A stretch of 64,000 nt of DNA from Candidatus Hodarchaeaceae archaeon (GTDB lineage: Archaea > Hadarchaeota > Hadarchaeia > Hadarchaeales > Hadarchaeaceae). The notes under the pieces were generated by a model. That model saw nothing but the letters and a program-made list of their open reading frames with translations, searched no databases and had not been told where the DNA came from. The position numbers were made by a program, and so were the translations under genes. Positions 1 through 64,000 of the stretch are shown here, in pieces (within the stretch, counting starts at the first letter, position 1; the number at the start of each line of letters is the position of its first letter). Where the stretch lies: the NCBI GenBank assembly GCA_030018135.1, contig JASEGJ010000001.1, forward strand, positions 1 through 64,000, read 5' to 3'.

Positions 1-571
1 TCAGCCTGTCCTTGATGGTTTCGAACAACCGCTCGATGTAGTTTCGACCTCCGCCAGAGAGCACGATGTGCTCAAGTCCGAGCCTTCGCGCCGGCCAGCG
101 ATACCAAGGGCCACCATCGCTGATGAGAACCGGCTTGCCCTCGCAACGCCGGAGGCAGCGTTTGAGGAACTGCAAAACATCGACCGACTCCTTGTACCTA
201 GAAATGTGCACCCCAACGATTTCGCGATTTTCTGGGTCTATCGCCGCAAAAACCCAAATTTGGCCTTCTCTTGTGCTGACGTTCGTTTCGTCGACGACGA
301 GAAACCTCCTTCGTCTTTTTGAAACAATGGATTCCCCGATTTCAGCACCCACCCGCTGGAACCAGTACCAGACCGCCGACTTCGCCACTTTAAGCCCAAG
401 ATCCCTCAGCAACCACGCCGTTTGCTCAAAGCTCGGCCCATGCAAGTAAAGGTAGCAGGCGAAGACCTTCGCCTCAAGCGGTTTCTTGTTTCTTTCAAAA
501 ACTTTTTCAGCTACTCCTCCAAGAGCATATGGGAGGAGGGCGGACAAGAACTCTTTGAGTTCCGGTTGCAT
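1..571 (-). CDS. IS6-family DDE transposase (runs off window start; missed by ORF track)
   Basis: Own translation from ATG at 571: MQPELKEFL...KSAVWYWFQR...FLVVDET...WVFAAIDPENREIV...ISDGGPWY...RNYIERLFETIKDRL, with DDE motifs typical of archaeal IS6. Confidence 0.9.
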   Translation of the reverse strand, partial: MQPELKEFLSALLPYALGGVAEKVFERNKKPLEAKVFACYLYLHGPSFEQTAWLLRDLGLKVAKSAVWYWFQRVGAEIGESIVSKRRRRFLVVDETNVSTREGQIWVFAAIDPENREIVGVHISRYKESVDVLQFLKRCLRRCEGKPVLISDGGPWYRWPARRLGLEHIVLSGGGRNYIERLFETIKDRL

Positions 572-670
572 GGATCAAACCTCCTTTGCATTGTTCACCC
601 CTCCTCCCGGTCAAATCTCCATTGACGATGGATTATGGTTCAAAAATTAAAGCCTTATTTGAACGGCACC
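1..670 (-). mobile_element. IS6-family insertion sequence, partial; candidate terminal IR at 655-670
   Basis: Transposase plus GGTGCCGTTCAAATAA (minus strand, 670-655), which resembles IS6-type GG-initiated IR ends; other end lies outside the window. Confidence 0.65.
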
Positions 671-752
671 CCTCGGGATTTAGCAAAGGGTTATATATGC
701 TCCCGCTTTACGAAATATGGCTATCGTGCTCATCGAGTGAGAGGGATGGAAC

Positions 753-1505
753 ATGGCTTTTGTACCACCTGGTGCAGGCTACGACAGGGCAATCACAGTC
801 TTCAGCCCTGACGGCAAGTTGTTCCAAGTTCAATACGCCCAGGAGGCGGTCAAGCGCGGTTTGACCGCCCTCGGCATCAAGGTCAACGAAGGCGTGGTTT
901 TGGCTGCGGAAAAGCGAGTTCGGAGCAAGCTGGTGGAGGAAGTGTCGATAGAGAAGATCTTCCAAGTAGACGAGCACATCGGGGCGGCCGCATCCGGCTT
1001 GATTGCGGACGCAAGGGTGTTGATCGACCATGCGCGCATTGAGGCTCAAATCAATCGCCTGCGCTATGACGAGCCCATCAGCGTGCAATCGCTGGCGAAG
1101 CGCATAGGCGACCTCAAACAGCTATACACCCAGCACGGCGGCGTGCGACCGTTCGGCGCAAGGTTGCTCATCGCAGGCGCCGATGCCGATGGTCCGCATT
1201 TATTCGAGACGGACCCGAGCGGCGTTGTTGCGGCTTACAAGGCTCAAGCGATAGGCGGCGGGGCGACGACGGTCACCGAAACTGTTGAGCGCCGATACGA
1301 GGAGGGGATGGGGCTGGACGACGCGATCCTGTTGGCACTGGAATCGCTGCGCGCGGTGGTCGAGGGCGAACTTGAGCCGGATAAGGTGGAGATGGCGATC
1401 ATCCCCGCGAAGACCAGAAAGTTTAGGAAGTTGACCCTGGACGAGATAGCCAAATACGTGCGGCAGCTCGGCCCCAAGGCTCCAGCCAAACCCGCCAAGG
1501 AGTAG
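753..1505 (+). CDS. psmA: Proteasome alpha subunit
   Basis: [21 protein letters not shown] signature. Confidence 0.98.
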
Positions 1506-1516
1506 CGGGATTACGT

Positions 1517-2209
1517 ATGGTCCGATTAGAGGATGCGGTAATTGCTAGGTTATCGAGCCATGGCACTACATTTGAAGTCCTCGTCGATCCGGAGCTCGCA
1601 TTGTCCTTGAGGTCCGGCCAGGGCGTCGATATGCGCAGCGTTCTGGTGATCGACAAGATCTTCAAGGATGCGAAGAAGGGCGACAAGGCATCAGACGAGA
1701 TGGTGCAGAAAACCTTCGGGACCACCGATGCGCTGAAGGTCGCGGGGGAAATAATCCGCCGGGGCGAGATTCAGATAACCACGGAGCAGCGCCGCAAGAT
1801 GCGGGAGGACCGGTTGAGGCAGGTCGTGGCGCTGATCTCGAGGAGGGCGATTAATCCCCAGACCGGCTTACCGCACCCGCCGGCGAGGATCGAGGGCGCG
1901 ATGGAAGAGGCCGGCGTACACATCGATGCCCTAAAGAGCGCGGAGGAGCAGCTCCCCGCGATCGTGAAGGCCTTACAGCCCATCCTGCCCCTAAAGTTTG
2001 AGGTTCGAAGGGTAGCCGTCAAGATACCCCCAACCTACACCGGCAAGGCTTGTAGGGTGGTAAGGGGGTTTGGAGCGGTCAAGCAGGAGCAATGGCTCGA
2101 TGATGGCTCGTGGGCTGCCGTCGTCGAGATCCCGGCCGGCGTGCAGGCGGAATTCTTCGACAGGCTCAATGAGCTGACGAGGGGCGAGGTGCAAACAAAG
2201 GTGCTTTAA
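1517..2209 (+). CDS. Ribosome maturation factor SBDS/Sdo1
   Basis: FEVLVDP...INPQTGLPHPPARIE motifs; exosome superoperon position. Confidence 0.95.
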   Translation: MVRLEDAVIARLSSHGTTFEVLVDPELALSLRSGQGVDMRSVLVIDKIFKDAKKGDKASDEMVQKTFGTTDALKVAGEIIRRGEIQITTEQRRKMREDRLRQVVALISRRAINPQTGLPHPPARIEGAMEEAGVHIDALKSAEEQLPAIVKALQPILPLKFEVRRVAVKIPPTYTGKACRVVRGFGAVKQEQWLDDGSWAAVVEIPAGVQAEFFDRLNELTRGEVQTKVL

Positions 2210-2905
2210 ATGCTGCACGTACAAAATCGTGAGTTAGTCATGCCCGGTCAACTGCTCGCGGAGGGCGGATACATAATTAATGAGGGGGCGTTTCGTGAGG
2301 GCGGCCGTGTTTATGCCTCCGTCGTCGGACTCGCTGACATACACGGGCAAAAAATCCGAGTCATCCCCCTGCGGGGGCGCTACATCCCCAAACATGGAGA
2401 CATTGTAATAGGCGTAGTCATAGACACCCATTACTCCGGCTGGATTTTGGACCTGAACTCACCCTACGTTGGCAACCTCTTCGTCTCGGACCTATTGCGC
2501 AGAAAAGTCGACCTCGTAAGGGAGGACATCGGTCAGTATTTAGGTATAGGGGATGTAGTGGTGGCAAAGATAAAGGACGTCAACGAACTCATGCGAGTTC
2601 AGCTTGAAGCGGGTGAGCCGAGCATGGGTAGGGTCGCTGGGGGTAAGCTGGTGGAGGTGGTGCCGACGAAGGTCCCGCGCATCATCGGGCGGAAGGGGTC
2701 AATGCTAAACGTGCTTCAAAGCGTGGGCGGGTGCCGGCTCACGGTGGGGCAGAACGGACGCGTGATGATATGGGGGGACGACCCGCGGAGGGTAAACGCC
2801 GTGATCGAGGCGTTGCTCATGATCGAGCGCGAGGCGCACACATCGGGCCTAACCGACCGGGTGCGCCTCATGCTGGAAAAAGTAAAATCGGAGGGAGGAG
2901 AGTAA
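2210..2905 (+). CDS. rrp4: Exosome RNA-binding subunit Rrp4
   Basis: YIPKHGDIVIG S1 domain and KVPRIIGRKGSM KH domain. Confidence 0.95.
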   Translation: MLHVQNRELVMPGQLLAEGGYIINEGAFREGGRVYASVVGLADIHGQKIRVIPLRGRYIPKHGDIVIGVVIDTHYSGWILDLNSPYVGNLFVSDLLRRKVDLVREDIGQYLGIGDVVVAKIKDVNELMRVQLEAGEPSMGRVAGGKLVEVVPTKVPRIIGRKGSMLNVLQSVGGCRLTVGQNGRVMIWGDDPRRVNAVIEALLMIEREAHTSGLTDRVRLMLEKVKSEGGE

Positions 2906-3631
2906 ATGGAGAAACCTGAAAAACTTATTGTAGACGGCAAACGGCTTGATGGCCGCGCGCCCGATGAGCTACGGCCCCTGAAGATACAGGCGGGGGTTTT
3001 GAAGCGGGCGGATGGCTCGGCTTACGTCGAGCTGGGTAAAAACAAGGTGCTCGCTGCAGTTTATGGGCCGAGGGAGATGCACCCGCGGCACCATCAGCAG
3101 CCGGATACTGCGGTGCTCAGATGTCGCTACAACATGGCGCCATTTTCGGTTGAGGAACGGAAGAGGCCGGGGCCGGACAGGCGCTCGGTGGAAATCTCCA
3201 AGGTAGCGAGGGAGGCGCTCGAACCGGTGGTTTTCCTCGAACTCTACCCGAGGTCCGCAATTGATATCTTCATAGAGATACTCCAAGCGGATGCGGGAAC
3301 GCGCACAACCGGGATAACCGCAGCTTCCGTTGCACTCGCGGACGCGGGCGTGCCGATGCGAGATCTCGTCTCGGCAGTCGCGGTCGGCAAGGTGGACGAC
3401 ACGATAGTGTTAGATCTAACGAAGGAGGAGGACCAATGGGGCACGACCGATATGCCGATAGCCTTGATGCCCAGAAAAAAACTCATAACGTTGCTGCAGA
3501 TGGATGGCCACTTCACACACGAGGAATTCAAGCGGGCCCTCGCCCTTGCATTTAACGGCTGCGAGCAAATTTATGAGGCGCAGAAACGAGCTCTAAGGGA
3601 GAAGTATTCGGTTAAACCTGAGGAGGAGTGA
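2906..3631 (+). CDS. rrp41: Exosome exonuclease Rrp41
   Basis: [32 protein letters not shown]. Confidence 0.97.
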
Positions 3632-3635
3632 GCGA

Positions 3636-4400
3636 ATGTACGAAATAGTTTCAAGTGTCAAGCGCGACTACATCGTCGACCTCGCGCGCCAAGGAAAGCG
3701 CGTCGATGGGCGAGCTCTAGACCAGTGCCGGGATGTGTCGGTGGAAACCGGCCTGATAAAATCCGCTCAGGGTTCCGCGCTGGTAAAGCTCGGCAGCACC
3801 CAAGTATTGGCGGGCGTGAAGCTGGAGCGCGTCGAGCCGTTCCCCGACACCCCGCCCAGCGGCGTACTCATGGTAAACGCTGAATTGCTTCCGCTGGCCT
3901 CCCCGACGTTCGAGCCCGGACCACCCGACGAGAACGCCATCGAGCTGGCCAGGGTGGTTGATAGAGGCATACGCGAATCCGGGGCGATCGACATAGATAA
4001 GCTCGGGATAACCCCCGGCGAGGAGGTTTGGGCCGTATTTATTGATATTCACGTATTGGACCACGACGGCAACCTGATAGACGCCTCCGCGCTGGCGGCG
4101 ATAGCCGCGCTTTGGAGCATAAAAACCCCAAAGGTTGAGGGTTGGACGCTCCCGGAGTTTCCGATTGTAAAAAAGCCAGTGGCTATAACCATGGCCAAAA
4201 TCGACGAGAAGCTGATGGTCGACCCGTGTCTCAGTGAAGAAAACGTCATGGATGCACGGGCGACCGTAACGACGGTGGAGGATGGCAGCATCTGCGCGAT
4301 TCAAAAGGGCGGCGTGGGCTGTTTTACGCGTGAAGACCTCGAGGCCGCATACGAGCTAGCTCGAGCTAGGGCGGAGGATCTCCGAAAGCATATCGGGTGA
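3636..4400 (+). CDS. rrp42: Exosome subunit Rrp42
   Basis: ASPTFEPGPPDENAIELARVVDRGIRES. Confidence 0.97.
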   Translation: MYEIVSSVKRDYIVDLARQGKRVDGRALDQCRDVSVETGLIKSAQGSALVKLGSTQVLAGVKLERVEPFPDTPPSGVLMVNAELLPLASPTFEPGPPDENAIELARVVDRGIRESGAIDIDKLGITPGEEVWAVFIDIHVLDHDGNLIDASALAAIAALWSIKTPKVEGWTLPEFPIVKKPVAITMAKIDEKLMVDPCLSEENVMDARATVTTVEDGSICAIQKGGVGCFTREDLEAAYELARARAEDLRKHIG

Positions 4401-4404
4401 TCGC

Positions 4405-4680
4405 GTGGGGCGGACGAAGAAGGTTGGGCCTGCCGGCAGGTTTGGCCCGAGATACGGTACCAAGGTACGCAAACTCATAGCCGAGATAGAGCGCAAGCAA
4501 AAGCAGGCGTATGAGTGTCCAAGTTGTGGCGCGGTAAAAGTCAAGCGCTTGAGCATGGCCATCTGGCAGTGCCGCCGCTGCGGGACAAAATTTGCGGGTG
4601 GGGCGTATGCACCCTCCATGCTGGCGAGGAAGCCGGTTGAGGTCCCCGGCGAGAAAGGGCGGAGCGAGGGGATGGTCTAG
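4405..4680 (+). CDS. rpl37ae: 50S ribosomal protein L37Ae
   Basis: GRTKKVGPAGRFGPRYG, two CxxC. Confidence 0.97.
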   Translation: MGRTKKVGPAGRFGPRYGTKVRKLIAEIERKQKQAYECPSCGAVKVKRLSMAIWQCRRCGTKFAGGAYAPSMLARKPVEVPGEKGRSEGMV

Positions 4681-4812
4681 ATGTACAGGTGTAGCGGCTG
4701 CAATAGGACTTTCGAAAAGATTGAACAGGGATCCACCAAATGCCCGTTCTGCGGCTCGCGTGTTTTGTTTAAAATGCGCCCGGAGGTCGTCCGTAAAGTT
4801 AAGGCGAAGTAA
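4681..4812 (+). CDS. rpoP: RNA polymerase subunit P (Rpo12); below ORF track cut-off
   Basis: Own translation MYRCSGCNRTFEKIEQGSTKCPFCGSRVLFKMRPEVVRKVKAK; canonical position after L37Ae. Confidence 0.92.
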   Translation: MYRCSGCNRTFEKIEQGSTKCPFCGSRVLFKMRPEVVRKVKAK

Positions 4813-5322
4813 ATGTTGGTCACCACATCTAGGCGACCTAGTCATCGCGCGCGACTGCTCGGGAGGGAATTGATAAGGGTCCTGCCGAACGCCGAATATG
4901 TACCCCGTGGAATCAAGACCGTGAGAAGGCTTGCCTCGCTCGCCAGTTCAAAGGGCCATGAACTCGTCATGATCATCAATAGCCGCGAGGGACAGCCGCG
5001 AGAACTGCGTTTTTTAAACGCTTCCGTAGGTTGGAGGTGGTTTGATGCTCGAATCGAGTTGCGCGAAGTTGAACTTCGGGGGGACCTCGGTCGAAAAGTT
5101 AGACTCGCAGATGTGAGAATCGTCGCGGCCGACTCCGTCAGGGCGCAAAATCTCGCCCGCCTGTTGAGCAAACTCTGGGGCCTGCCATTGTCGGAGGGGC
5201 CATCCGGCAATGGGGCTGTTGTTTTAGTGACCTGCAACGACGGGCTCAAAGTTCAATTTCGGGCCCATCCGAAGGCTGAGTTAGTTGGGCCGGTGCTATA
5301 CGTAAAAAACTTTAGCGAGTGA
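4813..5322 (+). CDS. Brix-domain (Imp4-like) ribosome biogenesis protein
   Basis: MLVTTSRRPS..R N-terminus; synteny. Confidence 0.85.
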   Translation: MLVTTSRRPSHRARLLGRELIRVLPNAEYVPRGIKTVRRLASLASSKGHELVMIINSREGQPRELRFLNASVGWRWFDARIELREVELRGDLGRKVRLADVRIVAADSVRAQNLARLLSKLWGLPLSEGPSGNGAVVLVTCNDGLKVQFRAHPKAELVGPVLYVKNFSE

Positions 5323-5326
5323 TCCG

Positions 5327-5587
5327 ATGGTAAAGGCAAAAAGGGCGGGCGCGAGCATCGAGCTTGCCTTCGAGAGCGCTAAAGTTGCGGATGCCGTCCA
5401 TCGCTCCCTAAAACCGGAGGAACTCCTGCCTGAATCGGCGGGGTGCAAGGTCAGCATCACGCGCACGAAAAACGTTTTATGCTTGGAGATAGATGCAAAG
5501 GATACAACCGCCCTGCGCGCGGCCTTGAATTCATTCCTGCGTTGGGCAACGGTTGCACGGGATATGATCGAAACGAGGAGGGATTAA
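5327..5587 (+). CDS. pcc1: KEOPS complex subunit Pcc1
   Basis: I.AKDTTALRAALNSFLRW motif. Confidence 0.92.
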   Translation: MVKAKRAGASIELAFESAKVADAVHRSLKPEELLPESAGCKVSITRTKNVLCLEIDAKDTTALRAALNSFLRWATVARDMIETRRD

Positions 5588-5956
5588 TTGGAAGAATTGC
5601 CCCCGAGCCTGCGCCACCAGCTGGCGCAGTTCCAGCAGGTCCAGCAGCAGGCTCAAGCCCTGATGGCTCAAAAACAACAGCTTGAACTAGCCCTAAGGGA
5701 GACCGAGCGAGCACTTGAAGAGCTGGGGAAGTTGCAGGAAGGGGCGACGGTTTACAAGAGCGTCGGCGGGATTTTGATCAAGGCCGAACAGGCCAATCTA
5801 ACCAAGGAGCTAACCGAGCGTAAGGAAACGCTTGACCTAAGGATAAAGACCATCGAACGTCAAGAGGGGCGCGTCGTCGAACGCCTGAGGGAAATGCGAG
5901 AGAAGCTCCAAGAGGCGCTCAAGGCCAGGCAGCCCACCGGCGGCGAGGCCGGATAG
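5588..5956 (+). CDS. pfdB: Prefoldin beta subunit (TTG start)
   Basis: Coiled coils with VYKSVGGILIK hairpin. Confidence 0.95.
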   Translation: MEELPPSLRHQLAQFQQVQQQAQALMAQKQQLELALRETERALEELGKLQEGATVYKSVGGILIKAEQANLTKELTERKETLDLRIKTIERQEGRVVERLREMREKLQEALKARQPTGGEAG

Positions 5957-5977
5957 AAATTTTTCAATGGAATTTCC

Positions 5978-6958
5978 ATGAAGGAAATCGCGGGGTTTTT
6001 AGCGGATGCCTCCAGGCGCGGGCAGCGAATTCTGGTGCTCTGCCACCACAACGCCGACCCGGATGCGGTTGGCAGCTCGCTTGCGCTCGTTGATGCGCTC
6101 AATCAGCTAGGTGCACGGGCCCGAGCTGGCGTCTCCGAAAGCATCGGCCGCGTTGCCCGAAGCGTTCTGGATGCCATTGGGTTGGACATCCCCATCGACC
6201 CCCCGCTCGACGCCGACATCATCGTATTGGTAGATACATCTAGTTTAGAGCACCTCGGAAAGTTGGGAGAACAGGTAAAAGGGGTACAGGCTGAGCTAGT
6301 CGTCATCGATCACCACAAACCGGTCGAGGAAATGCAACGTCTGGCGAAGCTCTACCTCGTGTTGGAGGATCAAACTTCGCAGTCGGAGGTGGTACTGCAG
6401 TTGATCCGCGAGCTCGGCGCCGAACTAAAGCCGGAAATGGCATTTCTATTGCTGGCCGGCATAGTGAGCGACACCGGGCAATTCAGGCTTGCCAAGGAGG
6501 CGACGTTCGAGGCGGTCCATGCACTTGTCGAGGCTGGGGCCAATTACCGACGCGTGTTGGGGGCGCTGAAGTTGCCGGAGGACCTATCTAGACGCGTCGC
6601 GTTGCTAAAGGCCGCCCAGAGGCTGGAGCTGCATCACATCCGCGGGTGGATAGTTGTTCTATCCGAGGTGGGCTCTTTCGAGGCGGACGCGGCGGCGATG
6701 CTCATCAGGATAGGCGCGGATGTCGCATTGGTCGGGTCAGAGGACAAGGGAAAGATAAGGATATGCGCTCGCGCGAGGGAGGGATTGTGCGAGGAAACTC
6801 ACCTGAATTTAAGCGACTTAATGTCGGAGCTGGCAAAAAGCTTTTGCGGCGCTGGCGGGGGGCATGCGGGCGCGGCGAGCATGAATGGCGAGGGCAAGCT
6901 CGCCGAGGCAAAAAAGCAGGCGCTGCAGATGCTGCAGCGCATGTTGGAGCCAAAATAG
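5978..6958 (+). CDS. DHH/DHHA1 family phosphoesterase
   Basis: HHNADPDA, VDTS, IDHH, GGGH motifs. Confidence 0.9.
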   Translation: MKEIAGFLADASRRGQRILVLCHHNADPDAVGSSLALVDALNQLGARARAGVSESIGRVARSVLDAIGLDIPIDPPLDADIIVLVDTSSLEHLGKLGEQVKGVQAELVVIDHHKPVEEMQRLAKLYLVLEDQTSQSEVVLQLIRELGAELKPEMAFLLLAGIVSDTGQFRLAKEATFEAVHALVEAGANYRRVLGALKLPEDLSRRVALLKAAQRLELHHIRGWIVVLSEVGSFEADAAAMLIRIGADVALVGSEDKGKIRICARAREGLCEETHLNLSDLMSELAKSFCGAGGGHAGAASMNGEGKLAEAKKQALQMLQRMLEPK

Positions 6959-6974
6959 CCCATCGGTGGTGGAG

Positions 6975-7901
6975 GTGGCCATCCTTCCTCGGGATGTAGC
7001 GGACCTAGAGCGCAGCGGGTATCGCTTCGTCGGCGGGCATAAGCATGGGGCGGTAAAGATCTGCCATTGGACGAGGAAAAGCCTGCTGGATCGTGGGGTC
7101 TGTTATAAAGAGCAGTTCTACTGGCGGGAGCTGGGCGTGCGGAGCCACCGCTGCCTGCAGCTGACGCCGAGCCTGCCCTTCTGCGATCACAAATGCGTGT
7201 TTTGTTGGCGAAATGTTGAGGTGACCTACCCGAGCTGGGTCGGCGGGGTAGATGGGTCGGCTGAAATCCTGAGCGGCGCGGTTCAAGCGCAACGGCAGCT
7301 GTTGAGCGGGTTTAAGGGCAACCCGAACACGAACATGCGAAAGTGGGTGGAGGCACAGGAGCCGAAGCACTGCGCGATATCCCTCGCCGGGGAGCCGACC
7401 ATCTATCCGGAGGTGAGTGGGCTCATCGAGGAGTGTCGCAAATGTGGCATGACGAGCTTTTTGGTCACGAACGGACTGCACCCGGAGGTCTTAAGGGACA
7501 TGGCCGAGCCCACGCAACTCTACATTTCCGTTGTCGCCCCAGATAGGGAGACATATGAAATTGTTTGCAGGCCGCAGGTTCAAGGTGGTTGGAGGAAGTT
7601 GAACGAGAGCCTTGAACTCATGCCCTCCTTTTCGTGTCGCAAGGTCATCCGCCTTACAATGGTCAAGGGGTTAAATCTCAAGGACGCGGCGGGCTATACG
7701 AAGCTCATCGAGCGGGCCAAGTGCGACTACATCGAGGTAAAGGCTTACATGCATGTCGGCTTCGCGCGCGCGCGGCTTAGCTTGGAAAACATGCCAAGCC
7801 ATGGGGAGATCAAGGACTTCGCGGCGGAGCTGGCGGGGGAGGGCGGCTACGAGATCGTCGATGGATCTGAGCCAAGCCGGGTCGTATTACTAAAGCGTTG
7901 A
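6975..7901 (+). CDS. taw1: tRNA 4-demethylwyosine synthase Taw1/TYW1 (radical SAM); start approximate
   Basis: KICHWT, SHRCLQ, CDHKCVFCWR, AISLAGEPT, IEVKAYMHVG. Confidence 0.93.
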   Translation: MAILPRDVADLERSGYRFVGGHKHGAVKICHWTRKSLLDRGVCYKEQFYWRELGVRSHRCLQLTPSLPFCDHKCVFCWRNVEVTYPSWVGGVDGSAEILSGAVQAQRQLLSGFKGNPNTNMRKWVEAQEPKHCAISLAGEPTIYPEVSGLIEECRKCGMTSFLVTNGLHPEVLRDMAEPTQLYISVVAPDRETYEIVCRPQVQGGWRKLNESLELMPSFSCRKVIRLTMVKGLNLKDAAGYTKLIERAKCDYIEVKAYMHVGFARARLSLENMPSHGEIKDFAAELAGEGGYEIVDGSEPSRVVLLKR

Positions 7902-7944
7902 AAACAAAAAGAGAGGGAAGATGCCCCTCGGCGATGCCCTTTCC

Positions 7945-9057
7945 CTAGCCCCTCCGAGGCATCCTCTCCCTCCATCTTTGCCTTATGTTCTCCATAAATT
8001 GCTCGCGATGTTGGAGGATGTTTTCCCAGATTCCCTCCTCCATCAACTCGTGCTTCATGTTCTCCCACTGGTGCTTCCACTGGGTCCATTCCTCCTTGAA
8101 CTTCGGCTCCCACTCGCTTGCGCGTTCGAGGATTATCTTCGCGTTGAGCAGGTGCATCCTCGCGGCATGGATCAGGCCGAGCGCGTTTTGAGTGTTGTTA
8201 TCCTCATATGCCGCTGCAGCTTTGTCCCTGAGCTCGATCGCCACTTCGACTAGCCGCTCGGCCGCGCGCCTGCCGGGGGCATTTTCTGGTGCCCCCTCTA
8301 GCATCATTTCGACTTCCGACAGTAGTATCTCGAACTCACCTAGCGCGTTCTCGAAGCCAGCGGCCCAGTTCGGGGGCCTTATCGTATTTACCTTGGCCTC
8401 GACGTTCACCTTGATGTCCACGTCGACGAGCATGTTGTCGATGTCCAGGTACGCGAAAAATGGCTTGCGGATGCGCGCGCGATGGCGCTCCGCTATATTT
8501 TCGAGCCTCCCCATTATCAGGCGCAGGTGCGCCCTGATGTTTTCCCGCAGCTCGGGCGAGGCTGCTTGCCATCCCCGCACGTAGTTCTCGATCTCCCCGA
8601 TCTCGTCCTCGACCTCCCCTTGTACCTCGGGCAGGTCCGCCAGATCCTCCTTAAGCCTTTCGGCCAACTCCCGGCAGAGCCTTAACTGCACCAAGCCTAT
8701 CCCCGGCATCTGCTCCTGCATCCACCTCACCGCCTCCTTCCTTGCCTCGACGTCACCGGGCGCGACCTCGTGCATCCTCGTCACGAACTCCTCTAGGATT
8801 CGCTTGTACTCGAGGCCTTTCCCGCGCTCAGCCAAGCGGGCGTACTCGCCCCAGCGCTCCCTCATCTGATCCTCGGTGTTAATCCTTCTGATTCGCTCGC
8901 CGAGTCGCTCGAGCCCGTAGAGTGGGTGATCGGGGTCGACATCTATTGCATCAACCGCCACCGGCACCGCCGTCGTCACACCAGCCGATACGGCGATTAT
9001 CGTTATCACCGCCACCGCTGCAATCCCTCTTTGATCCAACCTTCTCATTTTCCTCAC
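7945..9057 (-). CDS. Exported or membrane-anchored helical protein, DUF5667-like
   Basis: Basic N-terminus, DQRG, hydrophobic stretch, then PDHPLYGLERLGE (P..PLY.L.R..E motif). Confidence 0.55.
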   Translation of the reverse strand: MRKMRRLDQRGIAAVAVITIIAVSAGVTTAVPVAVDAIDVDPDHPLYGLERLGERIRRINTEDQMRERWGEYARLAERGKGLEYKRILEEFVTRMHEVAPGDVEARKEAVRWMQEQMPGIGLVQLRLCRELAERLKEDLADLPEVQGEVEDEIGEIENYVRGWQAASPELRENIRAHLRLIMGRLENIAERHRARIRKPFFAYLDIDNMLVDVDIKVNVEAKVNTIRPPNWAAGFENALGEFEILLSEVEMMLEGAPENAPGRRAAERLVEVAIELRDKAAAAYEDNNTQNALGLIHAARMHLLNAKIILERASEWEPKFKEEWTQWKHQWENMKHELMEEGIWENILQHREQFMENIRQRWRERMPRRG

Positions 9058-9331
9058 CTTTTTTGTTCGGGTTCAGCTCCCCGCGCCGCCCCTATCGCGC
9101 GCGCGGCTCATCGATTCCACTTAAACCTCGGGTTGAAGGGGTACTTAAAAAATCTCTAAAAACCGTCCATTTTTCCATATTTTAAAGTCTTTTTTGGCTG
9201 TATTTTTTAAAAACTTAGTTTTTTAATACTCCAATTCGTTCATATTCGGGTTATTCCAAATATTTATGTGATAACTGCTTTTTATTTACTTTCTCGAAAC
9301 GCTTTTATCAGCGCTCGCCATATGGCATTTT

Positions 9332-9766
9332 ATGACCCTTCGCGAGGCGTTCGGCTTGGTTGCGCTGGTCGTGGTGCTCCAACTTTGCCTAGGTATTTTG
9401 ATTTACGGGCCGCTCAAACCCGCACCGGGACTGGAGCTGTACTCAATCATCGTCGCGGTGCTCGTGATGGCCGCCGTTTCCAGCTCGATCGTCGTCGCTT
9501 TGTACGCCGTCTTCAGCCGCTACGCCGCGGAGCGCGCGGTGAGGGTTGCGATGATGACCCTGACGGAGGACGAAAGAAAGGTGCTTGAGCTGATAATGCG
9601 GTCCGGCAGCGAGGTTCGCCAAGATCAACTCAGACGGCAGTTGGACTTTTCGAAGTCGAAGCTCAGCGCCCTCATCAACAACCTCGAGCGAAAGGGCGCA
9701 ATAACAAAGATGCGATATCATAAGACCAACGTGCTCAAGCCGACGAAGGAGTTCGCTGGCTGTTGA
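9332..9766 (+). CDS. Membrane-anchored HTH protein (COG2512-like)
   Basis: Two TM helices then LTEDERKVL...Q..L...FSKSKLS..I..LERKG wHTH. Confidence 0.8.
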   Translation: MTLREAFGLVALVVVLQLCLGILIYGPLKPAPGLELYSIIVAVLVMAAVSSSIVVALYAVFSRYAAERAVRVAMMTLTEDERKVLELIMRSGSEVRQDQLRRQLDFSKSKLSALINNLERKGAITKMRYHKTNVLKPTKEFAGC

Positions 9767-9828
9767 GGTCCGGCCGCTTCGGAGGAATGACACGTTTTTT
9801 GAACATGAAGCGATGAATTAATGGGGAT

Positions 9829-10452
9829 TTGATGAAGAAAATCGTGGAACGGATGCGTCGCCACTTTGACGCCCAAGAGAAGCTGCGCGAACAGGTGCTC
9901 GAAAATTCGCGGCAAGTGGTTAGGCTTTCCGCTCGGGCGATAACCGCGATGCACCGCGGTGATTCAGCCACAGTTAAGGAAATGATTAGCCAGGCTAAGG
10001 AGGGCATCGCTACCCTGGCGGAAGCCGTTAAAGCCGAACCCCACCTCGCAGATTCCGGCACGATCTTGGCGGCCTATCAGGAATACTGCGAAGCCGTTTT
10101 GATGCGCGCGTTAATCGAGGAGGGGAAGATGCCCGAGCCGGAGGAGATGGGCGTCCCGTACAAGCCCTACCTCGCCGCCCTCGCGGACGCGGCGGGCGAA
10201 CTCAGGCGCCGCGCACTCGACCTAATCAGGGGCGACGAGGTCGATGCGGCGGAGCGCATGCTTAAGCTGATGGAGGACATCCTCGAGCTGCTGATGGAGT
10301 TCGACTACCCCGATGCCATCTTGCCCGGCATGAAGCGCAGGCAGGATATGGTCAGGCATGTGGTCGAGAAGACGCGGGGGGATCTAACGACCGCGATAAG
10401 GCAGCAGAAGCTGGAAAGCGCCCTGAGGCGCTCCGAGCGGGCGAGGAAATGA
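9829..10452 (+). CDS. Translin-family RNA-binding protein
   Basis: RE..L..SR, AYQEYCEA, YLAALADAAGELRR. Confidence 0.88.
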   Translation: MMKKIVERMRRHFDAQEKLREQVLENSRQVVRLSARAITAMHRGDSATVKEMISQAKEGIATLAEAVKAEPHLADSGTILAAYQEYCEAVLMRALIEEGKMPEPEEMGVPYKPYLAALADAAGELRRRALDLIRGDEVDAAERMLKLMEDILELLMEFDYPDAILPGMKRRQDMVRHVVEKTRGDLTTAIRQQKLESALRRSERARK

Positions 10453-12029
10453 AATTCGACACCCGGAAGATCAGGGCGAGGGCCGAGAAGGACTTCGAGC
10501 GCGCTTGGCTCGAGAGCGCCGAGCTGATAGAAAAACGGGGAAAATTTTTTAGGCTGTCGAATAAGCGCATGCCACATCCGCTTTTCGACCTCATAATCAA
10601 AATCAGGCAGACCATGCTTGAGCTGGGCTTCGCCGAGGTTTTCGTGCCCACGATAATCGAGCGCGGCGAGGTGTACTTGCAGTACGGGTCGGAGGCGCCC
10701 GTCATCCTAGATCGGGTGTTCTTCCTCGCGGGCTTGGATCGCCCCGACATCGGGTTGAGCAAGCGGCGGATTCAGGAGATTCAAAAGTTCATACCCGGCT
10801 TCAAGGACGTAAAGCGACTCCAAGGTATACTCAGGCGCTACAAGCGGGGCAAGATCGGGGCGGACGAGCTCGTGGAAGTCATGGTTAAGGAGTTAAAAAT
10901 AGAGGAGGGCCATGCGACGGCGCTGATCTCGCTCTTCGAGGAATTTAAGGAGCTTGAACCGACCCCGACGACCTTGACGCTGAGATCGCACCTCACCGCG
11001 GGCTGGTTCTCCGTGCTGCGCGAGATGAGGCGCCGCGAGCCGTTGCCCATCCAGCTTTTCTCGATAGGTCCGAAGTTCAGGCGCGAACAGAGGCTGGACG
11101 AAACACACCTTTATGACTCCTGGACCGCCTCGCTCGTGGTGATGGCGGAGCGGATGAGCCTCGAGGACGGCCAAGGGCTTGTAAAGGACATCCTCGACAA
11201 GCTCGGGTTTGATGACATCAAGTTCGAGGTGAAGGCCGCGACCTCGAAATACTACGCGCCGCAGACCGAGTTTGAGGTCTTCGTCAAACATCCGAAGACC
11301 GGCGAGTTTTTAGAGGTGGGCGATGCCGGCTTTTACAGCCCGGTGGCGCTGAGCAGGTACGACATCCCCCACCCCGTCTTCAACTTCGGCATGGGGCTCG
11401 AGCGCCTCCTCATGGTGATGACGGGCGAGAGAGACATGCGGGCGCTAGTGTACCCCTACCTCTACAGGGGGACCGCCTTCTCTGACGCTGAAATCGCTGG
11501 CATGCTGAGGATCGAGCGCGGGCCGACGAGCGAGGCGGGCAGGCGAATTGCCGAGGCCATAGCGAGGGTCGCCGAGGAGCATGCGGACGAGCCGAGTCCA
11601 TGCGAGTTCAAGGCGTTCGATGGCGAGCTCTTCGGCAAGCGGGTCAGCGTCAGCGTTGTGGAGCCGGAAAGCGGAACAAAACTCATCGGGCCCGCCGGCT
11701 TTAATGCCATCTATGTCCACGAGGGCAACATCGTAGGCCTGCCGCCGAAGGGGTGGGAGCAGGATAAATTTCTGCAGGAGGTTAAAAAACGCGGCATCTC
11801 GACCGGCATTCGCTACATCGATGCGTTCGCGGCGCTCGCGGCGCACGAGATCGAACGGGCGGCTAGGCGGGGCGAGCGTGAGGTCAAGGTGCGGGTGCGC
11901 GCGGCGAAGTTGCTGAGCGACATCAACTTGGCCCTCGATGAGGTCGCGCAGCGCTACATAACCGACAATAAAAAGCGAATCGATGTTAGAGGACCTATAT
12001 TCACGACCGTCGTGGCGAGGATCGGTTGA
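10449..12029 (+). CDS. sepS: O-phosphoseryl-tRNA(Cys) synthetase SepRS
   Basis: QYGSEAPVILDRVFFLAGL.RPDIGLS, TLRSHLTAGWF, FRREQRLD, SKYYAPQT. Confidence 0.95.
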   Translation: MKFDTRKIRARAEKDFERAWLESAELIEKRGKFFRLSNKRMPHPLFDLIIKIRQTMLELGFAEVFVPTIIERGEVYLQYGSEAPVILDRVFFLAGLDRPDIGLSKRRIQEIQKFIPGFKDVKRLQGILRRYKRGKIGADELVEVMVKELKIEEGHATALISLFEEFKELEPTPTTLTLRSHLTAGWFSVLREMRRREPLPIQLFSIGPKFRREQRLDETHLYDSWTASLVVMAERMSLEDGQGLVKDILDKLGFDDIKFEVKAATSKYYAPQTEFEVFVKHPKTGEFLEVGDAGFYSPVALSRYDIPHPVFNFGMGLERLLMVMTGERDMRALVYPYLYRGTAFSDAEIAGMLRIERGPTSEAGRRIAEAIARVAEEHADEPSPCEFKAFDGELFGKRVSVSVVEPESGTKLIGPAGFNAIYVHEGNIVGLPPKGWEQDKFLQEVKKRGISTGIRYIDAFAALAAHEIERAARRGEREVKVRVRAAKLLSDINLALDEVAQRYITDNKKRIDVRGPIFTTVVARIG

Positions 12030-12089
12030 GAGTCTTAAATCGATGCCCCAGCTTATGTATTTACAACTTGAACAACTTCTGAACTGACC

Positions 12090-12684
12090 TCAGTCCCATG
12101 CGCCCCGTTCCAGCGGGTTTTTCGGGTCCCAGAGTTCGGCTATCAACAGTCGGTCGTATTCCACCGCGTCCAGGGCCTCCACGATCGGTCCAAAATTCAC
12201 ATCGCCTTCGCCGGGGGGCAGGTGGTCATCCCATGAACCCTTGTTATCGTGCACGTGGACGTGGGCTAGATGGCGCCCGATTTTCCTAATCATGTCGGCG
12301 ATGCTCTCCTCGGGAGCCTTCACGCCCTTTCTCCGCTTGGCGATGTAGGCATGGCCGATGTCAAACGTGATGCCGAGCCCCTCAAAGTCCTGAGCCAAAA
12401 GCTTGAGTTCGTCCGCATCCGAATAGGGGTAGTGGGCGCTGTCGATGTTTTCTGGCGCGAGGGTGACCCCCCTGTCGCTGGCGTACCTCAAACATCCCCC
12501 AATGAAGTCCTTGTACCAATTTTTGGTTTTATCGAGCACGACTCCGAGCTCCGGGATTGGGCAGCGGCCGGGGTGAACCACGACCACGCTGCCATCGAGG
12601 ATGCTGCAGACATCTATGCTCTTCTTGACCTGGGTTAACGCGAGCTCCCTGAGGACTGGGTAATGGCTGGCGGGGTTGAGGTCC
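12090..12684 (-). pseudogene. Sugar phosphate isomerase/epimerase (TIM barrel), 3' fragment
   Basis: DLNPASHYPVLRE...VVVHPG...APEN...TFDIGHA...HVHVHDN..DDHLPPGEG; joins in frame with 14409-14614. Confidence 0.9.
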
Positions 12685-12737
12685 TTGAAAAGGGTGGTCT
12701 TGTCAACAGCTGGGGCAAAACGTTAGCTTTGCATACA

Positions 12738-12756
12738 ATGTTAGCAACGTTAACGT
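12738..12756 (+). repeat. Left-end motif ATGTTAGCAACGTTAACGT
   Basis: 18/19 direct match to 14376-14394; also 12717-12732 is a 15/16 inverted match to 14382-14397. Confidence 0.85.
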
Positions 12757-12849
12757 AAGATTTGTTACATATATAACAATACTTTCGGCGACTTCTCCCC
12801 GAAAGGCGCTTGAACACCATTTCAAAAAGGTGGTTTGGGGCGGTCAAAC

Positions 12850-14382
12850 ATGCAATACACGGTTAGGGCGCTGGTCGATCCGCACGGCAACGAGGCTAGG
12901 CTCGACGCAATCTGCCGAACCTTCAGCTCGATGGTGCGCACGGCCTACAATCGTCTCCCGGAGAACAAGCAAACGGACGAGATTGTAAGGTCGCTTCAAG
13001 TGCGCTACGGCGTCGAGAACTGGCGCTGGTGCCAGTGGGCGATAGCTCGGGCCCAAGGAGTCATCCGATCGCAGAAAGAACTCCTACCGCTTTACGCTGA
13101 GATGTACGCGCAGAAGATTGCCAGTGTCAAACAGAGGATGGATAGGGTTGTTGATCCGCTCAAGAAAGCGGGTTTCAAAGCTCGTATCGAAAAGCTCGAA
13201 CGCAAGAAGGCAGAGGTTGAAAAACACCTCGCTGCCGGAACCGTGCCGAGAGCTGTGTTCGGTTCCAGAAAACTGATGGGGGAACTGTCGAAGGGCAAGG
13301 GTTCGCGCGAGGGGTGGCGCCGCAGGCGCTCGAACCAGTTTTTCAGCGTTGGTCAAGCCAACCAGAATGGCAATGCGAATACTCGGATAGTCAAGCATGA
13401 GGACGGCTACTCGCTCGAGGTGCGGAACTGGCCGAGCGGAGACTTTGAAGTCGGGTTGCGCGTGCCCGGATACTACAAGCGCTTGCTCGATGCCGCGCTG
13501 GGTTCGGGCGTTGCATACTCGGTGCGTGTGAAGCGAACCGAGCGGAATTACCAAGCGCTCATCTCATTCGAGGTCAATGAAACACCCCTGCAACCTTGGG
13601 ACGGAAAGCGGGTCGCCGCAATCGATGTCAACCCAGCGGGGATAGCCGTCACAGTGGTCACGCCCGACGGGAACCTCTTCGCCTCGCGCTGGTTCCATGA
13701 GCCCGCCCTAGTTCACGCTCGCACGGAGAAGCGCTCGTGGCTTGCCGCGAATCTCGTCAAGCGGGCCTTCTGCTGGGCGAAGGGCTACGGGTGCAACGCG
13801 GTCGTTGTAGAGAGGCTTAAGTTCGGGACGGTCCAAGAGGGCAACCACCGCGCCAACCGGGCCTGCTCGAACTTCCTGCGGCGCAAGCTCATAGAGCTGA
13901 TAAAGTTGCGGGCTCTCAAGCTCGAATGGGTATGTGCGGAGGTTAACGCGAGTTACTCCTCAATCACGAGCGAGCTCAAGTACGGCAAGCAGTTCTCGTG
14001 CTTCAACGGGCACCAGCCCGCCGCCCTCGTGCTCGGGAGGCGTGCGCTTGGATACGGCGAACGACTGAACGTGAAGCAGCTTGAGAAACTCCCCAAGCGC
14101 CGCCGTGCTCACGCTGCTCGGATCATCTCATCACTTTACGGTCATCGGCACGAACTCCTGATGCCCCGCCCTGGCACCGATGGAAGGATGCCCTGCGGGG
14201 ATGACAGGGGGGAGAGTGCCTTTGACGAGCGGGTCACATCCCACACCGCTGTTACCTTGGTTCTGCCGAGGTTGAGCGTGATGCTCGGCGGTGGATGTTG
14301 GCCGGATGAGGGCCAAGCTAGAGGGTATGGAGTTAACCCTCCCCCCTGCGAAGGGGTCAAACTAGGAAGCGTTGGATGTTAG
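12850..14382 (+). CDS. tnpB: TnpB-related RuvC protein (no Zn finger, His at RuvC-III)
   Basis: RTAYNRL, VFGSRK, AIDVNP (RuvC-I D), VVVERL (RuvC-II E), VNASYSS..KY..NGHQPAALVLGRRALG. Confidence 0.85.
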   Translation: MQYTVRALVDPHGNEARLDAICRTFSSMVRTAYNRLPENKQTDEIVRSLQVRYGVENWRWCQWAIARAQGVIRSQKELLPLYAEMYAQKIASVKQRMDRVVDPLKKAGFKARIEKLERKKAEVEKHLAAGTVPRAVFGSRKLMGELSKGKGSREGWRRRRSNQFFSVGQANQNGNANTRIVKHEDGYSLEVRNWPSGDFEVGLRVPGYYKRLLDAALGSGVAYSVRVKRTERNYQALISFEVNETPLQPWDGKRVAAIDVNPAGIAVTVVTPDGNLFASRWFHEPALVHARTEKRSWLAANLVKRAFCWAKGYGCNAVVVERLKFGTVQEGNHRANRACSNFLRRKLIELIKLRALKLEWVCAEVNASYSSITSELKYGKQFSCFNGHQPAALVLGRRALGYGERLNVKQLEKLPKRRRAHAARIISSLYGHRHELLMPRPGTDGRMPCGDDRGESAFDERVTSHTAVTLVLPRLSVMLGGGCWPDEGQARGYGVNPPPCEGVKLGSVGC

Positions 14383-14397
14383 CAAAGTTAACGTTTT
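14376..14397 (+). repeat. Right-end motif of tnpB element
   Basis: ATGTTAGCAAAGTTAACGTTTT, matches left-end motifs. Confidence 0.85.
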
Positions 14398-14408
14398 CTA
14401 GGAACTCC

Positions 14409-14614
14409 CAAATGGTCGCATGGACTGAAACATCGAGCTCATAGGCATCTATCAGCTCCTTAAAGTCGCGGACAGCGCCGGGCTCAAAGTCGGGCGAGAA
14501 GTGCGGCACATCGCAGATTATCTCAATGCATTTGAAGCTGAGTTCAGCCGTGGCCCTTATGGCTTCCTCCATCGTCGCATTTACAAACAGCAGGCTGGAG
14601 AGCCCGAGTTCCAT
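14409..14614 (-). pseudogene. Sugar phosphate isomerase/epimerase, 5' fragment
   Basis: MELGLSS...GF-like KCIEI...SVHATIW, cut by the element. Confidence 0.9.
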
Positions 14615-14649
14615 GTGTCCACCCCATTTTTGAGGCTCTATCGGTTTCG

Positions 14650-15090
14650 CTATGGTTTAAGGACATACGGATTGAGCACGAGTTCCGAGACCAAAGTTTT
14701 CTCGACCGCGCGCTTCATTTCGAAGCCGTGCAGCGCCTGCACGACCACCTCGCAGAAGACCGTCACCACGCCCTCGATCAGGTGCCCTGCTACCGTCCTG
14801 GAGTCGTTCCCGCCGGCGATGTGGAGGTGGACCTTCGGCTTGCCCTCGAGTTCGCTGACGTTGCCGTTGCCCACGACCTCCAAGTGCTCGCGGAAATCGC
14901 GCTGGCAGCCGCGCCTGAAAATTAGGGTGCACTCCTTCAGCGCCCCGGCGGCCGAGAGGATGACGCCGCTTTTTATGCCCTCCTTCAGACACGTCCTCTC
15001 TACCCGCTCGACTATCCGCTCGCCCTCATCGAGGCGGATGACGAGAAAATCCCCGATCCTCTTGTACTGCAAGTCGAACCCCCGTACCAC
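14650..15090 (-). CDS. PPC/DUF296 domain protein
   Basis: RLDEGE, AGAL, GNVS, HLHI, AGHL motifs. Confidence 0.88.
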   Translation of the reverse strand: MVRGFDLQYKRIGDFLVIRLDEGERIVERVERTCLKEGIKSGVILSAAGALKECTLIFRRGCQRDFREHLEVVGNGNVSELEGKPKVHLHIAGGNDSRTVAGHLIEGVVTVFCEVVVQALHGFEMKRAVEKTLVSELVLNPYVLKP

Positions 15091-15121
15091 GATGCCGCCA
15101 CCAGCTTAAAACGTTTGGACT

Positions 15122-15784
15122 TCAGCCGGATTTCATCGCCCGCGTGGCGAGCTGATGGGCGACGCGAAGGGGCTCCGGCAGGCGGTGGTCGCGCGTAGTA
15201 TGCAACACGATCTTGATCGCCGTCTCCAGCGAGAGCTTATGTCCAACGCTCACGTAAACCGGCCTCGAGCCCGGCTGCGTTCGAAGCACCGCCCCTACGA
15301 CCTCCCCGTCGTCTTTAAGCAGCGAGTACGCGCCCCGCTCCAGCTCCGGCTCCTCGGCGCTTCCGCAAAGCCTGCCCTTCGCCGCCCCCAGCGTCGGTTT
15401 ATTCAGCGCTACCCCGAGGTGGCACGCCAAGCCAGCCCTGCGGGGGTGGGCCAACCCCTGGGCACCGACCATGTAGACATCCGCATCGACGCCCCTCGCC
15501 GCCCTCAACATCCCCTCGAGCTCGCGAAACGCCAGGAAAGTCGGGATGTACGGGAACCTCAGCTTGACGGCGACCGCCCTTTGCCTCAAGACCCTCAAAC
15601 TTTCGTAATCCAGCGCGGCGCAGGCGGCGTAGGCTCGGTCCCCTCGGGGGAAGGAGATGTCGCAGCCAGCAACCGTTTCCAGCCTTCGGATGCGGTCCTC
15701 GGCGATCACCCGCTTGGCTATTCTTTCCTGCAGCCTCGCCAGCTCGTCGAGGTCCAGCTTGGAAGGCTTTAAGATGGGGAGCAT
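15122..15784 (-). CDS. nfi: Endonuclease V
   Basis: VAGCDISF, FPYIPTFLAFRE, G.AHPRRAGLACHLG, PVYVSVGH, RLPEPLR. Confidence 0.95.
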   Translation of the reverse strand: MLPILKPSKLDLDELARLQERIAKRVIAEDRIRRLETVAGCDISFPRGDRAYAACAALDYESLRVLRQRAVAVKLRFPYIPTFLAFRELEGMLRAARGVDADVYMVGAQGLAHPRRAGLACHLGVALNKPTLGAAKGRLCGSAEEPELERGAYSLLKDDGEVVGAVLRTQPGSRPVYVSVGHKLSLETAIKIVLHTTRDHRLPEPLRVAHQLATRAMKSG

Positions 15785-15845
15785 TGAGCCACCGGCCTCT
15801 TCGAATACTTATACCCTCCCGCCATAATTTTAACTGGGTGTCGGC

Positions 15846-16025
15846 CTGCGCGCGAGGGGGCCCAAGTGCAAGCTTTGCGGGAGGGCGATCCAGATCATGA
15901 GCTACGACGCCGCCTACGTCAAGATCCTTAGGCCCGGCGAGGCGAGGGCGAGCTTCATCTGCTGGAGGTGCACTGAAGGGCTGCCGGGCGACAAGCTCAG
16001 GGAGGTCATGCCGGCCCAAGGGTGA
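15846..16025 (+). CDS. Small CxxC-CxxC zinc-finger protein, apparent CTG start (missed by ORF track)
   Basis: (L)RARGPKCKLCGRAIQIMSYDAAYVKILRPGEARASFICWRCTEGLPGDKLREVMPAQG*; GGGTG 5 nt upstream; TGA overlaps the GTG of the next gene. Confidence 0.65.
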   Translation: MRARGPKCKLCGRAIQIMSYDAAYVKILRPGEARASFICWRCTEGLPGDKLREVMPAQG

Positions 16026-17110
16026 TCTACTTGGCCAAAGCCACGCCCGAGGACCATGCGCTCATGACGCTCGCGATAAAGCGGCGGGGCAAGTTCGTCG
16101 ACCTACCGCACATCCAGGAGAAGCTGTCGCGCGACGCCGGCAGGAAGTTCTCGGAAAAGGAGGCCCTCGAGATCCTGAACTCGCTCGTCGATAAGGGCTG
16201 GGCCGAGGAGAAGGCGGAAGAATACGCCATCACCGACGCTGGCCGGGAGTGGTTCGAGGGGCGATGGCGCCAAGTCAGCAGGGAACTCAACCAAGATTAC
16301 CTCAAGGTCTATCGAGCGAAGCGATATTACCCTCATGTCGTCGACGCCCTGCTGGGGTTCTGCAAGGACCGCTATGTCTCGGTCTTCAGGCTCTTCACCG
16401 AGCGGGCCTGGCTCCAGCGCAAGCTCGGGCCGAAATACATCACCATAAAGAGCGAGCGCGACGTTCAGCAGTGGCTCGACATCCACGGCATAGACTTCAT
16501 CCCCTACATACACAAAATAGGCGAGGACAGGCCCGACTGGTTCGTCATCGACTTCGACGCGGGTAGGAAGGTGACGATGGAGCAAACGAAGGAGGTGGTG
16601 AAGAAGGCCTACGGGGTGCTGAGGGGCTACGGCATCGAACCTGCGATCAAATTCTCGGGTTCAAGGGGCTATCAGATATGGGCGCAGTTCGAACCACACG
16701 AGCTGCCCCGCGACTACAGGCCGCTCGAGCTCAAGGCGGGCAAGCGCGAGCGCAACCCGTTCAACTTCTACGCCGACATCGTGCGCTTCGTCGAGGCGAG
16801 GGTGGCAGAGGGCCTTCCCGGGCTGACCACGGCCGAGACCGCGAAGAAGGAGGAGCGCGTCGACAAGGTCTTGCTGGACGCCTCGATTATAAAGCCCATG
16901 GGGGACGTTCGGGCGCCCTACAGCATGCATTATAAAACCGGCCTGATCTCGATGCCGCTGGAGTTCAAGGAGTTGGGGCGCTTTAAGCCAGAGGATGCCG
17001 ATCCGGAGCTGGTGGCCGAGCGCTACCAAAAGCGGGGCAACGAGTTCGTGCTCGAGCCGACGGACGGCGGGGAGCTTTTCAAAGCGGTCGTCGAGTGGTG
17101 CAAAGCCTAG
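16022..17110 (+). CDS. wHTH fused to LigD-type primase-polymerase (AEP) domain
   Basis: N-terminal wHTH (LNSLVDKGW...YAITDAGRE); PDWFVIDFDAG, KFSGSRGYQIW, VLLD, RAPYS. Confidence 0.8.
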   Translation: MIYLAKATPEDHALMTLAIKRRGKFVDLPHIQEKLSRDAGRKFSEKEALEILNSLVDKGWAEEKAEEYAITDAGREWFEGRWRQVSRELNQDYLKVYRAKRYYPHVVDALLGFCKDRYVSVFRLFTERAWLQRKLGPKYITIKSERDVQQWLDIHGIDFIPYIHKIGEDRPDWFVIDFDAGRKVTMEQTKEVVKKAYGVLRGYGIEPAIKFSGSRGYQIWAQFEPHELPRDYRPLELKAGKRERNPFNFYADIVRFVEARVAEGLPGLTTAETAKKEERVDKVLLDASIIKPMGDVRAPYSMHYKTGLISMPLEFKELGRFKPEDADPELVAERYQKRGNEFVLEPTDGGELFKAVVEWCKA

Positions 17111-17130
17111 AGCAACGGTAGCAGGCCCAA

Positions 17131-17304
17131 CTATCGCTTTAACACCCTCCAGACCCTCACCGCCTCGGCTATAGCGGGCCTTCCCTCAACGAACATCTCC
17201 ATCGCCCTGTGCTTGCCGGTCCATTGGATCAGCCTCGGTTTGGAGATTCGCCTGCCCACGCACCTTATCTTCTCGGCTTCGATGCGCTCATTGCTCTGGC
17301 TCAA
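17131..17304 (-). CDS. Small hypothetical protein, 57 aa (TTG start; missed by track)
   Basis: MSQSNERIEAEKIRCVGRRISKPRLIQWTGKHRAMEMFVEGRPAIAEAVRVWRVLKR; GGAGGG SD; overlaps upstream gene end. Confidence 0.55.
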   Translation of the reverse strand: MSQSNERIEAEKIRCVGRRISKPRLIQWTGKHRAMEMFVEGRPAIAEAVRVWRVLKR

Positions 17305-17623
17305 CCCAGCCCTCCTGCCATAGTTCCATTAAGATCTCGTTGACCAAGCTCATGTCTATGCGTAATGCATCGCTTATTTCGTCCGCCCTCACGCGTTCCT
17401 TGCCCTTTAGATATTCCCTGACCTCTGCTTTAGCCTGCCTTTTCGTCACATCGCGGTAGGTTATCACCTCAAGCCCACGGAGGTGCTCGGCGTGGTGCTT
17501 TATCGCCTCCCTTATCGCCTCAGCCTTTGAGACACCCAGCTTTTTCGTGATCAAATTCAGCTCGTCCTCGCGCTCGCTGAGATCAACGGGATAAACATAC
17601 CTCCGAGTTTTAGCGTCCACCAT
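17288..17623 (-). CDS. RHH (CopG-like) plus C-terminal HTH regulator or antitoxin
   Basis: V.LS....LN.I.KKLGVSKAEAIREAI, then ADEISDALRID...L.EL..EG. Confidence 0.7.
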   Translation of the reverse strand: MVDAKTRRYVYPVDLSEREDELNLITKKLGVSKAEAIREAIKHHAEHLRGLEVITYRDVTKRQAKAEVREYLKGKERVRADEISDALRIDMSLVNEILMELWQEGWVEPEQ

Positions 17624-17694
17624 TTCTTCTCCGGTATAAGATTTATACAAAAGTATAAATATTTATTACCCCTCCTGCATTCCTGTTAAGATTT

Positions 17695-17971
17695 GTGTGT
17701 AAGTGGTTTATTGGCGGAAAACATGATGGTCGGGAGGTATTTTACACCACTGAGCAAGTAGCCCGGGCGCAGGAGAAGGCGAGGAGGCTCGGGGTTTGGG
17801 CGTCACCGCTCGAGGAGGAACGCGAGCTTAAGCAGTTCGGCGGGTCGCTCGTCGTCTCAATTCCGAAGGCTATGGCGAAGTCCCTGAACCTGGCGCCTAG
17901 GCAGCGGGTGAGGATAACGCCTGACTGAGCAGGGGATCTCGATCACGAAGAGCAGAAAAGAGGTTCATTGA
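17695..17971 (+). pseudogene. AbrB/MazE-like DNA-binding protein, frameshifted
   Basis: ERELKQFGGSLVVSIPK..AKSLNL; removing one C near 17920 gives TLTEQGISITKSRKEVH*. Confidence 0.65.
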
Positions 17972-18146
17972 TGCTTAACCTTGCTATTTGTTCAAATGAA
18001 ACAAAACCCGTCGTTTTTTCTTTATAAAAGTTCATTCCAGAGTGTAGTTTTATTAATCGGAATAAATGGCCCCTCTCCCGAATAGCCGCCAAACGATTTC
18101 AGCCTTGGGCAAAACCTTGCCTAGGGCCTTCCTTACGGGTCTGAGC

Positions 18147-18454
18147 CTATCCCTTCGGAATCCAATTCACGACGATGCGCTTGATCGCACCATCGACGAA
18201 CACCAAGGGTGGATGCGGGCATGGCATTCGGGCCAGGTCTAGACCATGCTCTGGCCCGACCTCAAGAGAGTGTTGTAGAGGTCGGCCCTCACCTCGCCTG
18301 GGATACTTTGACTCGAGAAAACTAGGATGTCTAGGTCGGACTCGGCCGGCTTCCACTCGCCCCGCATCGATGAACCGAAGGGGAGGATCCGAAGCTGAGG
18401 ATATTTGCCATGCGCCCGCCTTATGAATTCCTCTAGGAAAGGCGCGGTTGTCAT
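18147..18454 (-). pseudogene. Minimal nucleotidyltransferase (MNT), frameshifted
   Basis: FGSSMRGEWKPAESDLDILV (GS..DxD); reading continues in another frame near 18265. Confidence 0.7.
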
Positions 18455-18794
18455 GGTTCCCCTTCGCGAAATTCCAAGTTATTTTTGAAAACCCGATATG
18501 CCCAAGAAACATCGATCTCGCCCATGTCCTCGTGCTTGATCCCAAGCGTGTGGCGTAGCTCGTGTATCACGATCTTGGCGAAAAGCTTCGGGTCAAACCC
18601 AAACCAGGAGGCCAGTAAACGGCTAGCCACTTTTTCTTGAAGGAAGAAAAGCCATCAGGAAAGGGCGAAGCTCGACTGTTAAACACGTTAACTTGATACC
18701 CGTTGGGATCCACGTGTTCGCGCTCAAAGCAGGCTAGGATGATTCTTTCGAGTTTCCTTGTTTCAATTTTTGTCGTGTTTTTTATTTGCATCAA
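18451..18794 (-). pseudogene. Small zincin-like metallopeptidase, frameshifted
   Basis: Second frame gives FDPKLFAKIVIHELRHTLGIKHEDM (HExxHxxGxxH); GGTTT duplication near 18600; ATGA overlap with MNT. Confidence 0.65.
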
Positions 18795-18817
18795 GCCTTT
18801 TTGTGAACTTTATAGGT

Positions 18818-18925
18818 GTCAAGAACCGCCGGTCAAAGACCGGCGGCATGAAATGGTTCGACTTCAGGATACTAACTCAGCTACGAGCTACGGGTTACCA
18901 CCAGTCAAAGACTGGTGGAATTCTT
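18818..18925. mobile_element. IS200/IS605-like miniature element (paired terminal hairpins)
   Basis: CCGCCGGTC-AAA-GACCGGCGG (18826-18846) and CCACCAGTC-AAA-GACTGGTGG (18898-18918), first preceded by GTCAA. Confidence 0.6.
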
Positions 18926-18988
18926 TCTTTAAAGTTTACGAAGAAACATTAATTAATGTCTTTTCTTAATGTTTAAAATGTGCAAATA

Positions 18989-19858
18989 ATGAGATTTTGG
19001 GTTCTCTCGGGGAGCGAAGAACATTGGGAGAGAGCATTAAAAGAAAATAAGTGGGGTGTGGGACCTAATCTGAAAAAACGTTGGGATAAGCTCTCACCGG
19101 GAGACGTTTTAGCTTTTTATGTGAAAGCCCCAATAAGCGAAGTAATTGGCTTTGGTATTGTGGAGCAGTCAGCTGAAGAGAATACACCTTATTGGCAGGA
19201 AGAGGTGGAAAGCAATCAGGTTATTTGGCCATTCAGGTGGTATTTTAGAATCGAACATCTATGTGAGAAGCCGTGGAAGGAGAATAAAGTTTTCATTAAG
19301 GATTTGAAGATAGAAATCCGCGCTGGGCTTAACTCTTTGACAAACAAGGATGTCATAAGTTCTCTGCTTACAAGGGCTAACGTGGCATGGAAAATTGATG
19401 TTTCACGCCTACTGGCTCCTGAAATAATTAGAACCGCAAAAGTGGAAGAGAAACCCGTTCGCGTGCATGATAAAATCAGAGATATGATACGTGAGATAGG
19501 TGAAGTGGATAATTGGATAGCTGAAACAGAGTATCCAATAGAGGATCTAGGCGATTTAGATGTTGTGTGGAGAAGGATCCCAACGGGCAATCCGACATAT
19601 GTATTCGAAGTACAGATCGGCGGCGATATCTTTCAAGCTTTGGTAAAATTAAAACACGCATTTGACGAGTGGAATAGCATCCCGTTTTTAGTAATAGACA
19701 AAAAATTAAGGAAAAAAGCTCGGGATAATATAGGAGGGGCATTCCACCAAATAAAGGACAAAATAAAGATCATAACCACCGAAGAAATTGAGGAATTGTA
19801 TAACATCCAAAGTAAAGATAAACAAATCAAAGACAGATTAAAATCTCCCTTTTGCTAA
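18989..19858 (+). CDS. EVE-domain protein with C-terminal PD-(D/E)XK-like nuclease domain
   Basis: W...KWGV...LSPGD.L.FYV...IGFG.V...IWPFR; EYPI..DLDVVW..YVFEVQ; AT-rich. Confidence 0.75.
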   Translation: MRFWVLSGSEEHWERALKENKWGVGPNLKKRWDKLSPGDVLAFYVKAPISEVIGFGIVEQSAEENTPYWQEEVESNQVIWPFRWYFRIEHLCEKPWKENKVFIKDLKIEIRAGLNSLTNKDVISSLLTRANVAWKIDVSRLLAPEIIRTAKVEEKPVRVHDKIRDMIREIGEVDNWIAETEYPIEDLGDLDVVWRRIPTGNPTYVFEVQIGGDIFQALVKLKHAFDEWNSIPFLVIDKKLRKKARDNIGGAFHQIKDKIKIITTEEIEELYNIQSKDKQIKDRLKSPFC

Positions 19859-19908
19859 TATTCCGTAGATTTTTGGAAGAGTTATTTTCATGAAATCCGG
19901 GCGAAAAC

Positions 19909-20670
19909 ATGCAGTCCTTCTGCCCTGTAAAGCTCGCCGACGACATCGAAAAAATCGTCGCCAAAGGGGAACTCAGAAAGTACTACCGCACGGCTAGGCC
20001 CGGCAGGTGGTATGGGGGCATAGCCAGCGCCGACTGCTGCGGCTGCTGCTTGCGATGCGTCTTCTGTTGGAGTGGCGCGCCCCGAGACAGCTCCGAAATC
20101 ATAGGAAAGTTCTACACGCCAGAACACATCCTCAGCAAGCTCGACGCCTGCGCCCGCAAGTTCGGCTACTCGCAGCTCAGGATCAGCGGGAACGAGCCGA
20201 CGATAGGCAAAGAGCACCTGCTTAAGCTCCTCGAACTCGTCCAGCAGACCGACTACTCCTTCATCCTCGAGACCAACGGCATCCTACTCGGCCACGACAA
20301 GGACTACGCTCAGCAACTGTCGAAGTTCGACAAGGTCCACGTTAGAGTCTCGATTAAAGGCGTCAATGAGCAGGAGTTCTCAACCCTTACCGGTGCAGCC
20401 CCCGAAGCATTCGAACTTCAGCTCAAAGCCCTGGGCAACCTCCTCGACGCAGGTGTCTCCTGCCATCCCGCAGTCATGCTCTCCTTCAGCCCCCGCGAAG
20501 GCCTCGATGAACTTTCGAGCAGGTTAAACGAGATTGATCCGAGCCTGTCGAAAAATGTGGAGGAGGAATACGTATTCTTATATCCCCATGTCGTCGAGAG
20601 GCTGAGGCGCGCGGGCTTGAGGCCGAGGGTAGCTTATAGCCCGAGCGGCATACCTCAGGAATTGGTATGA
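19909..20670 (+). CDS. Radical SAM protein (COG5014-like)
   Basis: GCCLRCVFCW, RISGNEPT, FILETNG. Confidence 0.85.
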   Translation: MQSFCPVKLADDIEKIVAKGELRKYYRTARPGRWYGGIASADCCGCCLRCVFCWSGAPRDSSEIIGKFYTPEHILSKLDACARKFGYSQLRISGNEPTIGKEHLLKLLELVQQTDYSFILETNGILLGHDKDYAQQLSKFDKVHVRVSIKGVNEQEFSTLTGAAPEAFELQLKALGNLLDAGVSCHPAVMLSFSPREGLDELSSRLNEIDPSLSKNVEEEYVFLYPHVVERLRRAGLRPRVAYSPSGIPQELV

Positions 20671-21005
20671 TAGAGTCGTACGATTTCGGCCGAATCGTGG
20701 TCGATGGTCGGGTTTACACCTCGGACGTCATCATCTTCCCAAATCGCATCAGGAGCGACTGGTGGCGGAGGGAGGGGCACAGGCTGTACATCGACGACCT
20801 CGAGGATGTCGTGAGGGAAAGGCCGGAGGTGCTCGTGGTCGGCACCGGCTACTCGGGGCTCATGGAGGTGCCCAAGGAGACGGCAGAATACATCAGGTCG
20901 AAGGGGATCGAACTCGTAGCCGAAAACACTCAAAAAGCGGTCGAAGTTTTCAATGAGCTCTCCAAATCGAAAAGGGTGATCGCCGCCCTACACCTAACGT
21001 GCTAG
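20667..21005 (+). CDS. Mth938-like domain protein
   Basis: IESYDFG.I.VDG, VVGTG..G, AALHLTC. Confidence 0.92.
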   Translation: MIESYDFGRIVVDGRVYTSDVIIFPNRIRSDWWRREGHRLYIDDLEDVVRERPEVLVVGTGYSGLMEVPKETAEYIRSKGIELVAENTQKAVEVFNELSKSKRVIAALHLTC

Positions 21006-21089
21006 CGGCTGGACCTTGGTCCGAGGTCTCGTCGCGGCCGGCCAGTGTTTCCACCTTATAAATCGCCCCCGCCAAAGGCACGGCGGACG

Positions 21090-21401
21090 ATGTCTGAGGT
21101 AAGACGAGGGATGGCGATGGCATACCTGCTCATTTTCGACCTGAAGGGGGGCAACACCGCCGGTAGGAGGCGGGTGAACAGGTACCTGAGGAAGGCCGCG
21201 AGGAGGGTTCAACAATCGGTGTGGGAGTTCAAGGACCTGCGGGCACTCATGGGCGCTGCCCGGCTGATATCGGCCGTCGGGGGGCGCGCGATGGCATTCG
21301 TCAGGGGGGACGCGCTCGTTTTGGAAATGTCTGAGGTAAGACAAGTCCTGAGCGACGCCTCGGGTAAAATATCAAGCTCGAAGGGGAGATGTCTTAGGTA
21401 A
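21090..21401 (+). CDS. Stand-alone Cas2/PaaX-middle/ChrB-N-like ferredoxin-fold protein (start 21090, 21111 or 21117)
   Basis: YLLIFDL, RRRVNRYLRK, RVQQSVWE, GGRA; TTATAAAT box at about 21056. Confidence 0.6.
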   Translation: MSEVRRGMAMAYLLIFDLKGGNTAGRRRVNRYLRKAARRVQQSVWEFKDLRALMGAARLISAVGGRAMAFVRGDALVLEMSEVRQVLSDASGKISSSKGRCLR

Positions 21402-21648
21402 GACATCCTCCGACCCGCGAACTTCCTTGCCAAACGCCCGGATGATTTCGTACAAGTGGGTGGCGTGCCGCGATTTAGCGTGTCTGAGGTAAGACAAGAT
21501 GTCTTAGTTAAGACACCAATTTTAGCGCGCGTCTTAGGTAAGACATATCGACCTCGGAGTTGTCTTACGTAAGACACGATGCAAGGTTGAGGGCTGTCGC
21601 GCGAAACATCAAAGGGGCGAGGGTCTGTCCCATGTCTTAAGTAAGACA
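21091..21648. repeat. Cluster of eight 16-bp palindromes TGTCTTA-NN-TAAGACA
   Basis: Copies start at 21091, 21328, 21390, 21481, 21500, 21530, 21561, 21633. Confidence 0.95.
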
Positions 21649-21701
21649 TGCCAACAAGCCGACTTCAATGCGAGGTCGAGCGCGACCACGAAATTTTTCG
21701 G

Positions 21702-23141
21702 CTACGGGAGGCTATACGCGACCCCCTCCTCAGGAACCATAGCGTTCTGAACCTCCCTCGCGAAAATCTCCGACCCCCTCGTGTGGACGGGGATCACCCG
21801 CTTGGGGTCGACCTGCCCGATGACCTCGAAAACCTCGTCGCGCGACAGGTGGCCGGAGCTGTGGAAGTAGCGATAGCTCAGGTTGAAGTGCTCGAGCCAG
21901 GACTTGAACCTCCTGAAGTCTATCGCCTGCTCCTCGGTGATGGGCTCGCTCGCCGCGTGGATGTAGACCCCCCGCCTCGGCTTCAAATCGACGAGGTTCT
22001 GCAAGCTGTAGAAGTCCATGTAGATGATCAGCTCGTCCATGTGCTCCCTTATCCAGTCGCACCGCCTGCTGTCCTCGAGCGCCAAGAGCTCCCTCTCCCA
22101 CTTGTGGTACTCCCTCTCGTCGTAGCTCCCCAGCTCCCTCTGCCCGACGTACACGACGAACTCATCCAAGCCGATGCCTATGATGTCGGACAGCTCCCTG
22201 ACGTAGTACGCGAGCTTTGTGGGCAAGGCCAGCCTGCGCCCGGCCATCGAGGCAACCTCACAAAATGTGCGAAGCCTATCGAAGTCCCTGGGCGGGAAAT
22301 CCACGAACACCGGTTGACCGGCCGCCGCCCCCACCGCCTCGAGGCTCCTGCGCCCGACCTCCTCCTCGCTCTCGAGCTTAGGCTGGGGCCTCCCAAGCAG
22401 TCGCTCGATCAGCTGATCCTCCTCGCCCTCCTCAACCCTCGTGCCCTCGATGATCAGCACGTCGATGTCCTCCTCGGAAACGCTCCGGATGAACTCCCTC
22501 GTCAGCCCGGCCCTCGGTCCGTGAAGCCTGAGGTCGCCGGTGTACGCTATCGTGCCCTCGCTGGCGTGAATCAAACAGCCGCAGGCACCCAGGGTCGAGT
22601 GGTCGACCTCGAAGGACCTTACCTCCAGCCCGGCTTCTTCGGGCGACCTAAACTCCCGCTCGAATTCCTCCCACTTGTTTGGGGACACGTACTCGCCGAA
22701 TGGCCTTACCTTGCCATAGCAGTACTCGCTGTCGAAGCCGCCCCGGGAGCTCTCCTGATATGCCTTTATTATCCTTCGGGCTGCGTCCGTGCAATAAACT
22801 GGGACTCGCCAGTCCAAGAACGGTATGCAGCCGGCGTGATCTAGGTGCGGATGGCTGAGCAGCACCCCATGGATCGACGGCTCAACGTATGCCATGCCGG
22901 TTGGCTTGAGGAGGTCCTCCCTGTAGAGCCCGCCCAACCTCGGCACCAGCTCGAACTCCAAGTAATCGTTGAGCCCGCTGGATGTGCGGGGCTGGAGGAA
23001 CTCAGCGTAGTACTTGCCCATCCGCGCGAAGTTCAGGCCGAAATCCAAGAGCAATTTGATGTCCCGGTCCTCGAGGAGGATCTTGTTGCCGCCTATCTCG
23101 TTCACGCCGCCGTAGAAGGTTAGGGTCGTCACCCGATCCAC
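21702..23141 (-). CDS. MBL-fold/beta-CASP ribonuclease (RNase J-like)
   Basis: GGVNEIGGN, DFG, SHPHLDH, VDHS, YTGDLRLHG, IEGT, HSSGH, PVHT. Confidence 0.88.
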   Translation of the reverse strand: MDRVTTLTFYGGVNEIGGNKILLEDRDIKLLLDFGLNFARMGKYYAEFLQPRTSSGLNDYLEFELVPRLGGLYREDLLKPTGMAYVEPSIHGVLLSHPHLDHAGCIPFLDWRVPVYCTDAARRIIKAYQESSRGGFDSEYCYGKVRPFGEYVSPNKWEEFEREFRSPEEAGLEVRSFEVDHSTLGACGCLIHASEGTIAYTGDLRLHGPRAGLTREFIRSVSEEDIDVLIIEGTRVEEGEEDQLIERLLGRPQPKLESEEEVGRRSLEAVGAAAGQPVFVDFPPRDFDRLRTFCEVASMAGRRLALPTKLAYYVRELSDIIGIGLDEFVVYVGQRELGSYDEREYHKWERELLALEDSRRCDWIREHMDELIIYMDFYSLQNLVDLKPRRGVYIHAASEPITEEQAIDFRRFKSWLEHFNLSYRYFHSSGHLSRDEVFEVIGQVDPKRVIPVHTRGSEIFAREVQNAMVPEEGVAYSLP

Positions 23142-23252
23142 CGCGATATTAACTGAGCGAATTCAAAAATAAGAGCGTATACCCGCTCGTCACTTCAAGC
23201 ATTGTTTTTCCCTTATAAGGGGTTCTGGGCCAACAGCCCGGCGGGAGACACG

Positions 23253-23582
23253 ATGGTGAGAAGGCTCCATTACCAAACCGAGGAACCCGTCACCACCGAT
23301 GAGCTCGAGCTGTTGAAGAAGGTCAAGGAGAGCTACAACGCGATGCACAGGCTGAGCAGCCGGAGGATTAGGCTCTGGAAAAAATCTGACATCCTCGAGT
23401 GCTTGGAGCCGCGGGACGCCGTCTGGGGTTTCACCACCGTCCGCGACGACGGGGAATCTGTGGTCCGGGCGATAAAGGAGATGTCGAGGGCGGCGCCGCG
23501 GTTGACCTGGATCTTGTACGATGAGGGCTCGGCCGGGGGCGGGGAAGCGGTGATCAAAAACGGGGAAATCGTGCATCAATAG
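23253..23582 (+). CDS. Hypothetical protein
   Basis: GGGAG SD, coding-like composition; no recognised motif. Confidence 0.55.
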   Translation: MVRRLHYQTEEPVTTDELELLKKVKESYNAMHRLSSRRIRLWKKSDILECLEPRDAVWGFTTVRDDGESVVRAIKEMSRAAPRLTWILYDEGSAGGGEAVIKNGEIVHQ

Positions 23583-23718
23583 CGGAAAAGTGCTCGAGGC
23601 CGACGGCGAAATCCGGCTTGGGTTAGAAGGGCAAAAATTGCTCGCCAGTTGCCCCACGGGCGAAAATGGCCCGAGGTCTAGCTCGGTGCAACCTTTATAG
23701 GTCGAGGCAAAAATCGAC

Positions 23719-24774
23719 TTGGGGTTGGGCTTGATCCTCACCTTTGAACAGGAAAAAACGATCATAAGAGCGCTCCTGCGGAAACTCGGCGCATCCGAGA
23801 AGGAAGCCGACGCCACGGCCGAAGTTTTAGCAGAGGGGGACCTGCGCGGCCTGGGCTCCCACGGCATACTAAGGCTGCCCTACATTTTGCGCGGGTTGAA
23901 GCGGGGGACGATAGCAGCTCGCGCGAAAGTGAAAATCGTGCGGGAGACGCATGCCACCGCGCTCATCGACGGCGGGCACGGGCTGGGCCACTACGTCGCG
24001 ACGAGGGCGATGGGGCTCGCCGTCGAGAAGGCGAAAAAGCAAGGCATCGGGGCGGTGGGCGTGTTCAACTCGAACCACTTCGGGATCGCCGGTTATTACG
24101 CGGAGCTGGCCATGCGCGAAAACATGATAGGCGTGGTGACGACGACGACCGACGCGCTGGTGCACCCTTGGGGCGGAGTGGAGCCCCTGCTCGGCACAAA
24201 TGCCCTCGCCGTAGGCATACCATCCGAGCCGCCCGTGCTGCTCGATATGGCGATGAGCGTCGCGGCCCGCGGCAAGCTGGTCGACGCCATGAAGCGGGGC
24301 GAGCGGATACCCGAGGGCTGGGCGATAGACAGCGAGGGCAAGCCGACGACGGACCCAGCGGAGGGCCTGCGGGGGGCGCTGAGCCCATTCGGCGGCGCCA
24401 AGGGCTACGCGCTGGCGTTCGTGCTGGAGCTGCTCGCCGGGCCGCTCGTGCGCGCCGGCGTCGGGCGGGGGGTGAAGGGGACGCTCGAGCCGGTGGAGGA
24501 CTTCTGCACGAAGGGGGACTTCATGATCGCCGTCGACCCCACGGCGTTCGTCCCGCTCGAGGAGTTCGAGTCACGCGTTCAAGAGTTCATCGCCGAGATC
24601 AAGAAATCCAAGAAGGCGCCGGGCGTTTCGGAGATAATGATCCCCGGCGAGCCGGAACTCAAGGCGAGGGAGCGAGCGTTGCGGGATGGCATCGAAATCT
24701 CTGAGGAGGTCTGGGGAGAGCTGAGGCAGATCGCGCAGGAGTTGGGCGTCGACATCGAGAAAATCGCCGCATGA
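23719..24774 (+). CDS. Ldh2-family dehydrogenase (malate/L-sulfolactate, ComC-like)
   Basis: DLRG..SHG, NSNHFG, GTN, GGAKGY, IPGE. Confidence 0.88.
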   Translation: MGLGLILTFEQEKTIIRALLRKLGASEKEADATAEVLAEGDLRGLGSHGILRLPYILRGLKRGTIAARAKVKIVRETHATALIDGGHGLGHYVATRAMGLAVEKAKKQGIGAVGVFNSNHFGIAGYYAELAMRENMIGVVTTTTDALVHPWGGVEPLLGTNALAVGIPSEPPVLLDMAMSVAARGKLVDAMKRGERIPEGWAIDSEGKPTTDPAEGLRGALSPFGGAKGYALAFVLELLAGPLVRAGVGRGVKGTLEPVEDFCTKGDFMIAVDPTAFVPLEEFESRVQEFIAEIKKSKKAPGVSEIMIPGEPELKARERALRDGIEISEEVWGELRQIAQELGVDIEKIAA

Positions 24775-24817
24775 GCGACATGCCGCGACGACCCAATCGT
24801 CGCCGTCGCCCACAAGT

Positions 24818-26149
24818 TCAAAGCTTGCGCAGGATGGCCTCCGCCGCGACGACCAGCGGCTCGATGCAATCGCTGACGGGCGGGGCGTAGCAGTACTCAA
24901 TTTGCGCGAGTTCCTCTACGGTCATGCCCTTCTTGATCGCGAGCGCGAGCAGGTTGATGCGCTCCGCCGTGCCCTCCGTGCTCAACACCTGCCCGCCGAT
25001 TATCCTGTGCTCGCTCGGCTCGACCAGGAGCTTTACCACGATGGGCTTAGCCCCGGGATAGTAGCGGGGCCTGTTCATTGCCCTTATTCTTCCGGTGATC
25101 GGATCGATGCCGGCCTCCCTGGCGCTGTGGGTAGTGGGCCCGGTGGATGCGACCTCCAAACCGTACGCACAGGTCACGACTGTGTTGAGCGTGCCCTCGA
25201 ATATGGCTTCGCCGCCGGCCGCATTTGTGCCGGCGACCTTGCCCATCCGTATGGCGGTCGTCGCGAGCTGGCTCAATATCGGGCGCTTCGTTATCAGGCA
25301 AAAGCTCTCGGCACAATCTCCCGCCGCGTAAACGTCGGCGGCGCTCGTGCGGAGATACTTGTCCACCCTGATCCCGCCGCTCTCGCCGAGCTCTATGCCC
25401 GCCTCCCTCGCGAGTTGGACCTCCGGCTTAACGCCAGTGGCGATTATCACCAAGTCGACCGGCAATTCCTGTCCTCCTGCAACGATCGAGCGTACCCGCT
25501 CATCGCCGCGGATCTCCTGTACCACCTGCCCGCAGAGGATATCGATGCCCTTCCCTCGCAGGAGCTTGGCCACTAAATCCGCCATGTCGGGATCCAGCAT
25601 GCCAGGTAGAACGGATGGCAGCGCCTCCACGATGGTAACGTCCAAACCCCTTTCCCTGAGCGCGGCAGCGGTTTCTATCCCTATCGGTCCAGCACCGATG
25701 ACCGCGGCTCGCTTTGCCCTCCTCAACGCCGAGATTATGGCTTGGCCGTCCTCGATCGTCTTGACTGAGTGGACGTTCCCCAGATCGATGCCGGGTATGG
25801 GCGGCTTGAAGGCATAGCTACCGGTCGCCAGCACAAGTGCATCGTACTCCAAGCTCTCGGGCCTTCGCGCCCGAATCGCTGAAACTTCGACCGTTCGATT
25901 GCGTACATCTAAAGCGATCGCCTCGGTCGCCGTGCGCACATCGACGTTCTCCAGCGGTGACGCTGGCTCGACCAACCTCCCGATATCAGGTACCTCGCCC
26001 CCGATCGCGAAGGGTATGCCGCAGGGGTGATAAACGGCGTAAGAGCGGCGCTCGATGACCGTTATCCTAGCCGTCCGATCGGTCTTGCGCGCCGCCGACG
26101 CAGCCGTCAACCCCGCTGATTCAAAGCCGATGATGACTACATGCCTCAA
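24818..26149 (-). CDS. FAD-dependent NAD(P)H oxidase/CoA-disulfide reductase family
   Basis: YHPCGIPF redox Cys, IGAGPIG, YAAGDC, YAPP C-terminus. Confidence 0.88.
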   Translation of the reverse strand: MRHVVIIGFESAGLTAASAARKTDRTARITVIERRSYAVYHPCGIPFAIGGEVPDIGRLVEPASPLENVDVRTATEAIALDVRNRTVEVSAIRARRPESLEYDALVLATGSYAFKPPIPGIDLGNVHSVKTIEDGQAIISALRRAKRAAVIGAGPIGIETAAALRERGLDVTIVEALPSVLPGMLDPDMADLVAKLLRGKGIDILCGQVVQEIRGDERVRSIVAGGQELPVDLVIIATGVKPEVQLAREAGIELGESGGIRVDKYLRTSAADVYAAGDCAESFCLITKRPILSQLATTAIRMGKVAGTNAAGGEAIFEGTLNTVVTCAYGLEVASTGPTTHSAREAGIDPITGRIRAMNRPRYYPGAKPIVVKLLVEPSEHRIIGGQVLSTEGTAERINLLALAIKKGMTVEELAQIEYCYAPPVSDCIEPLVVAAEAILRKL

Positions 26150-26152
26150 GTT

Positions 26153-27394
26153 TTATCCCATATCCGACGATCTGGCCTTAGACTGGCGCTTGGCCCGCGT
26201 TAGCATCTCGACCACGGGCATCGATTTCCCCGAGAGGAAGCTCACGCACGCGCCCCCGCCCGTGCTGATGTGCCCAATTTTATCCGCCACGCCCGCCGCC
26301 TGGGCTGCGGCCACCAAATGTCCCCCGCCTATTATCGTGAACGCCCTAGAATCAGCCATAGCCCTCAGCAATCCCAACGTCCCCCTCGCGAACGCCGGAT
26401 TCTCGAACATCCCAAATGGACCGCCGGCGACTATGGTCCTTGCACCCGCCATTACCCTAGAGTACCCACCTATCGTCCGACTGCCCACATCGCATATCAG
26501 CAGTTCGGTGGGAAGTTGCTCCAAGGTTAGCTCCCTCGGCTCCCCGTGGTCGTCGACGACCAAATCCACGGGCATCTTTATCCTCTCGCCGTACATGGCT
26601 AGCAGTTCCCCGGCCTGCGCGATCTCCGACTTAAAGCCCCTCTCGAGTAACAAGTTTAGGTTGGGTTTGCCTATATCCCGCCCCGCAGCCGCGAGAAAGA
26701 CCTGCCCAACCAAGCCTCCGGTGAGCAACTCATCGACCGCCCCGTTGTCGAACGCGTTCTCGATTATCCTGAGCGCGGTCTCGACCTTTGCGCCGCCCAT
26801 CGCATAGATGCAGGGTCGCTCCGGCTTGAGCGCCCTGCTCAGCCCCTTGATCTCGCGTTCCATCAAGCGCCCCGCGAAGGTGGGCAGCACGGCGGCGAAG
26901 CCAACCAACGACGGTTGGGAGCGATGTGCGGCTGCGAAGGCATCATTGACATACACATCGACCAGTCCAGCCAAGGTGCGGACGAGGTGAGTTTTAGCAA
27001 GCTCATCCGCCGGGCGGCTGAGGACCTCTTCGGCGCAGAAGCGTACGTTCTCCAGCAGAAGTATCTCGCCGGGTTTTAGGGCTTTTATGGCCTGACGGGC
27101 CGATGGCCCGAAGACATCCGCGATGTACTTGACCTCTTGCCCGATGACGTTTCTCAGCTTTTCGGCATGTTTTTCGAGCGTCGTGAAATCCTCGTTGCCC
27201 GGGCGCCCCTGATGGGCCAGCACGACGACCCTAGCTCCCATTTGCGAGAGTTCCTTCAGCGTGGGAACGCACTCGCGAATTCTGTTATCGCCGAGGATCT
27301 CCCCGGTCTTGGGATCGAGAGGCGAGTTGATGTCCACCCGCACCAGGACTGTCTTGCCCAGGACATCGGCGTCATCCAGCGTCGGAAATTCCAA
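26153..27394 (-). CDS. pgk: Phosphoglycerate kinase
   Basis: VRVDINSP, LLENVRF, NDAFAAAHR, ISTGGGA. Confidence 0.97.
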   Translation of the reverse strand: MEFPTLDDADVLGKTVLVRVDINSPLDPKTGEILGDNRIRECVPTLKELSQMGARVVVLAHQGRPGNEDFTTLEKHAEKLRNVIGQEVKYIADVFGPSARQAIKALKPGEILLLENVRFCAEEVLSRPADELAKTHLVRTLAGLVDVYVNDAFAAAHRSQPSLVGFAAVLPTFAGRLMEREIKGLSRALKPERPCIYAMGGAKVETALRIIENAFDNGAVDELLTGGLVGQVFLAAAGRDIGKPNLNLLLERGFKSEIAQAGELLAMYGERIKMPVDLVVDDHGEPRELTLEQLPTELLICDVGSRTIGGYSRVMAGARTIVAGGPFGMFENPAFARGTLGLLRAMADSRAFTIIGGGHLVAAAQAAGVADKIGHISTGGGACVSFLSGKSMPVVEMLTRAKRQSKARSSDMG

Positions 27395-27404
27395 CCCCTA
27401 CACC

Positions 27405-28427
27405 TCATTTGACTATGCCTAGGGCCTCGTTGGTCTTACGTATCGATCGCATCGCGTCCCGCTCGAGTTCTGTTGCGGCCCGGATCGCGTCGATGTTTTC
27501 AGGCACGACTATCGCCTCGTTATGCACCTGATATACGAGGTAGAACTCATCTTCCTTAACGGAGGCGATGTCCTGCCAAACCGCGACCTCCCACAGATCA
27601 GCCCTAGGCCTGCCCAGGTCTCGCATGAGCTCGATGACGCTATTCAGCCCCTGAAGTCCATCGGCTGCGCGGATGAGCAGGATCCTCGGGGCCTCCGCCA
27701 GGGTCTTTATGACCGTCTCGATCTTGGCCTGTTTTTTCAGCTCGACCACCGCGAAGTGTATGTGGCTTAAGTTGTACGGGCCCTTGGCCGCCATCGTGAC
27801 GATGTCCAGCTCGGGCATAACGGTTTGGACGTCCGGGCCCTGATGGCTGGGCACGTGCGTCTCGGGCACCACGGTGTTGATTATCCCCCCCTTGTGGCTC
27901 TCCCAGGGATCGACGGCGCGTCTCAGCAACACGGCCCGCGCCCTCTCGATGCCGTGCGCACGGTGAATCGCACCCAGTACGCGGCAGAGGCCGGTGGTGT
28001 TGCACGAGACCACGCGCAAGAAGTCCTTGCCCAGCGCCTCGCGGTAGTTGCACTGCGCCACAAACGAGGCCTCGACGAGTTCATGTTTTTCCCCGCCCTG
28101 AAAAATCGCCTTCACGCCCGCCTTTTCGTAGAGGGCTTTGTTCTTCGCGCCGATCCCGGCAGGGGTGCAGTCCACCACGACATCGACCTTCTCGAGCAGG
28201 TCGTCCAATGTTCCAGCAACTTCGACGCCGCCCTCGCGCATTTCATCGGCGGCTTCCCCCAGCGAAGCGTAAATCGGATACCCCTTCTTTGCCGCGACTT
28301 GGATGCGATAATCGGCTACGACATCGGAGACGCCGACCAATTTCATATCCTTTTGAAGCGCGACGGCATCCGAAACCCTTTTGCCGATAACCCCATAGCC
28401 ATTGACCCCAACCCTCACCCTTGCCAA
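27405..28427 (-). CDS. gap: Archaeal type II GAPDH
   Basis: GVNGYGVIGKRV, VVSCNTTG, ENIDAIRA. Confidence 0.97.
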   Translation of the reverse strand: MARVRVGVNGYGVIGKRVSDAVALQKDMKLVGVSDVVADYRIQVAAKKGYPIYASLGEAADEMREGGVEVAGTLDDLLEKVDVVVDCTPAGIGAKNKALYEKAGVKAIFQGGEKHELVEASFVAQCNYREALGKDFLRVVSCNTTGLCRVLGAIHRAHGIERARAVLLRRAVDPWESHKGGIINTVVPETHVPSHQGPDVQTVMPELDIVTMAAKGPYNLSHIHFAVVELKKQAKIETVIKTLAEAPRILLIRAADGLQGLNSVIELMRDLGRPRADLWEVAVWQDIASVKEDEFYLVYQVHNEAIVVPENIDAIRAATELERDAMRSIRKTNEALGIVK

Positions 28428-28521
28428 AATCTCACCCAGTTTCCCACGTTAGTAAAAGTTCGGCTCGTATAAAACTTTATCGCGGATTCTGCGGTCCAAA
28501 AATGACCGAAAGGCTTAATTA

Positions 28522-28550
28522 TTCAAAATTGAAAATTAATCGATCTTGAA
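28522..28550 (+). promoter_or_regulatory. Candidate RbkR operator (tandem TTCAA-NN-TTGAA-like sites)
   Basis: TTCAAAATTGAA (28522-28533) and ATCGATCTTGAA (28539-28550) directly upstream of the HTH-kinase start. Confidence 0.4.
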
Positions 28551-28562
28551 TAGGGTGAGAGA

Positions 28563-29212
28563 GTGCGAGATTTGCCGGTCCTCCTAGAGCTCGTTCGCGC
28601 TGGGGCGCACTTGGCACCGCGCCGACTCACCACCAAGGAGTTGGCCCGCAGACTAGGAATGTCCCAACCAACTGCGGCGCGCAGGTTGGCGGATCTTCAA
28701 GAGCGAGGCTTGATCGCCCGCAGGCTTGGACCGAGGGATCGAAACATAAGTCTGACACCGACGGGCTTGGCAACCTTGCGCTCGTTGCACTTAGAACTGA
28801 GTGCGGCCTTGGGTGAGAAGCCCCGTGCGATGGAGCTGGTGGGACAGGTTGTCTCAGGCCTCGGCGAGGGAAGCTACTACGTGAGCCAAGAGGGGTATCG
28901 GCGGCAGTTCAAACGCGAACTCGGGTTCGAGCCCTACCCCGGGACGCTCGACATCAGGCTTGACAAAACTTCGCTCGGACTCCGGGCGACGCTCTCGGAG
29001 CTGCCCGGCAAGCGCATCGAGGGCTTCAAGGTGCCCGAGCGCACCTTCGGACCAGTTGTGTGCTTCCCGGCCATCCTGCGCGGAACTCGGGTTGCAGTGA
29101 TCCTGCCGTCTCGCAGCCATCATACCGACGTGATCGAACTCATAGCCCCCAAAAACCTGCGCAGGAGTCTAAGGCTCGCGGACGGGGACGCCGTGAAGGT
29201 CGAGGTGAGAAT

Positions 29213-29216
<4 letters not shown>
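28563..29216 (+). CDS. ribK: HTH-fused CTP-dependent riboflavin kinase/regulator RbkR
   Basis: N-terminal HTH; GQVVSGLGEGSYY, PYPGTL, ELIAP.NLR. Confidence 0.92.
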
Positions 29217-30362
<1,146 letters not shown>

Positions 30363-30366
30363 GTAA

Positions 30367-30780
30367 TTGGTCAAGTTAGGAATCGTGGCGTCAGAATTTA
30401 ACTGGGATATCTGCGGACCGATGCTAGAGTTCGCGAGGCGACATGCGGCTTTCTTGGAGGCGGAGGTCGTTGCGGAGGTGCTTGTTTCGGGCGTTTTCGA
30501 GATCCCGTTGGCGGCCAAGAAGCTCGCGGAGAGGCAGGACATCGATGCCGTGGTCACCCTCGGAGCGGTGATAGAGGGCGAAACCGCACACGACGAGGTG
30601 GTGATGCAGCACGCCGCGAGAAAGCTGATCGACCTAGCGGTGCAGTACGGCAAACCCGTCGCGCTCGGCATCTCGGGCCCGGGGATGACCCGAGTGCAGG
30701 GCCTAGAGAGGGTGAACGAGTACGCGAGGCGGGCGGTGGAAGCGGCCGTCAAAACGGCGAGGAGCTTACAGAAGGTGTGA
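30367..30780 (+). CDS. ribH: Lumazine synthase
   Basis: IVASEFN, G.FEIP, LGAVIEGET.HD. Confidence 0.95.
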   Translation: MVKLGIVASEFNWDICGPMLEFARRHAAFLEAEVVAEVLVSGVFEIPLAAKKLAERQDIDAVVTLGAVIEGETAHDEVVMQHAARKLIDLAVQYGKPVALGISGPGMTRVQGLERVNEYARRAVEAAVKTARSLQKV

Positions 30781-31451
30781 GCTTGAACCCTAAAGTCGGC
30801 GTCTTGGCGCTCGGGTCGCACGAGGAGAGGCACGGCGCGGCCCTGCCGCCCGATACAGACGCCAAGCTCGCATCGCACGTCGCGCTCGAGGCCGCCAAAC
30901 GGGCCGGCGCGAAGTTCCTGGGCGTACTTCACTCGTCCTACGAGCTGCCGGACGTCGACACCGGTCGCCACCAGACGCTCGAGCAACTCCTCGATGAGCT
31001 CAGGGCAAGGCTGCTCTCGGCCAAGCAGGTGCTGGGCATTTGTGCGGTCGTCTTGGTCAACGGTCACGGGGGCAATGAACCGTTGCGGGAGCGCCTGCAG
31101 GCGCTCGAGCGAGATCTCGACATGCACGTCGCGTTCAACAACGCCATAGTTGAATTCGAGGGGCCTCACGCCGCCACCGGCGAGCTCAGCATGGGGGCTG
31201 CGATAGGCATCTGCGATGGCTCGAGGCTCGCGGAACACCTGAACTTCAGCAGCCACCCGGAAGTCGGGTTCGTCGGGCTAGAGGGCGCACGGAGGCGCTA
31301 TGCATGGGCAGAGCGACATGCGCAGGAGGTGAGCAGGCAAGGTGTTCGGGTGGACAAGTCCTTGGGCGTCGAACTCGTCGAGCGAGCGGTGTCGGATGTG
31401 ATCGAGGACATCCGCAAACTTTCGAATTTTTTGGGCGAGAGAGATTTTTGA
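30777..31451 (+). CDS. arfB: FAPy-nucleotide deformylase (creatininase family)
   Basis: ALGSHEERHGAALPPDTD, NGHGGN, HA..GE; riboflavin operon. Confidence 0.88.
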   Translation: MSLNPKVGVLALGSHEERHGAALPPDTDAKLASHVALEAAKRAGAKFLGVLHSSYELPDVDTGRHQTLEQLLDELRARLLSAKQVLGICAVVLVNGHGGNEPLRERLQALERDLDMHVAFNNAIVEFEGPHAATGELSMGAAIGICDGSRLAEHLNFSSHPEVGFVGLEGARRRYAWAERHAQEVSRQGVRVDKSLGVELVERAVSDVIEDIRKLSNFLGERDF

Positions 31452-31524
31452 TACAAGTGTATCAAAAATAATAAGCCTTCGCCGACGGTTTTCTGCTTAT
31501 TTGCTAATCGCCCTAGAGAGACGA

Positions 31525-31590
31525 TGTCTGAGGTAAGACAAGATGTCTTAGTTAAGACACCAATTTTAGCGCGCGTCTTAGGTAAGACAT
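31525..31590. repeat. Three more 16-bp palindromes; exact 66-bp copy of 21481-21546
   Basis: Sites at 31525, 31544, 31574 between convergent arfB and idsA. Confidence 0.95.
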
Positions 31591-31605
31591 CCGCCAATTT
31601 AAATG

Positions 31606-32604
31606 CTAAAATTCTCTTTTGATGGTAAAGTCTGCAAGCTCGAGCAACAGTCGCCTCGCCCTAGAGTCGGACAACGCCTTCAATTTCGACTTCGCGGAAG
31701 CCACCAATTCTCTGGCCTTATCTGCGGCATAGCCTATCGTTCCCGTGCGCTTTAGTACCTCGATTGCGGCCACGATCTCTGCTTCAGACGCCCGCTTGTT
31801 GCCGAGCGAGCGCAATAGGATTGCCCGATCCTTCGGTGCCGCCGCCTCAAGCGCGCGGACCACCATGAGCGTGCGCTTGCCCTCGCGGATATCGTTGCCT
31901 ATCGGCTTGCCGAACTTTTCCCGCTCACCGACGATGCCCAGCATATCATCTTGGATTTGAAACGCGATACCTACGAGCCTGCCGTATTCCGCGAGCGCCT
32001 TCACCTGCCTCGGCTTGCCATTGCCGAGCAAGGCCCCAACCCTCGCAGAGGCTTCCATGAGCGCGCCAGTCTTGCTGCTCACCATCTTTAGGTATTCCGT
32101 CTCGCTGACGTCATCGCGCCCCCCAAAAAGCATGTCCAGCGCCTGCCCCTGACATATCTCGAAGCTCGCCCTGCTCACCGTCTCGAAAAGCTCGACGACC
32201 CTGTCGCTCGGTAGATCTAGCCGCTTGGCATTCGCGGCCACCGCCTCGAACACCTTGGCAAAAAGTGCGTCACCGGCAATGATCGCGACGGGCTCCCCCC
32301 AGATCGTGTGCACTGTCTTGACGTTGCGTCGAAATTCATCCCTATCCATGATATCATCGTGGATGAGCGTGAAGTTGTGCAACAGCTCAAGTGCAGCGGC
32401 GGCCTCCATCGCATCTTCTACCCTGCCGCCAACCGCCTCGCACGAGAGCAGTGCTAGACAGGGGCGCAGTCTCTTGCCGCCGGCCTCCAGCAAGTGCCTC
32501 GATGCCCTCGCTAGGACCTCTGGCTCAGCGTCGCGCGGGAACCACTCATCGATCTCCTTTTCAACTTTTCTGGTCATCCCCTGCAGGTATTTCATCAATT
32601 CCAT
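31606..32604 (-). CDS. idsA: Geranylgeranyl diphosphate synthase
   Basis: GGKRLRP, LIHDDIMD, GQALD, FQIQDD. Confidence 0.95.
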   Translation of the reverse strand: MELMKYLQGMTRKVEKEIDEWFPRDAEPEVLARASRHLLEAGGKRLRPCLALLSCEAVGGRVEDAMEAAAALELLHNFTLIHDDIMDRDEFRRNVKTVHTIWGEPVAIIAGDALFAKVFEAVAANAKRLDLPSDRVVELFETVSRASFEICQGQALDMLFGGRDDVSETEYLKMVSSKTGALMEASARVGALLGNGKPRQVKALAEYGRLVGIAFQIQDDMLGIVGEREKFGKPIGNDIREGKRTLMVVRALEAAAPKDRAILLRSLGNKRASEAEIVAAIEVLKRTGTIGYAADKARELVASAKSKLKALSDSRARRLLLELADFTIKREF

Positions 32605-33930
32605 TTAGCCACTCAACCTTAGACACTCGCCGTTCTGCAAAATGTGCAACTGCCTATCGGAGAATCCCAACTCACGCCCGACCCCTGCCATTATTTTCAG
32701 TTTATCCAATGTGCAATGGCACGGCACCAAGTGCTCGGGGTTTATCATCTCTATGAACTCAACGACATCGCGCTTGCCGGCGTGGCCGGAGACGTGGATG
32801 TCTTTACGGACGCGCGCGCCCTGAGCGCGCAACTTGGTCTCGAGCAACTCCCTATTGGATTCGTTTATTGGGTTCGGAATCGTGCTAGCGGAGAAGATCA
32901 CCTCATCACCGCTCCTAATCTTGAGCGGGAGTTCCCCATCCGCTATTCGGGTCAGCAAGGAGGTCGGCTCCCCCTGATGGCCCGTGACCAAAAGCACATA
33001 ATCGTCCCTAGAGCCATCTATCTCCCGCAAGAGGTTATGCACGGCGTTCGGGCGCCCGTGGATGTGCAACTCGGGCGGAAAATCCACCAAGCCGAGTTTG
33101 GAGGCGATCTTGCAATAAGTGTGCAACGACCGCCCCAATAAAACCGGTGTGCGCCCGATATCAAAGGAAATGTCGACGATTGACTTAATGCGAGTGATGT
33201 GCGAGGAGAAAGTCGTCGCAAAAATTGCGCCGCTATTTGAAGTTGCCTCCGTCATGACCTCCCTCAGCATGTCCCTCGCGTGCGCCTCAGAGGGCGTCGG
33301 CCCAGGCTCGTCCACCCTGACCGCCCCCACCAAGGCTGCGCACAATCCGTCCTTGGCCAACCTTTTTAAGCGGTCGTAGTCGGTGGTATAGCCGAGCAGG
33401 GGCTCATCGTCAAACTTGAAGTCGCTCGCGCAGAGCACCGAACTGTCCGAACCCTGAACCAGCACCAAAGCCGTCTGCAGGATGCTGTGCGTCGCGCCTA
33501 TGAACTCCAATCTAATATCACCAACATCGATGGCATCGCCCGGCATCGCTGTCTTAAACTCGTTCCCGACCTCAAACGTGCGTTCCTCGCGTACTATCTG
33601 CTTTGCGAGCTCTACGGTGAAGGGCGTGCCGTAAATCGGCGCATCGTACGCATGCGCCAGCTTGCCTACCGCGCCTATGTGATCGAGGTGTCCATGGGAG
33701 AGGACAATCGCCAAAACCTCGCGGTCAAGTATGAGCGTGTCATTCGGTATGCAATTCATGTTAATCAGTTCCCTCCTGCCCATTCCGCTGATATCGATGT
33801 CCTCAAATCCGAGGATGCTATCGAGCCTGATCCCCATATCGACCAAGACGTATTCGCCATCGAACCCAATCGCGGTCATGTTCTTGCCCACCTCACCGAG
33901 GCCGCCCAACGGGAGAATTTCAACCGTCAT
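32605..33930 (-). CDS. rnj: Archaeal RNase J
   Basis: [30 protein letters not shown]; position next to fni/idsA. Confidence 0.92.
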
Positions 33931-35011
33931 TCCTGCCCCTCCTGCCAAACTTCTCCAGATCTAAGCCACGGGCCAAAAACCAATCGCGCGTCGTCCCCGT
34001 GACCACAATCTCCGCCCTCTTAAAATCACCGACGTGCGAGCAACCAAGCAGAAACATGGCGACGCGGAGCTGGTCAATGAAGCTCTTTAGCCAAGTCAAG
34101 ACCGCTAGTTTGCCGCGCGCTGCAGATCTCAGAAGTGGGAGCGCCACGCCCACCATATCCGCACCTAGCGCCAGCGCCTTCGCCGCATCTACTCCATTTC
34201 GCAGGCCGCCGCTCGCGATGACCGGCACATCGACCGCCTCAGCGACCTCCGCGGTGCAAACTGCCGTTGGAATACCCCAGTCCCAAAAAACATCACCCAG
34301 ATTTGCCTTCGAGGCCGAGCGAAGGGCCTCAACGCCCGCCCAGGAGGTGCCGCCCGCCCCGCTGACATCTACCGCGGAAGCGCCCGCATCTACAAGTTTT
34401 TTCGCCACCCGCGCGCTTATGCCCCCTCCCGTCTCCTTCGCGATCACCGGAGCATCGAGCGCGGCACAGATCTCCGCGAATTTTTTGAGACAATCTCGAT
34501 ACTTAGGCTCCCCCTCCGGCTGCGCCACCTCTTGCAACGGGTTCATGTGGATGGAAAGCGCGTCCGCATCTATCATCTCCAACGCCTTTCGGGCCTCCGC
34601 CGCGCCGCAGCCCTGGGCCAGCTGAGCCATGCCCAAATTGCCGATGAGGAGGATGTCCGGCGCAACGCTGCGGACATCGTATGTTTTCGCGAGCTTCGGG
34701 TCCTCGAGCGCTGCGCGCTGGCTACCCACGCTGAAGGCGAGACCTAGCTCCTGTGCTACCTGACCCAACGTCAGGTTCAGTTTACGACCGCGCGGGTGGC
34801 CGCCCGTCATCGCGCAAATCATCACGGGCGCTTTCAGCTCTTTCCCCAAAAACGTGGTGCGTAGGTCAATGTCCTCCAAATTTAGCTCCGGCAATGCATT
34901 ATGCACGAGTTCTACGTTCTCGAAGCCGGTAGTCTTGTTGCGCGCCTCGACATCCTCGCGCAAACATATATTGATGTGGTCAAGTTTCCGACCCACGGTT
35001 TTTTTACCCAT
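33920..35011 (-). CDS. fni: Type 2 isopentenyl-diphosphate isomerase
   Basis: RKLDHI, MTGG, GSQR, H.N.LQE..QPEG, GAGGTSW. Confidence 0.97.
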
Positions 35012-35015
35012 GCGA

Positions 35016-35813
35016 TCATCCCATCGTTATCATGGTACCGAGCCCCCGTTCGCCGAGTACCGCGCGCCTCAAAATGTTTGGCTTCGCGGCATTAATGATC
35101 TCTGCCTCCACAGCGTGCTCGGCGAGCGCCAAGAGCTCCCTGACCTTATTCGCCATCCCGCCCGTGACATCCGGGCCGCCTGCCGCGCTAATCGGCTCGG
35201 CGATCCCCGGCCAACTGGTTGGCGTTATCGTCCGTATCAACTTAGCACTTTTTCGCACTTTTGGATTCGCGGTGTAAACTCCGTCGACATCGACGCAGAC
35301 TATAATGCGAGACGCCCCGAGTTCCCGCGCGAGGTGGACGACGAGCTGGTCGCCCGAGAGGATGCCCATGCCCCTGCTCAAATCCGGCACAGCATCGCCG
35401 TACAAAACTGGCACGATGCCGAGCTCGAGCAGTTTGCGCGCTGGCGTCAACTCCATGGATTTGATCCGCCCGTCGATGACCGTGGTACATGCGGACGGCT
35501 GAACCGCCATGGCCGGCAAGCCAGCCCTCTGAAGGGCTTCGACGACATGGGCATTGAGCTTCTCCATGGCCCGATGAGTGAGCGAGAGGCCAATTAGCTG
35601 CCGCTTGTCCCCGTAGCCTCCAGCGATACCATATTTAGATGCCATCGGATGCCCGAACGAACCGCCGCCGTGCACAATTACCAGCGGCTCCTTCGCAGCC
35701 GCCAATTCCCCGGCGAGCCTCCTGAGCGCGGCGCGCCTAACTGAGAACTTCCTGCGCTTGTCGGTTATGACGCTGCCGCCGAGCTTTACTATTAGGGGTT
35801 TCGTTTTAATCAC
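35016..35813 (-). CDS. ipk: Isopentenyl phosphate kinase
   Basis: [27 protein letters not shown]. Confidence 0.93.
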
Positions 35814-36652
35814 CTGATTACCGCAATCGAGCCGTAGCCGACGACCTGCGGCATCGGTCCAGCAGTATCGCCGCTGGTCGCATATTTTAGCAGCTTGGCC
35901 CTCTTCGCCCCCAACTCCACAGCGGCACACAGCATGGCCGCGACAGGACCAGACCCACACATGCTGATATCCTTATCGTAAACAGTTCGCAGTAGGCCTC
36001 GCCAGTCCAAGGCTAAGATTTTATCTATAGCCATCCTGTCCTTTGCCGCCGCGGACTGTTGGAGCTCGTAGTGCGTGAAGTCCGTGGACGCGAGGATGAC
36101 GGCGTCCCCCTTCGCCACCGCCTTGGCGATGGCCCCTCCGACCTCCCTGCTCGTCTCCTCATCCTGCATCATCATGCATATGGGCACGATGCCGAACCGA
36201 TCGCCGAAAAGGTGCTGCAGGAAGGGGAGCTGCACCTCAAGTGAATGCTCGTGCGCGTGCGCGACCTCGTCGACATCAATCAAATCCGACCCCTTCCCGA
36301 TCGCCTCGGCCAAAGGGCGATCTATCCCAACCTTGCCCAGCGGCGTGAACCACTCGCCGGATGTCATTATGGAGACCCCCGAGCCCACGCCCGTGTGATT
36401 TGGGCCTATGATCACGACCGACTTCGGCCTGCCATCCCTAGCAATGTAGGCGAAGCCGTGGGCCGCGACAGGGCCGGAATACATGTAGCCCGCGTGCGGC
36501 GAAACCAATCCTATCAATGAACGCTCGCCGGCCGAGACCCGCGGCACCTCGCCGGGGCCATGGGCGTGGGCATAGCACCATTCGATCTGCTCCCTGAGCG
36601 AACTGGCATCGCCCTCGTAAAACGTCCCGGCCACCGCAGGTCTACGCGTCAA
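35810..36652 (-). CDS. MEMO1 family protein (AmmeMemoRadiSam B)
   Basis: RRPAVAGTFY, PHAGY.YSG, EHSLEVQLPF, STDFTHY, MCG.GP. Confidence 0.95.
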   Translation of the reverse strand: MTRRPAVAGTFYEGDASSLREQIEWCYAHAHGPGEVPRVSAGERSLIGLVSPHAGYMYSGPVAAHGFAYIARDGRPKSVVIIGPNHTGVGSGVSIMTSGEWFTPLGKVGIDRPLAEAIGKGSDLIDVDEVAHAHEHSLEVQLPFLQHLFGDRFGIVPICMMMQDEETSREVGGAIAKAVAKGDAVILASTDFTHYELQQSAAAKDRMAIDKILALDWRGLLRTVYDKDISMCGSGPVAAMLCAAVELGAKRAKLLKYATSGDTAGPMPQVVGYGSIAVIR

Positions 36653-36656
36653 GCGC

Positions 36657-37283
36657 TCACCGCTCGGGCTTCGTCTCGAACTCCTCCACCGAGACGCCGA
36701 ACTCCTGATCCGGCGCCAGCTCACCCCGCTCGCGCAGGACCTGCCTCGCTAGGAGCCAGTAGACGAGCGCGAGTGCCTTCCTCCCCTTGTTGTTCGTGGG
36801 GATGACCAAATCTATGTCCGCGGTCTCGTTGTCGGTATCGCAAAGGCCGACTATGGGTATGCCGACCTCGGCGGCCTCGCGCAGGGGCTGCTCATCCGCG
36901 ATGGGATCCGTCACCGTGAGCACGCTCGGCTCCATGTAGCCCTTGTAGGAGGGATTTGTAAGCGTCCCCGGGATGAACCTGCCCGGCATGACGACCGCGC
37001 GCGTTACCTCGCCGAACTTTGTCGCCGGCCTCTGCCCGTACTGCCTAGCCGAAACGACGAGCACGCGCTCCGGCTCGAACTTTGCCAAAAACTTGCCCGC
37101 TAGGCGAACCCGCTCGTCCGTCTTACGCACATCCAACACATAAAGCCCATCTGGCCTAGCACGATAGATAAAAGGCACCATGGCGCCCGTCTTCTGCCTT
37201 GTGCCTATGTGGACCCCGCTGGAGAGGTACTGGTCCATATCTATGAGCACCTCGCCACCCTCTACAAAGTCTCCTACTTCCAT
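36657..37283 (-). CDS. rps2: 30S ribosomal protein S2
   Basis: [22 protein letters not shown]. Confidence 0.97.
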
Positions 37284-38545
37284 GGCAACTCCCCCATCCT
37301 TGCTTGTTCTCCTAACTCCTCCTCAATGCGGATGAGCTCATTAAGCTTGGCCACGCGCTCGCCGCCGACCACGCCGGTCTTGATGATCGGACACTCGAAG
37401 CCGACCGCTAGGTGCGCGATCGTTTCGTCGGAGGTCTCGCCGGAGCGATGCGACATCACGGGCACGTAGCCGTGCTGCCTCGCCAGCTGGACCGCGACAT
37501 GCGTATCGCTCAGCGTGCCTATCTGGTTCGGCTTTATCAGCACTGCATTTGCCGCGCCTAGTTTAATTCCCTTGCGTATTCTGGCGACGTTCGTGACGAA
37601 GAGGTCGTCGCCGCATATCAGGCACCTCTTCGCCTTTTTTGTAATTTCCGCGAAGGACTCAAAATCGTCCTCGCGCAGCGGGTCCTCGACGTAGAAGGGC
37701 TCGTATGTCTCGATGAGTTCAAGCACGAAATCTATTTGCTCACCGGTGTCGCGTGCCGCGCCCTCTCTTTTGTATACGTACTTTTTCTTCCCTGAGTCGT
37801 ACAGGCCGCTCGCCGCGAAGTCCAGCCCAGGTCTGATCTTGAAGCCCATCTCCTCGCTGATTTCCTCGCATGCCCGCGCCACGAGCTCTAAAGCCTCAAC
37901 ATTGCCCAAGTTTGGGGCCCAAGCGCCCTCATCGCCCTTCCCGCCGGTGAATGTCCCGTCCTTGGCCTCGATCAAGGCCCTAACCCTTCGGTGAACTTGC
38001 GAGTTCGCGAAAGCTGCATCGACAAATCTGCCGGCGTCAGTCGGGATGACCAAAAATTCCTGGATATCCGGCGCCATTCGGCCGGCATGAGCCCCACCGC
38101 CCAGCACGTTGCCGAGCGGATACGGCAATTTGGTCGCTTGCTCGCCGCCCAAGTACTTGTAGAGGGGTAAATTGAGCGCGGCGGACGCGGCCTTCGCGAC
38201 CGCCATCGAGACCGCGACCGCAGCGTTGCCGCCGATCCTGCTCAAATCGGGCGTGCCGTCCAGCTTCCGGAGCAAGGCGTCGATCCGTTTTTGATCGGTG
38301 ACCTCCATGCCGACGAGTCTTGGAGCGACGACCCTTTTAACCCCCTCGACGGCACCATCGACGCCGCCCTTGGGTAAAGCGGTGACCTCGTGCCTGCCCT
38401 TGCTCGCTCCGCTCGGGGCCGCCGCCCTGCCGAAGCCCACCTTGGTACCTACCTCGTCCTCTGCCACGACATCCACCTCTACGGTCGGGTTGGCACGGCT
38501 ATCGAGGATCTTGCGCGCGGATATGCTGCTGATTATCGCCCGCAC
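37274..38545 (-). CDS. eno: Enolase (start approximate)
   Basis: [39 protein letters not shown]. Confidence 0.97.
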
Positions 38546-38644
38546 TTTTATCGCCACCCAAGACATCATCACCGAGGTTTAAGTAGCTACCTCGAGCGCT
38601 GGCAAAATGATTTAAGCAATTCAGTTCAAAACATTTCCGATGAA

Positions 38645-39391
38645 ATGCGGGCCACCGTCATCATTCCGGCGAAGAACGAGGGCCCCACCATCGCGAAGGT
38701 CGTGCAAGCTGCAAAGCAATCCCAATCGGTCGATGAAGTTATCGTCGTGGATGGCCATTCTGATGATAACACCACCGAGGAGGCGCGTAAGGCTGGAGCT
38801 AAAGTCGTGATGCAATCGAAGAGGGGCTACCCGGCTAAAGGCATAGCTATGCGGGACGGCCTCCGGGCGGCGCGCAACGACGTGATCGCATACGTCGACG
38901 CGGACATCGTCAACATGGAGCCCAACATGATCGAGCAGCTGCTGGAGCCGATAATGAAGGGCGAGGCCGACTTCGTCAAGGGCACCTTCGAACGAGCGGG
39001 GGGGAGGGTGACGGAGCTTGTCGCTAAACCCCTCTTAAAGATGTTCTTCCCGGAGGCATCTGGTTTTTCGCAGCCGCTCGGCGGGGAAATCGCCGGCAGG
39101 CGGTGGGTATTCGAGCAAATAAAGTTTGAGGAGAATTGGGGCGTCGACATCGGCATCCTAATAGATGTGGTGAAGATGGGCGCGAGGGTCAAGGAGGTTC
39201 ACATAGGTTTCAAGGACCACATAATGAAGCCCCTCCTCGACCTGCAGGAAATGGCCTATCAGGTGGCGGAGGCCATAATAAAAAGGGCCGAGGCCGAAAA
39301 CGCCTTGAAGAGCGTCGCCTGGATATCCCGCCCCGCGAGCAAGATCACCCATCACGAAGGGGCCGAGGCTGAAAAACAACAGGAAAATTAG
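38645..39391 (+). CDS. GT2 glycosyltransferase, glucosyl-3-phosphoglycerate synthase-like
   Basis: IPAKNE, DAD, GGRVTELVAKPLL, QPLGGE.A, WGVDIG.LID. Confidence 0.75.
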   Translation: MRATVIIPAKNEGPTIAKVVQAAKQSQSVDEVIVVDGHSDDNTTEEARKAGAKVVMQSKRGYPAKGIAMRDGLRAARNDVIAYVDADIVNMEPNMIEQLLEPIMKGEADFVKGTFERAGGRVTELVAKPLLKMFFPEASGFSQPLGGEIAGRRWVFEQIKFEENWGVDIGILIDVVKMGARVKEVHIGFKDHIMKPLLDLQEMAYQVAEAIIKRAEAENALKSVAWISRPASKITHHEGAEAEKQQEN

Positions 39392-39442
39392 AATGGCTCA
39401 AAAAGCAGGAGCCCTAAAAATGCTGAAAGGTGGCGAGGGACT

Positions 39443-40081
39443 TTGCGGCTCATAGTCTTTGATTTCGATGGGACGCTGATGGACGGCAGGCTCATCGACG
39501 TCCTCGCCCAACGCTTTGGCTTTGAGGAAAAGCTCATGAAGGTGTTTGAGAGCACGGTTCCGGGACACGTACAATCGTTAAAGGTCGCCCGATTGTTGAG
39601 GGGCATTAAACTGCAAGATGTGCTGAAAGCGGCCCGAAACTTAAGATTCATGCCGGGCGCCCGTGAGGTCCTCAATGGCCTTAAGGTCAAAGGCTACATC
39701 ACGGGCATAATAAGCGATAGCTACAAACGAGCGATCGAAAGCGCGGTCGAGGGATTGCCCATCGACTTCGTGATGGCGAACGAGCTCGCGGTGGAAGACG
39801 GAACTCTGACGGGCGAGATACGGATGCCGCTGGGCTGGGCGAAGGATGAGGACTGCCTAAGGCACTCCGTCTGCAAGCTCACGGCCCTACGGGAGGCCGC
39901 GAGGCGCTATGGCGCGAGCATGGATGAAACGATCGCGGTCGGCAATGGTGAGGTCGACATCTGCATGGTCGAGGCCGCGGGCTTGGGGATAGCGTTCAAT
40001 CCCAATTCCTCAAAACTAAAACGAGTTGCGGACGTCGTGATAGAGTCGAGGGATTTAAGGCCGATATTGAACTATGCCTGA
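39443..40081 (+). CDS. HAD-IB phosphatase (SerB-like)
   Basis: FDFDGTL, IISD, K, VGNG..D..M. Confidence 0.85.
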   Translation: MRLIVFDFDGTLMDGRLIDVLAQRFGFEEKLMKVFESTVPGHVQSLKVARLLRGIKLQDVLKAARNLRFMPGAREVLNGLKVKGYITGIISDSYKRAIESAVEGLPIDFVMANELAVEDGTLTGEIRMPLGWAKDEDCLRHSVCKLTALREAARRYGASMDETIAVGNGEVDICMVEAAGLGIAFNPNSSKLKRVADVVIESRDLRPILNYA

Positions 40082-40115
40082 ACAGTTCACGTTTCCATCG
40101 CAATTTTTAAAATAT

Positions 40116-40127
40116 ATCAAATTTGAT
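40116..40127. promoter_or_regulatory. Palindrome ATCAAATTTGAT just downstream of TATA-like box; candidate PadR operator
   Basis: Perfect 12-bp palindrome after TTTTTAAA, 35 nt before padR. Confidence 0.4.
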
Positions 40128-40162
40128 TATCAATAACGATATTATGTGTTAATGGTGATACA

Positions 40163-40708
40163 ATGGGACATTTGCATCTCGTTAAACACTGGATGAAACA
40201 CACTGCTGCCGCCCCAAAGGGCTTCCTTCGGTATTATGTCCTAGAACTGCTTAATGCGAAGCCCATGTCCGGCTCGGAACTTATGGGCGAAATTAAAAAA
40301 CAAAGCGGAGGATGCTGGAAGCCCAGCCCGGGTTCTATATATCCCCTCCTAGCGTGGTTGCAGGACGAGGGGTACATAAAAGAAGTGTCAACCGAAGAAG
40401 GTGGGAGAAAGCGATATGCGCTCACCGACAGAGGAAAAACATTCTTTGAGGAGCACCTGAAAATAAAGAAGGAATTCCGCAGAAGGCTGAAGTTCTTCGC
40501 CCCGCCATTCTTTGGACCGATGTGGCTCGATCTCCACTCCGGGAGGGCAAGCGAGTTGCGAGAGGCCATGAAAAAGTTGGTGATTGCGCTATGGAATTTA
40601 AGGGGCAGGCTCGAAGAAAAATATATAGAACAAGCGGTGGCCGATGCCAAAGACGTGCTTAACCGAGCTGCCAAGGAAATAGAGGAAATAAATAGGAAGT
40701 TGGGGTGA
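40163..40708 (+). CDS. PadR family regulator
   Basis: P.SG.EL, WKPSPGSIYPLL..L, Y.LTD.G. Confidence 0.92.
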   Translation: MGHLHLVKHWMKHTAAAPKGFLRYYVLELLNAKPMSGSELMGEIKKQSGGCWKPSPGSIYPLLAWLQDEGYIKEVSTEEGGRKRYALTDRGKTFFEEHLKIKKEFRRRLKFFAPPFFGPMWLDLHSGRASELREAMKKLVIALWNLRGRLEEKYIEQAVADAKDVLNRAAKEIEEINRKLG

Positions 40709-41713
40709 CGAAACGACCGACGAAGTGAAAGCCGAGGGGCTGACGAAGATCTTCAATAGGGACTTGGTGGCGGTGGACCACATTGACTTCAGCGTGGGGG
40801 AGGGCGAAATCTTCGGCTTTCTCGGCCCCAATGGAGCTGGCAAAACTACCACGATCAACATGTTGATAACGGTGATAAAGCCAACCGAAGGGCGTGCGGC
40901 GGTGTGCGGATTCGACATCGTGGAGCAAGCCGGCGAAGTTAGGAACCGCATAGGTGTCGTCCCCCAAGAATATACCGCAGACGAGGATTTGACGGGATAT
41001 GAAAATATAATCCTGTGCGGGGACCTCTACGGCATCCCGCGGGAGGCCTCAAAGAAGCGTGCGGCTGAACTTCTAGAGCTTGTCGAACTAACGAGGTTCA
41101 AGGACAGAAAGGTCGAGACGTACTCGGGAGGCATGAGGAGGAGGCTGGAACTCGCCTGCGGCCTAATAAACAGGCCCCGCGTGCTATTCTTGGACGAGCC
41201 AACATTGGGCTTGGATGTCCAGACGAGGGCAACAATCTGGAACTACATTAGACTGCTCAAGGAAGAATTTAACATGACACTCTTCATGACGACCCACTAC
41301 CTCGAGGAGGCAGATGCCCTCTGCGACAGGGTGGCGATAATCGACAATGGCAAAATAGTGAAAGTCGGCAATCCCAACGCGTTGAAGGAAAGCCTCGGGG
41401 GAGACATAATCACCCTAGGTATCCAAGGGAAAGATGTGGGCATCACGGAATTTGTTAAAAAATTCCAAAGGTGAAGGAGGTGAAGAAGCAGGATAACACC
41501 TACTGGATTAAGGTTGAGGACGGGGAGGAAACTGCCCCGCTGATAATAGAGGCCATAAGGAACATGGGGCACGCCGTGACGAGGCTCTCCCTGACAAAGC
41601 CCACCCTCGACGAGGTGTATCTCGAGTACACCGGTAAGTCGATGAGGGAGGAACAGGAGGAAAGGGCGAACATCTGGAGCCGAAGAAGGACGATAAGAAA
41701 GGCGAGAACGTGA
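40705..41713 (+). pseudogene. DrrA-type ABC ATPase, frameshifted in A-run near 41457-41462
   Basis: GPNGAGKTT, YSGGM, LDEPT; C-terminal PTLDEVYL..TG in another frame. Confidence 0.85.
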
Positions 41714-42551
41714 GCCAAGACGGAAACTCCACGAATCCCCTGCACGGCCTTTGGGCTTTGACTCACAGGGAGCTGAAGAAATGGTAGAAGGAACCGCTGC
41801 TGCTCTTCATATCGGTGGTTCAACCGATAATTTGGATGGGTCTCTTCGGCAAGGCGATGAACATAGGCACGATCTTTTCCAGTCCAGCCCTTCCACCGGC
41901 GGCGGCAGAACAGGTTATGAAGAGCACCTTCGGCACCGCCGACTATTTCTCCTTCGTGGCCGTTGGCATGCTTTCCTTCGTCGTGCTGTTCACGACCATG
42001 TTCAGCGGCATGTCGATCGTTTGGGACAGACGTTTGGGCTTCCTGGGCAAGGTCCTAAGTGCCCCTGTCGCGAGGGGATCGATACTTTTTTCAAAGGTTT
42101 TTTCGGCTGTGATAAGGTCCCTGGTCCAAGCGGGCATAGTCCTTTCCGTCGCCTTCTTGCTTGGTTTACGCCCGGGTCCAGATTTCACCCCAATAAATTT
42201 GCTGGGAGTTTTCGCTGCCCTGTTCCTGATGTGCATCGGGCTATCCTCGATTTTCCTTTTGATAGCCATACGCTCCAGTAGGTGGGAGACCCAGATGGCG
42301 GTGATGAACCTTTTGAACCTGCCGCTCCTCTTTACGAGCAACGCCTCTTCCCGACCTCCTTGATGCCAAACTGGCTGAGGTTCATATCGAAGATAAACCC
42401 CATAACCTACGGCACCGATGCGGGGAGGCAACTCCTCCTCTACCAAACGAATACATCCCAGCTGGCCTTCGATTTCGCGTTCTTGGGCGCGTTCGCCGCC
42501 ATCTTCTCGGCCATCGGTATCTTTCTCTCGTGGAGGTACCTAAGCAAATAG
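41710..42551 (+). pseudogene. ABC-2 permease with in-frame TAG (41785) and frameshift (about 42345)
   Basis: RELKKW*KEP...QP; NA|LFPTSLMPNWL...NPITY. Confidence 0.85.
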
Positions 42552-42559
42552 ATTTTTGA

Positions 42560-42654
42560 TGGTGGGGCCGCCGGGATTTGAACCCGGGTCTCCAGCACCC
42601 CATTCCAGATCCAAAGATTAGCTGGGAGGATTGGCCAAGCTACCCTACGGCCCC
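42560..42654 (-). tRNA. tRNA-Pro(GGG) with 17-nt intron at 32/33 (42603-42619), encoded CCA
   Basis: GGGGCCG acceptor, GGTTCAAATCC T-arm, CCAGC/GCTGG anticodon stem, full BHB motif. Confidence 0.9.
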
Positions 42655-42887
42655 GTAATAAGGTGAAGGGCTGGTTATTTATTACATTAAGTTTTAAGCA
42701 GACCGAGGTTCCTTTGGCTTAAATCGCCGCCATCTTAAGGTACCTCTTTCATCTCCCCTCAAAGAAAGCATGAGCACCTGAGTAAAGCCATTGCGCGATT
42801 CGAAAAGCTTGGTTGTTTCCACCATAACGCAGGGCATCCGACACGGTTTGGCGGTGCCCGGCGCCGCCTGTGTTGATCACGAATCGT

Positions 42888-44189
42888 TTATCTTGGCTTC
42901 ATGTAGCCCCACTTGTCTAAAGCCGCCTTCAGCTCCTTGTGGGTCTCCGCATATTCGTCCAAACCGATGCCTTCCCTGTACGCCTCGATGGCCTGCATGA
43001 CCGCCCTCGCCCCGGCCTCTATCCCCATGGGATGGCCCTGCGTCCCTCCACCCAGTTGCAGGACGATGTCCATCGTCCCATAAATGTCGAACAACTCGGG
43101 CAAGAGCCCGGGATGGAGGCCCCCGGAGGCAACTGGCAGCATGGGCTTTATCCTCCCCCATTTTTGGGGCATTCTTAGGCCCGGTATCTCGCCCACTTCC
43201 CGCTGCGTGATCATCTCCTTGATGGCGACTATCTCCCTCTTCTCGCCCGCCAGCTTTCCAATGACTGTGCCTATGTGGAACTGGTCTACGCCCATCAACC
43301 TCATCAACTTCGCGAGGTAGAGCATCGACATGCCGTGCTTAGGGTTTCTCGTCATCATCGCATGCATGGCCCTATGGCCGTGTATGGCCATGTCGTAATC
43401 GTGGGCTAGTTCGACCGCGGTCTGCACCGCCGTAAAACCGCTGACCACGACATCCAGCATGAAATATTTGAACCCGTGGTCGTGGACGAGCTTTATCCTC
43501 CTCTCGAGCTCCTTTAAATTCGGTGCCGTAACGTTGAGGAACGCGTCCTTGACATCTCCCGTCTCCTTCTCGGCCTTGTCCCTATACTTGGCGACGAGCT
43601 TTACCCTCTCCTCAAACCTGTTAAACTTCTGGCTCGTGAGGTTTTCATCGTCTTTGACGCAGTCCATCCCGCCCCTCCAAATCGCATACCCCACCTTCGC
43701 GGCATGCTCAAGGGCTGTGTACCCAATTTTCGGCTTCGGGACCACAGCGGTGACGGGTCCAGATTTCCTCCTGAAGATCCTTTTTATAACGTCCTTTCCG
43801 TGGGTCGGTCCTTTGAAATGTTTTATGTATTCCGGCGGCAGCTCGGCGTCCAGCAGCCTCAGGTTTTTCACCGCTTTCATGCCGTAGATATTGCCGCCGA
43901 ACCCGCTCATCATACCCGGGACGGACCCCTCCTCGAAGATCAAAAGAGGATAAGCTATCTTCGCATAGTTTTCGTCGCAGTGGTATGCGTACGCCTTCGT
44001 CTTGGGCAAAAGTTTGGGCAGCTCGGTTAAGGTGGTCCAAGTGCCGGACGAGCTCTCGGAAGCTATCCTGCCTATCGCATCCTCCTTTGTTATGCCCGGG
44101 GCCGGCTCGTAATAGAAAAGCACCTTGATGTCGGTCCTTGACGGCTTATATTTGGTATTTATGAACTCGTGGTACCACTCGATCTTCAT
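42888..44189 (-). CDS. rbcL: RuBisCO large subunit, form III type
   Basis: ASESSSGTWT, PKPKIG, KDDENLT, HGHRAMHA, GKL, SGGLHPG, GGG..GHP. Confidence 0.95.
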   Translation of the reverse strand: MKIEWYHEFINTKYKPSRTDIKVLFYYEPAPGITKEDAIGRIASESSSGTWTTLTELPKLLPKTKAYAYHCDENYAKIAYPLLIFEEGSVPGMMSGFGGNIYGMKAVKNLRLLDAELPPEYIKHFKGPTHGKDVIKRIFRRKSGPVTAVVPKPKIGYTALEHAAKVGYAIWRGGMDCVKDDENLTSQKFNRFEERVKLVAKYRDKAEKETGDVKDAFLNVTAPNLKELERRIKLVHDHGFKYFMLDVVVSGFTAVQTAVELAHDYDMAIHGHRAMHAMMTRNPKHGMSMLYLAKLMRLMGVDQFHIGTVIGKLAGEKREIVAIKEMITQREVGEIPGLRMPQKWGRIKPMLPVASGGLHPGLLPELFDIYGTMDIVLQLGGGTQGHPMGIEAGARAVMQAIEAYREGIGLDEYAETHKELKAALDKWGYMKPR

Positions 44190-44245
44190 GTTTTCAAACC
44201 TCCCCAAAGTTTTCATAATCAATTTTTAGGTTTAGCATATCATCT

Positions 44246-44446
44246 TTACCGCTTGAACTTGGCTATCTCGCCGGTGAAGTCCACGCTCGTGAGGAGCATG
44301 GAGCGGCAGCAGTAGCGCTTGAGGCCGAGGTCGTTCAAGACGCGCTCCGGACTCTCCCCCTTCGCCACGCGGCGCCCGAACTCCTCGTACTTATCGCCCA
44401 GCAACTTACCGCAGGTGAAGCAGCGAATCGCCCTCAGGTGGCTCAC
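44246..44446 (-). CDS. rpoN: RNA polymerase subunit N (Rpo10)
   Basis: IRCFTCGK...RYCCR. Confidence 0.95.
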
Positions 44447-44841
44447 CTGTATGATTTTTGGAATTTCGCCCTGGCCCCGGGGCCGCCGGGCTTTTTCGGC
44501 TCCTTGAAGCGCACATCGCTCTTTATCAGCGTCCAGTCGTACTGCTTGAAGAACTCGCGCAGCTTGGCATCCCCCGACCACTCGATCAGTCCCCGCGCAA
44601 TCGCCGTTCGGGCGGCGTCGGCCTGACCCATGAACCCGCCGCCTGTCACGTCGACTTCTATGTCGACCCGCTTCGCGATCTCTGGGGCGAGCACTAGCGG
44701 CTCGGAGATGCGCAGGCGGGCCAGCTCCGGCTCATAAACGTCGATCGATCGTTTGTTGACAAAAACCTTCCCCTTTCCATCCCGCACAGTAGCGCGAGCG
44801 ATGGCGGCCTTCCTCCTTCCGACGGCTAGGACAACCTTCAA
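44443..44841 (-). CDS. rps9: 30S ribosomal protein S9
   Basis: [19 protein letters not shown]. Confidence 0.97.
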
Positions 44842-44850
44842 GTTTATCCC

Positions 44851-45276
44851 CTAAAATTTTGCCCCTAGGTGTTTGCTAAGCTCCGCAACCCTAATAAAGC
44901 GTTTCGTGCCCAAGCGCTCTAGGCCAGCCCCGGGGATGGCCTCGAGCTTCTTGCCCTTGAACTCTGGCGGCACGCCGACATGTACCTTAAGGCGGCGGTA
45001 CGCATTCCGCCCCCGCGGCTTGTCGAACGGCAGCATGCCCCGGACGGTGCGCCTCACCCAGTCGTCCGGGCGCCTGAAGTGGAAGGGTCCCCTGCGCGGG
45101 TTGACCAGGTTTCGAACCTCGAGCCAGGCATCGTAACTATCGAACGTCGCCTTCCGCCTGCCCGAGATCACGGCCTGCTCCGCGTTCACGATTGTGACCT
45201 GCTCGCCCTCGAGCAAGCGCTTCGCCACGAAGCTCGCCATCCGCCCGAGGATCAAATCGGTGGCGTCGATTATCAT
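44851..45276 (-). CDS. rpl13: 50S ribosomal protein L13
   Basis: ILGRMAS.VAK, RTVRGMLP. Confidence 0.97.
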   Translation of the reverse strand: MIIDATDLILGRMASFVAKRLLEGEQVTIVNAEQAVISGRRKATFDSYDAWLEVRNLVNPRRGPFHFRRPDDWVRRTVRGMLPFDKPRGRNAYRRLKVHVGVPPEFKGKKLEAIPGAGLERLGTKRFIRVAELSKHLGAKF

Positions 45277-45280
45277 GCTC

Positions 45281-45646
45281 TCACTCCATCAATATGACGT
45301 CCCTGCCATCAGGGTTTTGTTCGAGCAGCTGCTGGATCGTTAGGGCCCTGCCCTTGGCCTCGACGATCTTGCAACGCGCAGCGCGGGAAAACTTGAAGGC
45401 CGCGACCGAAATCGGGTGGTCGAGCCTGCCGGCGGCCAAAACTTTCCCGGGCACGACCACGATGCTGCCCTCTCGAGCATAGCGGTTTAGATGACCGAGG
45501 TTGACCTCGGCACGGCTCCTGCGGGACCTAGCTAGACGCCCCGCCAGATCCTGCCAGAGGGAAGCCTTCAGCTCCTTCCCCTTGGAGCGAAGTTGGCGCA
45601 CCAGCCTGCGCAGCGCGGGGTTAGTCGGGCCAGTTGGTTTTGGCAT
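45281..45646 (-). CDS. rpl18e: 50S ribosomal protein L18e
   Basis: TNP.L, VNL, VVPGKVL. Confidence 0.95.
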   Translation of the reverse strand: MPKPTGPTNPALRRLVRQLRSKGKELKASLWQDLAGRLARSRRSRAEVNLGHLNRYAREGSIVVVPGKVLAAGRLDHPISVAAFKFSRAARCKIVEAKGRALTIQQLLEQNPDGRDVILME

Positions 45647-45759
45647 CTTTAACACCACTTAACATATCGACACACTTTTTGAAAGCGTTCTAATAAGCTT
45701 ACCCTTAATTGGTTACGATGCTGTTCAAATAAACGCCTCCACCCAAGCTTTTAATCCAC

Positions 45760-46332
45760 CCCATCGCCCGATAATGAGAACCTGTGGCGATATGCCGTCG
45801 TCGTGGGGCACGCCGCTGGTGATCCAAGAAACGGCAAGTTCAACGTCGATGCGGTCTTTCGGGCGGCCGGCGTCGATGGGGCGCTTCACGCGCCAACGGA
45901 GAACCACCCTATCTTCATCTCGGGCTCAATAGACGTGTCCGAGGAGACCTTCCACTCCTACACGCCGCCAAATCCGGTGATCACCGTAAAGGTGCTAAAG
46001 CATCGGGACAGGCATATACTTTCGATAATTGTACTGATCGCGATCGTCGCCTCCCTCGCCGCATGGAGGATGAGGTTAGGTGGAGGGAGGCGTTCCATGG
46101 ACTTAAGATGGTTTCCCCCCATCTAATAAGAATCGAAGATATAACGCGCGACCAAGCCGGGGATTTGGTCGTAAAAGTGGCACGCTACAGCCCTCGGCCC
46201 GGGCAGGTGACGCAACCAGCGGTAACCAGCCCGGTCCACATAGTGAAGATTGAAAGGACGGATAGGGAGATACGTTTTGAAATTGTGGAGTTACCTTACA
46301 GGCCGGACATCAGGCCAGTCTGGCCGAAATGA
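45760..46332 (+). pseudogene. Fragments of surface/membrane proteins including a PrcB C-terminal-like domain
   Basis: TM-ending fragment then I.IEDI...LVVKV...PRPGQVTQPAVTSPVHIVKI; no clean start, stops between fragments. Confidence 0.45.
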
Positions 46333-46764
46333 TAATCAGTTCAGACATCGATATTTTGCCCTTGATATCCCGGCCGCCCACGCTCAAGCGGCGGGAAGCG
46401 ATTTCCCGGCAGACCGAAAGGGTATCCCGACAAAACGATGCCGACCATAAGACCGGATCGCGTAGTGGCGTCGGAGTGGAAAGATTGCGAGACCTGTGGA
46501 GCTCCTCTCGGTCCCCCAGAGTTCGTGAACTACAACATCCACGAGGAGGCTTGGCGAGGCAGTTTCAAACTGCCGCACCCAAAACAGCACGTATACAGCA
46601 GATTTCCGTGAAAGCGCCGTGGAAACGGCTTAGAGGACTATGATGCGGTATTAGGGGTTTGAACTCAATTTGTACCCTCTGGAGATTTCTCTTATCTTAA
46701 GCGACCTCTATTTCATGGGGGCAAAGAATTTTTTACCATGAGAACGAATTGAAAAAGGTAAAAA

Positions 46765-47330
46765 ATGAAAAACTTCAAAGCAATCATGTTTAATAAGAAA
46801 GCTTCTGATCCAAAAAACAAACCTGATCAGATTTTGGGAAGCCTGGCATTGGTGCGAGGACAAAACATTGCCGATGTTGGAGCCGGGGGCGGCTATTTTT
46901 CTCTAAGATTTGCGGAAGTAGTGGGCCAGAGGGAAAAGTGTATGCGATTGACACCAACCTCAAATTTTTAGAATTTGTCAGTGAGGGTGCTAGGAAGAAA
47001 GGGTTAGATAACGTCGAGACAATACTCGCCACGGGAGATAGGTTGAATTTGCCTGAAAAAAGTATAGATCTGGTTTTTATGCGCAATGTAACTCACCATA
47101 TCCCGAATAGGGTGGAATATTTTAGAAATCTAAGGAACGCTATGAAACCGGCAGGTAGAATTGCCATTATAGAATATAAGCAAGGCGGACGTTTTAGCTT
47201 TCGTGGGTTTTTTGGTCATTACATAAAAAAGGAGATCATCGTTGAAGAAATGGCAGAGGCCGGATATCAATTGGTAGAGGATTTTGATTTTTTGCCGGAA
47301 CAATCCTTTACAATTTATCGTAAAAAATAG
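46765..47330 (+). pseudogene. Class I SAM methyltransferase, frameshifted near 46925
   Basis: IADVGAGGGYF then V(G)PEGKVYAID...MKPAGRIAIIE in another frame; AT-rich. Confidence 0.85.
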
Positions 47331-47466
47331 CGCAAGTTTTAACAGCGATTCGGGGAATAAATACGTTTGTTAAGCCGCTTTTTATCTCCCAAAAAAATTA
47401 CAGCTTTATTACAGCTCTTTTCGTAAAAACTACGTGGAAAATGCCCGGACAACCTCATGAAGCCTA

Positions 47467-47554
47467 TGGTGCGGGGGCGGGGATTTGAACCCCGGAACCC
47501 CTACGGGACAGGCTCCTCAAGCCTGCACCTTTGACCATGCTCGGCCACCCCCGC
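47467..47554 (-). tRNA. tRNA-Leu(GAG), encoded CCA
   Basis: CAGGC-TTGAGGA-GCCTG anticodon arm, long variable arm, GGTTCAAATCC. Confidence 0.95.
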
Positions 47555-47618
47555 ACAATTTCAACATACGTCAAGCGGCTCTAAAAAATTGTCTGAACTG
47601 CCACAAGTCGGTTGAAGA

Positions 47619-48404
47619 TCACAACTTCTTCACTTGTTTTATGAACTCCTTGCACTTGCCCTCGAGCGCGTCCAGCGCCTTGAGCAGGATCTGCTCCGAC
47701 GGCAGGGCGCCGGTCGACTCGATGCGAAAGATGAACTTGTCCTCGTGGTGGCCGATGCGGATCGCCTCCCTCGGGCAGGCCTCGACGCATGCGTTGCACA
47801 TTATGCACTTCTCGACATCGACGACCTTGAGCTTGCCGTCGGAGAGCTCGAGTATGTTGCGGGGACAGCGCTTGACGCACGCGCCGCAGGCATCGCAAGC
47901 CCTCTCGTCCAGCTCGAAGGTCGGAACGTATTTATAAGCTACGATGCCCGGCTGCCACTTCGCGTGCTCCCTGCCGAAACCTAGGCGGGCGATCGCGGTG
48001 AACTCCAGCCGCTGCCCCTCGTCGAGCCTCACGAGCGGAATCGAGCCGCTGACCGGCACGACTTCATTGTCGGAGGACTTTAGGTCGCCGCTGAGCACCG
48101 TCGCCGGCCCCTCTCGCTTGAGCGTCAAACTAACGCTGCACCTAGGGCAGCTCCCCTCCTTGCAGCCGCACTCGTCGCGCAGCAGGTAGCCATCAGGCGT
48201 GCGGAGGGGGACCAGCGCGAGCTGATGCGCCAAGATCTCGTCGTACATCGCGGAATCGTTGACTAGGAACTCGACCTCGTCTATCGCCATTATGGGCACC
48301 TCCCGAAGCATCGCCCGACGAAGCGCGTTCGCGAACGCCGGGTTCGCGCCGGAGAGCACGAACTCCATCTCGTCGCCCACCAGCTTTCGGATCTCGAGTT
48401 CCAT
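47619..48404 (-). CDS. rpoD: RNA polymerase subunit D (Rpo3) with ferredoxin domain
   Basis: ANALRR, DEILAH, HAKW; CDACGAC..CP and CIMCNAC..CP. Confidence 0.96.
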   Translation of the reverse strand: MELEIRKLVGDEMEFVLSGANPAFANALRRAMLREVPIMAIDEVEFLVNDSAMYDEILAHQLALVPLRTPDGYLLRDECGCKEGSCPRCSVSLTLKREGPATVLSGDLKSSDNEVVPVSGSIPLVRLDEGQRLEFTAIARLGFGREHAKWQPGIVAYKYVPTFELDERACDACGACVKRCPRNILELSDGKLKVVDVEKCIMCNACVEACPREAIRIGHHEDKFIFRIESTGALPSEQILLKALDALEGKCKEFIKQVKKL

Positions 48405-48559
48405 TTGACCACCCTAAAAATCACTTCGGTGACCTCTCTCTGGAAAAGCGATTTAAAAAGCGTTTCGGCGAGCTGTCTCGGGGCTGAAAATGATGGCTGA
48501 TGCAGCCCAAATCGACGCAACGGAAATGCCGATTGCAATGGGCGATTTGAGATGAACGA

Positions 48560-48960
48560 GGAGCAGTTTATTCAGCTCTTCGAATACTCGGGGTGAGGAC
48601 GCATGGATTTAAAGAACTCTCGCCCGAACTCTTTCTTGAGAATAACCGGTATTTATTCGTGTTAAGGATGTGCCTTGGTCCGTCGCATGGAGGGCTAGCT
48701 CGTGAACTAAATGTGGCTAAGGATTGGGCCAGGCATACCGAGGCTGGAAGAAATGTAATTTTGAAAAAGGAAATTGCGAATAGACACAAGAAAAATCACA
48801 TCGCTATGAATCAGAAGAAGATAACGTTGGGGCGGGCTTTAGAGTTTTGGAGGCATTATTGTTTATCTGCAAGGTCAAAATTTGTCAATGTTGAGGTGAG
48901 GTTCAAGCCCCTTCTTAAAAATAAACTCAAAAAATGCCTCCTTTGCCAAAATCTCTTATA
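48560..48960 (+). pseudogene. Degenerate AT-rich XRE-like HTH gene remnant between rps11 and rpoD
   Basis: FVLRMCLG.SH..LARELNVAKDW.RH.EAGR HTH-like segment; no clean start. Confidence 0.4.
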
Positions 48961-48966
48961 CACGTC

Positions 48967-49356
48967 TTATACACGACGACCTCTTCTTCCCCCCTTACGT
49001 CGGACCCCATCATGGGGGGTGGGTGTTGTGTCCTCTATCCGTCCTATCCGCAGGCCCGCCCGCGCCAAGGCTCGAATCGCCGCCTGCGCCCCTGGGCCGG
49101 GGCTCTTGGAGCCGCTCCCGCCGGGCGCGCGAACCTTGATGTGCACGCCCGTGAAGCCCCTCCCCATGGCCTCCTCGGCGGCCCTAGACGCTGCCTGCAT
49201 CGCAGCGTACGGCGAGGATTCCTCGCGGTCCGCCTTGACTATCATGCCGCCAGACCAGCGCGCCACCGTTTCAGCGCCGGTCAGGTCGGTGATGTGAATG
49301 ATCGTGTTGTTGAACGACGAGTAGATGTGCGCCACCCCCCATCTTCCATCCGCCAT
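48967..49356 (-). CDS. rps11: 30S ribosomal protein S11
   Basis: [26 protein letters not shown]. Confidence 0.98.
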
Positions 49357-49358
49357 GT

Positions 49359-49904
49359 CTACTCCTCCCCTCGCCCTGTCTCTCCCTGCGCGCCCTGCTC
49401 GACCGCCGCCTGACCCTCGGACGGCTGCGCCACGAACGGCGACCCGGGCGTGTGGCCTATCGCCCCCTCCTCATCAGCCGGTACTAAATAGCTGGGCACC
49501 GTCACCCGCCTGTCGCCGATCGAGATGTGGCCGTGCAATATCATCTGCCTAGCTTGACTGGGGGTCTTGGCGAGGCCCTTCCTGAAGACGAGCGTCTGAA
49601 GGCGACGCTCCAAGAGGTTCTCGACCTTCAGGCCGAGTACATCGTCGAGCGACGCATCCTCGCCCACCAGGCCCAGTCTCCTGAGCCTAGCCAGCAATTG
49701 CCTCGCCTCGAGTTCGGCCTGCGGTCCGGACGCCGCCAGCAACCGCCTCGCCTGGCGCCTGAATTTTCGCAAAAGGGTCTCGGTCCTCCAGATCTCCTCC
49801 TTGCGGCGCAGACCGTACTGCCGGAGCAGCTTGTCCTCGGCGTCCATGCGGTCCTTTTCCCACGGGTGGGATGGCCTGAGGTACTTCTTGCGCTGGCGCT
49901 TCAC
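49359..49904 (-). CDS. rps4: 30S ribosomal protein S4
   Basis: [25 protein letters not shown]. Confidence 0.97.
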
Positions 49905-49908
49905 GGTA

Positions 49909-50403
49909 TCACTCCTTCTTACCCTTCGCCGCCTTGGCCGCTTCCTCGCGCATCCTGATCTCCTTGCGCTTGACGCCGACAGTCATGCCCTTTCTGCCGG
50001 TCGTCCGAGTTCGCTGGCCCCGCACCGGCAAGCCGAGTTCGTGCCTTATGCCGCGCCGACTGCGTATGCGGCGCTCTCGGCCTATGTCGGTCTGCACGGC
50101 CATGTCGATGTCCGCGCCTAGGAGGTGCAGGTCCTTGCCCGTCTCGAAGTCCTTCCTCCTGTTTAGCATCCAGCCGGGGATGCCGTGCTCGCCTGGGCGG
50201 CGAATGACATCCTCAAGCCTCCTGACCTGCTCCCTGCTCAGGTCGCCCAGCTTGGTAAAAGGGTCGACTTCCGCGGCGTAGGCCACGGATCGAGCGAAGG
50301 CGACGCTAACCCCCTTGAGGTCAGCTAGGGCTAGCTGAACACGCTTTTCGCCCGCTAGGTCCTTGCCCGCTATCCGCACTATGTGCTTGAACTCCTCAGG
50401 CAT
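49909..50403 (-). CDS. rps13: 30S ribosomal protein S13
   Basis: RGIRHELGLPVRGQRTRTTGR. Confidence 0.98.
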   Translation of the reverse strand: MPEEFKHIVRIAGKDLAGEKRVQLALADLKGVSVAFARSVAYAAEVDPFTKLGDLSREQVRRLEDVIRRPGEHGIPGWMLNRRKDFETGKDLHLLGADIDMAVQTDIGRERRIRSRRGIRHELGLPVRGQRTRTTGRKGMTVGVKRKEIRMREEAAKAAKGKKE

Positions 50404-50459
50404 GCTATCGCCAGGAAATCTGTTTACATTTGTCCGAGCACCTATTAAACATTAGAGGA

Positions 50460-50561
50460 TGGCGCCGGGGCAGGGATTTGAACCCTGAAGGCCCGCGAGG
50501 GCCACGAGCTTTCCGTCCAAGGCTCCAGGCTCGCCCTTTGGCCAGATTCAGGCACCCCGGC
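50460..50561 (-). tRNA. tRNA-Ser(GGA) with about 12-nt anticodon-loop intron (probably 37/38)
   Basis: GCCGGGG acceptor, G discriminator, long variable arm, CGAGC/GCTCG stem enclosing 19 nt. Confidence 0.85.
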
Positions 50562-50676
50562 ACCTAATAAAAAATATACTTTATCTTTAGTTTAAAACAA
50601 CAACTAGGCAACGCTTTAGAACTCAGTTGATATTCCGATACTTCCCCTTTAACGCTAGGAACGAAATCGTGATGCC

Positions 50677-51672
50677 CTATTTCCACTTCCTCGGATATGT
50701 GCCCGGCGACATCACCACGCGCTCCGGCTCGGCAACTATCCCATGGTCGGCATCGCAGATCTGCCTCGATGTCATCGTCGCCCTAGCTAGGGATATGAGC
50801 TCGCCCTTCAGCGTCATCAGCGCGACTAAATCTCCGGGCGAGATGCCCGTCTCCACCGTGAGCACGCCCGGCGCGGCGAGGCTGGCGCCGTGGCAGAGCG
50901 CGTCCACCGCCCCATCCCGCACGACGAGCTTGGGCAGGTGCCGCACCGCCGCCTCGACGGGCAAAATCGTCCTGCGGAGATGCTCCTCCGCGCCCCCCTC
51001 TCGCCAAAACGCGTAAGCGTCCGCCAAGTCGTGCAGCTTGACCAACGTCTCATCCTCGCGAAACGGTCCCGTGCGCGTTCGCCGAAGCTCCGCCATGTGG
51101 GCCCCGCAGCCCAAGGCCTCGCCCACGTCGACGCAATACTTTCGCATGTAGGTGCCCGCCTCGCACCCCACCCGGAGCAACACGTCCCTACCCCCGCGCT
51201 CGAGCAACTCTGTATAATAGATCCGCCGCTTGCGGAGAATTCTCCTGACCGCCGCGCGCACGGGAGGACGCTGGTAGATCTCCCCCTCAAACTCCTTCAG
51301 CGTCTGCTCGAGTTCGTGATCGGACACATCGCCGTGGAGGTGCATCAGACAAACATATTCCTTGCCGGCCGGCAGCAGCGTCTGGACCATCTTCGTCGCG
51401 TCCTCGAGCGCGATCGGCAACACGCCGCTCACCTTTGGGTCCAGCGTGCCGCCGTGGCCAGCTCCCTTTACCATCAGCAGTCGCTTGACCCACGCTACGA
51501 CCTCGTGCGAGGTCGGCCCAACTGGCTTGTCGAGGTTTATGACGCCCAGGCGCATGTGCTCCCTTATCGGCCTTTTGCCCGGCTCGCAACCGTAGCCCGG
51601 GTCGGTGACATCCTGAGCTCTAACGAGCACCTCGCGCACCACATCGGACGGCAGCCTGCCCACCGTTAACAC
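50677..51672 (-). CDS. cbf5: H/ACA pseudouridine synthase Cbf5
   Basis: LDKP.GPTSHEV, GHGGTLDPKVSG, PUA domain. Confidence 0.96.
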   Translation of the reverse strand: MLTVGRLPSDVVREVLVRAQDVTDPGYGCEPGKRPIREHMRLGVINLDKPVGPTSHEVVAWVKRLLMVKGAGHGGTLDPKVSGVLPIALEDATKMVQTLLPAGKEYVCLMHLHGDVSDHELEQTLKEFEGEIYQRPPVRAAVRRILRKRRIYYTELLERGGRDVLLRVGCEAGTYMRKYCVDVGEALGCGAHMAELRRTRTGPFREDETLVKLHDLADAYAFWREGGAEEHLRRTILPVEAAVRHLPKLVVRDGAVDALCHGASLAAPGVLTVETGISPGDLVALMTLKGELISLARATMTSRQICDADHGIVAEPERVVMSPGTYPRKWK

Positions 51673-51677
51673 CCGAC

Positions 51678-51911
51678 CTATAAAAGACCTGCTGCCTCAA
51701 ACGCTTTTCTGACATCCTCATCCGAGGCGCCCTCTGCTATCCCGAGCTTGTTTAGCAGGGGCTCGAGGTGCCGCACATTGCACCGACGCCGCTTGACGTT
51801 GGGCCCGCTGATCAAAACATGGGTCTTGTCAACGACCCCGACGACGACGCACCTGTTTCCCGCCTCGCGCCCAGCTATCTTCACGCAGACCCTTCCAATA
51901 TCTAAGACCAT
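51678..51911 (-). CDS. rpl14e: 50S ribosomal protein L14e
   Basis: GRVCVKIAGREAG, KRRRCN..HLEP. Confidence 0.95.
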   Translation of the reverse strand: MVLDIGRVCVKIAGREAGNRCVVVGVVDKTHVLISGPNVKRRRCNVRHLEPLLNKLGIAEGASDEDVRKAFEAAGLL

Positions 51912-51913
51912 TT

Positions 51914-52450
51914 TTATTTCCTCCGTCCGATGATGAACTCGACCGCGAGTTCGAGGATGCGCCCCGTCTCCTCGGCCGTCCAACGTTCGGTGTTGAGCAC
52001 GAGATCGAACACTGAACAGTCGTGAACGTCTATCCCATAAAACCGCTTAAAGCGCCTGGCCTCGCTCCGCTCGCGCCTCGTCGTCTCGGCCATGACCTCC
52101 TTGTAATCTCGGCGTTCGCGGCGAGCTATGCGCCGGACGCGAACCTCGAGCGGGGCGGTCAACAGAATTTTAACGTCCGCGCCCTTCGCCATCCAGCCGG
52201 CCAAGCGCGCGTCGATCAGCACATTACCCTCCCTGGCGAAATCGGCGGTCCGCTGGTCTATCTGCCTGTCTATCTCCGGGTGGCGCTCGGCGTGGCGTGA
52301 AAACTCATCAAGGGTCATGCCCCGCTCCTTGGCGAGTTGCCTGAAAATGGTGCCCGCCGAAACGTACTTGAGCCCAAATTTCTTCACCAACGCTTGTGCG
52401 GCAGTAGTCTTACCCGCGCCGTGCAAACCGCTGATCGCGATCACCGTCAT
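51914..52450 (-). CDS. cmk: Cytidylate kinase
   Basis: ISG..GAGKTT, SAG.IFR, RLAGW. Confidence 0.93.
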   Translation of the reverse strand: MTVIAISGLHGAGKTTAAQALVKKFGLKYVSAGTIFRQLAKERGMTLDEFSRHAERHPEIDRQIDQRTADFAREGNVLIDARLAGWMAKGADVKILLTAPLEVRVRRIARRERRDYKEVMAETTRRERSEARRFKRFYGIDVHDCSVFDLVLNTERWTAEETGRILELAVEFIIGRRK

Positions 52451-52454
52451 GCCC

Positions 52455-52730
52455 TCACGCCCGGGCTGCTTCTTTGATCACTTGGCGCGCGCAGGCTGGG
52501 CAGAGATGTCCGCCGTACGGGCGATTGGGCCTGCGCGAGGACCTCGGCAGCGCGCGCAATTCGCTCGACCTCAGGCGTGGTACCCCGCCGAGCTGGCGCC
52601 CGCACATCGCGCATCTCGCGACGCCCACCTTCCCCTCCTTGTAGTGAACGACCGCGTGCCCGCCTGGTGTGCGGATAAAGCGCCTCTTGTATGTCCTCGA
52701 GCGATGCCTTCGCGCCGGCAATCTAATCAC
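52455..52730 (-). CDS. rpl34e: 50S ribosomal protein L34e
   Basis: RTPGG, C..CG..L.GV, RP.RPYGG.LC..C. Confidence 0.95.
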   Translation of the reverse strand: MIRLPARRHRSRTYKRRFIRTPGGHAVVHYKEGKVGVARCAMCGRQLGGVPRLRSSELRALPRSSRRPNRPYGGHLCPACARQVIKEAARA

Positions 52731-53544
52731 CTATAAACAACTTCCTCCAAATCGATGAAAACCCGAAGTAGGAGACCAAAAACCAGCTGAGGAAACCGCA
52801 GGAGGCCCATAGACCATAGAATGGGAGGGGTAAGCTGAACGGCAGCCAAGCCACGACCCACCCCTTATACAGGCTGCTCAACCAATACCAGAAAATAAAG
52901 TAGGGAACGATGTAGATGATCGCGGGCTTGAAGGTCTCCATCATCATTTGACCCTGAAGCCCATAGATGCGCTTTTGGTCCTGCTGCAGCTTGTAAATGC
53001 GCTTCATGTCCTTCTTGCGCTGAGCGTCCATCAGCTCCTTCCTCCAAGCGTCCACCTCCGCTTTAACTTGCTTTACCTTCGCCCAATTCACGACTTTCTT
53101 CGTGATCAACGTAATTACGAGGCTAAAGATGACCGCAAGCAGGAGGATGAAGAATATCGCCCGCTCATAGATGAACGGCAGAACGATGTCCAATTTGCCC
53201 GCGATGAGCGATATATCTGCCCGCAAGGTTCGGATGTTGTCCTCCCTGGGTGACCGCTGGAGCGAGGTAAATGCCTGTTTTATGTAATTGTCTAGATCGT
53301 CGTTTTCGAATTTATTTTCGCTCATATTTTTATACAAGGCAAATGCCTCCCCCAAAGCTGACTGAGCCCCGGCGCTATCCCCCCTTCGAAGGGCTATGAT
53401 GGATGAGTCGATCCTGTTCAGCAGGTGCCAAAGGGTCTCCTGGTCGCCCTTGGCCACCTGCTGGGAAGATGCCGTCGTAAATCCGGCACATAGCAGAAGG
53501 CCGACTATGAACGAAATCACGAATATCCTGCGCACGAGTTTCAC
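52723..53544 (-). CDS. EMC3/TMCO1 (DUF106, Oxa1-superfamily) membrane protein with N-terminal extension
   Basis: TM-coiled coil-FKP-TM-LPF-W..Y pattern; adk-DUF106-L34e synteny. Confidence 0.85.
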   Translation of the reverse strand: MKLVRRIFVISFIVGLLLCAGFTTASSQQVAKGDQETLWHLLNRIDSSIIALRRGDSAGAQSALGEAFALYKNMSENKFENDDLDNYIKQAFTSLQRSPREDNIRTLRADISLIAGKLDIVLPFIYERAIFFILLLAVIFSLVITLITKKVVNWAKVKQVKAEVDAWRKELMDAQRKKDMKRIYKLQQDQKRIYGLQGQMMMETFKPAIIYIVPYFIFWYWLSSLYKGWVVAWLPFSLPLPFYGLWASCGFLSWFLVSYFGFSSIWRKLFIGD

Positions 53545-54116
53545 CTCAACGCCTCCACCATCTCTCCCACAGCTTCACTGAGCCTACCATCCCTATTTTT
53601 AATTATCCTCACCGTGGCGCCGACCATCGCTGCGTACGCCATCGCGATCGCGCGATTGAGCTGCTGGTGCTCCGCTATCTCGGCGATGAGTTCCTGGTCG
53701 CGGCGACGCGCCATGTCCTTCGTGCGGCGGGCGATCACCTCTTCGGGCGGCGCCTCGATGATGAGGATGGATTCCGGCTTGAGGCCCTCAAGCACCCACC
53801 GTGGGAGCCCGGGCAGATACCCCTCCGGCTTCTTGATCGAGCAGTGCGTATCGAGCAATACCAATTTGCGCTTTGCCATTTGGGCAATCCGCTCGGCGGC
53901 TCCGCGCTGAATATCGCGGTATACATCGGCCGGCAGCTTTCGCATTTCATCCCGATCACATGCGCCAGTCCGCCTGCGCGCCAACTCAAGCATGACATCA
54001 CCATAGTTGACCAACTCGTAGCTCAAGCCAGCCGCCCTTAGCTTTCCCAGCGCTTCGGCGATAACCGTGCTCTTTCCAACGCCCGGCACGCCCGTCACGA
54101 CGATCAGTTTATTCAC
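53541..54116 (-). CDS. adkA: Archaeal adenylate kinase
   Basis: TGVPGVGKST, RDEMRKL, DTH, GYLPGLP. Confidence 0.96.
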   Translation of the reverse strand: MNKLIVVTGVPGVGKSTVIAEALGKLRAAGLSYELVNYGDVMLELARRRTGACDRDEMRKLPADVYRDIQRGAAERIAQMAKRKLVLLDTHCSIKKPEGYLPGLPRWVLEGLKPESILIIEAPPEEVIARRTKDMARRRDQELIAEIAEHQQLNRAIAMAYAAMVGATVRIIKNRDGRLSEAVGEMVEALR

Positions 54117-55464
54117 CGAAGAACCTCCTTATAGCTGGAAACATCTCTGTTACGCGCTCCCTAGTTATCTCCTCATAGAGTCCGTACAAGATGCCGACCG
54201 TCAAAAGGATACCCGTGCCGCTGCCCAACGCGCCCGTGAAATCCGCGAGGGCCGCAATTAAGCCCACGAATGCCCCTCCCAGCAGCGTAACAGTTGTGAT
54301 GTAGCGTCCGATTACCCGCTCCATTATCCTGATATCCCGACGGAAGCCGGGTATCAACATTCCGGAGCGGTCGAGTTGCTGAGCTACGTCCCGCGGACCC
54401 ATACCTGTCATCTGGATCCAGAGCCATGCGAACCCCACGCAAAGCAACACCAAGATCGCCAAGTAGACACCTGCCTGAAGCGGGTTTTCCACCACTTCGA
54501 CGATTCCATGTGTAGGCTCGATGTAACGAACGACGCCGCCGAGCGGCAAGAACCTCGAGAGTATTTGGATGTTGGCGAATATCGTCATGGCCAGAATTAC
54601 CGGAATGACCGATGCATATAGGAATTTAATGGGGTAGCGCCCACGAACACCGCCAAATCGTCCATATGCGAGCGGTATTTCGACACGCATGCTCTCCGCG
54701 TAAACAACTATGAAAAAGACGATGAGCGTAGCGAGCGCGCCCATCATGTTGGGCAACTCCCTCCTGAAGAATGCATCATATAACCCGCTCCCAGAGATCA
54801 ATGCTTCGATGAATTTTATTATCGCACCCGCCGTTTGGTCGATATAAACTGTCGATTTCATCGGATTGAACGCCTGCCAAAATATCGTGGCCGAAACGCC
54901 CGCTGCGATGAAAAGGCTGATGCCGCTGCCGAACCCGTATTTCGAGACGAGTTCGTCTAAGTAGATCACTATGATCGCGCCCAGCGCGAGCTGAAAGACC
55001 AAGAAGACTATCTTCGATGTGCCGAACCCTAGACCATACCAGCCGCCCAGCACGAGCATCGATGCCTGAAATACACCTAACAATATTGCCAAGATCTTCT
55101 GAACGCCTGTGAAAAGCGCCCGGTCCCCCGGCTTGCTGAAATCGAGATTTATTAACTTGCTGCCCACCAAGAGCTGCATCACGATGCCCGCGGTGACGAT
55201 CGGGCCTATGCCGAGCTCCATGAGGCTACCGGCATGACTCGCGAGCACATACCGCAGATGCCCAAAGAAGCTCTCGGTCTGTCGCTCTATCCCATACAGA
55301 GGTATTTGAGTCATCACCAAAAAGAGGATCAGGGTCAAACCGGTCCACAGGAACTTCTCCTTGAATGAAACGTGGCGCTTTGGAACCTCGACCTCCGGTA
55401 TCTTCCTAACAAGGGGCTCAAGCGCGTAAAGCTTCGATTTTGGCTTCTCTAGCTCTTCCTCCAT
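54109..55464 (-). CDS. secY: Preprotein translocase SecY
   Basis: GSLMELGIGPIVTAGI, GSGISLFI, IPGFR, GTGILL. Confidence 0.98.
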   Translation of the reverse strand: MEEELEKPKSKLYALEPLVRKIPEVEVPKRHVSFKEKFLWTGLTLILFLVMTQIPLYGIERQTESFFGHLRYVLASHAGSLMELGIGPIVTAGIVMQLLVGSKLINLDFSKPGDRALFTGVQKILAILLGVFQASMLVLGGWYGLGFGTSKIVFLVFQLALGAIIVIYLDELVSKYGFGSGISLFIAAGVSATIFWQAFNPMKSTVYIDQTAGAIIKFIEALISGSGLYDAFFRRELPNMMGALATLIVFFIVVYAESMRVEIPLAYGRFGGVRGRYPIKFLYASVIPVILAMTIFANIQILSRFLPLGGVVRYIEPTHGIVEVVENPLQAGVYLAILVLLCVGFAWLWIQMTGMGPRDVAQQLDRSGMLIPGFRRDIRIMERVIGRYITTVTLLGGAFVGLIAALADFTGALGSGTGILLTVGILYGLYEEITRERVTEMFPAIRRFFGE

Positions 55465-55470
55465 TGTTCT

Positions 55471-55911
55471 TCACCCAACGACCGCCCTACCGCCGGCCTC
55501 TTCCAACTTTCGCTTCGCTTGCTCCGAAAACTGCTTGGCGGTGACCTCAATCGGGCGCGTTACGTGGCCGCCGCCCAGCACTTTTTCGAACCCGAGCTTT
55601 GTGGCATCCACTACAAACCTATCCCCTTCGCGCCTTGCCGCACCCCCCTGCACGAACTCATCTAAATGCTCATCCAGATCCCCTACATTGATGGCGCTTA
55701 CAACCCTACTGACCTCCGATGGACGCACGAAGCCGTGCTTGCCGAAGTGGTTTGGCATGTACTTGAGGATGTAGGGCCACTTCTGCTTATGGCCGCCGCT
55801 CAGGCCCCTTCCCCCTCTTTCGCCTGCGCCGCGGCCCCTTTTGGCGCACCCGCGGCCCATCGTGCGCGATCCGCGGCGCTTCCTACTTTTTCGACGCCTT
55901 CGAACTACCAT
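55471..55911 (-). CDS. rpl15: 50S ribosomal protein L15
   Basis: RGSRT.GRG, FGKHGF, KVLG.G. Confidence 0.96.
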   Translation of the reverse strand: MVVRRRRKSRKRRGSRTMGRGCAKRGRGAGERGGRGLSGGHKQKWPYILKYMPNHFGKHGFVRPSEVSRVVSAINVGDLDEHLDEFVQGGAARREGDRFVVDATKLGFEKVLGGGHVTRPIEVTAKQFSEQAKRKLEEAGGRAVVG

Positions 55912-55919
55912 GTAATCGC

Positions 55920-56387
55920 CTAAATCATGCGGAGTATCAACTCGTTTATCTTTTCCCCGCGATAGCCCAATGAGCCCATAGCCTTGAACGGTCGCTTCGT
56001 CGCCTCATAGCCCTTGCTGGGCGGATGCAGGCGGAACACCTTTTTAAGCCCCGGTAATGTCGACAACTTGGCCTCGCCCCTGTAGATGGCTTCGGCAAAT
56101 TCACCGATCGATGAAAACCGTGTGTTCGACTTGACATATTCGTCGCTCAACCTCGCGTCGCCCTCCAATCTCCCGCGTTTGCGCAAAAGTGCCTCAAGCA
56201 CCTCTCGCCCGATCTCGCCCCATGTGATCATATCCTTTGCCTTTTGCAACATCCCCTTATAGGTCGGATCGTCATCGATCACGACGCAGTGATTGACCCG
56301 CGTCAAGCCAAGCACCCGCAGGGTTTCTCGAACGTCCTCGCGCGCTCGGACGCTCCCCCTGACGCGAACGGCCGCGAGCTTAGCCAC
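55920..56387 (-). CDS. rpl30: 50S ribosomal protein L30
   Basis: VRVRG, GML.K, FRLHPP..G, GYRGEKIN.L. Confidence 0.95.
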   Translation of the reverse strand: MAKLAAVRVRGSVRAREDVRETLRVLGLTRVNHCVVIDDDPTYKGMLQKAKDMITWGEIGREVLEALLRKRGRLEGDARLSDEYVKSNTRFSSIGEFAEAIYRGEAKLSTLPGLKKVFRLHPPSKGYEATKRPFKAMGSLGYRGEKINELILRMI

Positions 56388-57057
56388 TTGCCTCACCCGC
56401 TGGGCCAATCACCACGCGCTTCATGTATGGCTCGCGCAGGGCGACCTTAGCTGTTTGCCTCAACGCATCGAATGTTGCTAAAGCAAAGTTTAAAGTCGTG
56501 CGCGTTTGACCTCGCGATTGCGCCCATACGTCCTTGACGCCCGCTAGCCGCAACATGATCTTTGGCACCTCGGCGGTGGCCAAGCCAAGTCCACGAGGTG
56601 CCGGCCTTAACGTCACATATACGCTACTGCTGTGCCCGGTGACCTCAAATGGCACCGAATGCGGCCTCCCGCAACCGCACTCCCAGCTTCCGCAACCGCG
56701 GGCCACCTCCACGATATTTAGCTTCGCAACCGTCACAGCTTTGCGTATCGAGGGGCCAACCTCGCCTCCGCTCTCGTGCGCAACGCCGATAAGGCCATCC
56801 CTGTTCCCAACGACGGCTATCGCCCGATATTTAGTTCTACGGCCGGACTTGTGCATTCTTTGAACCATGCTTATGCCAAGGATATCTTCCTCAAGGTTCG
56901 GCACTAAGGCATCCACGATCTCGGGCTCCTTCGGCCGCTGGCCCTTGCGCAAAATCTCGGAGATGCTAGTTATTCTGCCCTCCCTGACCGCCCGCCCGAT
57001 CGAGGTGCGCGGCTGCCAAAGCTCAATGTCGAACTTCTCCCTCATATCGGCCACCAT
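56380..57057 (-). CDS. rps5: 30S ribosomal protein S5
   Basis: GCGSWECGCG.PHS, PAPRGLG. Confidence 0.97.
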   Translation of the reverse strand: MVADMREKFDIELWQPRTSIGRAVREGRITSISEILRKGQRPKEPEIVDALVPNLEEDILGISMVQRMHKSGRRTKYRAIAVVGNRDGLIGVAHESGGEVGPSIRKAVTVAKLNIVEVARGCGSWECGCGRPHSVPFEVTGHSSSVYVTLRPAPRGLGLATAEVPKIMLRLAGVKDVWAQSRGQTRTTLNFALATFDALRQTAKVALREPYMKRVVIGPAGEASG

Positions 57058-57643
57058 GTTGTGTAACTATTGCCTGCTTGATTTGATTAAAGTGTTCAGG
57101 CAACTGCTCCGGCGCGAGCCCTCGCTTTAAATAATTGGAAAATCTAGAGCGGTAAGCGTCTTCATCATCAGATTTTAACTTGGCGGCATACTGAGCGATG
57201 CACTCGCTCCGCAAACGCCCCTCGTCCGGTAAAATATTCCCACCGTGAGGGATTTGCAGACCTGCATCTAAAGCACCCTTTAGCGCAGCGAAGACCTTCG
57301 CCCCGGCGGTCGGGCTGTGCATGCCTATATCCAAGACGCACTCGCCCGTACCAGCCTTTAGGGAGCGGTAACCACACAATAAGCCAACTAAATAAGCGGC
57401 GGATGTGTTTGCGGTATGGCCCTTCCAGCCAAATTTAGCGAGTTCCTTTGAATGTGCGGCGGCCAACGTCAAATCGCCTGCAGGGGTTGCACGTATGACT
57501 TGAGCAACAATATTTTTAAGCGAAACCCGAACGACCAAGCGAGGCTTGCCTGAGCGCAGGAGTTTAAGTCTATGCCTATAGTCTGTTTTGCCCTCCCGCC
57601 TGCGCCTAAACTGCACCCGCCAAGCCGGACCGATTTTCGACAT
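57023..57643 (-). CDS. rpl18: 50S ribosomal protein L18
   Basis: RRRREGKTDY, AAYL.G, GA.DAGL.IPH. Confidence 0.97.
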   Translation of the reverse strand: MSKIGPAWRVQFRRRREGKTDYRHRLKLLRSGKPRLVVRVSLKNIVAQVIRATPAGDLTLAAAHSKELAKFGWKGHTANTSAAYLVGLLCGYRSLKAGTGECVLDIGMHSPTAGAKVFAALKGALDAGLQIPHGGNILPDEGRLRSECIAQYAAKLKSDDEDAYRSRFSNYLKRGLAPEQLPEHFNQIKQAIVTQHGGRYEGEVRH

Positions 57644-57644
57644 G

Positions 57645-58094
57645 CTAATCCCTCAATACTCCGCGCTCCCGGAGATAGGCCTCCAAATGGGCCTTGCTTT
57701 TAAAGGAGTTGCCTTTGATCATGCGGTAAAGTCTTCGATACCCCTTCGCGTCGATCGCGCCCTTTTCCTTGAGCTCGCGTAACCTGGCGCGAAGAGGCCG
57801 CACCGTGCGAATCCATACCTCCTTTTTTGGCAGCCTAGCTTTGGCCGAACCCTTCCTGCTTCCGATGCCACGCTGCCTGCCCTTCTTGCGCTTCGCCGCG
57901 CGTTCGCGAGCCCTTGCGTGGCTTATGGCCCGCTCGGGACGCGCCTTGATAACGCCATCGTGAATCAAGCGCTGGATGTCTTCGCGCGTAATCGCGGTTG
58001 AAACATCAGCTATGCGGGTCGGGTCTACCCAAACTCTGTTGACCCCAACGTTCAGAATTTTAGCCGCTAACCTTCTCTGCGTGCTCAGCTTCAT
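57645..58094 (-). CDS. rpl19e: 50S ribosomal protein L19e
   Basis: QRRLAA.IL.VG..RVW.DP, G.GSRKG. Confidence 0.97.
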   Translation of the reverse strand: MKLSTQRRLAAKILNVGVNRVWVDPTRIADVSTAITREDIQRLIHDGVIKARPERAISHARARERAAKRKKGRQRGIGSRKGSAKARLPKKEVWIRTVRPLRARLRELKEKGAIDAKGYRRLYRMIKGNSFKSKAHLEAYLRERGVLRD

Positions 58095-58461
58095 ACCTCT
58101 CGCCTCCTGGATTAAGCACCCTAATTCCGAGCTCCTTCGCCCGGGCAAGGATCCGCTCGCGCTTATGTCTGCCCACGCCGGATGCTATCCTAATCGCCTG
58201 TTTACTAGGACTTACTCGTTCCACATCCTTTGGGTTATTTATTATGACTTCGGTTAGCCCAGATGGATGGAGCCCGCGCGTGGACCTCGGCAATCTGTAA
58301 CCGACCGAGGCCACGGCCGGCTTGCCCTTCCTGCCAAGGCGCATCTTACTATCCCTGCCCCGCGGGCGTCGCCACTTCTCGCCCAGCTTCTTAAAGCGGA
58401 ACCACTCCTGGCGCCTGAACTTCGGCATGCGCCGTTTTTTCTCTTCGATAGATTTTCGCAT
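58060..58461 (-). CDS. rpl32e: 50S ribosomal protein L32e
   Basis: F.RQE, WRRPRG.DSK.R, GLHPSG. Confidence 0.96.
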   Translation of the reverse strand: MRKSIEEKKRRMPKFRRQEWFRFKKLGEKWRRPRGRDSKMRLGRKGKPAVASVGYRLPRSTRGLHPSGLTEVIINNPKDVERVSPSKQAIRIASGVGRHKRERILARAKELGIRVLNPGGERYEAEHAEKVSG

Positions 58462-58464
58462 CGC

Positions 58465-59001
58465 TCACGCCCTCTCCACGATATATATGCCATCCTGAAA
58501 GATTCTTGGATCGCGCCGTTTTATGTACGTGGCCTGCTCGATGTTAAATGCTGTTTGCCCGACATCCTCCTTGTTGAGGCCCTCGACAATTATCTCATCG
58601 TCCTTAACCTTTACATCCGCGTCACCAACCACCTTCGCAACCCTAGGACTCCTCTCGCCCAAGAAGTTGTGGATTAACACCTGCTTGCCCTCCACCTTAA
58701 CTGTTATCGGAAAATGCGCGTATGATATGCGAAGCTTGTAGGCAAAGCCTTCCGTGACCCCCTTTACCATGTTGAGTAAGTGAGATTTGATCGTGCCCAC
58801 CGCCGCATGTTGCCTTCTGCGCGGAAACGCTGCCGCGATCAAGATCGATTTTCCTTCCTGCTCCAAGTTTACCCCTGGGATATCGATTGTTCTCTCCAGT
58901 TTGCCCTTAGGCCCGCGAACTTCTATGGTCCTACCGCTAAGCTTGACCTCCACGCCATCTGGCACCATGACCTCCTCTCGAATTTGTGCCGCCGCCATCA
59001 T
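58465..59001 (-). CDS. rpl6: 50S ribosomal protein L6
   Basis: GPKG, YAHFPI, NFLGE, DPRIFQDGIY. Confidence 0.97.
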   Translation of the reverse strand: MMAAAQIREEVMVPDGVEVKLSGRTIEVRGPKGKLERTIDIPGVNLEQEGKSILIAAAFPRRRQHAAVGTIKSHLLNMVKGVTEGFAYKLRISYAHFPITVKVEGKQVLIHNFLGERSPRVAKVVGDADVKVKDDEIIVEGLNKEDVGQTAFNIEQATYIKRRDPRIFQDGIYIVERA

Positions 59002-59133
59002 TAACACCCTGCTTCATTAAACTCGCTCTATTTTCTCATCCGCTTTATTAAACCTCTAGTCGATGTAAGAGGTTCAAACTATAGCATCTATTCGCAGGAG
59101 TATAAAACAGGTTTTGCCCGGTCGAAAATGGGT

Positions 59134-59523
59134 TTAATAAACGTACACCAAGAGTCTCCCGCCCGTGCCCTGTTCCCTCGCTTGGACATGTGCCATAACG
59201 CCCTTGGGCGTTGAAACTACCAATATCCCAAAACCCGTCGCGGGCAGGTACCTTTTCTCCCATTTCTCATAATCGCCGCGCTTTACGGCATGGCGAGGTT
59301 TTATCGCGCCGCAGCTATTGATCTTGCCAAGTAGCTGTATCCTGAACTTTCCAGCCTTGCCGTCGTCGATGAACTCAAATTCTCCTATGAAGTTCTCCTG
59401 CTGCATAACGCGTAGAACATCTGCGATAAGTTTTGATGCCGGGGCTACGATGACTTCCCGCTTTCTAGCCCTTTCGTAATTCCTTATTGTTGAAAGCGCG
59501 TTGGCGAGCGGATCCATTAGCAT
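59134..59523 (-). CDS. rps8: 30S ribosomal protein S8
   Basis: DPLANAL, DDG.AG, ST..G.M.H. Confidence 0.97.
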
Positions 59524-59531
59524 CTAAACAC

Positions 59532-59681
59532 CTAACTATATTTTTTGAACCCCATCTTAGGCGCGATTTCCCTGAAACACCTGCGGCACAAGCTCAGCCC
59601 ATGGCATTGGTAAACTGGCCCATGCCTGCCGCAACGCCTGCATTTGTGCGCGCCCTTGCCAAATTTTTGTTTTGTCATCAT
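59532..59681 (-). CDS. rps14: 30S ribosomal protein S14 (Zn type; missed by track)
   Basis: Own translation [21 protein letters not shown]...[19 protein letters not shown]. Confidence 0.95.
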
Positions 59682-60184
59682 AACACCTGGACGCCAAACT
59701 TCTGGCTGATGAAGTTTATTGCCTCTTCCCCTGTAATGCGATGAACCGGCGGTATTTTACGCGTTTGACGCCGCCTGTGCTTAATGCGGTAACCAGGCCT
59801 ACAAAGCGTGACGCAAACGTCCATGCCAAAAATACCTATCTCGGGGTCATATTCAACGCCTGGGATATCTATGTGTTCTTTGATGCCAAATGAGAAGTTC
59901 CTCCCATTGTCAAAGGAATCCCTTTTTAGACGCTTTTCCACCGCTTCTAACAAGCGCTTCAAAAGCGTTGCCGCTGGTTCGCCTCGCAGGGTAACTTTGC
60001 AGCCGATGGGTTCGTCGCTCTTGATGCCGAAATCCCGGATGGTCTTCCTCGCGAAGCATCTAGCCGGCTTCCGTCCGGTGAGCCGCCCTAGCACCTGTTC
60101 CGCCTTAGTGAGTTTGTCCCCGCCCTCGCCTACGCCTATGTTCAAAGTTAACTTCTCGATCCTTATTTCGCGCATGGGATTCAT
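59678..60184 (-). CDS. rpl5: 50S ribosomal protein L5
   Basis: [34 protein letters not shown]. Confidence 0.97.
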
Positions 60185-60912
60185 GAGCTCCACCTACATG
60201 AGATAAGTGGCTTCTCCTTTCCTATCACGAAGACATGATCCTCGGGCGCCTGAAAGTTTGTGCCATCGGGTGCCTGAAGGATAACAATATTGGGCTGAGT
60301 GCCCTCGATTAGCTTGATATCAACGATTTTTCCGACCCTGCCGACGTTTGCGCCCCCTGTGACGAGCGCGAGAAAATCTTTCTCAAACGGGAGCCGCTCG
60401 GCGACCTTCAGGCTTGGGAGGGTTAGCTTTGCAACATCCCGAGGCTTAAACTCCGCGAAGTCGCCGACGAGCGTTTGGCCGTCGTGAAATGTAAGCTGTG
60501 CTCGCTTGCCTCGGATGATGTCCTTGCGCACAACCTTACAGAGTTTGAAAGATGCCTCAGTTTGTGGAATCTCGCGCATGATCAAGCGTCGCCTCGTATC
60601 CAATAAAACCCTATAGCCGCGATTGATCTTCGGCAACTGCACGACATCCATTAGGCCGATTGGGAACTTCGGATCGCGCCTGACTCTACCATCCACGAGG
60701 ACATGCCCCTCGGCAAGGATTCGATCGGCTTCGCGGGCAGTTCGAGCTAAGGTGAGGTAATCGCGCAAGAGGAGGCTAAGCGGTATCGAGCCATCGCCGG
60801 GGTGCGGCCCGGGCGCTGGTTTTGCGGTCCAAACGATCGATTTGCGCGACAACTTAAGCGAAGTCGATGCGGCGAACCTCTTGAGGTGCCTACCCTGACC
60901 CTTTCTTGCCAA
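60181..60912 (-). CDS. rps4e: 30S ribosomal protein S4e
   Basis: HLKR, PGPH, VDG.VR.D..FPIGLMDV, GG.N.G..G. Confidence 0.95.
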   Translation of the reverse strand: MARKGQGRHLKRFAASTSLKLSRKSIVWTAKPAPGPHPGDGSIPLSLLLRDYLTLARTAREADRILAEGHVLVDGRVRRDPKFPIGLMDVVQLPKINRGYRVLLDTRRRLIMREIPQTEASFKLCKVVRKDIIRGKRAQLTFHDGQTLVGDFAEFKPRDVAKLTLPSLKVAERLPFEKDFLALVTGGANVGRVGKIVDIKLIEGTQPNIVILQAPDGTNFQAPEDHVFVIGKEKPLISCRWSS

Positions 60913-61267
60913 CTTTAGACCTCCTATCAAGTATTTTGTCGCGCTCCTTATCGGGCTTGAGCTTAATGACCATCACCTTTGAAGGGCTCACCGGCCTGGG
61001 CACCTCGGTCCCGTCAGCTTTTCTCGTGGCGGCCCCAGCCACAATAATGCGGCGGCGCTTGGTATCGACCTCGAGAACGTCGCCTTCAAGCTTCATAAAG
61101 TCACCGCGCATCACCCTTACCTTGTCTCCCTTTCGCACCGGGATCGAACGAAACCCATGCTTTTGCCTGAGTTCCAAGCTAAGCGGCACCGCGAGGTGCT
61201 TGTGCCGAACGTGCAGAGGCGCCGCATGAAGCCTTTTGCGTTGCTTTCTCGGCTGCCTGCTCACCAT
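60890..61267 (-). CDS. rpl24: 50S ribosomal protein L24
   Basis: SRQPRKQRK, APLH.R, GD.V.VMRG. Confidence 0.97.
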   Translation of the reverse strand: MVSRQPRKQRKRLHAAPLHVRHKHLAVPLSLELRQKHGFRSIPVRKGDKVRVMRGDFMKLEGDVLEVDTKRRRIIVAGAATRKADGTEVPRPVSPSKVMVIKLKPDKERDKILDRRSKVGKKGSG

Positions 61268-61275
61268 AGGATCAC

Positions 61276-61701
61276 CTACACCACGATCGAGGCTATGCCA
61301 GCTACCCGGGGCCAGCGCTCGGCCGCCTCTCGAGCAATCGGCCCCCTGATCTCCGAGCCCCTTGGCGCGCCCTCGGGGGTTATCAACACCGCGGCATTGT
61401 CCTCAAACTTTATCCGCATGCCATCCGAGCGGCGGTATTCCTTCGTCTGTCTGACTATTATCGCTTGAACCACCTGCTTACGCACCTCCGGCGTACCCTT
61501 CTTGACCGAGGCCACAACTCGGTCGCCGACGCCTGCCTTTGGCATACGCCTGCGCACGCCCTTGTAGTCGACCGCCGATATTATCTGCAGCTCCTTTGCG
61601 CCAGTATTGTCGGCGCACGTCAGTCTGGTGCCCGATAGCAACGTCCGCACTGGCGTAACTGGTGTAACGCCGATCGCGAAGCCCGCACCCTTCTTGCCCA
61701 T
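61276..61701 (-). CDS. rpl14: 50S ribosomal protein L14
   Basis: [26 protein letters not shown]. Confidence 0.98.
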
Positions 61702-61702
61702 T

Positions 61703-62020
61703 TTACCCCCCCAGCCTCTGCACCACCACAAACGACTTGGTCTTACTCAGCCTCCTGCACTCCATAACCCTCACTTTGTCGCCCACGCGCGCATTTATGC
61801 AGGGGGGGCTATGGACATGGAGCTTTGAGGTGCGCCGCTCGTAGCGCTCATACTTCGCGACCTTGCGCATGTACTCAAGCTCAACGGTGACGGTTTTCGA
61901 TGTCTTATCGCTTGTGACGGTGCCCTCGAAAATTCGACCCCTAACGGAGAGCGTGCCGTGAAACGGGCAGTTCTCATCTGAGCACCTCTCCTTCGGAGGC
62001 TCGATGTTAAGGCCGACCAT
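61703..62020 (-). CDS. rps17: 30S ribosomal protein S17
   Basis: CPFHG.L.VRG, KYERYE, ECR.LSKTK. Confidence 0.97.
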
Positions 62021-62023
62021 AGT

Positions 62024-62296
62024 TTACCTCCGTTTTTTGACCCTCTCCTCTGGATTGGCGACCAATCGCGCGCCGTCCACCTCGATCTCCTCGCCGCTAG
62101 GCAGCATTATCCGAAATGTAGAGTTGACCTTCGGCACGATCCTGGGCTTGTCCACCTGCTCTATGACCAACATGTCACGGGTTTCGTCGATTATCCTACC
62201 GTAGGTGCCTATCAGCCCAGAGTCCGAGCTATTCACTACTCTCGCATCGAGGCCTATGAGCTCGTGCCGCAGCACATTTCGCTTGGTTATCGGCAT
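62024..62296 (-). CDS. rnp1: RNase P protein Rpp29
   Basis: HELIGL, G.IIDET, VPK, G..L...PEER. Confidence 0.93.
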   Translation of the reverse strand: MPITKRNVLRHELIGLDARVVNSSDSGLIGTYGRIIDETRDMLVIEQVDKPRIVPKVNSTFRIMLPSGEEIEVDGARLVANPEERVKKRR

Positions 62297-62499
62297 AACA
62301 ATCATCCGCGAACTATAGAGCACTCACCCTATATCAGGGTGGGGTCCATGACACACCATCCCTTGATGGTCTTGAGTTCCACCCTTTAAAATGTTATATA
62401 TTCGCCCCGAAAAGCTCGCCAAAAAAAAAGCATCGCACTATTCAAAATCATCGCGTCAGTCGAAATATGCCTTTCTGGTTAGGGATACCAAGTGTTGGT

Positions 62500-62808
62500 T
62501 CACTTTATGTCTATCATATCGGGCGAGAAACCCATCTCGATGAGTGCCTCTTTAACCCTCGCTTTGTGGTCCCCCTGGAGTTCTATCTTGCCATCCTTCG
62601 CCGTTCCACCACAAGCCAGCTTGGACTTTAGATTCTTCGTCAACTCCTTAATATCGAGCTGTTTCTCGTCAATGCCCTCAACGATTGTTACCTTTTTTTT
62701 GAACTTTCGTTCTATTGAATACACATTTATCCGCTGTTGCTCGCGTGCGATCTCCTCGCACACGCAAAGCTCCTTGGGTAACCCACACACCTTACATACT
62801 TCTGGCAG
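62500..62808 (-). CDS. sui1: Translation initiation factor aIF1/SUI1, apparent CTG start
   Basis: TAG CTG CCA GAA GTA TGT AAG GTG TGT = (M)[18 protein letters not shown]; [17 protein letters not shown]. Confidence 0.9.
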
Positions 62809-62811
62809 CTA

Positions 62812-63033
62812 TCATGCACCTCCTTTCCTTTGAGTTTCCTTCATTATCGTCAGTATCCGCGCTATTGTGTGTCTAAGTTCGCGAATCCGCCCGGGGTTTT
62901 CAAGCGAACCACCTGCCGCTGCGACTGCGCGCTCCCTTGCCAGCTCCGCACGGAGTTCGCGGAGCTTTGCTTTCATTTCCTCTATGCTCATATCACGGAT
63001 CTCATCGGGTCTGAGTATCGCCACCGTCTTCAC
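62812..63033 (-). CDS. rpl29: 50S ribosomal protein L29
   Basis: EIR.MS..E, ENPGRI.EL..TIARILT. Confidence 0.95.
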
Positions 63034-63721
63034 CCTCTTTGGCTTCCGTGAATTGTTCCCCCGGCCCCTCTACAACCGCTCCCTCGGTCGCTTGGGCTTC
63101 GACCTCGGCCGGCTTGGCCCCGGCTTTCTCCTCCATCAATCGAATCTCATCCGGCAAGTGCACATCTGGGGGCATTATCCTTACTTTAACCCCCAAAATA
63201 CCCGGCTTTAACTTTGCCGTCGCATAGCCGCAACTTACGAACTTCAACGCTGGCTCACCCGCTTTCTTGAGATAACCGTCATAAAAGCGTGCCCTGCGCG
63301 AGCGCTCGCCAGATAGCTTGCCCGAGATCACTATTTCCACGCCCCTAGCACCAGCCCGCATTATTCGGCGCAAAGTCGCGTGCCCAACTCGCCTGAAGTT
63401 AATTCCCCGTTCAAGTGCAAATGCTATACGCTTGGCCATGATGGGAGCACAGAGTTCTGGCGCTTTAATCTCCACTACCTCTATCTGCGGATTTTCCACC
63501 CCATATTTTTGTGCCAGCTCGTCGGTCAACTGTTTAATGCTGCGCCCCTTCCGTCCGATGACCATGCCCGGACGCTCAATATATAACGCAATGCGGGTAC
63601 CGATCGGGATGCGCCTTATGTCGGCACCCCCGTATCCAGCCCTTCCAAGCTCCTTTTCAAGATATTCCTCGAGCTCGGCCCTTTTCAAGCCTTTTTTGAT
63701 GAAGATGCGCTCTATTGACAT
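63002..63721 (-). CDS. rps3: 30S ribosomal protein S3
   Basis: [29 protein letters not shown]. Confidence 0.97.
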
Positions 63722-64000
63722 TATGCCGCCTCTCTTGCTATTATTTCTACATTTGTGGTTGGCTTGTTGAATGACGTTGTCCTTGCGAATGCTCTGGGCT
63801 TAAATCCCGGTATGACTATGCCCTTCTGCGCGCTCGCGTGGACGATGCGTAGCTTTTCTGGATCGAGGCCTTTATACTTAGCATTTGCTTCCGCATTCTC
63901 TAAAATCTCTAGTATCGCACCCGCCGCCTTGACTGGATATTGACCAGCATCCCAACTTGGAATGGCTCGCCTATGTGCTAACTTTTTGCGATGGCGTCTG
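63721..64000 (-). CDS. rpl22: 50S ribosomal protein L22 (partial, runs off window)
   Basis: Own translation ...[23 protein letters not shown]...PRAFAR...TTNVEII. Confidence 0.95.

Follow-up and report, generated by a model that had tools for sequence, protein, structure and literature searches.

Cas2 is universal in CRISPR adaptation; what it does apart from serving as a scaffold is debated, and little is understood about its relatives that stand alone. In the genome of a Candidatus Hodarchaeaceae archaeon, a small gene with Cas2-like motifs carries one and the same palindrome at its first ATG, near its C-terminus and over its stop codon, which raises the question of what the protein does with this site. 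An earlier note on this DNA proposed that the protein either binds the palindrome or is co-regulated with it. With moderate confidence, I lean towards a self-regulating Cas2-fold DNA-binding protein that would have a private 16-bp dyad as its target and reside on a small mobile cassette. Coordinates below are those of the window, i.e. the whole stretch of 64,000 nucleotides that was analysed.

The gene and its palindromes

The module of promoter, Cas2-like gene and palindrome array occupies positions 21006-21701 of the forward strand, between the stop of a DUF498 gene and the end of a convergent beta-CASP gene. Its own promoter, as read from the sequence, contains the TATA box TTATAAAT (21056-21063, forward), and the first ATG, at 21090, lies 27 nt past the end of this box, close to the 30 nt given in the earlier note. 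From this ATG, the list of open reading frames gives a long form of 103 amino acids (21090-21401, forward; MSEVRRGMAMAYLLIFD...RVQQSVWE...GGRA...EMSEVRQ...CLR*). The start in the public protein collection is M10 (MAYLLIFD, 21117, forward), which yields a short form of 94 amino acids; the palindrome at 21091 thus makes up either the first five codons or a site where transcription begins, just upstream of the real start. In the relative from genome G038, the sole ATG ahead of the first strand is the one within the palindrome.

Around the gene the 16-mer has the consensus TGTCTTA-NN-TAAGACA. Copy 1 (TGTCTGAGGTAAGACG, 21091-21106, two mismatches to the consensus) overlaps the first ATG at the expected transcription start, copy 2 (TGTCTGAGGTAAGACA, 21328-21343) codes for the S-E-V-R-Q of the second MSEVR in a conserved C-terminal helix, and copy 3 (the perfect TGTCTTAGGTAAGACA, 21390-21405) holds the TAA stop codon (21399-21401); the earlier note had described these three positions. 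Five more copies follow up to 21648: copies 4-6, starting at 21481, 21500 and 21530, form a gene-less three-palindrome module of 66 nt (21481-21546, forward), copy 7 is perfect with a CG centre (21561-21576), and copy 8, the last of the array (21633-21648), lies 54 nt ahead of the end of the beta-CASP gene. In the window, 22 strand-wise matches with at most three mismatches are observed, against a mean of 0.22 and a maximum of 2 in 100 shuffles, none of which reaches 22; they correspond to 12 places, 11 of them in two clusters (21091-21648, and 31525-31589 with three copies); the copies from 21481 onwards were not listed in the earlier note. A match at 27350, with three mismatches, is at chance level. 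Genome-wide, the 29 palindrome matches fall mostly into four clusters and are nearly all intergenic or within the Cas2-like gene itself, as judged with a crude gene model that includes false antisense frames (e.g. 21209-21649) and was used solely for this purpose. A scan for bacterial-type promoters and terminators gave nothing useful.

A Cas2-like gene among repeats could be the leftover of a decayed CRISPR-Cas adaptation module, with the short palindromes as a degenerate mini-array, and the fold and motifs of the protein agree with this. However, the repeats are spaced irregularly, from 3 to about 230 nt, and the same repeats also occupy the promoter, the interior of the gene and the stop codon. 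The family is distinct from canonical Cas2, with only 47 profile matches (E <= 0.001) among 1.84 billion representatives, and evolves under purifying selection (see below). Moreover, the genes near it in the window are housekeeping genes, with neither cas1 nor an effector gene among them. Tandem Repeats Finder (TRF) detected no CRISPR array in the window, just a palindrome doublet at 31523-31559, and the sole Cas1 match in the whole 1.108-Mb assembly is a 116-aa open frame on another contig (C40), covering Cas1 positions 217-282; as the earlier note had it, no cas1 gene or array lies nearby. I give this explanation next to no probability. Together with an integron attC site and a replication origin it was set aside, given the irregular spacing, the lack of an integrase or Orc1 gene beside the sites, and the way in which the sites track the Cas2-like lineage.

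A small basic protein with a Cas2 fold

The AlphaFold2 model (pLDDT 78.8) has a ferredoxin-like strand-helix-strand-strand-helix-strand core, followed by a C-terminal helix. Foldseek matches in the PDB are nearly all Cas2, plus VapD, with Cas2 chains at the top (TM 0.44-0.59; 4qr0 with E 7.8e-4 and TM 0.50-0.56) and the DNA-bound Cas1-Cas2 complexes 8d3l and 6qxt among them; the family profile matches the Cas2 proteins 7kft (E 8.8e-4), SSO8090 and SSO1404 from strand 1 to strand 2. The Cas2-like fold that had been suspected from motifs is thus recovered by modelling. The protein resembles Cas2 (PF09827, TIGR01573; 4qr0, 7kft, 2ivy, 3exc) in its fold, its size and its motifs, as the strand-1 Y-x-x-x-x-D and the strand-2/3 Q-x-S-V-W/F-E are kept, and of the 22 aligned sequences 21 retain the metal-binding Asp that closes strand 1 in Cas2 (D8), the exception being L032 with Asn. 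Unlike Cas2, it stays below both curated cut-offs (PF09827: E 1.9e-4 and 22.0 bits for this ORF, 22.0-22.4 bits across the tested proteins, against 23.8; TIGR01573: 18.4 bits against 24.5), it has an additional basic stretch RRRVNR and the C-terminal helix, and it is tied to private palindromes, a feature unreported for Cas2.

The protein is indeed small and basic (pI 11.5; 19 K+R versus 7 D+E), and dN/dS values of 0.07-0.22 in nine pairs indicate purifying selection on its core. In the Cas1-Cas2 integrase, Cas2 sits on duplex DNA as a dimer, and the miniature Cas2-fold protein most likely binds duplex DNA too, probably as a similarly symmetric dimer, with its own private dyad TGTCTTA-NN-TAAGACA as the target; the homodimer prediction scored 0.34 in one complex model, against a mark of 0.42. 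A Pfam search of this ORF gave no helix-turn-helix, ribbon-helix-helix or other known DNA-reading motif. The paralogue on contig C44 weakly matches the central domain of PaaX and the N-terminal domain of ChrB (PF20803 and PF20229; E 0.0084 and 0.044), both below the cut-offs; PaaX reads DNA with a separate winged-helix domain, which the Cas2-like protein here does not have. I know of no Cas2-superfamily protein that reads a DNA sequence, and none surfaced in literature searches, which also returned no description of a Cas2-like gene with a private palindrome system.

As a solitary small Cas2-fold protein outside CRISPR loci it is comparable to VapD of H. influenzae (PDB 6zi1) and to BPSL1038 (PMC10491678). 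Proteins of this kind are described as nucleases or toxins, and VapD is paired with an antitoxin; private palindromes are not reported for them, whereas the present gene has such palindromes and no obligatory partner gene. A search with a narrower family alignment found no relative in genome contigs, and metagenome contigs were searched afterwards; viral contigs gave two weak matches only (31% identity over 37 residues), and no sign of viral carriage of the family.

Linkage and co-variation of protein and site

The earlier note had suggested to examine whether homologues are always flanked by the palindrome. A 16-mer with at most one mismatch adjoins the Cas2-like gene in 12 of 14 loci of related genomes, and 3-10 TGTC-type copies surround it in all 16 metagenome loci. 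The stop codon lies inside a palindrome (at most one mismatch) in 6 of the 14, and in most others within about 10 nt of one or in a more degenerate copy; the peptide (S/R/K)E(V/I)R(Q/R) is conserved among relatives even where the DNA encoding it is not palindromic. Contigs from four sequencing runs contain relatives, about 91-92% identical, that keep the order DUF498, gene, array and beta-CASP; in two of the four runs, 16 other letters stand in for the 73 nt that here separate the stop palindrome from the 66-nt module, and no gene-less or empty joint was seen in the contigs of these runs.

The arms of the palindrome come in several types (TGTCTTA here, and TGTCTCA, TGTCCTA, TGTCAAA, TGTCACA, TGACATA and TGACAAA elsewhere), one per protein lineage. 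Even within single genomes the type goes with the lineage of the Cas2-like protein (two types in G000, three in G011), and the two paralogues in the present genome are flanked by TGTCACA, not TGTCTTA. The sequence TGTCCTANNTAGGACA is present in 9 of 61 genomes, all from the same family, and six or seven of the nine have this type around their gene (in G013 the gene is at a contig end); G019 and G007 are exceptions, in which the site type does not fit. G038 has many TGTCTTA-type sites, yet the sole gene found in this 75%-complete assembly is of the TGTCTCA type. G006 has no palindrome within one mismatch, no genome-wide copy of its own type, and the least basic protein (pI 8.9), which I count as coupled decay of site and protein, in support of the pairing. 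Lone perfect sites inside genes (C11:128090, G052:C29 and G038:C41) were rejected as targets, as they code for a DVLR(K/E)T peptide in conserved genes.

Protein and site also change together. A GGNTA loop pairs with TGTCTTA in 7 of 7 loci and a GGSTA loop with TGTCTCA in 9 of 9, without exception in the 16, although these are related sequences and not independent one by one: the tree has at least two N/S switches across well-supported branches, and only about two are forced by it. At orthologous loci, the N to S change goes along with T to C and A to G substitutions, which affect both arms in three of four upstream palindromes and one arm in the fourth. The loop and the first turn before helix 1 (GGNTA-GRRRVNR) would then read the variable arm bases, and the free variation of the two central bases is expected if a dimer reads two half-sites. 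Linkage, lineage-specific arms and the co-switching of loop residue and arm base all speak for the two-part module proposed in the earlier note, in which the protein would probably bind the palindrome.

The palindromes could also belong to another, unlinked factor, such as a host regulator or a chromosome-organising or segregation protein, with the Cas2-like gene as a mere target or passenger, e.g. a VapD-like toxin. Arrays of 3-8 sites at few loci do resemble loading sites, and a small protein found throughout the family, p126, is encoded directly upstream of the Cas2-like gene in 12 of 15 close homologue loci (L020-L034) and is present in 32 of 36 genomes of the family. Against this factor stand the tracking of site type with Cas2-like lineage inside one genome, the co-switching residue in the Cas2-like protein itself, a duplicated 340-bp unit without another ORF (see below), the many solitary units with a promoter of their own and no p126, and the occurrence of p126 where gene and sites are absent. 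I consider this explanation very improbable. The p126 model is ferredoxin-like in a generic way and has no PDB match with E <= 0.001, and p126 has no Pfam or NCBIfam family; as an obligatory partner of the Cas2-like protein it was rejected, since many units lack it and stand alone with their own promoter.

If the palindromes acted as RNA, they would be mRNA hairpins in the 5' leader, at the start codon and at the 3' end, bound or cut by a Cas2/VapD-like RNA-binding protein or RNase that thereby regulates how its own transcript and those of its neighbours are translated or how long they last. RNase activity has been described for VapD and some Cas2 proteins; in the PDB titles, SSO8090 is an RNase and VapD a toxin. 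In each of the four clusters of the genome, the asymmetric centre AGG has the orientation of one or more flanking genes, the site in p126-linked relatives lies between two cistrons, a few nt ahead of a start codon, and the array folds far better than shuffles. However, a stem of 7 bp with a loop of 2 nt cannot form as such, the centre bases, i.e. the would-be loop, are free to vary whereas both arms are fixed, the commonest imperfect copy has a G-A clash instead of a G-U wobble, and an Rfam search gave no match. One conserved co-varying site pair is located upstream of the TATA box and consequently outside the mRNA, which favours recognition of DNA. I consider the RNA explanation improbable.

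In the favoured reading, that of a DNA-binding autoregulator, the protein would control its own level by way of two sets of sites, one where transcription or translation starts and one spanning the gene's 3' end. A dyad is present at its own transcription start (TATA box 21056-21063, palindrome 21091-21106), and as this site is just downstream of the TATA box, repression is the favoured direction. The promoter core GTTT.C..CTTATAAA..CC..GCCAAAGG..GGCGG aligns with two further promoters, those of the C44 paralogous unit and of L042, a metagenome unit in which one site pair lies 5' of the TATA box and another in the leader. Such a dyad is reminiscent of archaeal repressors whose operators coincide with the TATA box or directly follow it, and of antitoxin or transposon-encoded regulators. 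In contrast to those autoregulators, the protein has no known DNA-reading motif, there are up to ten sites per gene, and sites also occur in convergent spacers without promoters (21481-21648 and 31525-31589); 3-10 sites around a gene of 100 codons are more than autoregulation needs, which counts against this reading. Further sites are found near other promoters, e.g. at C41:17188, 26 nt upstream of a TATA box.

Cassettes, empty sites and gene-less copies

In genomes G003 and G013, the same DUF498 and beta-CASP genes abut, with blastn gaps of 71 and 68 nt compared to 769 nt here; according to tblastn the gene ends are a few nt apart, and the alignment shows one clean gap of about 700 nt. The polarity of this gap (insertion here versus deletion in genus g4) is unrooted, because the three genomes of another family that were examined lack this gene order. 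Both genomes have their own Cas2-like copy 2 kb away on the same contig, after p126. In the window, the corresponding home site is empty: the spacer at 23583-23718, between the p126 gene (23253-23582) and an Ldh_2 gene, is free of palindromes. The position after p126 in those 12 homologue loci is combined with one before Ldh_2 in L022, L026 and L027, metagenome locus L054 has the order p126, Cas2-like gene and Ldh_2 as well, and G019 and G025 retain two solo palindromes at the p126/Ldh_2 site.

The paralogous 340-bp unit occurs twice, with 98.8% identity and unrelated flanks; it ends exactly at the outer palindromes and contains no other ORF, and in G003 and G013 its site is unoccupied. The 66-nt module is present four times in the genome, at 21481-21546 and 31525-31590 (100% identical) and, about 87% identical to these, at C41:13823-13891 and C44:8533-8603, which mutually share 112 nt at 97.3%. 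At 31476-31590 (forward), a degenerate promoter remnant and GACGATGTCTGAGGTAAGACAAG are joined straight to the 66-nt module, and a 23-mer here that includes the start palindrome matches 21086-21108 at 96% identity; this stretch is probably a second copy, whose gene may have been lost via recombination between two palindromes. An integrated element between the two identical 66-nt repeats was rejected, as the intervening 10 kb hold housekeeping genes for glycolysis, riboflavin and isoprenoid synthesis. In the favoured reading, gene and sites make up a self-contained cassette, about 0.5-0.7 kb long, that came to lie here between two housekeeping genes in convergent orientation, and gene-less pieces of the site array have been copied to at least three other intergenic places.

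These observations also bear on a different role, in which the Cas2-fold protein is a metal-dependent nuclease that cuts at or next to the palindrome, perhaps as a hairpin or cruciform, and moves or copies the cassette and the gene-less modules; the sites around its own gene would then be the footprint of element ends rather than of regulation. For this speak the layout shared with REP/RAYT systems (see below), the exact ends of the 340-bp unit without another ORF, the filled and empty sites known for both units, the homology between L048 and L042 that ends right after a palindrome doublet, the capacity of neighbouring palindromes to form long hairpins by pairing (folded strand: z = -6.9), and the excess of sites over regulatory need. 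Also, the conserved Asp is not obviously needed by a pure DNA binder, which leaves room for catalysis. On the other hand, the Cas2 fold has no known catalytic mechanism for strand transfer, the protein contains no histidine and consequently no HUH motif, and no conserved Tyr stands out in the alignment of 22 beyond the strand-1 Tyr. The copies per genome amount to tens, not hundreds, and the gene keeps its place after p126 in most homologue loci across many genera; in the p126-linked copy of G011, Asn replaces the Asp and the palindromes are still kept. Finally, sites and protein changed jointly at orthologous loci, with the sites staying where they were, which fits co-evolving binding sites and does not require transposition. 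I regard the nuclease as a possibility to be taken seriously, albeit a doubtful one. In its strongest form, which I hold to be rather unlikely, the Cas2 fold would by itself make up the protein part of a minimal mobile element of a new class, with a dimer of subunits of 75-100 residues that recognises the 16-bp dyad and nicks or cuts it via the Cas2 metal site, thereby copying the 0.34-0.7-kb cassette and the gene-less modules.

The nearest layout is that of bacterial REP sequences and their RAYT genes (REPtron, REPIN-RAYT), a subject of PMC3116915, PMC5581495 and 10.1101/2021.07.10.451892: a usually single-copy gene amid its own palindromes, intergenic clusters, sharp-ended modules of several palindromes, several private pairs per genome, and largely vertical inheritance with one gene copy per type. 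The title of the last of these places REPIN-RAYT systems in eubacteria, whereas the host here is an archaeon. Unlike RAYT, a Y1 HUH transposase, the present protein has a Cas2 fold and the ORF does not match PF01797; a genome-wide Y1 search gave a 54-aa fragment as its sole match, not beside palindromes. The copy number is lower than usual for REPs, and the sites are perfect 16-bp dyads around a centre of 2 nt, a form that suits reading as duplex more than folding into hairpins. The filled and empty sites, copied modules and several private pairs per genome make up a layout for which, to my knowledge, no earlier archaeal parallel to REP-RAYT exists.

If a Cas2-fold family does read a specific 16-bp site, it would add a new DNA-reading fold with a simple recognition code, one loop residue versus one base pair, and would reveal how a Cas2 dimer is able to act on DNA when Cas1 is absent. 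If the mobile-element form were true instead, it would be an archaeal counterpart of REPIN-RAYT, made from the scaffold protein of CRISPR adaptation, and would bear on the origin of Cas2. The joint change of protein and palindrome suggests that a fold known from CRISPR has turned into a sequence-specific DNA reader on a movable cassette, and this cassette behaviour may explain part of the intergenic repeat content and of the assembly breaks in these small genomes.

A Cas2-like gene and its palindromes

On the plus strand, a TATA box (TTATAAAT, 21056-21063) precedes an open reading frame of 103 codons (ATG at 21090, TAA at 21399-21401). A 16-bp dyad with the consensus TGTCTTA-NN-TAAGACA occurs three times here, over the first ATG at 21091-21106, where a second MSEVR is encoded at 21328-21343, and spanning the stop codon at 21390-21405, all as the earlier note had described. 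The array extends further than was noted there, with additional copies 3' of the gene (starting at 21481, 21500, 21530, 21561 and 21633) and three distant ones at 31525-31589. Allowing up to three mismatches, I counted 22 strand-wise matches at 12 places in the window, against a mean of 0.22 in 100 dinucleotide-preserving shuffles, none of which came near 22. It had also been stated that the gene has neither a CRISPR array nor cas1 nearby; no array was found in the window, and the only cas1 in the assembly (G000; 1.108 Mb, 45 contigs, 92.9% complete) is a fragment on another contig. The neighbours are ordinary genes upstream, for a radical-SAM and a DUF498 protein, and downstream, in order, a convergent beta-CASP nuclease, the small conserved ORF p126 (23253-23582), an Ldh_2-family dehydrogenase and an NADH oxidase.

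Read through, the palindromes yield peptides such as MSYLRH, VLPKT and MSEVR, and many proteins of the family have C-terminal tails that are translated palindromes (MSYVRH, VLGKT, CLR). An 18-bp form, ATGTC...GACAT, supplies an ATG on both strands, and a minus-strand ORF of 146 aa (21209-21649, starting MSYLRH) is an artefact of the array.

Cas2 is the sole meaningful Pfam and NCBIfam match of the protein, scoring slightly below the threshold in both (Pfam 22.0 bits, cut-off 23.8; NCBIfam 18.4, cut-off 24.5). The proposed Cas2-like fold is borne out by an AlphaFold2 model (mean pLDDT 78.8, 18 homologues as input) with the topology strand-helix-strand-strand-helix-strand, followed by a lower-confidence helix and a disordered tail, and by Foldseek, whose PDB matches are nearly all Cas2 chains, plus VapD (best 4qr0, E 7.8e-4, TM 0.50-0.56). 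The matches of a 22-member family profile to Cas2 7kft (E 8.8e-4), SSO8090 and SSO1404 cover strand 1, helix 1 and the Q-x-S-V-W motif. The protein is indeed small and basic (pI 11.5, 19 K+R versus 7 D+E), lacks His, and has a core under purifying selection (dN/dS 0.07-0.22, nine pairs). It belongs to a narrow family, of which a profile search recovered 47 proteins at E <= 0.001 (10 at E <= 1e-10) among 1.84 billion representatives, and a word-indexed search 18. A divergent paralogue (MAYLVIYDFKGAKTSG...), behind TGTCTTACGTAAGACA and a TATA box, is present in the loci L055, L057 and L059 (genomes G011, G019 and G025); in G019 and G025 it escaped the protein search (E <= 0.001), so the search counts underestimate the size of the family.

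The cassette and its copies

Two related genomes, G003 and G013, share the window's order of radical-SAM, DUF498 and beta-CASP genes (nucleotide identity 73-77%), and in them the DUF498 and beta-CASP gene ends lie a few bases apart. The same junction in the window holds about 700 nt (21006-21701), comprising promoter, gene and array; this gene order is absent in the three genomes examined from another family. The Cas2-like gene of G003 and G013 is on the same contig as this junction, at a distance of 2 kb and immediately behind p126, which is its position in 12 of 15 close loci. The spacer between p126 and the Ldh_2 gene contains no palindrome in the window (23583-23718), and in G019 and G025 it keeps two solo palindromes and no gene; this one site thus occurs in three states, filled, footprint and empty, any of which may be the oldest. 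Judged from these sequence comparisons, gene and array together are a cassette. Independent support for mobility comes from a duplicated paralogous unit in G000 (C44:37608-37946 and C10:15867-16206; 340 bp, 98.8% identity), which ends at its outer palindromes with no similarity beyond, and whose spacer on contig C44 is about 500 nt shorter in G003 and G013. p126 itself is found in 32 of 36 genomes of the family; it belongs to no Pfam or NCBIfam family, and its model (pLDDT 87) is of the general ferredoxin-like type and matches no PDB structure specifically.

Palindromes also occur in modules without a gene. A 66-nt segment with three of them (21481-21546) is 100% identical to 31525-31590 and about 87% identical to modules on contigs C41 and C44, which have 112 nt in common at 97.3%. 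Since not only the sites but also the spacers are conserved, with an abrupt 5' boundary, these arrays are copied segments and not independently evolved operators. All four modules are located between housekeeping genes, two of them in convergent spacers, where a promoter is not expected. In front of the 31.5-kb copy lie a degenerate cassette promoter and the start-codon palindrome with its flanks (96% over 23 nt); I infer that this may be a second cassette, deprived of its gene when two palindromes recombined. At arm position 6 the module's first palindrome has a G, the same one that the Glu codon of SEVRQ forces in the gene, which suggests that the module came from the gene's 3' end.

Private arms and the protein loop

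The protein search matched 19 of 61 related genomes. Among the 14 close-homologue loci that were read for palindromes, 12 have a dyad with at most one mismatch beside the gene, and in six of these 12 it includes the stop codon; no such dyad lies beside the gene in G006 and G001. Together with 16/16 metagenome loci, found via the family alignment, this agrees with the expectation that homologues are flanked by the palindrome. The metagenome loci have a common anatomy throughout: two sites immediately 5' of the TATA box and two in the leader, one over the SEVRQ codons, several over the tail and stop, and a pair directly 3' of the gene. The promoter and short leader (GTTT.C..CTTATAAA..CC..GCCAAAGG..GGCGG) are similar in nucleotide sequence between the window (21020-21090), L017 (1440-1520) and L042 (1385-1440), in cassettes whose proteins are only about 35-60% identical, which suggests a further, conserved control element in addition to the palindromes.

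Each protein lineage has its own, private arm: TGTCTTA in G000, TGTCTCA in G038 and G052, TGTCCTA in G002, G003, G011, G014, G026 and G036, TGTCAAA in G012 and G030, an imperfect TGTCCAA in G007, TGACAAA in G023 and TGACATA in G010. G011 contains three arm types, and the two G000 paralogues (C44:37720-37944 and on C10) are bracketed by TGTCACA-CC-TGTGACA, not TGTCTTA. Genome-wide site counts track the gene. TGTCTNANNTNAGACA has 20 copies in G000, 17 in G038, 4 in G052 and 0-3 in the other 58 genomes searched (reversed control pattern, at most one copy). TGTCCTANNTAGGACA occurs in 9/61 genomes, all of the same family as G000, with up to 11 copies, and surrounds the gene in six or seven of the nine (in G013 the gene is at a contig end); the exceptions are G019 (gene not found, 82% complete) and G007 (one copy).

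Other dyads were encountered in G000. A third palindrome family, TGATACA-NN-TGTATCA, has seven perfect copies and about 10 with up to two mismatches, nearly all intergenic or at gene ends; it is located in the window at 31449-31464, overlapping the stop codon of a creatininase-like gene (30777-31451), and at nine other places (contigs C9, C16, C22, C24, C33 and C43). With the window protein as query, the 93%-complete assembly yielded no third Cas2-like gene. A pair of 17-bp palindromes (GCCGGTC-AAA-GACCGGC and ACCAGTC-AAA-GACTGGT), which occupies 18828-18844 and 18900-18916 in the window and recurs at C1:34448, C1:34514, C41:58735 and C36:81, mostly near contig ends, may represent another kind of repeat at which the assembly breaks. 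Perfect or near-perfect copies of the TGTCTTA dyad itself also lie inside conserved genes for a radical-SAM and an RNA polymerase subunit E'-like protein (C11:128090-128105, outside the window, and the loci L061 and L060), where they encode DVLR(K/E)T; they probably arise by chance from coding sequence and falsely raise site counts.

The protein varies with the arm. Among loci with DNA, GGNTA precedes helix 1 at 7/7 TGTCTTA loci and GGSTA at 9/9 TGTCTCA loci (L052, also GGSTA with TGTCTCA, was dropped by the search pattern and stands outside the nine), a co-variation that counts as a few events, not sixteen, as the rows are related by descent. The other classes differ in loop and helix start: GRS- and RRK-x-NR for TGTCCTA, RNSS and RQRLSR for TGTCAAA, RELDCG and TRQRVSR for TGTCACA. 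On a maximum-likelihood tree of 33 cores the N/S loop and arm labels are interleaved, and well-supported branches require at least two changes of each. The clearest case is given by ten loci with common flanking genes, which form two subgroups: the protein changes from N to S, and three of the four upstream sites change from T to C in one arm and from A to G in the other, the fourth in one arm only. One switching site pair is located upstream of the TATA box and therefore outside the transcript, and the two central dyad bases are free to vary everywhere; both observations fit an RNA hairpin less well than duplex DNA read by a symmetric protein. In G006 the sites are decayed, with no genome-wide copy of their own type, and conserved basic residues are gone from the protein (pI 8.9), which looks like joint decay.

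Possible roles of the palindromes

As far as the accessible descriptions go, the layout agrees with that of REP-RAYT systems in every point but two, the enzyme and the copy number. The available part of the RepRanger work on archaeal REPs mentions neither RAYT nor Cas2 (PMC12306157), and full-text searches of the main text of openly accessible articles turned up no account of a Cas2-like protein linked to palindromes of its own. A 54-aa fragment of an IS200/IS605-type Y1 transposase (C10:13220-13369) and the cas1 fragment mentioned above (C40:15831-16019), an open frame of 116 aa that matches the Cas1 end, look like remnants, and neither lies beside TGTC palindromes. Alternatively, the Cas2-like protein could be a nuclease acting on its own palindromes, in the manner of REP/RAYT. 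I consider this unlikely, but it is kept alive by the Cas2 Asp, retained in 21/22 sequences, and by a number of sites that exceeds the need of regulation.

The mechanism I propose is that of a DNA-reading dimer. In Cas1-Cas2 complexes, of which several are among the Foldseek matches, Cas2 sits on the prespacer duplex. The Cas2-like dimer would sit on the palindrome with its two-fold axis on the site dyad, and the loop and first turn of helix 1 would enter the major groove at arm positions 5-6. Bound at the transcription start and along the gene, the protein would set its own level, and cassette and site modules would be copied now and then.

Follow-up and report, generated by a model that had tools for sequence, protein, structure and literature searches.

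A Cas2-like gene and its candidate cognate palindromes in Hadarchaeota

The palindrome clusters and their surroundings

The window (the whole stretch of 64,000 nucleotides analysed here) carries two clusters of a short palindrome, the features of which are collected in Table 1. Eleven matches to TGTCTTANNTAAGACA with at most two mismatches are present, eight in the cluster at 21 kb and three at 31 kb, with 0.02 expected by chance, and none of 100 shuffled sequences attained 11 matches. The consensus of the window palindromes is the 16-bp TGTCTKA-NN-TAAGACA. Gaps in the 21-kb cluster measure 221, 46, 75, 3, 14, 15 and 56 nt, and all ten sites with an asymmetric centre share one orientation, on the + strand. 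The first-pass annotation of this DNA had reported eight plus three copies, gaps of 3-221 nt, the centres GG, GT, CG and AG, and a perfect palindrome at 21561; all of these particulars were recovered, the sites at exactly the same coordinates. Its placement of most copies in 3' gaps between convergent genes holds in part, but three sites (P0, P1 and P2) touch a small ORF that had been overlooked.

Three of the sites form a module that recurs 10 kb away as a perfect 66-bp direct repeat, the spacers being identical too. The five bases to the left of module copy 2 are the same five that lie to the left of P0. Two other genomes (G003 and G013) have the same convergent neighbours around a shorter, palindrome-free gap, so that module copy 2 appears to be a lineage-specific insertion. 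An integrated element bounded by the 66-bp repeats was ruled out: the intervening 10 kb hold Ldh_2, pyridine-nucleotide disulphide reductase, PGK, GAPDH and riboflavin genes, with no tRNA nearby.

Table 1. Features of the two palindrome clusters and their neighbours, in window coordinates.
Feature	Coordinates	Strand	Remarks
TATA-like box (TTATAAAT)	21056..21063	+	Putative promoter element of the Cas2-like gene
Site P0	21091..21106	+	2 mismatches; starts 28 nt past the end of the TATA-like box; directly upstream of the ribosome-binding stretch and ATG
Cas2-like gene	21117..21401	+	PF09827, TIGR01573, AF2 and Foldseek; small gene overlooked by the first-pass annotation
Site P1	21328..21343	+	Imperfect 'A' form, G at position 6; within the C-terminal codons, reading MSEVRQ
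Site P2	21390..21405	+	Overlaps the stop codon of the Cas2-like gene
66-bp module A-N3-B-N14-C, copy 1	21481..21546	+	Sites P3, P4 and P5, starting at 21481, 21500 and 21530; perfect repeat of 31525-31590
Site P6	21561..21576	.	Perfect 16-bp palindrome
Site P7	21633..21648	+	54 nt separate it from the stop of the beta-CASP gene
Metallo-beta-lactamase / beta-CASP gene	21702..23141	-	Convergent neighbour of the cluster (context)
Gene X	23250..23582	+	110 aa, no family, no Pfam match; in relatives it lies upstream of the Cas2-like gene, as its ancestral neighbour
66-bp module, copy 2	31525..31590	+	Three sites, starting at 31525, 31544 and 31574, without the gene; convergent gap between a creatininase-family gene and a polyprenyl synthetase gene

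The Cas2-like protein

The database gene call for the overlooked ORF is a protein of 94 aa (P0001). Its match to PF09827 (E 1.6e-4, 22.2 bits) does not reach the cut-off of 23.8, nor does that to TIGR01573 (E 0.002, 18.3) reach 24.5. PADLOC returned only weak Cas2 models, matches in the ESM Atlas all score <0.8 and serve as leads only, and phmmer over 1.84 billion representatives found only 23 relatives. The AlphaFold (AF2) model, with a pLDDT of 84, has strands at residues 5-10, 31-34, 37-40 and 59-64 and helices at 17-29 and 43-55. The top Foldseek matches in the PDB are all Cas2 (prob 1.0, TM about 0.5), with VapD at ranks 18-19, and entries 8d3l and 5xvn are among the matches. AF2 topology, Foldseek and an aspartate that closes strand 1 and is conserved in 36 of 37 homologue rows place the protein in the Cas2/VapD fold superfamily, and on its predicted structure it is a distant Cas2 homologue with a Cas2 fold. 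One homologue (G011_C40) has Asn in place of this Asp. With this aspartate conserved, the protein may have nuclease activity.

The ratio dN/dS among the homologues is 0.08-0.21 (seven pairs), which indicates that the protein is real and constrained; in more distant pairs synonymous differences reach 45-65% of sites, yet the 16-mers are intact. In solved structures Cas2 is a dimer, and within Cas1-Cas2 complexes it contacts duplex DNA; some Cas2 proteins as well as VapD are ribonucleases. We know of no report of Cas2 as a sequence-specific binder, and full-text literature searches found none. Within the article texts that they covered, the searches also gave no Cas2 homologue with cognate palindromes and no such repeats in Hadarchaeota.

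Homologous loci in Hadarchaeota

The closest named loci belong to Hadarchaeota/Hadesarchaea MAGs, which fits the archaeal assignment made in the first-pass annotation. The genome of the window itself (G000; 1.11 Mb in 45 contigs, 92.9% complete, with the window clusters on contig C11) holds three Cas2-like genes, namely the window gene and two paralogues, 40% identical, on C44 and C10. Around these paralogues the palindrome is TGTCACA-NN-TGTGACA, which occurs twice ahead of the TATA box and once at the stop, and the two copies are near-identical over about 330 bp, the identity starting and stopping at palindromes. C6 and C22 carry derivatives of about 115 bp that lack the gene and consist of left flank, two sites and right flank; on C23 there is a copy with an internal deletion. 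A TTATAA(A) box and a similar leader precede the paralogues and standalone homologues as well.

Across Hadarchaeota genomes and metagenomes, palindromes of the form TGTC..GACA or TGACATA..TATGTCA flank the gene at 33 of 37 homologous loci, or at 32 of 36 distinct loci, gc032 being identical to G007; the four loci without palindromes are G001, G006, G016_C13 and G023_C8. Excluded from the 37 were L116 (its match figures equal those of L115), L025 and L027, whose matches are truncated or partial, and L033-L035, which by identical tblastn figures are the G026, G040 and G012 loci. The general form is TGTC-xxA-NN-Txx-GACA, in which the inner bases differ by protein lineage; the natural series of site types known so far comprises TTA, TCA, CTA, CAA, AAA and ACA, and the types map onto the clades of a protein tree that omits G010 and gc032. 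The TTA-type is also met downstream of the beta-CASP orthologue in G026 (locus L066).

The layout of the sites around the gene recurs. Homologues have a site or site doublet at -26/-45 relative to the start, and in the closest relatives doublets at -153/-134 and -45/-26 flank the TATA box and leader, with more sites at +211, +241, +275 and +308/+327. The upstream doublet (-153/-134) is not part of the gene's own transcript, a point in favour of recognition on DNA. The A-N3-B doublet occurs with other inner bases in G002, G003, G007, G011 and G014. An equivalent of P1 is found at +205/+211 in 11 of 17 metagenome loci (L114, L115, L117, L119-L121 and L123-L125 at no more than one mismatch), and homologues encode a peptide matching the P1 codons. 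Downstream of the gene, two metagenome loci carry six to eight sites that recur every 30 bp, separated by 14-nt spacers that are mostly unique. Among 124 neighbouring pairs of sites at most 120 bp apart, 32 are spaced at 19 bp and 48 at 30-34 bp, overlapping loci being perhaps double counted in these figures.

Co-variation of protein, site type and gene presence

At orthologous loci with shared flanks, sites are of type TTA in one lineage and TCA in the other, in both arms and at nearly all of about nine sites, and this switch accompanies Asn versus Ser in the GG-N/S-TA loop of the protein. Loop Asn goes with T in 6 of 6 rows and loop Ser with C in 8 of 8; the independent contrasts behind these rows number one that is well supported and three that are possible, too few for significance.

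The gene/site system was found in 25 of the 66 genomes of the phylum; the Cas2-like gene was not found in the remaining 41, near-complete G008 and G025 among them. The median number of matches to TGTCNNANNTNNGACA is 7 where the gene is present (n=25) and 1 where it was not found (n=41), at least five matches being reached by 20 of 25 and 9 of 41, respectively, and reversed-pattern controls gave 0-2 matches. Of these nine genomes without a detected gene, which include G052 with 13 matches, five have a completeness of 66-87% and four, at 65-87%, belong to f4. Mann-Whitney values for gene presence against palindrome number overstate the case, related genomes being non-independent.

The only other conserved neighbour, gene X, occurs in 21 of 24 family genomes, some of them without the Cas2-like gene. 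It is present where palindromes are nearly absent (none in G018 and G022, one in G024), and no X was found in G026 with its 22 palindromes; as the binder of the palindromes it was ruled out by this distribution.

Sites across the genome

A scan of the whole genome at up to two mismatches gave 27 sites, 14 on C11, 7 on C41, 5 on C44 and a lone one on C17, probably a chance match; the reversed pattern gave no match across the genome. The A-N3-B doublet is also present on C41 and C44, where modules of about 100 bp are near-identical to each other. The commonest perfect 7-2-7 palindromes have TTA-type arms (14 copies) and TGTCACA-NN-TGTGACA arms (11 copies). A third family, TGATACA-NN-TGTATCA, occurs as single sites in A/T-rich contexts and is clearly operator-like. 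Within each cluster the asymmetric sites are co-oriented, and at four of five loci their direction is that of the upstream gene. The dispersed clusters take no consistent position with respect to promoters, and a regulatory role for them is unsupported. By sequence, the gene-less clusters, including 31525-31590, are copies of the array that flanks the Cas2-like gene. Stable imperfect forms recur in many copies, with G at position 6 in this genome and TGTCTTATTTACGACA in G005; they would weaken a hairpin, yet would be tolerable as unequal half-sites.

A site within a radical-SAM gene (C11:128090), which we take to be LipS-like, occupies the same codons in 17 of 30 orthologues (six perfect, six with one arm mismatch, five degenerate), the other 13 having none. 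Its type is the genome's own Cas2-linked type in only three of eight genomes of known type, with one near match; this intragenic site is unexplained and was kept out of the support for the main reading. The real CRISPR repeat of the genome is a different, longer sequence, found at contig ends. Read-derived contigs were used only for what they bridge. In a related strain, two sites form the exact bounds of a different spacer, 73 nt being replaced by 16 nt (one contig of depth 2.9 and 80% likeness, which may be another locus).

What the palindromes may be

On balance, we lean towards regarding the palindromes as the cognate DNA sites of the Cas2-fold protein encoded among them, an autoregulatory operator together with dispersed arrays, in a family of the REP/RAYT kind. 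The protein would bind the 16-bp dyad TGTC-TKA-NN-TAA-GACA as a symmetric oligomer, the inner bases being read by the loop before helix 1 and by the arginine-rich start of that helix. P0 is a candidate autoregulatory operator, at which the protein would repress its own gene just downstream of the TATA-like box, and the array behind the gene may be bound likewise. Site geometry and the co-variation of protein and site would fit such an autoregulator, and the phased spacing of the sites also counts for this reading. The gene-less clusters (31525-31590 and those on C41 and C44) would have arisen by duplication of the flanking array into other intergenic places, and their uniformity could be kept by selection for binding, by gene conversion or by both. 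The first-pass annotation had proposed a dimeric ParB/Noc-like or novel DNA-binding protein; the sites do have the appearance of targets for a sequence-specific protein of dimer type that had gone unrecognised, but with no ParB_N found the ParB/Noc part is unsupported.

A bolder proposal, which we put forward as possible though doubtful, is that a self-propagating family of short palindromic repeats, entirely outside CRISPR-Cas, has in the Cas2-fold protein its dedicated sequence-specific partner, be it a binder or a nuclease. The pair would then form a new class of minimal archaeal protein-repeat element, a living Cas2-to-repeat relationship of a sort that may have come before the recruitment of Cas2 to CRISPR arrays or run parallel to it, with an apparently simple code in which loop Asn specifies T.A and loop Ser C.G at site position 6.

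The copies themselves could also be the work of an active selfish element, which we consider unlikely, in which the Cas2-like protein is a site-specific nuclease or nickase acting at or beside the palindromes. Breaks would drive the copying, by repair-mediated gene conversion or by transposition, of a gene-plus-palindrome cassette and its gene-less derivatives, as an analogue of REP/RAYT or homing endonucleases. The nearly invariant aspartate is catalytic in Cas2 nucleases, and much of the copy record fits: the palindrome-bounded C44/C10 pair with its gene-less and internally deleted derivatives, the perfect module repeat and the near-identical C41/C44 modules, the spacer swap seen on the single contig of the related strain, the patchy distribution over 25 of 66 genomes, and the concerted switch of all sites from one type to another, as frequent conversion would give. 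Module copy 2, which G003 and G013 lack and which is apparently an insertion, has the look of a gene deletion that fused P0 to P3. Many copies, however, sit at one conserved place, in the order PrimPol-like, X, Cas2-like, Ldh_2 (complete in L031, in part in L015-L022 and L032), across genera and even families, so that inheritance of the gene is largely vertical. No target-site duplications were seen at the C44/C10 ends, the doublets bracket the promoter in a regulator layout unlike transposon ends, copy numbers are low (5-33 palindromes per genome), and searches of phage and plasmid collections gave no homologue; nor do we know of any means by which a hydrolytic nuclease of 70-95 residues could perform strand transfer. 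An unrelated transcription factor, with the palindromes as its ordinary operators and the Cas2-like gene as a mere member of the regulon, seems scarcely credible to us. Palindromic 16-mers in intergenic regions would suit it, as would the operator-like third family in the same genome, but across 33 loci the type of palindrome goes with the sequence of the Cas2-like protein next to it, the two switching together, palindrome numbers follow gene presence, and the distribution of X disagrees with that of the palindromes.

Recognition might instead take place on RNA, the palindromes forming transcript hairpins in the 5' leader and 3' tail that a Cas2/VapD-like endoribonuclease binds or cuts, in translational autoregulation, RNA processing or a type III toxin-antitoxin-like pair whose repeat RNA neutralises the protein. 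Cas2 and VapD ribonucleases exist and VapD is among the fold matches, the asymmetric sites are co-oriented and mostly run along the upstream gene, a site abuts the ribosome-binding stretch in most loci, both arms co-vary, and an array follows the gene much as repeat arrays accompany toxN. We nevertheless judge this improbable. One doublet of the closest relatives lies upstream of the TATA box and outside the transcript, a 7+7 stem with a 2-nt centre cannot fully close, the recurrent variants give G.A, T.C and C.A oppositions and not wobble pairs, and the irregular spacing is unlike the tandem repeats of toxI type. The A/U-rich stems would be ill suited to an apparent hot-spring lineage, a habitat weakly indicated by DNA sequencing runs labelled hot-spring metagenomes in which its share of sequence is small; no RNA run was listed. 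No known RNA family was matched in Rfam between 20500 and 32000 at E up to 1, and the high folding z-score is a trivial consequence of palindromes, which always fold well, so that the RNA folds are uninformative. The first-pass annotation had favoured an archaeal centromere, that is, centromere-like sites or sites of chromosome organisation at which a ParB/Noc-like protein or another partition protein would load, to which may be added a ParB-less system with the Cas2-like protein itself as binder; this we now regard as very improbable. The palindromes do form small clusters, some intragenic and one inside the binder's own gene, as parS sites in some bacteria do; the 30-bp arrays of six to eight sites behind the gene at the two metagenome loci resemble iteron-type plasmid centromeres, which are bound by small dimeric proteins; and the ancestral neighbour of the gene is PrimPol-like. 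A search with ParB_N (PF02195), which matches 11 of 14 control genomes, gave no match in this genome at 92.9% completeness. Six ParA/MinD-like (AAA_31) ATPase matches, on C18, C43, C22 (56 kb) and C33, never adjoin a cluster or the Cas2-like gene, and the ORFs of the window around 21 kb and 31 kb include no ParA-type ATPase. The Orc1/Cdc6 genes lie at about 18 kb on C22 and about 139 kb on C11, the latter more than 100 kb from the window clusters at 21-32 kb of that contig, a comparison limited by an assembly in 45 contigs. The 41 of 66 genomes in which the gene was not found, the coexistence of at least two site specificities per genome, and clusters that are recent insertions and not conserved positions also speak against partition. 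That annotation had held that confinement of the sites to copies of a mobile element would tell against it, and the gene-less clusters, as recent copies of the array flanking the Cas2-like gene, come close to this.

Implications and comparison with known systems

In the spacer integrase the Cas2 fold forms the structural core, and it is known besides as a weak nuclease or a relative of toxins; to our knowledge no other role has been known until now. If the pairing is real, the fold gains a new one, the specific reading of a 16-bp sequence. Archaea would then have a repeat-plus-protein system of the REP/RAYT kind, which is well studied in bacteria and of which we know no archaeal example described with a cognate protein, and the origin of the association of Cas2 with palindromic repeats would become experimentally approachable. 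With the natural series of protein/site variants, a very small DNA-binding scaffold would come with a ready specificity panel. In annotation, caution is called for, in that 'solo Cas2' calls in Hadarchaeota would not be CRISPR remnants.

Several known systems share parts of this picture. In the bacterial ParB-parS and Noc-NBS systems, and with the archaeal centromere binders SegB and AspA, 16-bp palindromes are likewise found in a few to a few tens of copies per genome, some of them intragenic, and probably read by a symmetric protein; parS matches the window palindrome at 12 of 16 positions, by the consensus given in the first-pass annotation, and no result of the analysis connects the two. 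The system described here differs in the lack of ParB_N, of an adjacent ParA and of any origin linkage found, and in being dispensable and variable in specificity. Type III ToxIN also encodes a small nuclease-fold protein beside a short-repeat array, made of identical tandem repeats transcribed with the toxin gene; in the window system the repeats are not of this kind, being palindromic, irregularly spaced, on both sides of the gene, partly outside the transcript and copied elsewhere without the gene.

A CRISPR adaptation module has an adjacent Cas1, direct repeats of about 23-50 nt and unique spacers of similar length. The likeness lies in a Cas2-fold protein encoded next to clustered short palindromic repeats and, at two metagenome loci, in a 30-bp period with mostly unique 14-nt spacers. 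Here, however, the protein falls below the Cas2 family cut-offs and has no adjacent Cas1, and the repeats, on both sides of the gene, are 16 bp long with irregular window gaps of 3-221 nt; with Cas1 present only as a C-terminal fragment on C40, a CRISPR array was ruled out. A precedent for binding of repeats as DNA is Cbp1 of Sulfolobales, which is reported to bind every repeat of the array (PMC10883916). Autoregulated archaeal repressors share the dyad just downstream of or beside the TATA box and the paired sites bracketing the promoter; they use a helix-turn-helix or ribbon-helix-helix in place of a Cas2-like fold, and differ from the present family in its long arrays behind the gene and gene-less copies elsewhere.

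The REP/REPIN-RAYT systems of bacteria combine short palindromic repeats with a cognate, mostly single-copy gene flanked by its own repeats, co-variation of repeat class and protein, coexistence of several classes per genome, and vertical inheritance with patchy loss. All of these are seen here, the dispersed extragenic palindromes occurring as singles, doublets and clusters. A RAYT or IS200 transposase as the cognate protein was ruled out, PF01797 (Y1_Tnp) matching only a 54-residue fragment at C10:13220. The differences lie in a Cas2 fold of 70-95 residues instead of an HUH/Y1 transposase, in tens of copies instead of hundreds, and in 16-bp near-perfect dyads, doublets bracketing the promoter and an archaeal host. 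Genomic behaviour places the family close to REP/RAYT, local architecture close to an autoregulated repressor with its operators.

Palindromes in the Window

Eleven sites matching TGTCTTANNTAAGACA with at most two mismatches occur in the window, at the coordinates reported in the first-pass annotation; 0.02 would be expected by chance, and 11 were reached in 0 of 100 shuffles. Its account also holds for the gaps of the first cluster (221, 46, 75, 3, 14, 15 and 56 nt), for the variability of the centres and for 21561 being a perfect palindrome. The ten sites whose centre is asymmetric share a single orientation. The segment 21481-21546, with three sites and the spacers between them, recurs at 31525-31590 as a perfect 66-bp direct repeat. 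Since the intervening 10 kb consists of ordinary metabolic genes (Ldh_2, disulphide reductase, PGK, GAPDH and riboflavin synthesis), it was ruled out that the repeats are the ends of an integrated element.

A third palindrome family, TGATACA-NN-TGTATCA, is represented at 31449-31464 by TGATACAAGTGTATCA, overlapping the stop of a creatininase-family gene. Its 10 sites in the source genome G000 (at most two mismatches, 8 contigs) are all single and in A/T-rich contexts, and it looks like an ordinary transcription-factor operator with no relation to the Cas2-like system.

A Cas2-Like Gene within the First Cluster

An ORF at 21117-21401 (+), absent from the first-pass annotation, lies inside the first cluster (sites P0-P7), and the 300-bp gap between it and the convergent beta-CASP gene is filled with five further sites. 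Its product scores 22.2 bits against PF09827 (threshold 23.8) and 18.3 against TIGR01573 (threshold 24.5), and matches to the PADLOC Cas2 models and in a PDB profile search are likewise weak. When the predicted AlphaFold structure was compared with the PDB by Foldseek, the best matches were all Cas2 (probability 1.0, TM ~0.5), with VapD ranking below them. The family is small (23 matches in 5.8 billion clustered proteins; in a second search, 23 among 1.84 billion representatives at E <=1e-3) and under purifying selection (dN/dS 0.08-0.21, seven pairs). No canonical Cas2 was found in G000, and all that it has of Cas1 is a C-terminal fragment on contig C40. Its true CRISPR repeat is probably a longer sequence, unlike the palindromes, that contains CCGCACT-NN-AGTGCGG and lies at four contig ends (C22:30, C26:64, C39:471, C40:63991).

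Features of the window and palindrome-bearing copies on other contigs of G000
Feature	Location	Remarks
TATA-like box	21056-21063	upstream of Cas2-like gene
Site P0	21091	between TATA-like box and start codon
Site P1	21328	within C-terminal codons of Cas2-like gene
Site P2	21390	overlaps stop codon of Cas2-like gene
ACA-type full cassette	C10	
ACA-type cassette	C44	cut exactly at palindromes
ACA-type gene-less versions	C6, C22	~115 bp
ACA-type copy	C23	internal deletion
Cluster surroundings	C41	divergent promoter gap
Cluster surroundings	C44	upstream of S24e gene
Cluster surroundings	window	convergent gaps
PrimPol/LigD-pol-like gene	16022-17110	N-terminal part winged-helix-like; 69-79% identity in relatives
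27-nt palindrome	18928-18977	in A/T-rich island
292-residue ORF	18980-19858	in A/T-rich island; weak PRK00809-type match
Gene X	23250-23582	110 residues, no family
tRNA-Ile (AAT)	42560-42654	95 nt, ARAGORN
tRNA-Leu(GAG)	47467-47554	88 nt, ARAGORN

Gene order is conserved as PrimPol-like, X, Cas2-like and Ldh_2, X being the ancestral upstream neighbour of the Cas2-like gene, and the presence of X does not track palindrome numbers. The PrimPol-like gene and X form a conserved pair that, in most genera, precedes the Cas2-like gene. An A/T-rich island at 18000-20000 (GC 0.41-0.48, surroundings ~0.58) separates the PrimPol-like and Cas2-like genes where relatives have X directly, and is possibly an insertion. 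Elsewhere in the window, the tRNA-Ile prediction is long enough to point to an intron, and its anticodon may have been miscalled.

Paralogues, Relatives and Palindrome Types

Two more copies of the gene (C44 and C10; 40% identity to the window copy) are flanked by TGTCACA-NN-TGTGACA and not by the TTA-type site, with two sites preceding a TATA box and leader like those of the window gene, one at the stop and, on C10, two more behind the gene. Among the perfect 7-2-7 palindromes of G000, those with TTA- and ACA-type arms outnumber all others by a wide margin (14 and 11 copies). The gene is present in 17 of 41 relatives' genomes and, phylum-wide (Hadarchaeota, as named in record titles), in 25 of 66; palindromes of this kind flank it at 33 of the 37 loci examined, the other four having none. 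The inner bases vary by lineage (TTA, TCA, CTA, CAA, AAA, ACA, together with the lineage-specific asymmetric TTA/GTA and TGACATA-GC-TATGTCA), and these types map along the tree of Cas2-like proteins. Matches to TGTCNNANNTNNGACA have a median of 7 in the 25 gene-bearing genomes versus 1 in the 41 without it, and at least five occur in 20/25 versus 9/41, related genomes not being independent and several exceptions being incomplete genomes; reversed-pattern controls gave 0-2 matches.

The closest metagenomic relatives share one layout, with doublets at -153/-134 and -45/-26 (19 bp start to start) that enclose the TATA box and leader, and more sites at +211, +241, +275 and +308/+327. Loci with homologous flanks fall into two sets: nearly all of the ~9 sites carry TTA in the first and TCA in the second, with both arms changed alike, and the loop preceding helix 1 is GG-N-TA in the first and GG-S-TA in the second. 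Asn accompanies T in 6/6 rows and Ser accompanies C in 8/8, although no more than one to three of these contrasts are independent. The doublet (imperfect site, N3, perfect site) occurs with other inner bases in five relatives (G002, G003, G007, G011, G014). Over all sequences examined, neighbouring sites lie 19 bp apart in 32 and 30-34 bp apart in 48 of 124 pairs, a count in which overlapping loci are possibly entered twice; two metagenome loci carry 6-8 sites with a 30-bp period and mostly unique 14-nt spacers.

Several palindromes were observed in other settings. Hybrid 16-mers (one CTA arm, one ACA arm) run head-to-tail with a 17-bp period, five copies at G013:C38:8557-8640 and two at G003:C19:11787-11819, tighter than every array in the window. 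An ACA-type palindrome lies inside two paralogous coding sequences of G000 (C1:11355 and C27:293), the 16-mer identical and the flanks diverged; a third paralogue adjoins the C44 Cas2-like copy. A TGTC..GACA 16-mer also occurs within a radical-SAM coding sequence outside the window (C11:128090-128105); across the orthologues (loci L081-L109), 17 of 30 carry it at identical codon positions (D-V-L-x-x-T). It is the genome's own type in G002, G011 and G005; in seven genomes it has the asymmetric form TGTCTTATTTACGACA or a 1-2-base variant (exact in four), a form that is also a dispersed repeat in G005. This 16-mer could be a conserved target, a gene-conversion product or the source of the G005 repeat.

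Gene-Less Clusters as Copies

G000 has four copies of the module A-N3-B(-C): two in the window and one each on C41 and C44, the latter two being nearly identical over ~100 bp. The second window copy has at its left edge the same bases as lie left of P0, as if P0 had been joined to P3 by deletion of the gene. In G003 and G013 the convergent gene pair of 31.5 kb is present with a short gap and no palindromes. Hot-spring metagenome contigs keep the gene and array at ~93% identity, with breaks within palindromes, and in one low-depth contig the 73-nt P2-P3 spacer is replaced by 16 nt resembling the C41 spacer. Across C41, C44 and the window, the clusters have no common position relative to genes. 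An inverse type, GGTGACA-NN-TGTCACC, was noted downstream of the polyprenyl synthetase gene at L136 (G011) and L144 (G005), the same gene whose 3' end carries cluster 2 in G000.

Proposed Mechanism and Alternatives

From comparative sequence analysis of metagenome-assembled genomes, on which all readings are based, we are somewhat inclined to regard the palindromes as duplex-DNA sites cognate to the Cas2-fold protein. In this reading P0 would serve as the autoregulatory operator of the gene, arrays would be occupied by phased multimers, duplication of the flanking array would have produced the gene-less arrays, and selection and/or gene conversion would maintain array uniformity. The main rival keeps the same partnership and makes the protein a nuclease driving the copying; the strand-1 aspartate is conserved and the copies are cassette-like, but the chromosomal position of the gene is conserved and the sites bracket the promoter, and we consider this rather unlikely. 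Two features favour recognition as DNA: a doublet is located upstream of the promoter, and stable imperfect half-sites give non-pairing oppositions. An RNA-level reading appears improbable.

That the palindromes belong to an unrelated regulator has very little probability. The same holds for the centromere-like system proposed in the first-pass annotation, with loading sites for a ParB/Noc-like or novel DNA-binding protein, because no ParB_N domain was found in G000, no ParA-like gene lies beside a cluster, the Orc1/Cdc6 genes are far away (in an assembly too fragmented for a proper map), and the system is patchy with multiple specificities.

Comparison with Known Systems

No description of such a system was found among the titles and abstracts returned by a full-text literature search. 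We class it with proteins that are paired with dispersed repeats or operators of their own; the bolder view, that this is a Cas2-repeat system of a categorically new sort, seems doubtful. REP/RAYT is closest in genomic behaviour, but its defining HUH transposase is absent here. It departs from ParB-parS in that neither a ParB_N domain nor an adjacent ParA was found. With CRISPR it has in common a Cas2 fold and clusters of short palindromes, and it is set apart by Cas1, repeat length and family thresholds.
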